Part shown: in pieces, positions 1-32,000 of the stretch
Numbering within the stretch: the first letter of the stretch is position 1
How the letters are laid out: each line of letters opens with the position of its first letter
Source of the DNA: Methanosphaera stadtmanae DSM 3091
GTDB taxonomy: Archaea; Methanobacteriota; Methanobacteria; Methanobacteriales; Methanobacteriaceae
DNA length: 32,000 bases
Assembly: GCF_000012545.1 (NCBI RefSeq)
Contig: NC_007681.1
Coordinates: 780,001-812,000 of the forward strand
Direction: 5' to 3'
Made by a program: the position numbers and the translations under genes
Notes under the pieces: generated by a model
Seen by the model: only the letters and a program-made list of their open reading frames with translations
What the model was told of the DNA's origin: nothing
Database searches by the model: none

Positions 1-632
1 TTAAAGTTAGTATAATCTATATCACTTAATTCAAAGCCATATTTTGTTAATACTTCTTTTAATTCATTTTGGTCATCAAGGGTTGTGTGTTTTAGTACTG
101 CTTTTTTACCTAGACTTTTTACTTGACCTAGTACATAGATTGTTCCACGCATAATGGATTCACCAGCATCATCTGTCACATCACCTAGAACTATAAGTCT
201 TCCACCCATCATAAGAAGTCCAGTCATGAAGCCACTATTACCACCTATAATGACTGTTCCACCTTTCATGATTTCTCCAGTTCTTGAACCAGTATCTCCT
301 TTTACAACTACAGTTCCATTATAAATTCCTTGTCCTGCACCATCACCAGATCCTCCTTCGATAATTAATTCTCCACCAGTCATATTATCTCCAGCAAACC
401 ATCCAGCATTTCTAGTAATATGTATTTTTGCTCCATCTACCATGGTACCAACGAAGTATCCAGCAGATCCAACAATTTCTATTTCTACTTCTTCTATTAG
501 TCCTGCTGCAATGTTGTGTTTAGATTGTGGATTTTTTATAATTAATTTATCATAATCTAGTGCATGTTCTTTTATGGATCTATTTAATGTTTTTTCATCC
601 ATATCTTTAGCATCAATTGTATATTCTCTCAT
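1..632 (-). CDS. GXGXG-motif domain protein (glutamate synthase alpha-subunit C-terminal domain / FwdC-like); C-terminus runs off the window
   Basis: Absent from the ORF track because it is open at the window edge. My translation from ATG (632-630): MREYTIDAKDMDEKTLNRSIKEH...GGELIIEGGSGDGAGQGIYNGTVVVKGDTGSRTGEIMKGGTVIIGGNSGFMTGLLMMGGRLIVLGDV..., showing repeated GxGxG beta-helix motifs. SD GGGAG lies in the 18-nt gap after the upstream gene. Confidence 0.8.
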   Translation of the reverse strand, partial: MREYTIDAKDMDEKTLNRSIKEHALDYDKLIIKNPQSKHNIAAGLIEEVEIEIVGSAGYFVGTMVDGAKIHITRNAGWFAGDNMTGGELIIEGGSGDGAGQGIYNGTVVVKGDTGSRTGEIMKGGTVIIGGNSGFMTGLLMMGGRLIVLGDVTDDAGESIMRGTIYVLGQVKSLGKKAVLKHTTLDDQNELKEVLTKYGFELSDIDYTNF

Positions 633-650
633 ATAATATTACTCCCTAAA

Positions 651-1568
651 TTATATTGTATAAGATCTTGTTTCACCCGGTGCTATTTGTTCTACATGGT
701 CTGTATCTAGTACATCTTGTAGGGACATTTCTTCTGAAGCTATTGCAAACACATCATCATTTTCTGCCATTACTCCAGGTCTTAATCCTAATTTATCCTT
801 AGCTATACCAATACCATTTGGAGTTCCAACAAGTATTGAGAATGGTCCATCTAAATCATGCACTGCTTCTTCTAATGCTTCTTCTAATTTATATCCTTGA
901 TGTAATTTATCTGCCATGTAATGTACTATACATTCTGTATCATTGAATGATTCAAATTTATGTCCTTTTCTTTCAAGTGGATCTCTTATTTTCCAATAAT
1001 TTGTTATTTGTCCATTGTGTACTACTGTTATATCAGGTGTTATGTAACTTTGATATGGGTGTGCATGATATCTATCCACACCACTTTCTGTAGCAAATCT
1101 AGTATGTCCTATACCATGAGTTCCTACTCTTGAAGGTACGTTGTAACGTTTTGCAATGTCTTTTACAAGTCCAACATCTTTTATCATTTCAAATGAATGT
1201 GAACCATTTATTACTTGTATATCTTCTATTTTATCGAGATTTGTAATTAATGGTTTTAGTAATGAATAGTTTTCTAGATGTATTTCACATCTATATACAT
1301 CATAGTCATCTACAGAATGAATTAATTCTTCATTGTATATTGGACTAATCTGAGTTAAAGTTGTTTTGAGTTGATCAAGCAACATTGGTTTATTTTTTAA
1401 TTCTATATTTAGTTGATAATTATTTTCTGGAAGATTTAATCCACCATATATAGCAAAACCAGCAGAATCTGGTCCTCTATGTTGAAGAGATTCTAACATA
1501 GCAGTTAATGATTCTCCAACATTATGTGTTTTTTTATCTTTATATATTACTCCTGCTATACCACACAT
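651..1568 (-). CDS. Stand-alone class-II (Ntn) glutamine amidotransferase, glutamate synthase domain-1-like
   Basis: N-terminal MCGIAG (catalytic Cys after Met removal), GIGHTRFATES and VVHNGQITNY motifs. At 305 aa it is too short for PurF or AsnB. It is followed by a GXGXG domain gene, as in archaeal split GltB. Confidence 0.85.
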   Translation of the reverse strand: MCGIAGVIYKDKKTHNVGESLTAMLESLQHRGPDSAGFAIYGGLNLPENNYQLNIELKNKPMLLDQLKTTLTQISPIYNEELIHSVDDYDVYRCEIHLENYSLLKPLITNLDKIEDIQVINGSHSFEMIKDVGLVKDIAKRYNVPSRVGTHGIGHTRFATESGVDRYHAHPYQSYITPDITVVHNGQITNYWKIRDPLERKGHKFESFNDTECIVHYMADKLHQGYKLEEALEEAVHDLDGPFSILVGTPNGIGIAKDKLGLRPGVMAENDDVFAIASEEMSLQDVLDTDHVEQIAPGETRSYTI

Positions 1569-2134
1569 GATTCTACCTCTAATATAAATAATTTATGAAT
1601 TAATGTATCTTCAGTTAATTCAGGATGGAATGCTATTCCAATGTACTGATTTTGTTTAACTGCAATTATTTTATCATCATATTTACTTAATACTTCTACA
1701 TCATCACTAATTTGACTTATGTATGGAGCTCTGATAAATATTCCATGATAATCTTCATTATTGAATTTAATTTCTGATTCAAATGACATTCTTTGTCTTC
1801 CAAATCCATTTCTTTTTACTGTTGAATCTATTAATCCAAGTAATGGTTGGTCTTGGTCAGTTTTTTTGGAAAGTAGTACTAATCCTGCACAAGTACCTAA
1901 TATAGGTATTCCAGTTTCTTTAAGGTAATTAGAAAGTCCAGTTTTTTCTAGATGCATACCTATTGTGGAACTTTCTCCACCAGATATAATTAATCCATTA
2001 CAATCTTTAATGTCATCTAGAGTATTAACTAATTTTGTTGTACCATCAATTTTCATTTCTTTCAATGCTTTTTCTGTAATTATTTGATGTTCTTCCACAT
2101 CACCTTGTAAATCTAAAATGCCTATTGTTATCAT
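1556..2134 (-). CDS. pdxT: Pyridoxal 5'-phosphate synthase glutaminase subunit PdxT
   Basis: MITIGILDLQGDVEEH, GGESST, GTCAGL and FHPELTED align along the whole length with Bacillus PdxT/YaaE. SD GAGAGGTAA lies upstream. The gene overlaps the downstream gene by 13 nt. Confidence 0.85.
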   Translation of the reverse strand: MITIGILDLQGDVEEHQIITEKALKEMKIDGTTKLVNTLDDIKDCNGLIISGGESSTIGMHLEKTGLSNYLKETGIPILGTCAGLVLLSKKTDQDQPLLGLIDSTVKRNGFGRQRMSFESEIKFNNEDYHGIFIRAPYISQISDDVEVLSKYDDKIIAVKQNQYIGIAFHPELTEDTLIHKLFILEVESCVV

Positions 2135-2581
2135 TTATTTACCTCTCTATAAGAATTAAGTTCTTAATCTTTTGATTAATTATTATACATGTACTATTAA
2201 GTAAATATAATAGAACTTGTAAGAATTTGAGTTATTAAAATTTAATCTTTAGAAAAAATAAAATCATTTCATGATTTGAATAAGTATTAATTTAATTTAT
2301 AAGCGTATTTTATTCTCTTATTAAATCAATTTCTTCTTTAAAAGATTAAATTAATTATTAATAAAATAACGATTATTTTATCTATTATTATATTGTGTTT
2401 TACAATATATATAGATTTCTAATATTGTTCAACTAGTTATATAAGTTTAACATGATTATTTTTAGTTTGGTAATAAAAAAAGAGGTTTATACTCAAAAAC
2501 AATTCAATAAAAACTAAAAATAATAAACAATGTTTAATAATGTATATTAAATAAAAAAAATATTCAAAAGAAAAAAAAACA

Positions 2582-3535
2582 CTATTCTTTATTTAGCATC
2601 TTTTCTAGTTCATATGTTGTCTTTTTAACTGTACGTGCGGCATCAAAAAATTCTGTTCTTTCTTCATCATTCATTTTCAAAGGAACAATTCTTTTAATTC
2701 CATGTTTACATAAAATTACAGGAACTCCTAATGACACATCATATACTCCTTCAACTTCACCTTCAAGATATGTACTAACAGTTAATATTTTTCTAGTATC
2801 ATTTGCTATAGTTAGTATTAAGTTAGATATTGCATATGATGGTCCATATTCAGTTGCACCCTTTTTACTAATTATATTATTTCCAGAATTTTTAAGTGTT
2901 TCAACTAATTTTGGTACATCTAAATCCATGTATTCTACAAAACTTTTTAATAAAATACCACCAATTGTTGTTGAACTTAAAAGTGGAACCATATGATCTC
3001 CATGTTCTCCAATAACTCTTGTATGTATTTCTCTACTATTTATATGGAAATGTTTAGATAGCAAAGTTTTAAGTCTTAATGAATCTAGATGATTTCCAAG
3101 ACCAATAACACGTTTTTTATCAAAACCTGAAGTTTTTAATGCAATTGATGTCATTACATCAACAGGATTTGTTACAATGAGAATAACTGAATCTGGGGCA
3201 TGTATTGCAATTTGTTTAGAATATTCTTGAACAATTTTTGAGTTAGGTACTGCTAAATCTAATCTTGACATACCTTCTTTACGTGGTACTCCAGAAGTAA
3301 TTAATACTATTGATGAACCAGCTAAATCTGCATAATCTGAAGAAGCTTTTAATTCACAATCAATGTCTTCAGCAGCCAATGCATCATACATGTCTAATAT
3401 TTCACCCTTTACTCTTTCATGACTAGCTGGTCTAGAAAACATTATAATTTCGTCTATAACATCTTTTTCAGCAAGGTTAAAAGCAACAGTTTTACCAATT
3501 GTTCCTGAAGCACCCATTATTGTTATTTTTACCAA
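2582..3535 (-). CDS. mdh: LDH-like malate dehydrogenase
   Basis: GASGTIG Rossmann motif, TNPVDV and IGEHGD motifs; 317 aa. The start is TTG (plus-strand caa at 3533-3535) with SD AGGATC upstream. Confidence 0.85.
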   Translation of the reverse strand: MVKITIMGASGTIGKTVAFNLAEKDVIDEIIMFSRPASHERVKGEILDMYDALAAEDIDCELKASSDYADLAGSSIVLITSGVPRKEGMSRLDLAVPNSKIVQEYSKQIAIHAPDSVILIVTNPVDVMTSIALKTSGFDKKRVIGLGNHLDSLRLKTLLSKHFHINSREIHTRVIGEHGDHMVPLLSSTTIGGILLKSFVEYMDLDVPKLVETLKNSGNNIISKKGATEYGPSYAISNLILTIANDTRKILTVSTYLEGEVEGVYDVSLGVPVILCKHGIKRIVPLKMNDEERTEFFDAARTVKKTTYELEKMLNKE

Positions 3536-3815
3536 TTTATCAGATCCTATTATATTTAAAAAAAATTAATTTTATTATTATATGAATTATTATTTACTCA
3601 AATAATTATAATCTAATATTATATTTATTAATAATATTAATAAAACCTTACTATAATAAATAGTAATTATTATAATTAATATAAAATAAAAATGTGTTTT
3701 GTATAAAAAAAAATAATAAATATTAAATAATGTTTATTAATAATTTAAAATTTTAAAAGAATTATTAAAAAAATACATATTTTTAAAAAAAATAAAAAAA
3801 GTTCTTTTTATTAAC

Positions 3816-4385
3816 TTATTTTTCTAATTTATCTAAAAAGGTCATTGCATTTGCCTTGACATATCCACTATCATCTGTAGAAACTAATTCCTTAAGAGTA
3901 TCAATAGCTTTTTGGCCACCAATATTACCTAAACCAAAAACAGAACCAGAACGAACAAAACTACGTTCATCTTTTGATGCTTTAACAAACACGTCAATAG
4001 TTTCAGGTTTAGCAATTTTACCTAAAGCCCAAACTGCTCCTCCACGAGCCCTCCAATTTTCATCATCAACTAATTTAAGTAAAGTGTCAATAGCTTCTTC
4101 ACCATAATCTGCAAGAGCACTACTTGATTGTCTTCTAACCCATTTATTCTGGTCATGTAATAACTCTGCAAAAATCTCAATAGATCTAGGATCTTTAAGT
4201 CCTTTTAAAATTTCAACCATTTCTAATTTAATATCTTTATGATAATATGGTTTTACTATTTCTTCATGTAATACATCAATTTCATCTGGCATATTTGAAG
4301 CTATTATATTCTCAGCTTCTAATTTAACAAAACTATCTAAATCATTAAGATCTTTAATTGCATTTCTTACATCTTCTGCACTCAT
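3816..4385 (-). CDS. HEAT/PBS-lyase-like repeat protein
   Basis: Repeating units such as VRRQSSSALADYG, ARGGAVWALGKIA and VRSGSVFGLGNIG are typical of HEAT_PBS repeats. SD AAGGTG present. Confidence 0.7.
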   Translation of the reverse strand: MSAEDVRNAIKDLNDLDSFVKLEAENIIASNMPDEIDVLHEEIVKPYYHKDIKLEMVEILKGLKDPRSIEIFAELLHDQNKWVRRQSSSALADYGEEAIDTLLKLVDDENWRARGGAVWALGKIAKPETIDVFVKASKDERSFVRSGSVFGLGNIGGQKAIDTLKELVSTDDSGYVKANAMTFLDKLEK

Positions 4386-4542
4386 TTAAAAACACCTTTA
4401 TTAATTTAATCTTTATTTTTTTTTATTTTTTCTCTATACTCTTACAATTGAAATATATAGTTTAAATAATATAAATAGCTATCAGTTACAAATTAAATCA
4501 ACTTAAAAATAATTAACATAAAATAATAGGAGAATAAAAAAA

Positions 4543-5514
4543 TTGTATAAAATAACAGTAATACCTGGTGATGGTATAGGACAAGAAGTTATGCAACCAA
4601 CAATAGATATTCTTGAAACATTAAATTCTAAATTTGAATTTATACCAAAAGAAGCAGGAAAAGAATGTTATCAAAAATATGATACAAATCTACCTGAAGA
4701 GACTATTGTTCAATGTAGAGAAAGTGATAGTACACTCTTTGGAGCAGTAACATCAATTCCACAACAAAAAAGTGCAATAGTGACATTACGTAAAGAACTT
4801 GATTTATATGTAAATCAAAGACCAATACATTCATATACAAATCCAGATATAGATTTTACAATAATACGTGAAAATTCTGAAGGACTATATTCACATATTG
4901 AAGAAAGTACTGGTGATGAAGCAATAGCCATTAGAAAAATAACATACAAAGCTTCAGAAAGAATAATAAATTATGCTTTTAACTATGCACTTAAAACAGA
5001 AAAAAGTAAAGTAACAGCATCACATAAAGCAAATGTACTACCAGTAACTGATGGAATATTTAAAAATACATTCTATAAAGTAGCAAGTAATTATCCAACA
5101 ATCAAATCCAATGATTATTATATAGATGCTATGGCAATGTATCTTATAACAAATCCTGCTCAATTTGATATTATAGTAACAACAAATCTCTTTGGAGACA
5201 TATTATCTGATGAAGGTGGAGGATTAGTTGGAACTCTTGGACTTATACCTTCAGCAAATATTGGGGATAAAACTGGATTATTTGAACCAGTACATGGATC
5301 AGCACCAGATATAGCAGGACTTAATAAGGCAAATCCAATAGCAATGATCTTATCAAGTTGTTTAATGCTTGAATATTTAGGATTATATGATGATGCAAAA
5401 AGAATTCAAAATGCAGTAGAAGAAACAATTTCTGAAAGTAAAGTTAAAACACCAGATATGGGTGGACATAACAATACACAAGATGTTGCAAATAATATAC
5501 TCCATAGATTATAA
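4543..5514 (+). CDS. Isopropylmalate/homoisocitrate/isocitrate dehydrogenase family enzyme (LeuB/AksF-type; specificity not resolvable by eye)
   Basis: Motifs GDGIGQEV, NLFGDILSDE and HGSAPDIAG; 323 aa. TTG start at 4543 with SD TAGGAGA at 4527-4533. Confidence 0.85.
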   Translation: MYKITVIPGDGIGQEVMQPTIDILETLNSKFEFIPKEAGKECYQKYDTNLPEETIVQCRESDSTLFGAVTSIPQQKSAIVTLRKELDLYVNQRPIHSYTNPDIDFTIIRENSEGLYSHIEESTGDEAIAIRKITYKASERIINYAFNYALKTEKSKVTASHKANVLPVTDGIFKNTFYKVASNYPTIKSNDYYIDAMAMYLITNPAQFDIIVTTNLFGDILSDEGGGLVGTLGLIPSANIGDKTGLFEPVHGSAPDIAGLNKANPIAMILSSCLMLEYLGLYDDAKRIQNAVEETISESKVKTPDMGGHNNTQDVANNILHRL

Positions 5515-5706
5515 TAAAATTTAAAAGATATGATAAATAAATTTATAAAGATAAAAATAGATAATAAAATTATATATTGAAAAAATATTTATTCATTAAT
5601 TTATTTCATGTAAACTAATAGAACTTAGTTTTCATTTACAAGAAAATAAATATTACAAAAATAATGTCAATATCATAAGTTTTTTTTACCTCGGAGGTAC
5701 AATAGA

Positions 5707-6801
5707 ATGAAAACAACTGTAAGTATAATTAAAGCAGATATTGGTAGTGTTGGTGGACACGCAGTAACACACCAAAAATTAAAAGATAAATGTAACGAAT
5801 ACTTATCCAATGCAAAAGAAGAAGGATTATTAACTGATTTTTATATAACCAATTGTGGTGACGATATAGATATGATCATGACTCACACAAACGGTACCGA
5901 TAACGAAGAAGTACACAAATTAGCATTTGATACTTTTATGGCTGGAGCAGAAGTTGCAAAAGGACTTAAATTATACGGTGCAGGTCAAGATTTATTATCT
6001 GATACATTTAGTGGAAACATAAAAGGTATGGGTCCAGGTAGTGCAGAAATGGAATTTAAAGAAAGAGGTTCTGATCCTGTATTTGCATATTGTTGTGACA
6101 AAACAGAACCAGGAGCATTTAACTTACCATTATTTAGAATGTTTGCAGACCCATTCAACACTGCAGGATTAGTAATTGACCCATCATTACATGGTGGATT
6201 TGACTTTGAAGTTTATGATGTAATAGAAAATAGAAAAGTTGTAATGTCCTGTCCTGATGAAATGTATGATTTATTAGCATTAATTGGTTCAACTGGAAGA
6301 TACGTAATAAAAAGAATCTTCAGAAGATCTGATAATGAAATAGCAGCAGCAGTAAGTACAGATAAATTAAACTTAATGGCTGGAAAATACATAGGAAAAG
6401 ATGACCCAGTTGCAATAGTAAGATCACAATCAGGATTCCCTGCAGGTGGAGAAACTTCCGAACCTTTCGCATTCCCTCACTTAGTAAGTGGATGGATGAG
6501 AGGATCACATAACGGACCTTTAATGCCAGTATCCCAAGCAGATGCAAGACCTGTAAGATTTGACGGACCTCCTCGTGTAATAGGACTCGGTTTCCAAGTA
6601 AGTGAAGCAAAATTAATTGGTCCTGTAGATATGTTTGCAGATCCAGCATTTGATGATGCAAGAAACACAGCAACAAAAGTTGCAAATTACATGAGAAGAC
6701 ATGGACCATTTGAACCTCACAGATTACCTGCAGATGAAATGGAATACACAAGTCTTCCAGGCGTACTTGAAAAACTCGAAGATAGATTTGAAGATATGTA
6801 A
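5707..6801 (+). CDS. fbp: Fructose-1,6-bisphosphate aldolase/phosphatase (class V FBPase)
   Basis: N-terminus MKTTVSIIKADIGSVGGH and the ~364-aa length are characteristic of the archaeal bifunctional FBP aldolase/phosphatase. SD GGAGGT at 5693-5698. Confidence 0.9.
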   Translation: MKTTVSIIKADIGSVGGHAVTHQKLKDKCNEYLSNAKEEGLLTDFYITNCGDDIDMIMTHTNGTDNEEVHKLAFDTFMAGAEVAKGLKLYGAGQDLLSDTFSGNIKGMGPGSAEMEFKERGSDPVFAYCCDKTEPGAFNLPLFRMFADPFNTAGLVIDPSLHGGFDFEVYDVIENRKVVMSCPDEMYDLLALIGSTGRYVIKRIFRRSDNEIAAAVSTDKLNLMAGKYIGKDDPVAIVRSQSGFPAGGETSEPFAFPHLVSGWMRGSHNGPLMPVSQADARPVRFDGPPRVIGLGFQVSEAKLIGPVDMFADPAFDDARNTATKVANYMRRHGPFEPHRLPADEMEYTSLPGVLEKLEDRFEDM

Positions 6802-6907
6802 ATATATTTTATTTACATTAACCTCCCTTTTTAGAAAGACTATTTTTAATATTCATATTTTCAAAATGAAAATTTCTTTTAAAAAAAAGTAAATAATGAA
6901 AAATGTT

Positions 6908-8380
6908 CTATTTTTCATATAAATTAGAAATATGTGCGGTGGTTATACTACCAATTACTTTGTGATTTTTATCAATTACTGGTAAACCTGAGATATTATG
7001 TTCTTTCATTTTTCTAATAACCTTATGTAATGAATCATATTCTGTGCATGTTAAGACATTTTTTGTCATTATATCATCAATAGAATTAGCATCAGTTGCT
7101 ATTGCCTTTGATAAATCCCATGCAGTTATAATTCCAACAATTTCTTTACCATCATCTACAATTGGAATATGTGTTTTGTTACAATTCATCATTAATTCAG
7201 CAGCTTCCTTAATATCTGCTGTATAATCTAGTGTTAAAGTAGTATGGGACATGACATCTTTAACTCTTGCTTTTGATAAGAAGTTACTGATAATATAATT
7301 CATTTGACCATTTTCAATTAAAAATGCATCATGACCATATTCAGAATTAAGTCTTGAATATGAAACTTCTACATTGTTAGCACGTAGAGCCATTACAATT
7401 TCTTCCATATGTTCATGTGTATATAACCAGTCAGATGTAATTGACATTATAAGTATTCTTGATTTAACAGGTTTCAATGCTTCCTCTAGAGAAGTATTTT
7501 TTCTAACTTCAAAGTAGTCAAGAGCTTTTGTAAGATAGAGGTAACTGTTTGCATCAAATTTCTTTGTGAATGTAGATCCTTGATGTTCTAGGTAGCTTTC
7601 TACTTGGAATTCTGTACTAAAATCATAACTAAATTTATTTTTATCTTGTAATTTTCTACCAAATTTTTCATACATTGATTCATTACTTAGATATGTTATA
7701 TGTGCAATCATTCGTGCTACAGATAAACCTTGTTCTGGACTAACACCTTCTTCATAATATTTTCCTCCTTTCCAATTAGGATCTTCTATTATGGAACGAC
7801 GTTGTACAGCATTAAATGCAATTTGTTGTGGTGTAGAATATGCACCTGAAGCTATCATTATTGCATTACGAACCATGTCTGGATATGTAATAGTCCATTG
7901 AAGAACTTGCATTCCACCCATTGATCCTCCAACAACTGCATATAAATGATTTATATCAAGGTAGTCTAGTAATTTTTTCTGTGCTTTTACCATATCATTT
8001 ATAGTAATAATTGGAAAGTCAAGACCATATGGTTTGTTTGTTTTGGGATTAATATCACATGGACCTGTTGTTCCTTTACAACTTCCAAGAACATTAGAAC
8101 ATATTATAAAATATCTATTTGTATCTAAGGGTTTTCCAGGACCAATGATAATATTCCACCAACCAGGCTTTTTATCACCGTCATGCCAACCTGCAGCATG
8201 TGCATCGCCAGTTAAAGCATGACATACTAGTATTACATTACTTTTTTCATTATTTAATTTACCATATGTTTCATAAGCTATTGTTGGTGTTTCTAGAATA
8301 TTTCCAGTATCTAACTGTAAATCTTCTTTCATTTTATAGTACTTTGTTGATACATTTCCTAGTGATTTTTTATATGTCAT
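6908..8380 (-). CDS. metX: Homoserine O-acetyltransferase MetX with a C-terminal CBS-domain pair
   Basis: Alpha/beta-hydrolase nucleophile elbow GGSMGGMQ and a MetX-like N-terminus ([15 protein letters not shown]). The last ~120 aa contain two CBS motifs (VMSHTTLTL...[10 protein letters not shown]; IMTKNVLTC...[10 protein letters not shown]). SD GGGGTGG present. Confidence 0.9.
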
Positions 8381-8614
8381 TAATTAGTCCACCCCTTTTT
8401 ATAATGATTATTTATTAATAATTATGAAATAATATATACTTTAATACATTTAATTGTTTTTATAGTATTCTAAAAAAAATAAATGATAATTTAAAGATTT
8501 TTTTAATATTTTTAAATCAAAAATTAAATTTGTTATATGGTTTTTGAAAATTAAATAGTTATCATGTTTCTAAAAAAAAATAAGGAAAAAGAAGTTATAA
8601 AGTAGTTTAAATAC

Positions 8615-9904
8615 TTATTGAACTTTTTCTAATGCATTATCTATATCATTGATTATATCTTCAACATCTTCAATACCTACAGATAATCTAATAAGGTCTG
8701 GACTTACTCCAGTAGCTTTTTGTTGTTCTTCTGTTAATTGTGAGTGTGTTGTTGAAGCAGGATGTATAACTAATGATTTTGCATCCCCTATATTTGCAAG
8801 TAAGGATAATAATTCAGTGTTGTTAATAAATTCTATTGCAGCATCATAGCCTCCTTTAAGACCAAATGATACCATTCCAGAGAATCCTTTTTCTGCATAT
8901 TTAGAAGCTAATTCATGGTTTGGACTACTTTCTAATCCAGAATATGTTACCCATGCTACTTTTGGATGCTGTTCTAGATGTTTTGCTACTTCAAGAGCAT
9001 TTTCTCCGTGTTTTGTAACTCTCAAATCAAGTGTTTCTAATCCTTGTAATAGTAAGAATGAACCGAATGGACTTGGTACAGCTCCTGTATCTCTTCCAAG
9101 TACTGCTCTTATTCTTGTTGTGAATGCTGCTGGACCAAAAGTTTCATAGAATGATAAACCATTGTATGTTGCATCTGGTTCTACAAGTGCTGGGAAGTTA
9201 CCATTATCCCATGGGAAATCTCCTTTTTCAATTACTATTCCACCAAGTGTTGTTCCATGTCCACCAATGTATTTTGTTGCTGAACTTGCAATTATATCTG
9301 CTCCATGATCAAATGGTCTTATTGTTCCAACACCTATTGTGTTATCTGCTATGAGTGGTATTCCATGGTTGTGTGCAATTTCAGATATTTTTTCAAAGTC
9401 AGGTACATCTAATTTTGGATTTCCTATGGATTCTACATAGATTGCTTTTGTTTTATCATCTATAGCTTTTTCAAATAATTCTGGTGATTGTGAATCTACA
9501 AATTTTACATTTCTTCCTAAATCTTTTAAGGTGTTTTCAAATAATTCAAATGTTCCACCATATAAATTATCTGCAGATACAATATTATCTCCTACTTGTG
9601 TTAGGTTGATTATTGCATAGAATATTCCTGCTAACCCACTTGCTGTTGCATATGCAGCACTTCCACCTTCAATTGCAGCTATTCTTTTTTCAAATGCTTC
9701 AGTGGTTGGATTTGTTAATCTAGAATATATATTTCCTCCTTCTTGTAGAGCAAATCTATTTGCTGCTTGGTCTGTATCTTTAAATACATATGATGTTGTT
9801 TGATAGATAGGTACTGCTCTTGAACCAGTACTATCTGTTTCTTCTTGTCCTACATGTAATCCAATTGTTGCTATATTTTTTTTATTTTTTATTTCGTATG
9901 CCAT
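8615..9904 (-). CDS. metY: O-acetylhomoserine sulfhydrylase (aminocarboxypropyltransferase), PLP-dependent
   Basis: SSATKYIGGHGT (PLP-lysine motif), YSRLTNPT and 429 aa. It sits directly upstream of metX on the same strand. Confidence 0.9.
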   Translation of the reverse strand: MAYEIKNKKNIATIGLHVGQEETDSTGSRAVPIYQTTSYVFKDTDQAANRFALQEGGNIYSRLTNPTTEAFEKRIAAIEGGSAAYATASGLAGIFYAIINLTQVGDNIVSADNLYGGTFELFENTLKDLGRNVKFVDSQSPELFEKAIDDKTKAIYVESIGNPKLDVPDFEKISEIAHNHGIPLIADNTIGVGTIRPFDHGADIIASSATKYIGGHGTTLGGIVIEKGDFPWDNGNFPALVEPDATYNGLSFYETFGPAAFTTRIRAVLGRDTGAVPSPFGSFLLLQGLETLDLRVTKHGENALEVAKHLEQHPKVAWVTYSGLESSPNHELASKYAEKGFSGMVSFGLKGGYDAAIEFINNTELLSLLANIGDAKSLVIHPASTTHSQLTEEQQKATGVSPDLIRLSVGIEDVEDIINDIDNALEKVQ

Positions 9905-10014
9905 TTTTTCACTTCCTTTTTTATATTTTTTCTTTTTTTTAAATACGATTATTTATTATATTATTTTTTTCTTTTATTTTAATTGTTCATATTTCCTCTT
10001 TTTTAGTTTTTTTT

Positions 10015-10044
10015 CTATAATCGCATTATTCCCATGCACATCAT
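10015..10044 (-). other. Candidate leader mini-ORF MMCMGIMRL* in the metY 5' region
   Basis: The reverse complement reads aaGGGAGA atg atg tgc atg gga ata atg cga tta tag, with the SD-like GGGAGA at 10045-10050. It lies ~110 nt upstream of the metY start and is a locally GC-richer patch in an otherwise extreme-AT spacer. Confidence 0.25.
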
Positions 10045-10394
10045 TCTCCCTTTTTTTTAGTAATTAGTTTTCATTTATCTTGAATATTTATTTTATTAAC
10101 ATTGTTATATTTTAGTATATAAAACAAAATTCTTGCTTTAATATATATACTAAAATATTACATATAAGATATATTTTATTTAAAATTTTTTTCATGAATT
10201 TAAAACATGATATAATAACTCATAAGATATAACAATTGTTATATTGTTTATATTATATAAAGGTTTTGGTAAAAAAAATATGTTTTTCAAATTAATTCTA
10301 TTGTTTATTAATATGTATAATATTTAGGAAATATTTTTTTCATATTTAACTCAAAAACTTCATGGGTTTTTATCTTTTTTTATAATAAATATGG

Positions 10395-10414
10395 AGTAAT
10401 ACAAAAGTATTACT
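10395..10414. promoter_or_regulatory. Perfect inverted repeat AGTAATAC-AAAA-GTATTACT upstream of the P-type ATPase (candidate operator)
   Basis: Read directly from the sequence. Related half-sites recur at 10440-10456 (GTATTACAAAAGTATTA) and 10483-10490 (AGTAATAC, overlapping the SD). Confidence 0.35.
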
Positions 10415-10492
10415 TTTTAGTAAATTCATTTATATACTAGTATTACAAAAGTATTAACTATAATATAAATAATATATAAAGGAGTAATACTT

Positions 10493-12427
10493 ATGAATAA
10501 ATTCGAGAAATTAATGGGTTTTCTCGAAGGTCTTAAAATGACCATAGTAGGAGGAATATTCCTATTAATAAGTTTAATATTATTAATAACAAACACAACA
10601 TTACCAATAGATCCTGCATGGGTAACTATTGTAATATGTGGACTTCCTCTTCTATACCTAGCTTTAAGTAGATTAGTCTATGAACACTGGGTATCTTCAG
10701 CATTATTAATATGTATTGCAATGGTTGCATCATTAATGATTGGTGAAATATTTGCTGCAGGTGAAGTAGTATTTATAATGGCATTAGGAGCTCTTCTTGA
10801 AGACTACACTGTAAGAAAATCAAAACAAGGATTAAGAGATTTAATAAATCTAAAACCACAAACTGGTAGATTACTAATTAAAGAAAATGGAGATATTGTA
10901 GAAAAAGAAATAAAAGTTCAGGAAATAAAAAAAGAAGATAAATTACGAGTACTTCCAGGAGAAGTAATTCCAGTAGATGGAATTATAATCAGTGGAGATA
11001 CATCTGTAGATCAATCTGTTATGACTGGTGAATCACTACCACTAGATAAAACAGTTAATGATGAAGTATATGCTGGTACTTTAAACTTATATGGTGCCAT
11101 AGATATAATCTCAACAAAAATAGGTAAAGATTCTTCACTAGAAAAATTAATTAGAATGGTTAAGGAAGCTGATGAAAAACAAGCACCAACACAAAGAATT
11201 GCAGATAAATGGGCAACATGGTTAGTACCTGTTGCATTAGCTATTGCTATTATTACATACATACTAACATGGAATATTGAAAGAGCAGTAACAATACTAG
11301 TAGTATTCTGTCCATGTGCACTGATACTTGCTACACCAACAGCTATTATGGCTGCAATTGGTCAAGCTACAAAACATGGTGTTCTTATAAAATCAGGTGA
11401 AGCTCTAGAGAAAATGGGTAATGTTAACTCCATAGCATTTGATAAAACAGGAACTTTAACCTATGGTAACCTAGAAGTATCTGATATAATACCATTGAAA
11501 GAAAATATTAGTAAAAAAATATTATTAAAATATGTAACAATTTCAGAGGTAAAATCAGAACATCCTATAGGTAAAGCCATAGTAAAATACAGTAAAAATG
11601 AATCTATCAATTATACTCAACCTGAAGAATTTAAAATGATTCCAGGAAAAGGAGTATCTGCAGTATATAATAATAAAAAAATACTATCTGGTACTATTAA
11701 ATTCATGGAAGAAAATAATATTACAATAAATAGTGAATCTATTGAAAAATTAGACTTACTAAGAAATGAAGGAAAAGCATCTATTGTAGTATCATATGAT
11801 AATGAATTAGTTGGAATAATTGGGTTATCTGATGTGTTACGTGAAACTGCTCCATATGTAGTTAATACTTTAATCAATGATTTAGATACTGATGTTGAAT
11901 TATTAACTGGAGATAATCATAAAGCTGCAAATTACTTTGCAAGTAAAGTTGGTATAACAAATATCTATTCAGAACTGTTACCTGAAAACAAGGTTGAAAT
12001 AATTGAACAATTAAAATGTGATAAGAAAACAGTGTGTATGGTTGGTGATGGAATTAATGATGCTCCAGCACTAAAAACAGCAGATGTTAGTGTTGCAATG
12101 GGTGGTATGGGTAGTGATATAGTTATTGATGCAGCAGATATTGCATTGCTAGGTGATGATATTGAAAATTTAACATATCTTAAAAAATTATCAAATGCAA
12201 CTTTATTTACAATACATCTAAGTATAACAATATCTATGATAATAAATGCAGTTGCTATTGTATGTTCAGTATTAGGACTATTAGATCCTATAAGTGGAGC
12301 ATTAGTACATAATATAGGTTCATGTGCAGTTGTAATGTTGGCAGCATCATTGTATGATAGAGATTTTTCTGATTATGCTCACAAATCTAAAGATAATATT
12401 ACTATTAAAAAACCTATTACAAATTAA
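10493..12427 (+). CDS. Heavy-metal-translocating P1B-type ATPase (Cd/Zn/Co-like; specificity unresolved), no N-terminal metal-binding domain
   Basis: Motifs TGES (MTGESLP), CPC (VVFCPCALILATP), DKTGTLT, SEHPIGKAI and GDGINDAPAL. 644 aa, starting directly in TM segments. SD AGGAG present. Confidence 0.9.
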   Translation: MNKFEKLMGFLEGLKMTIVGGIFLLISLILLITNTTLPIDPAWVTIVICGLPLLYLALSRLVYEHWVSSALLICIAMVASLMIGEIFAAGEVVFIMALGALLEDYTVRKSKQGLRDLINLKPQTGRLLIKENGDIVEKEIKVQEIKKEDKLRVLPGEVIPVDGIIISGDTSVDQSVMTGESLPLDKTVNDEVYAGTLNLYGAIDIISTKIGKDSSLEKLIRMVKEADEKQAPTQRIADKWATWLVPVALAIAIITYILTWNIERAVTILVVFCPCALILATPTAIMAAIGQATKHGVLIKSGEALEKMGNVNSIAFDKTGTLTYGNLEVSDIIPLKENISKKILLKYVTISEVKSEHPIGKAIVKYSKNESINYTQPEEFKMIPGKGVSAVYNNKKILSGTIKFMEENNITINSESIEKLDLLRNEGKASIVVSYDNELVGIIGLSDVLRETAPYVVNTLINDLDTDVELLTGDNHKAANYFASKVGITNIYSELLPENKVEIIEQLKCDKKTVCMVGDGINDAPALKTADVSVAMGGMGSDIVIDAADIALLGDDIENLTYLKKLSNATLFTIHLSITISMIINAVAIVCSVLGLLDPISGALVHNIGSCAVVMLAASLYDRDFSDYAHKSKDNITIKKPITN

Positions 12428-12456
12428 TTTTTTTTCTTTTTTTTCTATTTTTTCAT
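12428..12456 (+). terminator. Oligo-T termination tract after the ATPase
   Basis: tttttttt c tttttttt c ta tttttt immediately follows the stop codon, as is typical of archaeal oligo-T terminators. Confidence 0.4.
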
Positions 12457-13150
12457 GTTATTATTTAGTGAATAAATAGTTCTTATTTTGGGAACTTAAT
12501 TTGATATTTATTCACTATATATGAACTAAATTTCATATTAATAAACACTTTTTAGGAACTAAAATATTTTCCAAATCACTTTTTAGGAACACATATATGG
12601 GCTTTATTCACTTCATGTTGATTAAATATATGTGTTTTGCTCAAAAAAAGAAAAATATGTTCTTATTTTAAGAAAAAAAACCTTAAGGTGTATTTTTTAA
12701 GTTTTTTATTAAAATGGTTAAATGGGGTTTTTTTTATAAAATAAATATGTTTTCTTCATTTTTACAATTAACTATTTAAAATCATTATCTTATTTATAAA
12801 AATAATGTAAATATTAAGATTAAATAAAAATTAAGTCCATATAATAACTTTATTTTTCTAAAATAATGTTCACTTTTTTGGTAATTTATTCATTTGTCTT
12901 ATAAATCTAAGTTAATTATGAACTTTTTTTATTTTTAAATAGAAAAAAATAATTAATTTATAGTAAATTAATATAAAAAATATAAATTATTTAGATAATT
13001 TTAATTTTTAATTATTGAATGTTTATATATTAGTATTACATTATATAATAATAATTAATTTCAACTTTAAAAAACCATTAATTATATATGATTTATTATA
13101 ATAATGTAGGGGATTTAAAAAAAATATATATAATTTTTGGGGGATGTATT

Positions 13151-14008
13151 ATGGTCAATGAAAAAAACTCTGATAATTATCAAGAGTTGACTGAAGCCCG
13201 AAAGGATTATAAATTACATCTGACTATTTTAGTATGTATAGTGATAGCTGAATATATTGGCATGCTAACAGTAAATCTCTATGGAATTACAATAGTATTC
13301 ATGCCATTATTATATTCATTGGTTTTAGCAATTGCACTCTATTTAGCAAAACCTGTTAAATGGATTACAGATAAACAATCAAATAAAGCTAGTACAATTA
13401 TGATGCTCTTAATTGGTCCATTACTAGCTAAACTAGCAATTGCAAGTGGACAAAATATTCAGATTATTTTTAATGCTGGACCTGCAATTCTTTTACAAGA
13501 GATAGGAAACTTGGGAACAATATTTGCAGCATTACCTGTAGCATTGTTACTTGGTTTTAAACGTGAATCTATTGGAATGACAAGTTCTATATGTAGAGAG
13601 CCACAGATGGCTGTTGTTATAGATACCTTTGGATTTAATTCACCAGAAACAAAAGGATTTTTCACAGTATTTCTTATAGGTACTGTTTTAGGAACACCAT
13701 TTATTAGTTTACTAGCAAGTGTATTGGCACATGTTATTCCATTACACCCATATGCTTATGGAATGGCATGTGGTATTGGTAGTGCAAGTATGAATGCAGC
13801 AGCAGTAGCATCGTTGTGTGCTATTTTCCCTTCAGCAACAGTTCAACTAGAAGCATTTAGTGGAATGGCAAATCTGCTTTCAATGGTTACAGGTATGTAT
13901 GTTTATATATTAGTAGCTATTCCATTAACAGAATGGTTATATCGTAAACTTGAACCAGTGATTAGTCGAATTTTATTTAAAAAAGAAAATAAAAAAATAA
14001 AGGATTGA
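13151..14008 (+). CDS. Polytopic membrane protein, DUF3100-like (paralog A)
   Basis: Multi-TM protein. The ATG at 13151 is preferred over the track start at 13088: SD GGGGGAT sits 5 nt upstream and the N-terminal length matches paralog B (DYKLH motif at the same offset). The DUF3100 assignment is from memory of the family. Confidence 0.7.
   Translation: MVNEKNSDNYQELTEARKDYKLHLTILVCIVIAEYIGMLTVNLYGITIVFMPLLYSLVLAIALYLAKPVKWITDKQSNKASTIMMLLIGPLLAKLAIASGQNIQIIFNAGPAILLQEIGNLGTIFAALPVALLLGFKRESIGMTSSICREPQMAVVIDTFGFNSPETKGFFTVFLIGTVLGTPFISLLASVLAHVIPLHPYAYGMACGIGSASMNAAAVASLCAIFPSATVQLEAFSGMANLLSMVTGMYVYILVAIPLTEWLYRKLEPVISRILFKKENKKIKD
13529..13615 (+). repeat. Near-identical nucleotide tract shared with 14970-15056 (copy 1)
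   Basis: 59 nt are identical (gcattacctgtagcattgttacttggttttaaacgtgaatctattggaatgacaagttc). There are then only 3 mismatches over the next 28 nt. The flanking paralogous codons differ freely at synonymous sites. Confidence 0.85.
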
Positions 14009-14015
14009 TTTAAAA

Positions 14016-14483
14016 GTGTCAAAGATTTTATCTAAAGAAGTGGTGATGGAATGGATACTTATTTTAATTATCTTTTCTTTCATGTCTGCTATAGGTAACT
14101 ATATAGGTTATCATTATCCATTTCAAGAATCCTTATATGGTATGTTTATTTTATGTGCTATAACCTTACTAGGACTAATAATAGAACATCATATTTCATA
14201 TAACATACCTGCTATTATTTACATAAGTATTATAGGTTTAATAGTGGCACTTCCATGGTCACCAATATCAAGTACTATTATATACTATACATCAAAGGTA
14301 AATATTGTATCATTAACAACAATACTTCTAGCATATGCTGGAATAGCTATGGGAAAAGACTTAGGAGAATTTAAAAAAGTAGGTCTAAAGGGTATTATTG
14401 TTACCTTTTTTGTAATATTAGGAACATATATGGGTTCTGCATTAATTGCACAAGGAGTTTTAATGTATACTGGAATGATTTAA
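14016..14483 (+). CDS. Small (about 145-155 aa) 4-5 TM membrane protein between the two DUF3100-like genes
   Basis: Hydrophobic ORF starting 8 nt after paralog A. GTG start at 14016 (alternative ATG at 14046). No family recognised. Confidence 0.6.
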   Translation: MSKILSKEVVMEWILILIIFSFMSAIGNYIGYHYPFQESLYGMFILCAITLLGLIIEHHISYNIPAIIYISIIGLIVALPWSPISSTIIYYTSKVNIVSLTTILLAYAGIAMGKDLGEFKKVGLKGIIVTFFVILGTYMGSALIAQGVLMYTGMI

Positions 14484-14600
14484 ACTCCTTTCTAAAAAAC
14501 TTTTTTTTTAAAATATTTATATAAAATTATAGTTACTAGTAAAAATATTAAAGTATTATTCTATAAACTATTATTATACTATACAAAGGTAATAATTAAC

Positions 14601-15425
14601 ATGTTTAATAAAAAGATTATAGAATCATCAAGGGAACTTCTTGATTATAAACTACACATCACAGTACTAATTTGTGTTTTAATATCTCAAGCTATTGGAA
14701 CAGTTACTATAACAATAACTTCAGGATTTAAAATTATAATTCTACCTTTAATATTTTCATTAATACTAGTTACAATTTTATATTTAGAAAAATATGTTAC
14801 ATGGATTACTAAAAAACAATCAAAAACTTGTGGAAAAATAATGTTAATTATTATTGGACCATTAATTGCAAAATTAGCAATAACAAGTGGACAAAATATT
14901 GATTTATTAGTAAAAACAGGAATAGCCATATTTCTTGAAGAATTAGGTGATATAGGATCAATATTTATAGCATTACCTGTAGCATTGTTACTTGGTTTTA
15001 AACGTGAATCTATTGGAATGACAAGTTCCATATGTAGAGAGCCACAAATGGCAGTTATAATAGATAAATATGGTCTTTCTTCAGATGAAGTTAAGGGATT
15101 TATGATAGTATATCTTATTGGAATAATACTTGGAACAATTTTTATAAGTATAATTGCAAGTTTTTCATATTTAATTCCACTACATCCATATGCATATGCT
15201 TTAGCATGTGGAGTAGGAAGTACAAGTATGAATGTAGCAGCAGTATCATCTCTTATAACTCTTCATCCTGATTTATCAAATCAGTTATTAGCATTTAGTG
15301 GAATATCTAATTTAATTTCATTAATACTAGGGGTATATGTGTATATACTCGTATCATTACCATTAACAGAGAAATTATATGCTTATATAGAACCTATTGT
15401 AAGTAAATATATTTTTAAACGTTAA
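14601..15425 (+). CDS. Polytopic membrane protein, DUF3100-like (paralog B)
   Basis: Roughly 55% identical by eye to paralog A across the full length (shared ALPVALLLGFKRESIGMTSSICREPQMAV and IPLHPYAY). SD AAGGTAA present. Confidence 0.75.
   Translation: MFNKKIIESSRELLDYKLHITVLICVLISQAIGTVTITITSGFKIIILPLIFSLILVTILYLEKYVTWITKKQSKTCGKIMLIIIGPLIAKLAITSGQNIDLLVKTGIAIFLEELGDIGSIFIALPVALLLGFKRESIGMTSSICREPQMAVIIDKYGLSSDEVKGFMIVYLIGIILGTIFISIIASFSYLIPLHPYAYALACGVGSTSMNVAAVSSLITLHPDLSNQLLAFSGISNLISLILGVYVYILVSLPLTEKLYAYIEPIVSKYIFKR
14970..15056 (+). repeat. Near-identical nucleotide tract shared with 13529-13615 (copy 2)
   Basis: See copy 1; mismatches fall at 15029, 15047 and 15053. Confidence 0.85.
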
Positions 15426-15529
15426 TTCTTTTTTAGACTTTTTTTATTTTATTTTTTTGAATTAGACATTATATTAATCATTAGAATCAAAAATATAATT
15501 AGTAATAAAAATTTTTGGAGAATTAAATT

Positions 15530-16387
15530 ATGAGTGAATATACATTAGAAAATATAGCACAAGTTGTAGAAATATTAAGAGAAAAAAGTCCATTAACACA
15601 TTGTATTACAAATGTAGTTACTGTTAAAGATTGTGCTAATGCTGTTTTAGCAGTAGGAGCATCACCAATAATGGCAAATGCTCCAGAAGAAGCAGAAGAA
15701 ATTGTAGGTATTTCTAATTCACTTGTAATAAATATTGGAACATTAACTAAAGAACAAATAGAAACAATGAAGAAATCAGCAAAATTTGCTATTGAAAATA
15801 ATAAGCCATTCATACTAGATCCTGTAGGTGTAGGTATTAGTAACATTAGAAATCAAACACCAATCGATATTATTACAAATTCAAAACCATCTATTATTAG
15901 AGGAAATCTTTCAGAAATCAAAGCAATAGCAATGATGTATGATATATTAGATGAATGTACAATGGCAAAAGGTGTTGATGTAGCTCAATGTGATATTATA
16001 AACAAAGATACATTAATTTCTAATTGTAATCTTATTAAGAATATTTCAGAAAAATTAAATACTACAATAGCAGTATCTGGACCAATTGATATAATATCTG
16101 ATGGACATGATGTATACACAATAGAAAATGGTGATGCTATGATGTCTAGAATAACAGGTAGTGGATGTATGTTAGGATGTGTACTTGGAGCATATCTTGC
16201 AGTAACAAATCCATTAGAAGCAGCAATTACAGGTACACTTGTAATGGGTATAGCTGGAGAATTAGCTGCAAAAACAGCAAGAGATAATAACAAAGGAACA
16301 GGTTCATTTGGAATATATCTTATAGATGAATTATCAAAATTAAATAAAAGCACAATACTTTCTCAATCAAAATTAAATAAAATGTAG
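15530..16387 (+). CDS. thiM: Hydroxyethylthiazole kinase ThiM (copy 1)
   Basis: PLTHCITN, ANA..A.GASP.M, RGN.SEI and ITGSGCML motifs; 285 aa. SD GGAGA present. Confidence 0.9.
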   Translation: MSEYTLENIAQVVEILREKSPLTHCITNVVTVKDCANAVLAVGASPIMANAPEEAEEIVGISNSLVINIGTLTKEQIETMKKSAKFAIENNKPFILDPVGVGISNIRNQTPIDIITNSKPSIIRGNLSEIKAIAMMYDILDECTMAKGVDVAQCDIINKDTLISNCNLIKNISEKLNTTIAVSGPIDIISDGHDVYTIENGDAMMSRITGSGCMLGCVLGAYLAVTNPLEAAITGTLVMGIAGELAAKTARDNNKGTGSFGIYLIDELSKLNKSTILSQSKLNKM

Positions 16388-16397
16388 GTAATTGAAA

Positions 16398-17963
16398 ATG
16401 GATATTGATTATAGTGTCTATTTAGTAACTGATCAATTTGATTTTACTGAATCAGAATTTTTAAATATTATAGAGGAAGCTCTAAAAGGAAACACTACTA
16501 TTGTTCAAATAAGAGAAAAAAATAGTAGTACAAGAGATTTTTTAAATCTTGCACAGAAAGTTAAGAAATTAACTGATAAATATAATGTTCCATTAATTAT
16601 TAATGATAGAATAGACATAGCTCTTGCAGTAGATTCTGCAGGAGTTCATCTAGGTCAAGATGATATGCCTTGTAAAATAGCAAGAAAAATTATAGGACCA
16701 GATAAAATTATTGGAATCAGTGCTGAAAACTATGGGGATGCACTCCAAGCACAAGAAGATGGAGCAGACTATTTAGGTATAGGTGCTATAGAAAAAACTC
16801 CAACAAAAACAGATTGTAGTGTTATTTCAGAAGAGGATCTAAATAAAATTAAAAAAACAATAAAAATACCCCACGTAGCAATAGGTGGTGTAAAAGAACA
16901 TAATACTAGAGAAATAATAGATAAATATGGCTTTGATGGTGTAGCAATAGTTTCAGCAATTATGAAAAGTGACCTTCCAAAAGAAGCTGCAACTAACTTT
17001 TATAATCTAGTAAATAGTAAGTTAACCTTAGATGATGTTTATGCTGCTATATATGGTGTTATTGTAGGGGATGCTCTTGGTGTTCCATATGAATTTAAAC
17101 CTAGATCTACACTACAAAAAACACCTGTAACTGGAATGAGAGGTCATGGTACTTATGATAAACCAGAGGGCACTTGGTCTGATGATAGTTCTTTAACATT
17201 AGCATTAGCTGATAGTTTAGTATATGGTATAGATTATGATGATATAATGTCTAGATTTAGTAAATGGTTATATCAAAACATGTATACTCCAGAGAATGAA
17301 GTTTTTGATGTTGGACAAACTACAGAAGAAGCAATCTATAATTATACAATGGGTGTAAATCCATTAGATTGTGGTGGAGTTGAGGAATATGAAAATGGTA
17401 ATGGTTCTTTAATGAGAATAATGCCATTATTATTATATATAAATAGAAAATCAATCGATGAAAAAAGTGCTATTGAATTAATAAATAATGTTTCATCATT
17501 AACACATGCACATAAAACTAGTAAAGCTTGTTGTAATATATATAATTTCCTAGTACAAGCTATTATTGAAAATAGGGAAGCTAATAATCTTAAAACTTTA
17601 ATTAAAAAAGCAATTGAAAGGGCTAAAAAACAGTATCCACTAAAAGAATATCCAGAATTTAAATCTTTATACGATGATCTATTCTTTGATTCAGGAGAAA
17701 ATTTAGATAGTACTGGATATGTTGTAAATGCATTACAAATTGCATTCTATGCATGTTATCATAGTAGTGATTATAGTGATGCTGTGTTGTGTGCTGTGAA
17801 TTTTGGAGAAGACACTGACACAAATGCTGCTATAACTGGTGGGATTGCTGCTTTATACTATGGTTATAAATCTATTCCACCTAAATGGATCGATGTTATT
17901 ATAAATAAGGAATTAATTAATGAAGTTTTAGATGCCTTTAGTGAAGGTCTTAAACATTATTAA
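16398..17963 (+). CDS. thiE: Fusion protein: thiamine-phosphate synthase ThiE (N-terminal ~205 aa) plus ADP-ribosylglycohydrolase-family domain (C-terminal ~310 aa)
   Basis: ThiE motifs: YLVTD, VQIREK, INDRIDIA, GVHLGQDD and IGGV. ARH motifs: GVIVGDALGVPYEF, TWSDDSSLTLALA, GNGSLMRIMP and GEDTDTNAAITGG. The reading frame is uninterrupted across the junction near 17000-17040. ATG at 16398 is preferred; the track uses TTG at 16392. Confidence 0.85.
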   Translation: MDIDYSVYLVTDQFDFTESEFLNIIEEALKGNTTIVQIREKNSSTRDFLNLAQKVKKLTDKYNVPLIINDRIDIALAVDSAGVHLGQDDMPCKIARKIIGPDKIIGISAENYGDALQAQEDGADYLGIGAIEKTPTKTDCSVISEEDLNKIKKTIKIPHVAIGGVKEHNTREIIDKYGFDGVAIVSAIMKSDLPKEAATNFYNLVNSKLTLDDVYAAIYGVIVGDALGVPYEFKPRSTLQKTPVTGMRGHGTYDKPEGTWSDDSSLTLALADSLVYGIDYDDIMSRFSKWLYQNMYTPENEVFDVGQTTEEAIYNYTMGVNPLDCGGVEEYENGNGSLMRIMPLLLYINRKSIDEKSAIELINNVSSLTHAHKTSKACCNIYNFLVQAIIENREANNLKTLIKKAIERAKKQYPLKEYPEFKSLYDDLFFDSGENLDSTGYVVNALQIAFYACYHSSDYSDAVLCAVNFGEDTDTNAAITGGIAALYYGYKSIPPKWIDVIINKELINEVLDAFSEGLKHY

Positions 17964-18017
17964 TTTTCTCCTATTTTTTTTAGTATTTAATGAGTTTGGA
18001 CCATTGTATATTTTTAT

Positions 18018-18383
18018 CTAAAATTCTTTAAAAATTAGTTCTAAACCAATAGCAAATCCCATATCTTCATCATACCATCCTTTTTTCTTGTCTTGATTCA
18101 TATATAGTATGCTGTATGCTTTCATTTTATAGGTTTCATACATGACAGCCCCAGGATATTTTTTATTATATTCTAAAGGATTAATATCTAACATATATAC
18201 TAATTTTGTTGGATAGGCATCTGTACTATTTAATAACTCATTTTTTATAGATTTGGCATAGTGTCTATCGATTCTAATTTTTCCACTAAAATCTCCTGGA
18301 AGTGTATTATACCATTCAAGATAGTTTAACATTTTATTTTCTTCTTTTTGAAGTATGTTTTGAATATTTTTATCAATAGTCAT
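18018..18383 (-). CDS. Hypothetical protein, 121 aa, no family recognised
   Basis: Clean ORF with SD GAGTGAT. Soluble, with no TM segments. Confidence 0.5.
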   Translation of the reverse strand: MTIDKNIQNILQKEENKMLNYLEWYNTLPGDFSGKIRIDRHYAKSIKNELLNSTDAYPTKLVYMLDINPLEYNKKYPGAVMYETYKMKAYSILYMNQDKKKGWYDEDMGFAIGLELIFKEF

Positions 18384-18453
18384 CTAATCACTCAATAAAA
18401 AAAGTTTTTTTTTTATTTTCTTATAAAAAAGGTTGGTGGTGATATTCAAGGTA

Positions 18454-18861
18454 TTATTCTTGAATTATTATGTCTTTAAATTGTGGGAATTCTTCAATAA
18501 AATCATATATTTCTTTGTCAAGAAATTCTTCATATCTTTCCTTTTGATTTGAGTTAGGATCTGCATATTTATATTGTAATTCTGTTCTTTTTGCATATGT
18601 TTTTTCTAGTCTTTCTTTAACTTTTGGGTCAAAATTATTGAATTTTGTTGGTCTATCATGGTCATGTCCTTTATATGCAAGTCCTATGGTATTGAATCTG
18701 TATGGCATGATAGTACCAGCATTTAATGCTACTTCATACATTTCAAAGTAATGTTCTGTTATAAATTCATAGTTTAGTGTAACTGTTGATTCTTTTATGT
18801 GTTTATCGAATTCTTTTAAGTTATTTATATATTCTTCATCCCAATCTTTTCCTATACTCAT
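18454..18861 (-). CDS. Hypothetical protein, 135 aa, acidic, no family recognised
   Basis: Clean ORF with SD-like GATGTGAT. Co-directional with 18018-18383. Confidence 0.5.
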   Translation of the reverse strand: MSIGKDWDEEYINNLKEFDKHIKESTVTLNYEFITEHYFEMYEVALNAGTIMPYRFNTIGLAYKGHDHDRPTKFNNFDPKVKERLEKTYAKRTELQYKYADPNSNQKERYEEFLDKEIYDFIEEFPQFKDIIIQE

Positions 18862-19460
18862 ATTATCACATCTTGATTTTTATTTTTATAACTATTGTTA
18901 TAAATACTTTAGCTTTGAAAATGAAGTTATATTAAAGTATTTCGAGTAATATATGCTTAAATAACAATTAAAAGGAGATATTTAAATAGATTTTAGTAAA
19001 AACAGGTATATTATCCAAGTATCTATCTTAAAAATAGTATTATTATACAAGTGATTCATAATTAATTCATCATGTAGTATTAGATTAAAAGATGGTAAAA
19101 AAATTAGAAATGATAAAATTAGTTAAAAAATTAATTGTTGCACATTGGAATAAACATTAATTTACATCTACCTTATTTATATGTTCTACTTTTTCTACTA
19201 CTTCTACCAATTAGAAATATTATATTTCAAAAAAGAGTATAATAATAAAGAGGATTAAAAAAAAGAATTATAGGAATTCTAAGACATAAACAAATACTTT
19301 CAATATACATTAGTTTATGATATACTTAGTTAAAATGTACTTAAAATGGGAGCTTTATGTTATATTGGTAAATAGTAGGTTTATGTTATTGGTGGTTAGT
19401 TATGTTACTAGTGAATTTCATGTGATGGTTGTTAGTTAATATTGTTAGTATTATGCTAAA

Positions 19461-19780
19461 ATGATTATTTCTAATTATTCTCATGAATATTCAAAATATA
19501 ACAACATTTTAATCTATCATGTTTTAAGGTGTTGGAAAGAATTCTCATCTATTGATATGGATATGGAATTATCTGGTCATACACATGAGTGTCAATTTAT
19601 TCCTGAAACATTATTTACTAGATTATTATTTAAATATAATCATGGACTTTTTTTAGTCAAGAAGTAGCAGAAAATAATATAAGAACATCATATTTATCTG
19701 TAACATATGGAATAGGTTTCTTTGCAGTACATATATGTTTAAGTACTTCTTTTGAAAATACTTGTTTTAAATATAAATAG
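19461..19780 (+). pseudogene. Frameshifted C-terminal remnant of a calcineurin-like metallophosphoesterase
   Basis: The ORF at 19461-19667 reads NILIYHVL...DMELSGHTHECQF...YNHGLF, which includes the GHTH motif. After the T7 run at 19648-19654 the sequence continues in another frame as SQEVAENNIRTSYLSVTYGIGFFAVHICLSTSFENTCFKYK*, a VS.GIG-type C-terminus ending at 19780. The N-terminal DxH/GD/GNH motifs are not recoverable upstream. Confidence 0.5.
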
Positions 19781-19830
19781 AAAATAATTTTTTATTTAAA
19801 AAAATAATATAAGATAAGGGGATTTTTTTT

Positions 19831-20070
19831 TTAATCTACCTCTACACTTATATATTTAGATTTATCTGATACTTTTTTTAGTACTTCAAATAAAAGTGGT
19901 GTCATACATCCTGTATTTATTATATGTATCGTGGTTTCTTCCTCTATTTTTATAAGAAATTCATATAATCTATCTATATCACCATCATATTCTGGAAAAT
20001 TAAATAGATCTTGTATATAATATATTGGATCTTTTCTTATTAATTTACCATTTATATCTATATACTTCAT
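19831..20070 (-). CDS. Divergent barstar-like protein (second copy)
   Basis: FNFPEYDGDIDRLYEFLIK aligns with barstar LPEYYGENLDALWDCLTG, keeping the D35 equivalent and replacing D39 with E. Its ATG abuts the stop codon of the upstream barstar with no gap. SD GTGAT lies inside the upstream gene. Confidence 0.65.
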   Translation of the reverse strand: MKYIDINGKLIRKDPIYYIQDLFNFPEYDGDIDRLYEFLIKIEEETTIHIINTGCMTPLLFEVLKKVSDKSKYISVEVD

Positions 20071-20313
20071 TTAATCACTACTAAATGTTAAATAATTACT
20101 TTCACATGCTGCATCATAGAATGTGTCATATAAATCCTTAGATATTTCATTACTATTTATTAGATGAATCTCTGTTTTTACACCAATACTTGTAAGACAA
20201 TCATATAAAGCATCAAGATTTCTTCCATAATAATCTGGTAAATCTAATTTTTTAATTAAATAGTCATGTGTTTTAAGTTTAATTTTTTTACCATCTAATA
20301 TTACAATATTCAA
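20071..20313 (-). CDS. Barstar (barnase inhibitor)
   Basis: LDLPDYYGRNLDALYDCLTS is near-identical to the barstar binding helix (Y29, D35 and D39 equivalents present). TTG start with SD GGTGA, 19 nt after the barnase stop. Confidence 0.85.
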   Translation of the reverse strand: MNIVILDGKKIKLKTHDYLIKKLDLPDYYGRNLDALYDCLTSIGVKTEIHLINSNEISKDLYDTFYDAACESNYLTFSSD

Positions 20314-20332
20314 TATTTTTCACCAAATTTTT

Positions 20333-20782
20333 CTATATTTCATTAAATGTTTTATAGTGATCTGTAGTGTAGTAGACTTTATAATTTTCAGTAGAATATA
20401 CTATTCTTTTGGAACCACGTGTGGTACCATTTGCATCAATATCACATTCTATATATTTTGATGTACTAGTTGGAAGTATTTTCTGCCTATTTGTAAAAAC
20501 ATCTCCACCAATACTTTTTCCAGGTGCATATTCTTTTAATGGACCACCATTCCATCCAAGTTTTTGTGCTTCTTTTTTAGTTATATAATTACTTGGAAGT
20601 TTATGATATTCTTTTATATAAGCTGCCACTTCATCAACAGTACAATATTGTCCATTTTCAACAATATGTATATTGGTTGTATTATTGTTACTAATTATAT
20701 TATTATCATGGTCTGATAGGATATTTACTCCAAAAACACTACCTAGAATGGCAATAATAACAATAGTAATTACTGATATCAT
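20333..20782 (-). CDS. Barnase-family guanyl-specific ribonuclease with N-terminal hydrophobic signal/anchor
   Basis: YHKLPSNYITKKEAQKLGW...APGKSIGGDVFTNRQ...YIECDID...TRGSKRIVYS...YYTTDHYKTFNEI aligns with B. amyloliquefaciens barnase. Equivalents of catalytic K27, E73, R83, R87 and H102 are all present. The N-terminus MISVITIVIIAILGSVFGV is a TM/signal segment. Confidence 0.9.
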   Translation of the reverse strand: MISVITIVIIAILGSVFGVNILSDHDNNIISNNNTTNIHIVENGQYCTVDEVAAYIKEYHKLPSNYITKKEAQKLGWNGGPLKEYAPGKSIGGDVFTNRQKILPTSTSKYIECDIDANGTTRGSKRIVYSTENYKVYYTTDHYKTFNEI

Positions 20783-20872
20783 TTGTTGATTAATAAAATC
20801 ACCTCTTATTAATTATTCTATTGATTATATTTAATAAAAAGTTAACTATTTTTTAAAAAAAGAAATATGTTG

Positions 20873-21580
20873 TTATACTACATATTCTAGTATAACAGCA
20901 AATATGGTTATAAACATTATGATTTCAACAATATAAATAAAGAAGTTATGAAACAAGCTATGATTTGTTACATTTTTCCTTATTATGTTGTGTAGATTTG
21001 GATTGAATTGGGTTGCATATACACTTGCAACAATAAATGATATTATTAAAACCCATACAAGTACATTTATTAGAATTTGAATAAAATCTGTATTCACAAG
21101 TATAAGTGATGTTACTGGCTCTAAGGATAGGTATGGTAGGAATTGTCTTGTAAATATTCCAAGTATTGATGTTGGTGTTGTTGTTACAATGTATGAATTT
21201 AGCATAATAATATATAACATTATTATAATTGCACCTATAATTGCAGTCCATAGATAAAAGCTTGTTTTATAGAAGAGATATTCTGATTGGAAATCTATTT
21301 TAGTTTTAGACTCATCATATTTTTTTGTGCCTTCATAGTGTACTGTTAATATATAGTCTTTTCGTGATATTGATGAGGTTATTGTTGCTGTTCCATCTTT
21401 TGAAATTTTTCCACTACCAACAATTTTTCCTTTCTTTGAGGTAACTATAACTTTTCCTTTTAAAACAGGTGCATTTGTTTGGGCTTCAGTAACTTTTACT
21501 GAAACAGTATACATTTTCGTGTTAGAATTTACTATTTCTGCATCTATTTTAGTTTTTATTTTTTCATTTTCTGTATTCAT
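20873..21580 (-). CDS. Membrane protein: N-terminal beta-rich (Ig/CarboxypepD_reg-like) domain plus about 4 C-terminal TM helices
   Basis: TVSVKVTEAQTNAPVLKGKVIVTSKKGKIVGSGKISKDGTATITS...LTVHYEGTKKY is followed by hydrophobic segments. SD TGGGGT present. It lies 90 nt upstream of barnase on the same strand. Confidence 0.55.
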   Translation of the reverse strand: MNTENEKIKTKIDAEIVNSNTKMYTVSVKVTEAQTNAPVLKGKVIVTSKKGKIVGSGKISKDGTATITSSISRKDYILTVHYEGTKKYDESKTKIDFQSEYLFYKTSFYLWTAIIGAIIIMLYIIMLNSYIVTTTPTSILGIFTRQFLPYLSLEPVTSLILVNTDFIQILINVLVWVLIISFIVASVYATQFNPNLHNIIRKNVTNHSLFHNFFIYIVEIIMFITIFAVILEYVV

Positions 21581-22056
21581 AAAATTAACCCCAAATATTT
21601 TATTAGTTTGATTTTTTTCAAACTTAACAACAATATAGGTATATTCTATAAATAATAATAATTATTTAGAAAAACATTGTTGATATTTAATTTTTGTATA
21701 TTAATGTATGTCGTAGCTTATATTAATAATTTCTCTTTATAAACATATATTCTAATTTAATAAATTCCTTATTATTTTAATTATTATAAAGTATTTGGTA
21801 GAATAATTTAGAGGAAATTTGTTTTATTATATAATATATATTTATTTCTTAAAATTCTAAAAATACATATATATCAATTAAATTTATTTTTATATATTTT
21901 TGAATTATTTTTTTCTAGTAAAAAAAAGTTTTAAATGTAGAAAAATTGAAAAATAAATATGAAAAATTAATATAATACTAAATACATAATACTATATAGT
22001 TTTATTAATCATTTTTCTAATAAAACATCAATTTTTAAATATTAATAGGAGATTAT

Positions 22057-22434
22057 ATGAGATCAGGAATGAAAACCATTCTTGCAGTTGTAATAGCAGT
22101 AATATTATGTTGTGTAGCCTTTGGAGGATACATAGTATATGATAATATGCAAAAACAGAATCAAGAACTGAATAAATCACTACAAGATGTACAAAAACAA
22201 CTTAATGAAACACAAAATAACTCTTCAACAAATACAACAACAAAAGCAACATCTACTACAAAAAAAGCAACACCTACAGCAAAATCTGCTAGTAACAAAG
22301 TAACATATGAGGAAGCTGGTGTAGATAAGAATATAGGTTACATTAAAACATGTAAATATAAGGGTTGTGGAGCTAGATACGACTCAAGATTAAGTTACTG
22401 TCCAAGCTGTGGACAAAGAAATATATATGTATAA
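22057..22434 (+). CDS. Small membrane-anchored protein with T/K-rich linker and C-terminal zinc-ribbon
   Basis: N-terminal TM (ILAVVIAVILCCVAFGGYIVY), a low-complexity stretch STNTTTKATSTTKKATPTAKS, and a C-terminal C-x4-C...C-x2-C motif (CKYKGCGARYDSRLSYCPSCGQ). SD TAGGAGAT present. Confidence 0.6.
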   Translation: MRSGMKTILAVVIAVILCCVAFGGYIVYDNMQKQNQELNKSLQDVQKQLNETQNNSSTNTTTKATSTTKKATPTAKSASNKVTYEEAGVDKNIGYIKTCKYKGCGARYDSRLSYCPSCGQRNIYV

Positions 22435-22700
22435 TTTACATATATCCTCTTTTTTTAAAACAAGTGTTTATTTTTTCTAAAATTTTATTAATATTATCAT
22501 ATATATAATTAACTAATATCAAAAAAATTTTATCTTATTATATTTAATAAAACAGGACAAAAAATTAAATTAATTCTTTTTATTTAAAAAATCAGGGTTT
22601 TTTTTAATATAACGCTTTTTATTAAATTTATTGTATTAAATTAAATAATTTAGTAGATTAAAATTTAAGATATTTTAATTATTATTAAAGAGGTGACTAC

Positions 22701-24176
22701 ATGTCTCAAAAAAGTTCTTCTCCTAGATGGGAAAGTAATATAAGCTTTATACTTGCCATGATTGGGTCTGCTGTCGGATTAGGAAATATATGGCGTTATC
22801 CATATGTTGCATATACCAATGGTGGAGGAGCATTTATACTTCCATATATTATTTCAATAATATGTCTTGGAATTCCATTACTATTTATTGAATATGGTAC
22901 TGGATATAAATTCAAGTCGGGTATGAGTAAAATTCTTCGTAAAATTAATACAAAATATGAATATATAGGATGGTTTATTCAAACATCAACCTTTTTTATT
23001 TTAACATACTATGTATGTGTAGTAGCATGGAATCTATTGTATGTTCCATTAAGCTTTTTTAAAGGTTGGGGTTCAAATCCAGATAATTTTCTGAATACAG
23101 TAATACTAGAATCAACAACAGATGTAAGTGGATTGTTTCATATAGCAATATATGTTCTTATTGCACTTACAATTGTATGGATTATATTATGGTATATTTC
23201 ACATCATGATATAAATAAGGGAATAGGTAAATTTAATAAAATATTAACACCCTTATTATTTATTATAATGATAATTATAGTGGCATTTGCTCTTACATTA
23301 CCAGGATCAGGTTTTGGTGTATTAACTCTCCTAACACCAGATTTATCAGCAATTACTAATTCAGACATATGGATTGCAGCACTAAGTCAAATTTTATTTT
23401 CACTTAGTATAGGTATGTGTATTGTTGTTGCATATACTGCATATCTTCCAGATGATGTTAATATTCCTAAAAATGTACTACTTGTAGCTTTAGCAAATAG
23501 TTCATTTGAAGTATTTACAGCAATAGGAATTTTTGGAATACTTGGTTTTATGAGTACAACACATGGAATTCCTATTAATGAACTTGTAACACAAGGAACT
23601 ACATTAGCATTTGTAGCATTCCCTCAAATATTTAATGTAATGGGATTTATAGGTTATATTATTGGGCCTTTATTCTTTATAGCATTATTATTTGCAGGTA
23701 TAACATCAAATATTTCAATAATGGAACCTATTATCTTATCACTTAGAGATAAATTTGGTTTTGAAAGAAAAAAAGCAGTGACAATATGTTGTGTTGTAGG
23801 ATTTATAATATCATTACTATTTACAACTTCCTTGGGAAGTAGTTTAGTAGGAGTATTTGACACATTCATAAATCAATTTGGTGTGGTGTTAAATGTAATT
23901 ATTGAACTTATATTAATTACATGGATTTATGGAATTGATAAAATTCTACCTGGAATAAATAAGAATGCAACCTTCCTAAAAATAGGACCTAAATGGAAAA
24001 TATGGATGAAATACATTATTCCAATAATTATATTCATAATATGGATTAAAGGTATTTCTGAGTCATTAATAACAAATGATACATTTACAAACACAGTACA
24101 ATTGTTGTTATTGGTGGCATTGTTTATTGTTCCATTGATACTAACAAAAATTCCAGCAAAAGTTGAAGATTACTAA
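22701..24176 (+). CDS. Sodium-dependent transporter, neurotransmitter:sodium symporter (SNF) family
   Basis: RWESNISFILAMIGSAVGLGNIWRYPY signature with about 11-12 TM segments; 491 aa. SD AGAGGTGA present. Confidence 0.9.
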   Translation: MSQKSSSPRWESNISFILAMIGSAVGLGNIWRYPYVAYTNGGGAFILPYIISIICLGIPLLFIEYGTGYKFKSGMSKILRKINTKYEYIGWFIQTSTFFILTYYVCVVAWNLLYVPLSFFKGWGSNPDNFLNTVILESTTDVSGLFHIAIYVLIALTIVWIILWYISHHDINKGIGKFNKILTPLLFIIMIIIVAFALTLPGSGFGVLTLLTPDLSAITNSDIWIAALSQILFSLSIGMCIVVAYTAYLPDDVNIPKNVLLVALANSSFEVFTAIGIFGILGFMSTTHGIPINELVTQGTTLAFVAFPQIFNVMGFIGYIIGPLFFIALLFAGITSNISIMEPIILSLRDKFGFERKKAVTICCVVGFIISLLFTTSLGSSLVGVFDTFINQFGVVLNVIIELILITWIYGIDKILPGINKNATFLKIGPKWKIWMKYIIPIIIFIIWIKGISESLITNDTFTNTVQLLLLVALFIVPLILTKIPAKVEDY

Positions 24177-24217
24177 AAAACTAACATTAATTGTTAGTTT
24201 TTCTTATTTTTTTTTTT
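24176..24217 (+). terminator. Hairpin plus oligo-T terminator after the SNF transporter
   Basis: Perfect 11-bp stem AAAAACTAACA / TGTTAGTTTTT (24176-24186 / 24192-24202) with a 5-nt loop, followed by a T-rich run to 24217. Confidence 0.5.
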
Positions 24218-24350
24218 AGATTAATTTCTTTTAGAATTATTATTAAAAAGAGCTATTTTATTTTTTTTAGAAAAAGTATAAAAATTGAGTGTATAGTTAA
24301 TAAAAAAAATATAAATTCTTTTTTTCTTATTAATTAAAACACTATTTTTT

Positions 24351-24857
24351 TTAGTTTAAGATTTTAGTAGAATTAACTATTGATTCTATTGTAGATTCTT
24401 TAAATGTTTCATTCATTTTACCTTTAACAAATATGTGATATGTGTTGTTATCTTTACTATACCAGAAATGATAAGCATTACTTGTATTATTATCAACAGT
24501 GTTCATATCATCATCGGTGTCGTTATCAGTTGCATTTGAAACTATAACACCTTCAATAGAAATATTATTATAATTTGATGAATAATTTTCTATAGTGTAA
24601 TTATTTGCATGTTTTTTGTTAAAATCATCAACTAAATCTTTAACTGTTTCATTTGTTTTAAGTCTATCAACTTTGATTATAGTTTTAGAATCAGATATTT
24701 TAATTGTTTTATCTGTGGAATTTATTACTTTATAACCTGTAGGGGTTGTAAAATTTAATTTAGGACTATTATCATTCATTGTAAAGAAGAATACTCCACA
24801 AACTCCTACTAAAACTATTAAAAGTATAACTAAAATACTTAATTTTTTAGTATCCAT
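24351..24857 (-). CDS. Membrane-anchored/secreted protein, N-x-S/T sequon-rich, no family recognised
   Basis: N-terminal TM/signal (LSILVILLIVLVGVCGVFFF). I count 13 N-x-S/T sequons in the ~140-aa ectodomain. SD GGGAGAT present. Confidence 0.6.
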   Translation of the reverse strand: MDTKKLSILVILLIVLVGVCGVFFFTMNDNSPKLNFTTPTGYKVINSTDKTIKISDSKTIIKVDRLKTNETVKDLVDDFNKKHANNYTIENYSSNYNNISIEGVIVSNATDNDTDDDMNTVDNNTSNAYHFWYSKDNNTYHIFVKGKMNETFKESTIESIVNSTKILN

Positions 24858-25214
24858 TTTAATCTCCCATTTATTTTAAAAAAAAGATATAAAAAATCTT
24901 GATTTTTTTTATATGATTTATTTTAAAAAAATAACGTTTAAATCAGCATCATATACTATTTTATACGTTTATAATATATAGTATATATAATTTATACAAT
25001 ATTTAAATTAGTTAAATGTTATTAAAATAATTTAAAGGTATTGTTTTTAGTTCTATTTTCATTATATTGAAAGTTTCATAATATATTCAATGAATTTCAT
25101 TAATTTATTTAAAAAGTAGGCTTATTCATATTTTTAATTAATTTTCTTTTATTTGGTATTTTGAAAATGAAATTGTCTTTATAATATCTTACTAAAAAAT
25201 TAAAGGTAAATTAC

Positions 25215-25520
25215 TTATTCAAGTAATTTATTTACAGTATCAACCTTAGCATCAAGTGTACGATTTTCTAAATCTCTTCTATCATCAATTTTAATAACAG
25301 AATAAACTCTACCAATACCTGCTTCAAAAACTGCTTCTTGTGCTTTAGCTAATACTGGATATAATTCTTCATAACTATTAGCTTCAATCTGTGTACCCAT
25401 ACCAGTTAATTGGTAATTAAGATTAGAATCTTTAATAACTTGTACTGCTGCTGTTACAAATTTTTTTAATTCAGTACCATCTGTTCCAACTGGTAATATT
25501 GCAAAATCTGCTGTTATCAT
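25215..25520 (-). CDS. MTH1187/YkoF-related (UPF0045) putative thiamine/HMP-binding protein
   Basis: MITADFAILPVGT...YQLTGMGTQIE...IKIDDRRD matches the ~100-aa MTH1187 family pattern. ATG at 25520 is preferred over the track's GTG at 25529: SD GGAGTGAT sits 4 nt upstream and it lies 5 nt after the thiM stop. Confidence 0.75.
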   Translation of the reverse strand: MITADFAILPVGTDGTELKKFVTAAVQVIKDSNLNYQLTGMGTQIEANSYEELYPVLAKAQEAVFEAGIGRVYSVIKIDDRRDLENRTLDAKVDTVNKLLE

Positions 25521-25525
25521 AAATA

Positions 25526-26374
25526 TCACTCCAATTTATATAACTTTCCATATTTCATAATAGTTTCATCATTCATATTATACATCATATCAATCAGATA
25601 TGTTCTAAAAGAACCTGAACCTTCATTATTTATTTCCATTTTTCTTCTTGCTAATTCTCCAGAAATAGCCATGGATAAACTTCCAATAATTGCTGCTTCT
25701 AGTGGACTTGTAATAGCACAAAAGGATCCGATAACACAGGTAAGCATACAACCACTACCTGTAATTTTAGACATGACTTCTTCACCATTATCAATAAGAT
25801 AGATACTTACTCCATCTGAAATAATATCTATTGCACCAGAAACTGCAATTGTTGTATTAAGTTTATCTGCAACAGCTTTTACTAAAGAAGCATTTGATTT
25901 AATATTATCTTTTGTAATAATATCATCACTTGAAACATCTACTCCTTTAGCTACAGATTTTTCATCTGTAATATTAAAAAGATTAGCAATAGCTTTTATT
26001 TCAGACATATTTCCACGAATAACATCAACTGATGATTTATTAATCAAATCAATAGTAATATCATTTCTTAATTTAGAAACACCTACAGCAACTGGATCAA
26101 GAACAAGGGGTGTGTTTGTCTTTTTTGTATGACAAGCTGCAATTTGCATTGGTTCTATTTGATCTTCAAGTAAAGTACCCATATTAATGATAGTAACACC
26201 TGCAGCTTCAACAAATTCTTCAATCTCAGGAGCTTCATTTGCCATAGCTGGTGATCCACCAATAGCAAGTACAACATTAGCACAGTCATTAATTGTTACA
26301 TAATTTGTAATACAATGTGTTAATGGACATTTATTTCTTAGTTTTTCTATATTTTTACTACATTGTTCTAACAT
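25526..26374 (-). CDS. thiM: Hydroxyethylthiazole kinase ThiM (copy 2, about 50% identical to copy 1 by eye)
   Basis: PLTHCITN, AIGGSPAMAN, RGNMSEIKAIA and ITGSGCML motifs; 282 aa. No obvious SD, so the transcript may be leaderless or short-leadered. Confidence 0.9.
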   Translation of the reverse strand: MLEQCSKNIEKLRNKCPLTHCITNYVTINDCANVVLAIGGSPAMANEAPEIEEFVEAAGVTIINMGTLLEDQIEPMQIAACHTKKTNTPLVLDPVAVGVSKLRNDITIDLINKSSVDVIRGNMSEIKAIANLFNITDEKSVAKGVDVSSDDIITKDNIKSNASLVKAVADKLNTTIAVSGAIDIISDGVSIYLIDNGEEVMSKITGSGCMLTCVIGSFCAITSPLEAAIIGSLSMAISGELARRKMEINNEGSGSFRTYLIDMMYNMNDETIMKYGKLYKLE

Positions 26375-26522
26375 TTTTTTATCTATTTTTTTAATTTTAT
26401 CAGTATCCTTTAAAAAAATTTTTCTATAATAATATATTTATAATTATTAATATATAATAATTAGAAGATAGCTTCAATATGGATAATTTAGATATAAAAA
26501 AAGTTATGTAGAGGTTATGTTG

Positions 26523-26915
26523 TTAGGATGATATTTTTTCCTCTTCAATATTTCTATTTTTAGCTATAATTTTATTTTTTTTGGATTTTTTAAGAGCATA
26601 TATTGTTATAGGAATTAAAATTATGAATATAACAAAAGCAGAAGCTGGTATTCCAAAATACCTTTGTACTTGTTCTTGAATAATAAGCATAACAAGTAAT
26701 CCACCAATAAATCCAATAATCATTGATTTAAAAGTCATTCCATGTGTCCACTTACAATCCTCTTTCATTTTCCCAAAAAAAGGATCAGCAGGTTCTTTAA
26801 AAACGCCCTGATATTCTCCTATTGCTTTGGGAATTATGTATACTGAATAAACTAATAAAACTAGAACTATATATCCTGTTATTTCTGTTATTGTCAAATA
26901 AATGCTTCCTTTCAT
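26523..26915 (-). CDS. Small membrane protein (3 TM) with lysine-rich tail, no family recognised
   Basis: Hydrophobic segments with a KKSKKNKIIAKNRN tail. No clear SD. Confidence 0.45.
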   Translation of the reverse strand: MKGSIYLTITEITGYIVLVLLVYSVYIIPKAIGEYQGVFKEPADPFFGKMKEDCKWTHGMTFKSMIIGFIGGLLVMLIIQEQVQRYFGIPASAFVIFIILIPITIYALKKSKKNKIIAKNRNIEEEKISS

Positions 26916-27069
26916 ATTTATTTTTTTCTTTATATGTAGTATGTAATTTAAAATAAATATAAATTTTGGTATACGTAAATATTAGTTATTTTTTTTATTA
27001 GATAGAAAATATTTAAATTAAAACATAACATATTAATAAATAACTAATAAATAAGGATGGAGATGAAAA

Positions 27070-27531
27070 ATGTACAATAAAATATTATTACCAGTGGATG
27101 GTTCAAAAAATTCTGAAAAAGCAATAAAACATGCAACTACATTAGCAATTGATGAAGAAGCAGAAATAGTCATATTGTATGTGGTGGATCATAGAAGTTT
27201 AACAAGCCTTCCAGAAAATGCTCTAGAAGATAAAGAACTAGCAGACTATGAAAAACAAGGGGAAGTAGTAACACAACGTGTAGTAGATCAAATAAATGGA
27301 ATTATTAAAGAAACCTCTCCTGATAAAACAATAAAAACAGAAAAATTAATAGTAGAAGGAAATCCTGCAAACATCATAATAAAAGCTATAGAAAAGAAAG
27401 ATATTGACGTTGTTGTAATAGCAAATAGTGGAAAAAACTTTGTTGATAGATTCCTTATTGGAAGTGTAACAGAAAGAATAATTAGATGTTCTACTGTACC
27501 AATTGTAGTAATACCAACAAAATCAGAGTAA
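27070..27531 (+). CDS. Universal stress protein (UspA family)
   Basis: KILLPVDGS N-terminus and GSVTERIIRCSTVPIVVI C-terminal motif; 153 aa. SD AAGGATGGAG present. Confidence 0.85.
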   Translation: MYNKILLPVDGSKNSEKAIKHATTLAIDEEAEIVILYVVDHRSLTSLPENALEDKELADYEKQGEVVTQRVVDQINGIIKETSPDKTIKTEKLIVEGNPANIIIKAIEKKDIDVVVIANSGKNFVDRFLIGSVTERIIRCSTVPIVVIPTKSE

Positions 27532-27544
27532 AAAAAACTCTTTT

Positions 27545-28099
27545 TCAACTATTTTTTTTATATAGAAAACATTCATCTTCATGTGAATATATAACACCTA
27601 TGGCTTGTAGAAATGAATAAATAATAGTAGGTCCAACAAATTTCATACCTCTTTTTTTAAGATTTTTAGAAATAGACTCAGATAAACTAGATTTTGTCTT
27701 ATTATTTTCATATATAATCTTATTATTAGTAAATGTTTTAATATAATTATAAAAACCATTAAATTCATGACTAATATCAATAAATACACTTGCATTAACA
27801 ATAGATGATCTAATTTTTAGTTCATTTCTAATAATTTTTTTATTTGCCATTAATGTTTGAATCTTATCTTCATCGTAACAAGAAATCTTTTCTGCAGAAA
27901 AATCATCAAATGCATATCTAAAATCTTCTCTTTTATTAAGAATAGTCTCCCATGATAGTCCTGCTTGAAATATTTCGAGTATTAACATCTCAAAGAGATA
28001 TTCATCATTAAAATTAGGAACACCCCATTCATTATCATGATAATCTATGTATAATGGATTATCTATATTACACCAACTACATCTAATATTTTTATTCAA
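27545..28099 (-). CDS. tag: DNA-3-methyladenine glycosylase I
   Basis: CSWC...YHDNEWGVP...LFEMLILEIFQAGLSWETIL is the Tag signature. TTG start. SD GGTGAGGA overlaps the stop codon of the upstream gene (9-nt gap). Confidence 0.9.
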   Translation of the reverse strand: MNKNIRCSWCNIDNPLYIDYHDNEWGVPNFNDEYLFEMLILEIFQAGLSWETILNKREDFRYAFDDFSAEKISCYDEDKIQTLMANKKIIRNELKIRSSIVNASVFIDISHEFNGFYNYIKTFTNNKIIYENNKTKSSLSESISKNLKKRGMKFVGPTIIYSFLQAIGVIYSHEDECFLYKKNS

Positions 28100-28108
28100 A
28101 AATATTCC

Positions 28109-28774
28109 TCACCTTTTCTTTAGATAAATTAGAATTTTACCTATATTATTTATATCATTCATATTTGTATATATATTAAATGTTTCAAAATCATTACAAT
28201 CATTTATATAATCATAGTCTGTAGATAAAATACTTCCATCTTTAGCATAAAAGACAACAGTTATAGTAAGATCTATCTTTTTTGAAGAGTTTCTTATCTC
28301 ACCACATACAGTAATACTTTCTTGATTAGAATCCAATTCTGCTACAGAAACATTTGATAGATCAATTCCTTCTTTTTCATAGTTATTTTTTAATTCAATA
28401 TAACTACTTAATATTTCACGTTTTCTATCAAGACTATAAATATATTCTAAACCCATATTTTCTAGTACATCTTCTTTAGTTTTACCAGTAGGAATATTGA
28501 TATCTGTAGATATATTTTCTAATGTTTCAATAATTTCATCTTGTTTATCTAGTATAGAATCTACTATTGTATTAAGATTATTATACATATCTTCTAATTT
28601 TTCAATACTTAACTCAAGATTGTGGATATGTTCTGATTGGTTTTGTTTATCAGATACTTTTTTATAAACTTCCTGTATTTTTTTATTTAGACTATTGAAT
28701 TCATTTACCATATCATCATTAATTTTAAGTATTTGGTGTGTATTATGAATTTTATTTTCCTTATTTGATTCCAT
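28109..28774 (-). CDS. Coiled-coil protein with C-terminal FxLYD-like beta domain (paralog 1)
   Basis: The N-terminal ~100 aa are heptad-like (QEVYKKVSDKQNQSEHIHNLELSIEKLEDMYNNLNTIVDSILDKQDEIIETLENI). The C-terminus ITVCGEIRNSSKKIDLTITVVFYAKDGSILSTDYDYI resembles the FxLYD domain pattern. SD GAGGT present. Confidence 0.55.
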   Translation of the reverse strand: MESNKENKIHNTHQILKINDDMVNEFNSLNKKIQEVYKKVSDKQNQSEHIHNLELSIEKLEDMYNNLNTIVDSILDKQDEIIETLENISTDINIPTGKTKEDVLENMGLEYIYSLDRKREILSSYIELKNNYEKEGIDLSNVSVAELDSNQESITVCGEIRNSSKKIDLTITVVFYAKDGSILSTDYDYINDCNDFETFNIYTNMNDINNIGKILIYLKKR

Positions 28775-29319
28775 GGTGATAACCTCAAAAATAAGATTAA
28801 TTATTATTAATAGATTTTATAAAAAGTATAATATAAATAATTTTATTATACTTTAATTAAATATAAGGTTGATTAGTAAATGATTTTTTATAAAAATAGT
28901 AGTATTATATTAATTTTTTCGTTTGTATTTTATAACTTCTAAAAAAACCTGAAAAACCTACTAAAAATAAGGAATCAATCAATAGATTAAAATATAATGA
29001 AAAATTCCCAATACCTATTGTTAAAAAATCATATGAAACTAAAGTAAGTAGAACAAAGGAAATTTCCATAATTCAAATAAATCAAAAAAATAGATATAAT
29101 AGAAGATAAACCAAATTTTAAATTAAATTATTCAAGTTTAATACAACATATGAAAAAAAATGGAAAAGACACAAAATCTTACTTTAAATCATTCAAAAGA
29201 AAATAAAACAACAATACAACAGAAAAAAATCCAAAAGAATTTAAAAAAAAATATTTAAAATAGATATAAACAAGTCAATAAAATAAACCTACAATATTCA
29301 AAGTATCGGTGGTGATAAT

Positions 29320-30252
29320 ATGGATGATGAATATCTAAAACAATTAGACAATACTTTAAAAGAGTATGTTGCAACTATAACAAATAATATTACATTAATA
29401 AATAATATTATTGATAAGAATGATTTATTTGGTGTTTCTAAAGAGATTACTGAACTTTACAAAAGAACAGATGATTTATCTAAAACATATAAACAGTTAG
29501 ATGAAAAAGTAATTAAATCACTAGCAAAACAAGAACAGATATTAAATGTAATGGGAAACTCTAAAAATTTTCAAAAACCATCAAAACTAAAAACTCAATT
29601 AAAAAAATCCAAATATGTGGCAGTGAAAATAAATTCTGAAAGGGAAAAGAGAAGTGGGGTAACGTTACATGATTTTAAAATAAAAAAAACCAAGACAAGA
29701 CAAGGAAATTTCTTCATAATAGATGGTAATGTTTTTACAAAAGATTGTAAAGAATTAGATATAAATGTTTTTTTTGAAATATATGATAAAAATGGGGAAT
29801 TGGTGGATAAAGACTATGATTTTATATCAGTAAGTAGAGAAAATCCGCTTCAGGAGGTATCAATGTCTTTTGATGTTAAAGATTTAGATTCAATAAAAGT
29901 AGTGAATGTATATCCTGAAATAAATAATAATCAAAATATATTTGATTATCAAAGTGTTGATTTGGATAATAGTAGAAATAGAAAAGAAACTCAACCAACT
30001 AAATCAATTCCAACCGAGTCATTCTCATTAGTTAATATAAATACTGCAGGTGTAAATGAATTATCAAAACTTCCTGGAATAAATATGATACTTGCAAAAA
30101 AATTAATTCAACTACGTCAAGATGGATATATTGTAACTTCTCTTAATGATCTAGGCCAAAAACTAAATTTAAAAGAGTTTGAATTAGAACAATTAGAACC
30201 ATATATAACAATAGAACAAGATACTAGAAAAAGTAGAACATTAGATATATAA
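29320..30252 (+). CDS. Coiled-coil plus FxLYD-like domain plus C-terminal ComEA-type helix-hairpin-helix DNA-binding domain (paralog 2)
   Basis: Central FIIDGNVFTKDCKELDINVFFEIYDKNGELVDKDYDFI carries the F-x-I-Y-D motif. The C-terminus VNINTAGVNELSKLPGINMILAKKLIQLRQDGYIVTSLNDLGQKLNL matches the ComEA/HhH pattern (INTA..eL..lpGI....A..I). SD GGTGGTGAT present. Confidence 0.65.
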   Translation: MDDEYLKQLDNTLKEYVATITNNITLINNIIDKNDLFGVSKEITELYKRTDDLSKTYKQLDEKVIKSLAKQEQILNVMGNSKNFQKPSKLKTQLKKSKYVAVKINSEREKRSGVTLHDFKIKKTKTRQGNFFIIDGNVFTKDCKELDINVFFEIYDKNGELVDKDYDFISVSRENPLQEVSMSFDVKDLDSIKVVNVYPEINNNQNIFDYQSVDLDNSRNRKETQPTKSIPTESFSLVNINTAGVNELSKLPGINMILAKKLIQLRQDGYIVTSLNDLGQKLNLKEFELEQLEPYITIEQDTRKSRTLDI

Positions 30253-30303
30253 TCTAACTTTTATTTTATATATAAAAAAAATAATTAGGAGTACTTTTTA
30301 AAA

Positions 30304-30912
30304 ATGAAAAAATTTTTTATCTTTGACTTTGATGGAACACTAGTTAATACATTAGATGATTCAGTAATAGCATATAATGAATCCTTAAAAATACATGGAA
30401 AATATGGAGAAAGTGTTAATAAGGATTGTGTGGATTTTGATAATTTTATTGAAAACATGGCAAAAGATAAGGAAGTTCTAAAAACATACAGGGAAATATA
30501 TGACAAATGTAATAAGATACATACTCTTCCGTATCCTGGAATTAATTCAATGCTTGAAAAATTAGATAAATCTGATTCTGAAGTAGCAATATGTTCAAAT
30601 AGAATACAGAACCTGCTGGATGATCTTACAGGAAAGTTTTTTTCCACAATAAATTTTAAGTATGTTATAGGACAAAAAATGGATGGATGTCGTAAACCTA
30701 ATCCTTGTCTAATAAATGGTATTTTAAATAATGAAACTTATAAAAAAGATGAAATAGTCTATATAGGTGATAGAATGGTAGATATAGAAACAGCAAAAAA
30801 TGTTGGAATTGATGTGGCAGTTGTAACATGGGGTCAGGGAAATAATAAAGCATATCATGATAAATATCCTATAAAAATAATAAGAAAATCAGAGGAAATA
30901 TTATCATTATAA
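30304..30912 (+). CDS. HAD-superfamily hydrolase (phosphoglycolate-phosphatase-like subfamily IA)
   Basis: Motif I FDFDGTLVNT, motif II ICSNR, and motif III/IV K...GDRMVDIETAKNVGI; 202 aa. Confidence 0.8.
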   Translation: MKKFFIFDFDGTLVNTLDDSVIAYNESLKIHGKYGESVNKDCVDFDNFIENMAKDKEVLKTYREIYDKCNKIHTLPYPGINSMLEKLDKSDSEVAICSNRIQNLLDDLTGKFFSTINFKYVIGQKMDGCRKPNPCLINGILNNETYKKDEIVYIGDRMVDIETAKNVGIDVAVVTWGQGNNKAYHDKYPIKIIRKSEEILSL

Positions 30913-30935
30913 TAAAAGTAAATTGGTTTGTATAT

Positions 30936-31241
30936 CTATTTATCTATTGCTTCAATAAGAAAACTAACTGGTCTAAAACCATCGTTACATGAAATCATAG
31001 CTGATTTCTTATTTTTCATCCATCCATCATAAATATCCTCACCACCACAGGATAGGGCTAGAACAAAGGGTGAAATAGTACTCCATGCACTTTCACAGAA
31101 ATTTTCTGGCCTATTCCATCCATTAGCTATGTATACTTTTCCTTCTTCTACATCACATGCATGTTCTATGGGATTTTCATATTTTGAAATTAAATCCTCA
31201 TAACATGCCTTACGCATAACTGTAATTTTTACTTTTTTCAT
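30936..31241 (-). CDS. Small Cys-containing protein, TIGR04076-like
   Basis: MKKVKITVMRKACYEDL...FCESAW...CNDGFRPVSF resembles the ~90-100 aa TIGR04076 family pattern. Assignment is from memory and not verified. Confidence 0.5.
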   Translation of the reverse strand: MKKVKITVMRKACYEDLISKYENPIEHACDVEEGKVYIANGWNRPENFCESAWSTISPFVLALSCGGEDIYDGWMKNKKSAMISCNDGFRPVSFLIEAIDK

Positions 31242-31287
31242 ATTTATTCAACTACCTATATTTTAAATAATATTATTATCTAAATTT

Positions 31288-31310
31288 CATACTATATATT
31301 AGATAGTATG
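31288..31310. promoter_or_regulatory. Inverted repeat CATACTAT-N7-ATAGTATG flanked by direct ATTATCTAAA repeats in a divergent promoter region
   Basis: Read directly: 31288-31295 / 31303-31310. Flanking TTATCTAAA lies at 31277-31285 and 31315-31323. Confidence 0.3.
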
Positions 31311-31494
31311 ATGATTATCTAAAAAACTACTTTAGACAACAAGTTTAAGATAATATATATTAAATCATTAGTTAATAATAAATCATTAGTTTTTTATTAA
31401 ATAGAAAAAAGAATACCTTTTTTTATTTTATAGAAATTATAATAAATGTTATTTTACAAAGAATATAACTAATGACTTTGGAGGTTTATTTACA

Positions 31495-32000
31495 ATGACT
31501 GAAATAACTAAATGTCTAAATGAGTGGAATGCTACTATTGAAGCATTAGGATGTGGAAAACAATCAATTCTTATTAGAAAGTACTCTACAACATTAAATG
31601 AATTCTTATTATATCCAACAGTAAGTTATGCTAATAAAGATAACTACTTGGATAGTTTTAAAAATGAGGATATTGATTTTGTTAAAGAAAATACTCTTCC
31701 AAAATCTGTTGATAAAAAATATGAAGTTAAATACTATGCAAAAGTAGAAGAAATTATTGAAAAATCAGCAAATAGGATAGGTTCATTAAATAAATATCAT
31801 ATATGGACACGAGATCATGTAAGTAGTTATTTAGATGGTAATAAAGCTAAAGTATGGCTACTTAGAGTATATAAATTAGATAAACCAATATTAACTAAAC
31901 GAAGTAATGGAATGGTATTTGCTAATACTAATAAGAAAATATCACTTAGTAATATGAAACCAGTAATTAGTGATGTTGAATTTAATAAAATTAAAGAAGA
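31495..32000 (+). CDS. DUF1802-like protein, 3' end runs off window
   Basis: My translation is MTEITKCLNEWNATIEALGCGKQSILIRKYSTTLNEFLLYPTVSYANKD.... The pattern W..a..AL..G.q.iLiRK....eF.lyPT resembles DUF1802. SD GGAGGT at 31480-31485. Absent from the ORF track because it is open-ended. Confidence 0.5.
   Translation, partial: MTEITKCLNEWNATIEALGCGKQSILIRKYSTTLNEFLLYPTVSYANKDNYLDSFKNEDIDFVKENTLPKSVDKKYEVKYYAKVEEIIEKSANRIGSLNKYHIWTRDHVSSYLDGNKAKVWLLRVYKLDKPILTKRSNGMVFANTNKKISLSNMKPVISDVEFNKIKE

Follow-up and report, generated by a model that had tools for sequence, protein, structure and literature searches.

A putative two-component DUF3100 membrane system and a tandem duplicate of its large subunit beside thiM-thiE in Methanosphaera stadtmanae

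Results

Five co-directional genes lie on the + strand of the window (the whole stretch of 32,000 nucleotides that was analysed, from an M. stadtmanae-type genome), in the order DUF3100-A, a small-subunit gene, DUF3100-B, thiM and a thiE fusion. The gaps between them are 7, 117, 104 and 4 nt, and the description in an earlier note on this DNA of five co-directional genes with short gaps is therefore essentially confirmed. The large-subunit gene DUF3100-A (13151..14008, 285 aa) has a full-domain match to PF11299; an ATG at 13088 is possible as its start (306 aa), but GGGGGA stands 7-8 nt before 13151. It is followed by the small-subunit gene (14016..14483, 155 aa), which begins with GTG, or alternatively with ATG 14046 to give 145 aa, and whose product has no Pfam model and is 100% identical to a protein of M. 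stadtmanae DSM 3091. A spacer (14484..14600), in which a T9 run 18 nt past the stop and a TTTATATA-like element can be read from the sequence, leads to DUF3100-B (14601..15425, 274 aa; PF11299), a partnerless paralogue of A. A second spacer (15426..15529) with T6, T7 and T7 runs at 15429-15458, a TATA-like sequence and a GGAG ribosome-binding site separates B from thiM1, encoding hydroxyethylthiazole kinase (15530..16387; PF02110, 243 bits; NF006830, 289 bits). Last comes thiE fused to an ADP-ribosylglycohydrolase (ARH) domain (16392..17963; PF02581 at residues 9-190 and PF03747 at residues 218-497), with ATG 16398 as its likely start, which would widen the last gap to 10 nt. The same gene order is found in an M. 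stadtmanae assembly. The window also holds a second thiM (25526-26374, - strand), which overlaps a gene for a YkoF-type thiamine-binding protein (PF01910; 25215-25529).

Both large subunits match PF11299 far above its cut-off of 27, A with 296.4 bits over profile positions 1-234 of 235 and B with 281.2 bits over positions 2-234, which bears out their earlier assignment to DUF3100. A and B are 57% identical. A literature search on the names DUF3100 and PF11299 found no papers, and in every source the proteins are named only 'DUF3100 domain-containing' or 'hypothetical'. The two best-conserved motifs of the family, both in the large subunit, are G-F-K-R-E-S-I-G-M-T-S-S-I-C-R-E-P (motif 1) and P-L-H-P-Y-A-x-x-x-A-C-G-[IV]-G-S-x-S-M-N (motif 2). 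A and B do not differ in motif 1, all family-invariant residues are kept in B, and the B-specific changes at conserved sites are five in number and conservative, two of them falling within motif 2.

Homology links the small protein to the last ~150 aa of DUF3100 proteins that are 420-490 aa long (phmmer E down to 3e-34), and a natural fusion of large and small parts, P0106, occurs in a Methanobacteriaceae MAG. At all 80 bacterial loci the partner domain is present, fused in 26 and encoded by the directly downstream gene in 54; archaeal DUF3100 genes are split in 99 cases and fused in 2. A and the small protein, with their 7-nt gap, have the two-part architecture as defined in the present analysis, that is, a large domain fused to or followed by a partner of ~150 aa. 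B is the exception to this rule, the nearest small gene lying upstream and being shared with A; among 165 loci, a count that leaves aside genes cut by contig ends and two unclear cases, the only DUF3100 genes lacking a fused or adjacent small domain were B and a relative, C, at the Methanosphaera locus L084. The small protein is the separate-gene version of the fused C-terminal domain and, on this evidence, the obligate partner of DUF3100, and it is this partnership that is newly recognised here; the PF11299 model covers only the large N-terminal domain, so that the partner domain falls outside it. That A, the small protein and B belong to one membrane-transport module, as the earlier note had proposed, agrees with these observations, and the fused or adjacent partner domain likewise favours its suggestion of a hetero-oligomer, with B lacking a partner of its own. 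Pfam gave no match even at E<=10 for the small protein, for its Methanobacteriaceae homologue or for the C-terminal domains of six fused forms. The UniRef cluster of the small protein carries a DUF340 label, DUF340 (Pfam model PF03956) being the LysO exporter family, and this label was rejected on the strength of the empty Pfam search.

The AF2 model of the fused homologue P0106 is confident in both domains (pLDDT 88, pTM 0.87). Its small domain consists of four long and two short helices, and both conserved motifs map to short, interrupted helices that are flanked by long membrane ones, a placement that makes these two motif-bearing elements the likely site of substrate and ion binding in the model. 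Conserved helix-break-helix elements of this kind, two in number, recall elevator-type carriers with re-entrant hairpins, and CitS/2HCT, GltPh and NhaP/NapA were among the highest-probability Foldseek matches, none of them significant (E>=0.015, TM-score <=0.27, probability <=0.60). A profile search against PDB sequences gave no match.

Orthologues of A are found across Methanosphaera at 67-100% identity, always with the small-subunit gene following them. A neighbour-joining (NJ) tree places the A and B clades of Methanosphaera as sisters, B having the longer branches and a topology that mirrors that of the A clade. As judged from sequence, B arose inside Methanosphaera by tandem duplication of A, which is why it adjoins the A-small pair; since no small gene accompanies B itself, its most likely partner is the small subunit of A.

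Loci were gathered by a genome scan with an alignment of a motif-selected subset as query, and the family ranges over gut and rumen methanogens, many Firmicutes and Gammaproteobacteria. An M20 amidohydrolase lies within two genes of DUF3100 at 42 of the 80 bacterial loci, directly upstream in 33, and other recurrent neighbours are aldehyde dehydrogenase (33), a 3-hydroxyisobutyrate-dehydrogenase-like (HIBADH-like) protein (29), a LysR regulator, usually encoded on the opposite strand (20), and Amidohydro_1 (9). We note that this bacterial catabolic gene set is LysR- or PucR-associated; that the bacterial operon serves pantothenate catabolism is speculation. The archaeal relative P0241 has an M20/M28 peptidase, DUF3100 and the small gene in that order, and Methanobrevibacter-type loci read tiaS, DUF3100 (with small), PrpD, Fumerase and citrate synthase. 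No ATPase or solute-binding-protein gene was found among the conserved neighbours. Within the window, no amidohydrolase or peptidase family was detected among ORFs of at least 100 aa other than the barnase and barstar ORFs, and no PrpD gene lies beside the module.

Linkage of DUF3100 to thi genes was assessed at 146 loci outside Methanosphaera, with ~1.85 Mb of flanks, in a scan directed at thiM, thiE and YkoF-like genes (E<=0.01). None was found at the 80 bacterial loci (1.36 Mb of flanks) or at the 66 non-Methanosphaera archaeal loci (0.49 Mb). Co-localisation with these genes did not recur in distant lineages, and this lack of enrichment (0/146) goes against the proposal of the earlier note that the module imports thiazole, HMP or thiamine. 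Within Methanosphaera, B lies directly upstream of thiM1 and co-directional with it at nine of the ten B loci that reach far enough (L001, L087-89, L094/95, L098, L100 and L101), and several species share the order A-small-B-thiM-thiE, with identities of only 67-81% between their A proteins and that of the window. At L091/92, L096 and L097, A-small stands alone in unrelated contexts with no thi link, and at L084 the order A-small-C-B is found in another unrelated context, with no thiM, thiE or YkoF-like gene within ~7 kb downstream of B. The A proteins of the Methanosphaera loci that are not thi-linked nest among the thi-linked ones in the NJ tree. That the module adjoins thiM-thiE seems to be a chance local feature of a single Methanosphaera lineage.

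The spacer between B and thiM measures 104-223 nt, and at each of the seven Methanosphaera loci examined it contains T-runs of 6 or more (7 or more except in L094); the runs lie directly after the B stop and resemble archaeal terminators. Together with the TATA-like sequence and the GGAG site in the same gap, they make it likely that thiM-thiE are transcribed separately from B, which, like the missing enrichment, counts against the importer proposal of the earlier note; this reading leans on T-runs in a genome of ~26% GC, where such runs are common in any spacer. T-runs are also present between small and B at most other Methanosphaera loci examined, and that spacer may likewise hold a terminator and a promoter. 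A scan for sigma-70 promoters and hairpin terminators, with bacterial-type models unsuited to an archaeon, gave no more sites than in shuffled sequence. No Rfam family, the TPP riboswitch included, reached its threshold in the window, none was found by Rfam in seven Firmicutes DUF3100 loci, a regular expression for a THI-box-like pattern (of uncalibrated sensitivity) had no matches in 2.2 Mb of loci, and no 12-mer is common to the upstream regions of A, B, thiM1 and thiM2. TPP riboswitches are not known to have been reported in methanogens, and the lack of one therefore says little about the window itself.

No known thiamine, HET or HMP permease family was found among A, B and the small protein (Pfam gave only PF11299, NCBIfam nothing), and none of the known thiamine-transporter families lies beside either thiM. 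The earlier statement that no importer family is present thus stands for these genes, while it had passed over the second thiM and the YkoF-type gene of the window. Two further proteins were considered as alternative thiamine permeases: h168 was rejected as a secreted or anchored protein, and h130 was set aside as a 3-TM protein without a family match.

Discussion

We propose that A works with the small protein as a two-component secondary transporter, ion-coupled and belonging to the DUF3100 family; the small subunit would contribute the helical bundle that in fused homologues forms the covalently linked C-terminus. If A and B share this subunit, two alternative or mixed complexes could arise. 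The family-wide gene context makes a small organic acid, taken up as a nutrient, the most likely substrate, for example a di/tricarboxylate or a compound of N-acyl or amino-acid-derived type, a class taken over from relatives with no more than 26-60% identity; import direction and ion coupling are assumed from the same context. The thiM-thiE pair would be a candidate lateral transfer from Firmicutes, found beside the locus in the M. stadtmanae-like lineage alone, and thiM1 has been flagged elsewhere as a candidate for bacteria-to-archaea transfer (PMC3445992). Taken as a whole, with A-small as transporter, B as a duplicate of A, an organic acid as substrate and a historical adjacency to the thi genes, we consider this proposal moderately probable.

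The neighbourhood of B invites a different view, in which B, once duplicated, came to serve ThiM and ThiE as the importer of a thiamine moiety, be it HET, carboxy-HET, HMP or thiamine, together with the small subunit that it shares with A. M. stadtmanae requires thiamin (PMC10658910), so that the earlier note was right to presuppose a need for an importer, and the absence of a known transporter family beside either thiM, the position of B upstream of thiM1 at nine of ten loci, the faster evolution of the B clade than of the A clade and the placing of two of its five specific substitutions in motif 2 are all consistent with such a role. Given the conserved Arg/Glu motifs of the family and the carboxylate-type contexts of its genes, carboxy-HET (cHET) would then be the most chemically consistent candidate substrate. 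We nevertheless regard recruitment of B for thiamine uptake as distinctly unlikely: the linkage is limited to one lineage of one genus and so amounts to roughly one evolutionary event, it is missing from every locus scanned elsewhere and downstream of B in L084, and terminator-like T-runs separate B from thiM, with no riboswitch and no upstream motif in common with thiM1 or thiM2. The invariant Arg/Glu motif is moreover unchanged in B, its substitutions are conservative, and its position is explained by tandem duplication alone. The thiamine-importer hypothesis is weakened by these data, short of disproof.

Two other explanations concern what the module, or B within it, does at all. Transport direction is not readable from sequence, and the module might instead act in export or efflux, for instance of an amino acid, an organic acid or another metabolite; the Methanobrevibacter-type neighbours PrpD, Fumerase and citrate synthase look biosynthetic and not catabolic, and the UniRef cluster label 'DUF340 domain-containing' points the same way. 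That label was not reproduced by Pfam, however, and the dominant bacterial context of a LysR-/PucR-associated amidohydrolase with dehydrogenases is the usual signature of uptake, so that we hold export to be unlikely. It is very improbable that B is a decaying or functionless duplicate, leaving A-small as the only active unit: its want of a partner, its longer branches and its absence beside A-small in L091/92, L096 and L097 would fit decay, but B is an intact full-length ORF with every family-invariant residue and a 281-bit Pfam score, and the mirroring of the A tree by the B tree argues for long-term retention.

The proposed A-small transporter and the B duplicate can be set beside several known systems. 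In E. coli, abgR-abgABT combines a LysR regulator, M20-family aminoacyl hydrolases and AbgT, an importer of p-aminobenzoyl-glutamate, and bacterial DUF3100 loci with an opposite-strand LysR gene, an M20 amidohydrolase and a permease resemble it in organisation only; no homology to AbgT was detected, and the window, unlike abgABT, has no amidohydrolase neighbour. TRAP (DctQ/DctM) and TTT (TctB/TctA) transporters pair a small with a large membrane subunit, fused in some lineages, much as the small DUF3100 subunit of 4-5 helices and its large subunit are encoded by adjacent genes or as a single polypeptide. No sequence similarity to those systems was found, no conserved solute-binding-protein gene lies nearby, and the small domain of fused DUF3100 proteins is C-terminal. 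Thiazole-salvage operons of the thiW-thiM-thiE type, together with other thiamine-related permeases, were reportedly described by Rodionov et al. in 2002, and the window is like them in having a membrane-protein gene co-directional with and just upstream of thiM-thiE in a thiamin-dependent host. It differs from them in that A, small and B do not belong to the ThiW, CytX, ThiT/YuaJ, YkoEDC-YkoF or PnuT families, no TPP riboswitch was found, the linkage occurs in one Methanosphaera lineage and transcription is probably separate.

Since the second domain is always present, fused or as the next gene, experiments on such a system will need both DUF3100 genes to be expressed together, and the conserved partners (M20 amidohydrolase, aldehyde dehydrogenase and hydroxy-acid dehydrogenase) narrow the search for a substrate. 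For thiamine biology our analysis counsels caution, the locus being a weak candidate for the thiamin importer of M. stadtmanae. Were B nonetheless such an importer, DUF3100 would gain a first assigned function, one scaffold subunit would be seen to serve paralogous substrate-specific subunits, and the supply route of a thiamin-auxotrophic gut methanogen would be identified. The fusion that ends the gene row also varies within the genus: no ARH match was found at the L098, L100 and L101 loci, and in L094 and L095, from other Methanosphaera, thiE and ARH are separate genes.

A probable two-component transporter locus with an orphan paralogue

Five co-directional open reading frames lie on the + strand where the earlier note had placed them, and Pfam and NCBIfam agree with its naming of the DUF3100-like, thiM and thiE-fusion genes. 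The two DUF3100 (PF11299) genes, A (13151-14008; RBS GGGGGA just upstream, alternative ATG at 13088) and B (14601-15425), score 296 and 281 bits in Pfam (cut-off 27), and their products are 57% identical. Between them lies the gene for the small membrane protein (14016-14483; GTG start, alternative ATG at 14046); this protein shares 100% identity with its DSM 3091 counterpart and has no family match in Pfam, even at E<=10. Downstream are thiM1 (15530-16387), which matches hydroxyethylthiazole kinase, and a gene (16392/16398-17963) in which ThiE is joined to an ADP-ribosylglycohydrolase (ARH) domain. The intergenic gaps are 7, 117, 104 and 4-10 nt. The genome from which the window derives is of M. 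stadtmanae type, with a GC content of ~26%, and an M. stadtmanae assembly has the same order of small gene, B, thiM and thiE.

Only 395 DUF3100 clusters were found at E<=0.001 among 1.84 billion cluster representatives, and of the full-length clusters roughly half have 420-490 aa instead of ~275 aa. In these longer proteins the C-terminal ~150 residues match the small protein of the window (best E 3e-34), and one natural fusion of the two, P0106, comes from a Methanobacteriaceae MAG. We therefore divided the family into N-domain and C-domain profiles and scanned 165 fetched loci with both. Every bacterial DUF3100 gene (80/80) has a partner, either as a fused C-domain (26/80, mainly Gammaproteobacteria) or as a separate ~150-aa gene directly downstream of it (54/80, mostly Firmicutes); the archaeal loci have 99 split-adjacent DUF3100 genes and 2 fused ones. 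Of the genes in the 165 loci, 17 are partnerless: 11 are the Methanosphaera B paralogues and C, an extra paralogue at locus L084, a further four are truncated at a contig end, and the remaining two (L146, L160) are ambiguous. This census makes A-small the standard unit and B an orphan large subunit, and a DUF3100-type two-component secondary transporter (A plus small) with a partnerless paralogue B is a well-supported description of the locus. B most likely pairs with the product of the small gene, which ends 117 nt before B starts, and it is in this form, a small subunit shared with B, that the hetero-oligomer suggested in the earlier note finds support.

In L084 (6388-9766), from a widespread Methanosphaera species, three DUF3100 paralogues, A, C and B, accompany a sole small gene located after A. 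This is the clearest case for the use of one small subunit by several large ones.

The AF2 model of fused P0106 (m05bcb7630604; input alignment of 41 sequences) is confident over both domains (pLDDT 88, pTM 0.87). Its DUF3100 part is predicted to consist of long membrane helices broken by two helix-break-helix elements, and these elements carry the two best-conserved motifs of the family, G-x-[KG]-R-E-x-I-G-x-T-x-S-I-x-R-E-P (motif 1) and A-x-A-M-A-x-G-[VI]-G-S-x-S-M (motif 2). The C-domain is modelled as four long and two short helices, and its weak hhalign match to the first ~125 residues of DUF3100 (alignment A4; probability 46%, E 2e-4) is a tentative sign of an ancient internal repeat on either side of the core that bears the motifs. 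No conserved ATPase or binding-protein gene occurs near the DUF3100 loci, and a secondary, ion-coupled carrier is thus the most economical reading. No paper in the literature mentions DUF3100 or PF11299, and in all database sources the proteins go by no other name than 'DUF3100 domain-containing' or 'hypothetical'. It therefore seems that neither the obligate partner domain nor the sharing of a subunit has been described before; split secondary transporters as such are a known kind of system.

Gene context across the family

The earlier note had proposed the A/small/B module as the missing importer of thiazole, HMP or a related thiamine moiety, for which linkage of DUF3100 to thi genes elsewhere would be expected. 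We examined 80 bacterial loci from one-genome-per-species contigs (Bacillales, Clostridia, Synergistales, Halomonadaceae, Psychrobacter and others) and 80 loci of the archaeal clade from metagenomes, with further loci added through exact-protein look-up. Phmmer searches with ThiM1, ThiE, the ARH domain and, from the second thi cluster of the window, ThiM2 and the YkoF-like protein found no homologues in the flanks of the 80 bacterial loci (1.36 Mb) or the 66 archaeal loci outside Methanosphaera (0.49 Mb). No TPP riboswitch was detected in the window or in seven Firmicutes loci, and a THI-box pattern, whose sensitivity is not established, had no match in the 2.2 Mb of loci scanned.

The neighbours that do recur are strongly conserved and of other kinds. 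At 42/80 bacterial loci DUF3100 has an M20 amidohydrolase (TIGR01891 type) no more than two genes away; it is immediately upstream in 33 loci and co-directional in 41. Aldehyde dehydrogenase (33/80) and a 3-hydroxyisobutyrate-dehydrogenase-like (HIBADH-like) enzyme (29/80) are also frequent, as are LysR (20/80, mostly on the opposite strand) and PucR (12/80) regulators, and an Amidohydro_1 deaminase-like enzyme, TauE and a Crp regulator occur at 8-9/80 loci, several from Lachnospiraceae included. The locus of the archaeal relative P0241 reads M20/M28 peptidase, DUF3100, small; loci of Methanobrevibacter type, including M. ruminantium mru_0686, read tiaS, one or two DUF3100(+small), PrpD(-like), a ~294-aa gene without assigned identity, Fumerase, short citrate synthase and nitroreductase. 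These conserved neighbours point to organic acids or N-acyl compounds rather than thiamine moieties, and the proposed import of thiamine moieties is not supported on the criteria that the earlier note itself set. Judged by family context, a small organic acid or N-acyl compound is the probable substrate, with low confidence as to which.

The conserved bacterial operon comprises LysR on the opposite strand (or PucR), HIBADH-like dehydrogenase, aldehyde dehydrogenase, M20 amidohydrolase and DUF3100(+small), as in L170 2174-8332 (Pseudomonas sp.), L169 4650-8335 (Anaerovoracaceae) and L025-L029 (Bacillales). As pure speculation, the trio of amidase, primary-alcohol hydroxy-acid dehydrogenase and aldehyde dehydrogenase would suit the classical pantothenate-degradation route, and other N-acyl compounds equally; the pantothenase gene of that route is still not known (PMC10393543). 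The Methanobrevibacter-type order is very stable (L167 1197-9332, L168 5011-15142 and ~40 metagenome loci, L103-L165), with DUF3100(+small) often a tandem pair of pairs.

Origin of the B-thiM adjacency

The M. stadtmanae-like contigs L087-89, L098, L100 and L101 all keep the order P-type ATPase, A, small, B, thiM1, thiE (L094/95 are truncated at their upstream end), and their A proteins share 67-100% identity with that of the window. At L091/92, L096 and L097, A-small stands alone (A identity 74-78%) among housekeeping genes for a LeuA/CimA-type synthase, methyltransferases, pyruvate kinase, a proteasome subunit, McrC-like and DUF2112 proteins; at L084, A-small-C-B is followed by a convergently oriented flippase gene, and a thi gene is absent from that locus. 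In an NJ tree the A and B(+C) clades are sisters within Methanosphaera, with longer B branches, and the A-only sequences are nested among thi-linked A. It follows that A-small is not kept beside thi genes by selection, that B is a tandem duplicate of A, which accounts for its position, and that the B-thiM adjacency is essentially a single inherited event. ThiM1 and ThiM2 are among the genes that an earlier phylogenomic study named as candidates for bacteria-to-archaea transfer, with Firmicutes as donors (PMC3445992), which fits insertion of thiM-thiE next to a locus already present. With moderate confidence, the adjacency is most likely historical.

Some points favour a thiamine role for B. 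M. stadtmanae has a requirement for thiamin (PMC10658910, citing Miller and Wolin 1985), the window carries thiE, two thiM genes and a gene for a YkoF-type thiamine-binding protein with no recognised thiamine permease near the locus, and B adjoins thiM1 in nearly every B-bearing locus. Taken together they come to one lineage-specific adjacency, against a family-wide pattern that points elsewhere, and we regard such a role as improbable. Only a few otherwise conserved positions have changed specifically in the B clade, and conservatively so (M51L, F174Y, A212T, A216V, A256S), and the Arg/Glu-containing motif 1 does not differ between A and B; nothing here suggests that the substrate chemistry of B has changed radically.

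Oligo-T tracts are the archaeal termination signal. From 12400 to 18100 on the + strand, nearly all T-runs of at least 6 lie in spacers and only two within coding sequence; those in spacers follow the ATPase gene, small (T9), B (T6, T7, T7) and thiE. Seven of seven Methanosphaera loci examined have a B-thiM spacer of 104-223 nt, in which T-runs always come shortly after the stop codon of B and are followed by TATA-like, AT-rich sequence and, before thiM, by GGAG. This placement suggests that [A-small], [B] and [thiM-thiE] are likely separate units, though it is suggestive only in so AT-rich a genome; a bacterial-type promoter and terminator scan was uninformative. The spacer from the P-type ATPase gene to A (12428-13150) is unusually long (~720 nt) and extremely AT-rich, with several T-runs of at least 6, no ORF of at least 60 aa and no RNA family at Rfam gathering thresholds.

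Other genes of the window

ThiE and ARH are adjacent separate genes in L094 (5491-6984) and L095 (3680-5278) and fused in the window (16392-17963); L098, L100 and L101 gave no ARH match. On the - strand, thiM2 (25526-26374; PF02110, 229 bits) overlaps the YkoF-type thiamine-binding-protein gene (25215-25529; PF01910, 102 bits) by 4 nt, and 148 nt upstream of thiM2 is h130 (26523-26915), whose 130-aa, ~3-TM product matches no family; this trio recurs in a second Methanosphaera contig, L098. Between the two thiM clusters is a gene for a sodium:neurotransmitter-symporter (SNF) family transporter (22701-24176). A putative barnase-type ribonuclease ORF occupies 20333-20782 (- strand) in the region ~20071-20782, and barnase is among the lateral-transfer candidates (PMC3445992). 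At L001, a near-identical M. stadtmanae locus, the matching genes are annotated PF00545 Ribonuclease and PF01337 Barstar, and by analogy a barstar ORF would be expected just downstream of the barnase ORF in the window.

Follow-up and report, generated by a model that had tools for sequence, protein, structure and literature searches.

A thiamine-phosphate synthase fused to an ADP-ribosylglycohydrolase in the gut archaeon Methanosphaera stadtmanae, with its origin and candidate roles

Fusion to another enzyme is common for thiamine-phosphate synthase (ThiE). Known examples include yeast THI6, a ThiE–ThiM fusion (PDB 3NL2), the fusion of ThiE with phosphomethylpyrimidine kinase (PRK09517), and a ThiE-type fusion in which a Nudix enzyme is joined to a TMP-TENI-like domain (PRK08999). 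The partners in these proteins are kinases of the thiamine pathway or a hydrolase of the Nudix type, whereas the partner in Methanosphaera stadtmanae is a domain of the ADP-ribosylglycohydrolase (ARH) family. The solved ARH-fold proteins most similar to this domain are, in order, Lmo0067 of Listeria monocytogenes (PDB 8ZA7), Tri1 of Serratia proteamaculans (PDB 6DRE/6DRH), and DraG (PDB 2WOC, 3G9D). The 8ZA7 entry was deposited as an “ART-ARH type toxin effector-immunity pair”, and the function of Lmo0067 is taken here from that PDB title alone. Tri1 is a T6SS immunity protein that undoes the ADP-ribosylation of arginine carried out by Tre1. An E-D-D catalytic triad defines both DraG and Tri1 (PMC8120803), while Asp97 (RruDraG numbering) is a DraG-specific residue (PMC7050489).

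The fused reading frame and its operon

The window, a 32,000-nucleotide stretch of the M. stadtmanae DSM 3091 genome, contains the following features around the fusion.

13088 to 14008, forward strand: DUF3100 membrane protein, a putative transporter subunit (PF11299, E 2e-88), opening the conserved cluster upstream of thiM
14016 to 14483, forward strand: hydrophobic ORF of 155 aa, flanked by the two DUF3100 genes, with no Pfam or NCBIfam match and 64 to 81% identity in related loci L003 and L013
14601 to 15425, forward strand: second DUF3100 membrane protein (PF11299, E 8e-84)
15530 to 16387, forward strand: thiM, hydroxyethylthiazole kinase (PF02110, E 3e-72; NF006830, 289 bits versus a cutoff of 180)
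16398 to 17963, forward strand: fused thiE::ARH ORF, 521 aa plus stop (ABC57081.1; Q2NGH2)
16398 to 17012, forward strand: ThiE domain, residues 1 to 205 (TIGR00693, structure alignments, Foldseek, and dN/dS)
17013 to 17036, forward strand: linker NSKLTLDD, residues 206 to 213, at the site of the former overlap of thiE stop and ARH start
17037 to 17963, forward strand: ARH domain, residues 214 to 521 (PF03747, phmmer, structure alignments, Foldseek, and dN/dS)

A single frame is open without a break from the ATG at 16398 to the stop at 17961–17963 and encodes 521 aa, arranged as a complete ThiE (residues 1–205), an 8-residue linker, and a complete ARH domain (residues ∼214–521). An alternative TTG start at 16392, upstream of this ATG, would add 2 residues. 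The encoded protein matches M. stadtmanae DSM 3091 ABC57081.1, WP_011406281.1, and UniRef100_Q2NGH2 residue for residue, and the same 521-aa sequence is found on 159 contigs, including one record of 1,767,403 bp. In a length check of its 90% identity cluster (157 members, 40 read), 13 of the 15 listed members were 521 aa long and one was a 114-aa fragment. Fusions of the same kind, with the same thiM–thiE::ARH synteny, are present in three other Methanosphaera clusters (71, 67, and 63% identity) on contigs assembled independently. An assembly artifact at the junction is ruled out by the recurrence of the protein on 159 contigs and by syntenic fusions in three more species of Methanosphaera; thiE::ARH is thus a genuine two-enzyme polypeptide of M. 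stadtmanae. Its name in RefSeq and UniProt (Q2NGH2) is “thiamine phosphate synthase” only, as is that of a 525-aa protein of Ca. M. massiliense, so that the current names ignore 60% of the chain.

The N-terminal half is predicted to be an ordinary ThiE which would join HMP-PP and THZ-P to give thiamine phosphate. TMP-TENI (PF02581) matches residues 7 to 188 (E 5e-62; 208.9 bits versus a cutoff of 27) over 180 of 180 model positions, and the TIGR00693 thiE model scores 214.3 bits versus a cutoff of 145.1. The motifs QIREK (37–41), INDR (68–71), HLGQDD (84–89), GISA (106–109), and TPTKTD (134–139) align with those of Pyrococcus furiosus 1xi3 and Bacillus subtilis 1g4t, the substrate and Mg residues of the latter being Q57/R59/K61, N92/D93, D112, S130, and T156/T158/K159; AIGGV (161–165) and IVSAI (184–188) are also in place, so all the substrate/Mg motifs are kept. 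The structural likeness to 1XI3 (Foldseek TM 0.92) and 2TPS is likewise that of a standard ThiE.

The C-terminal half is predicted to be an ARH-fold hydrolase of the DraG/Tri1 class with its catalytic residues intact. ADP_ribosyl_GH (PF03747) matches residues 216 to 495 (E 3.5e-70; 237 bits versus a cutoff of 26.2) over 286 of 287 model positions, and the conserved motifs comprise GDALGVPYEF (224–233, with catalytic Glu 232), WSDDSS (260–265), FDVGQTT (303–309, with D304 equivalent to DraG Asp97), NGNGSLMR (333–340), LTHAH (368–372), STGYVV (438–443, with the adenine-stacking Tyr), and GEDTDTNA (470–477). The ligands of a binuclear metal site are present (E232, D262/D263, and D472/D474/T475) and do not vary among the four fusions or among 17 ARHs of the Methanosphaera type. 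Alignment of the domain to 6dre, 2cwc, 1t5j, 2woc, and 2woe placed D304 at the Asp97 position, where the 2woe D97N variant shows N, and revealed the E-D-D triad of the DraG-like, arginine-specific class. The AF2 model has a pLDDT of 94.7, and its ARH half superimposes on 8za7, 2woc, 2cwc, and 3o5t with Foldseek TM of 0.83 to 0.88. For the full chain with both domains the pTM is 0.82, and just ∼4 nonhelical residues separate the domains, which hints at a fixed inter-domain arrangement.

Across the four fusions both domains are under purifying selection (dN/dS 0.07–0.16 for ThiE and 0.19–0.38 for ARH). The linker, unlike the domains, is not, but varies neutrally, with indels and a dN/dS of ∼1 (0.4–2.1). 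A sequence-only reading of this DNA had described one uninterrupted in-frame 521-aa ThiE–ARH ORF, with a complete thiamine-phosphate synthase in residues 1 to ∼205 and ARH hallmark metal-ligand motifs behind it. The ORF and Pfam matches agree with the first of these points and the ThiE model scores with the second, and GDALG (224–228), SDDS (261–264), and DTDTNA (472–477) are all present. The checks proposed in that reading found the junction to be real and, on alignment to DraG, Tri1, and Lmo0067, every metal and catalytic residue to be kept.

The fused gene closes an operon in which DUF3100, small membrane protein, and DUF3100 genes are followed by thiM and then thiE; the order beginning with DUF3100 is repeated in L003, L013, L095, L101, and L102. 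By its gene content (putative transporter, ThiM, and ThiE) this would be a thiazole salvage operon. In the salvage route, thiazole phosphate is made directly by the kinase. M. stadtmanae DSM 3091 requires thiamin in culture (PMC10658910), and thi4 is absent from the 32-kb window. No TPP riboswitch or other Rfam element was detected at the gathering threshold, nor at E≤1 over 12000–18500, and a literature search on DUF3100 gave nothing relevant.

Distribution and origin of the fusion

Among 5.8 billion protein clusters, the ThiE–ARH fusion was found in four Methanosphaera clusters only. No independent fusion was found in the best 150 of 29,550 HMMER matches among 1.84 billion representative proteins; long candidates instead carried CpsB, DnaB_C, Metallophos, an RNA polymerase alpha C-terminal domain, or a second ARH domain. 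The sequence-only reading had named linkage of ARH to thi genes in other genomes as a test, and none was seen beyond Methanosphaera: within 6 kb of the more distant ARH genes (38–49% identity), thi genes are absent in 79 of 80 metagenomic loci, the sole locus with thiE/thiM being the Methanosphaera-like L015. Other neighbors at these loci are heterogeneous and resemble those of conflict systems, with R2K ATP-grasp, WYL/WCX, GNAT, Macro, and AbiEii-like proteins. On these gene neighborhoods, linkage of ARH to thi genes appears confined to the genus.

Within Methanosphaera, thiE and ARH also occur as separate genes, overlapping by 14 nt in L007/L008 and by 4 nt (ATGA) in L013, L014, and L095, and lying 24 nt apart in strain BMS. 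The overlap of start and stop implies translational coupling of the two genes. Since the genes overlap or adjoin in sister species, the fusion merged two operon neighbors, and it arose by loss of the thiE stop within an overlap with the ARH gene immediately downstream. The thiE–ARH pair appears ancestral to the genus; of the 13 thiE loci sampled, 10 retain it, even where the upstream genes differ (SIG23 lacks thiM and DUF3100, and BMS lacks DUF3100). The ARH gene is missing at the syntenic site, with no remnants, in WGK6, L012, and L102, all of which keep the transporter–thiM–thiE set. ThiE and ARH trees of the pairs agree broadly on three groupings, some of them weakly bootstrapped, which fits vertical co-inheritance; inside the stadtmanae-group clade, NJ bootstrap values are only 21 to 60%, and this bears on whether fusion occurred once or repeatedly. 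Once formed, the fusion was retained through several speciations, with dS near saturation. Other Methanosphaera ARH paralogs lie elsewhere, beside an integrase, in a tandem pair, or beside DUF2779/Exo_endo_phos genes, and those not linked to thi genes fall within the clade of thi-linked ARHs (96% bootstrap). There is therefore no separate thiamine-specific ARH subfamily.

Candidate roles of the ARH domain

We lean, with modest confidence, toward a genuine fusion of neighbors in which the ARH half serves as a de-ADP-ribosylase expressed together with ThiE and would neither perform a step of thiamine synthesis nor trim ADP-thiazole (ADT). The ARH half would work in the manner of Lmo0067 and Tri1, hydrolases that give immunity to ART toxins, and of DraG, its two-metal site hydrolyzing the N-glycosidic ADP-ribosyl-arginine bond and so erasing protein ADP-ribosylation. 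Co-expression with ThiE, and tethering to it in four species, would be owed to gene position rather than to a thiamine-synthesis step. A role incidental to thiamine is suggested because the ARH gene is absent from the site in WGK6, L012, and L102, has paralogs elsewhere in Methanosphaera genomes, and lacks thi linkage outside the genus. Several observations count against this preferred reading: the pair seems ancestral and is kept at most thiE loci, its start/stop overlap implies translational coupling, the fusion has persisted to near-saturated dS, the predicted pTM hints at a fixed domain arrangement, and no ADP-ribosyltransferase gene that could be the toxin or writer partner was found in the window. 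Fused enzymes, moreover, often serve one pathway. Should the ARH role prove incidental, the locus would offer a clean and datable gene fusion through stop-codon loss between translationally coupled genes, and would warn against deducing pathway function from a “Rosetta stone” fusion restricted to one lineage.

That the ARH half instead has a thiamine-specific job, either releasing thiazole or thiamine from an (ADP-)ribosyl conjugate or erasing arginine ADP-ribosylation on ThiE, we consider doubtful. To our knowledge, archaeal ADP-ribosylation is almost unstudied. A fusion that reflects function would suggest that ADP-ribose chemistry is tied to vitamin B1 salvage in a way not yet described, in an archaeon prominent in the human gut, and would provide a testable handle on archaeal ADP-ribosylation.

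The first form of this proposal, which we regard as unlikely, has the ARH domain acting in thiamine/thiazole salvage by hydrolyzing a conjugate in which a compound related to thiazole or thiamine carries a ribosyl or ADP-ribosyl group. Such a conjugate might be an N-glycosidic ADP-ribosyl-thiazolium adduct, formed through NADase base exchange or the action of an ADP-ribosyltransferase and perhaps taken up through the DUF3100 system, and the freed heterocycle would pass to ThiM and then to ThiE. A genus-wide pair with overlapping stop and start codons, a fusion that four species have retained and that is under purifying selection in each half, a predicted salvage operon in a thiamin-requiring organism, an apparently intact ARH active site, and a pTM suggestive of a packed two-domain unit are all consistent with such a step, which would be a new salvage or damage-repair reaction in a thiamin-requiring gut archaeon. 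We know of no such metabolite, however, and a literature search linking ARH enzymes with thiamine found nothing, in keeping with the earlier statement that no thiamine function has been described for an ARH domain. The thiE–ARH linkage does not recur outside Methanosphaera, ARH is dispensable at the site in the three lineages that retain transporter, thiM, and thiE, and the nesting of nonlinked paralogs in the thi-linked clade also argues against a salvage function, as does the lack in ADT itself of a glycosidic bond for ARH.

The sequence-only reading offered, as its alternative, regulation of the pathway by de-ADP-ribosylation. It is quite improbable that the ARH half acts in this way as a tethered eraser, such that ThiE, ThiM, or another thiamine enzyme would be switched off by arginine ADP-ribosylation and on again via ARH. 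The catalytic residues are of the DraG class, the action of DraG on nitrogenase reductase is a precedent for such a metabolic switch, and the fusion places ARH beside a possible target, ThiE; the switch would be the first based on ADP-ribosylation in vitamin B1 metabolism, and the first in a methanogen. Against this, neither the window nor the surroundings of the pair in the loci examined yielded a DraT-like gene or any other ART gene, the domain falls far below the DraG model cutoff (109 bits versus 337 for TIGR02662) and is not an ortholog, and in three lineages the same operon does without ARH.

The sequence-only reading had suggested that the ARH domain trims Thi4-derived ADT, and this is not supported. 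The former ribose carbons of ADT are part of the thiazole and the ribosyl C1″ glycosidic bond is absent, so that ADT offers an ARH enzyme nothing to cut. Conversion of ADT to thiazole phosphate is a pyrophosphate cleavage for which a NUDIX-type hydrolase is predicted (PMC4215014), and Pfam places the C-terminal domain with the ARH glycohydrolases rather than with the Nudix enzymes. The predicted salvage operon, the thiamin-requiring host, the genus-limited thi linkage, and the three lineages missing ARH likewise speak against ADT processing. Virtually no credence attaches to the fusion being an assembly or sequencing artifact, or the ARH half a decaying remnant, since the sole hint, faster evolution of ARH than of ThiE, stands against the 159 contigs and a complete genome, the fusions in three other species, ARH dN/dS below 0.4 with all catalytic motifs invariant across the four fusions, and the pLDDT of the model.

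Comparison with known ADP-ribosyl hydrolases

No Pfam ART domain or nif gene was found among the scanned window ORFs, and no Pfam ART domain was found among the listed neighbors of related loci. The ARH domain and six of seven neighboring ORFs had no match among PADLOC anti-phage families; the ORF at 28109–28774 gave a marginal LmuB match (E 0.001).

Among solved structures, that of Lmo0067 comes nearest to the ARH domain (phmmer E 4e-68; profile E 1e-99; Foldseek TM 0.88, rmsd 1.7 Å over 312 columns), and the two have in common the motifs GDxLGVPxEF, WSDDSS, FDxG, NGNGxxMR, THAH, SSGYVV, and GxDTDT. A literature search on Lmo0067 gave nothing relevant. Lmo0067 is a stand-alone protein of 332 aa and half of a toxin/immunity pair, whereas the M. 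stadtmanae ARH lies behind ThiE without a nearby ART. Tri1, the second-best solved match, resembles the domain in its DraG-like fold and E-D-D catalytic triad. The Tri1 family model NF041672 is the best-scoring NCBIfam model for the ARH domain, but its 147 bits fall below the cutoff of 490, and the domain is therefore not a Tri1 ortholog; Tri1 also has an N-terminal extension that occludes the toxin, with tre1 alongside, both of which are missing from the M. stadtmanae ARH. For the same reason the domain is not a DraG ortholog (TIGR02662, 108.6 bits), and the DraT gene and nitrogenase context of DraG are not found around it. The Glu of the DraG adenine-binding ExxA motif is, by our reading of the alignment, not conserved, being E in the window protein and K in the other three fusions. 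In contrast, the binuclear-metal ARH fold, Asp97, and the adenine-stacking Tyr of DraG are all kept. At best, these comparisons are consistent with the ARH half being an “orphan” hydrolase of the Tri1/Lmo0067 immunity class.

The ThiE–ARH polypeptide

A single ORF of 521 codons (window 16398-17963, + strand; an in-frame TTG at 16392 is an alternative start adding two residues) encodes ThiE joined in frame to an ADP-ribosylglycohydrolase (ARH), as the sequence-only reading had claimed, and the motifs it quoted were located within two complete domains:

Residues 7-188: TMP-TENI/ThiE domain, complete (Pfam, E < 1e-60, essentially full model length)
Residues 216-495: ADP_ribosyl_GH domain, complete (Pfam, E < 1e-60, essentially full model length)
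Residues 224-228, 261-264 and 472-477: ARH motifs GDALG, SDDS and DTDTNA

Both domains are ordinary members of known families. The ThiE half scores above the curated cutoff of NCBIfam TIGR00693 (thiE), aligns end to end with the P. furiosus and B. subtilis enzymes with substrate and Mg motifs in place, and has a predicted model matching 1XI3 at TM 0.92. Residue-by-residue alignment of the ARH half showed an intact metal and catalytic set (E232 in GDALGVPYEF, D262/D263 in WSDDS and D472/D474/T475 in DTDT), with no metal ligand substituted. From their sequences, both halves are apparently catalytically competent.

Exact-sequence look-up identified the fusion as M. stadtmanae "thiamine-phosphate synthase" (ABC57081.1 / WP_011406281.1 / UniRef100_Q2NGH2); it has been public for years, yet this name covers only the first 40% of the chain. 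No description of the architecture was found in the literature searched. Among 15 listed members (40 read) of its 90% cluster, which has 157, 13 others have the same 521-aa length and the last is a fragment of 114 aa. G+C content of the window is ∼26%, and a class V FBP aldolase/phosphatase is among its archaeal markers, both in keeping with this identification.

Only four of 5.8 billion protein clusters contain both domains: that of the window protein and three at 71, 67, and 63% identity, the last being Candidatus Methanosphaera massiliense / sp. Vir-13MRS. In an exhaustive HMMER search of the full fusion against 1.84 billion representative proteins, the best 150 included only single-domain matches. 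The architecture is limited to four Methanosphaera species clusters. Long HMMER matches were rejected as candidate fusions: in them, ARH was joined to a second ARH or to CpsB, DnaB_C, Metallophos, or the C-terminal domain of RNA polymerase alpha. Many bacterial homologues of the ARH half carry a C-terminal DUF6508 (PF20118; P0059, P0076, P0080, P0085-P0089, and P0093), with an additional NUDIX domain in P0080; this recurrent, uncharacterised architecture may reveal more about what the family generally acts on than fusion to ThiE does.

The junction, flagged earlier for checking, is no artefact: the identical sequence occurs on 159 contigs, among them a 1,767,403-bp record, and the three other clusters keep the syntenic order thiM-thiE::ARH on contigs that were assembled independently. 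When the four fusions were aligned, they showed two well-conserved domains separated by a variable junction of 8 to 11 residues with indels. Among them, dN/dS (Nei-Gojobori; rough, as synonymous sites are near saturation) was 0.07-0.16 for the ThiE half, 0.19-0.38 for the ARH half, and ∼1 for the linker (0.4-2.1, five pairs). The low values and conservation of both domains indicate that both halves are kept by selection, which together with the syntenic fusions leaves virtually no room for an assembly artefact or decaying remnant. The fusion is a real bifunctional polypeptide, both halves of which are selectively maintained.

Origin and linkage of the ARH gene

The nearest stand-alone ARH (56% identity; loci L007 and L008) lies directly 3′ of a 209-211-aa thiE, with stop and start overlapping by 14 nt. 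A metagenomic contig (L015) also has the order thiM-thiE-ARH. Other unfused arrangements, and lineages in which tblastn (E≤10) found neither an ARH gene after thiE nor a remnant, were as follows:

RUG14233 (L013), SIG23 MAG (L014), and sp. rholeuAM6 (L095): separate thiE and ARH, ATGA overlap
Strain BMS (L103): separate thiE and ARH, 24-nt spacer
Methanosphaera sp. WGK6 (L101): no ARH
Uncultured Methanobacteriaceae MAG (L012), ThiE 79% identical to window ThiE: no ARH
L102, a widespread lineage that carries the name "M. stadtmanae" in MAG records: no ARH

The fusion arose when two neighbouring, translationally coupled genes of the operon merged in frame. NJ trees of the two halves broadly agreed on three main groupings, {L003,{window,L001}}, {L007,L002}, and {L095,L013}, some of them with weak bootstrap; this agreement supports the view that the pair has been inherited together, by vertical descent, since early in the history of the genus. 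In the ThiE tree, the four fused species, unfused L007, and ARH-less WGK6 form one clade (100% bootstrap); internal bootstrap is poor (21-60%), so that one fusion followed by fission and two fusions fit alike. At this site, lineages can do without the ARH gene: the ARH-less loci retain the transporter-thiM-thiE arrangement, and L102 is sister to ARH-bearing L095 and L013 (100% bootstrap).

The ARH family is expanded in Methanosphaera. Paralogues away from thi genes lie beside an integrase (P0019), in a tandem pair (P0009), or beside DUF2779 and Exo_endo_phos (P0032), and nest within the thi-linked clade (96% bootstrap), which leaves no distinct "thiamine-type" subfamily. Tandem ARH genes (312 and 262 aa) occur in L009-L011 (L009 8001-9742), and L014 (6352-8746) has a very divergent second ARH ∼500 bp downstream of its thiE-ARH pair. 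In MAG records titled "Methanosphaera stadtmanae" (L014, L102, and P0019), ThiE is only 64-68% identical to that of DSM 3091 and locus gene content differs; these are probably other species, and their labels are unreliable.

Linkage to thi genes in other genomes holds within Methanosphaera but fails outside it, where 79 of 80 metagenomic ARH loci (38-49% identity) had no thiE or thiM within 6 kb, the exception being Methanosphaera-like L015. Immediate neighbours at the 79 loci span 108 Pfam families, and the recurrent ones (R2K ATP-grasp, WYL/WCX, GNAT, Macro, second ARH, and AbiEii-like AAA) are characteristic of systems for ADP-ribose or conflict.

The thi operon and its surroundings

Upstream of the fusion are ThiM and a conserved trio, presumably a transporter; the gene set looks like an operon for thiazole salvage. 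Thiamin is listed among the requirements of M. stadtmanae DSM 3091 (PMC10658910, after Miller and Wolin 1985). Across 12000-18500, which includes the intergenic region listed first, there was no match to a TPP riboswitch or to any other Rfam family. Features near the operon were:

12428-13087: extremely AT-rich 660-bp intergenic region, long by archaeal standards, separating a P-type ATPase gene from the first DUF3100 gene
13088-15425 (+): DUF3100 / 155-aa hydrophobic membrane protein / DUF3100 trio
18018-18861 (-): a pair of short ORFs, of 121 and 135 aa, directly downstream of the fusion, without Pfam or PADLOC match
19500-19756 (+): frameshifted C-terminal remnant of a calcineurin-like phosphoesterase (Metallophos) gene, matching residues 262-347 of 358
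19831-20070 (-): second barstar-sized ORF, no Pfam match
20071-20313 (-): barstar gene, after the ribonuclease
20333-20782 (-): barnase-like secreted ribonuclease
25215-25529 (-): 104-aa Thiamine_BP / YkoF-MTH1187-like protein (PF01910, E 2e-29), after the second ThiM
25526-26374 (-): second ThiM (PF02110, E 6e-68), sharing 53% identity with the ThiM of the operon

In most of the Methanosphaera loci examined, thiM is preceded by this trio, which points to an uncharacterised transporter for thiazole or a thiamine precursor; a literature search found no mention of DUF3100. Thiamin-requiring M. stadtmanae has two thiazole-kinase-like genes. The ThiM2–Thiamine_BP pair recurs in L003 (Pfam-annotated) and in matching order and size in L014, where the ThiM2 match was confirmed and the 101-aa partner was assigned by size and order. 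ORFs of similar size and placement to the 121/135-aa pair occur in L001, L003, L012, and WGK6. The Metallophos gene is intact downstream of the operon in L001, L002, L003, L007, and WGK6, which makes the DSM 3091 copy a pseudogene; a fusion of Metallophos to ARH occurs in an unrelated organism (P0179). The barnase/barstar toxin/immunity set close to the operon is syntenic across the genus.

Activity of the ARH half

We somewhat favor a reading in which the ARH half would be a general de-ADP-ribosylase of the immunity/DraG class, its attachment to ThiE following from gene position. Thiamine-linked roles draw on persistence of the thiE-ARH pair across the genus even with differing upstream genes, on overlapping thiE stop and ARH start codons, on survival of the fusion through several speciations, and on the AlphaFold model of the whole chain (pLDDT 94.7, pTM 0.82), which predicts ∼4 non-helical residues between domains. 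Processing of a thiamine-related conjugate is improbable. The trimming of ADP-thiazole (ADT), as first proposed, is a separate case. In ADT, the former ribose carbons are now the thiazole and its side chain, and the C1″ glycosidic bond of the type cut by ARH enzymes is absent. NAD and glycine are the precursors from which Thi4 forms ADT (PMC8454699), and conversion of ADT to thiazole phosphate requires pyrophosphate hydrolysis, for which a NUDIX-type enzyme is predicted (PMC4215014). Given this chemistry, the salvage context, a host that needs thiamin, and a linkage that is dispensable and restricted to the genus, ADT trimming is unlikely. The fallback proposal, that the ARH half regulates ThiE or a neighbouring enzyme by de-ADP-ribosylation, has slimmer prospects still and lacks a writer enzyme (no ADP-ribosyltransferase domain in any window ORF scanned). 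The remaining weight falls to other ARH roles.

The general de-ADP-ribosylase reading places the domain beside immunity proteins and DraG. Its closest solved structure is Listeria Lmo0067 (PDB 8ZA7; sequence E 4e-68, profile E 1e-99; predicted fold TM 0.88, rmsd 1.7 Å), deposited as an "ART-ARH type toxin effector-immunity protein pair," followed in order by the Tre1-Tri1 toxin/immunity pair (6DRE/6DRH), Thermus 2CWC, DraG, and M. jannaschii MJ1187. It misses the equivalog cutoffs of DraG (109 bits versus 337) and Tri1 (147 bits versus 490), and is an orthologue of neither, nor part of a recognisable toxin-immunity pair. The Glu of the adenine-binding ExxA motif of DraG is not conserved among the four fusions, as read from alignments, whereas its adenine-stacking tyrosine is matched by the Tyr of GYV, and the class-specific RruDraG Asp97 corresponds to D304, a match made plain by the D97N variant (2WOE). 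Judged by such residues and homology, the ARH half would most likely act as a DraG/Tri1-class ADP-ribosyl-arginine hydrolase.
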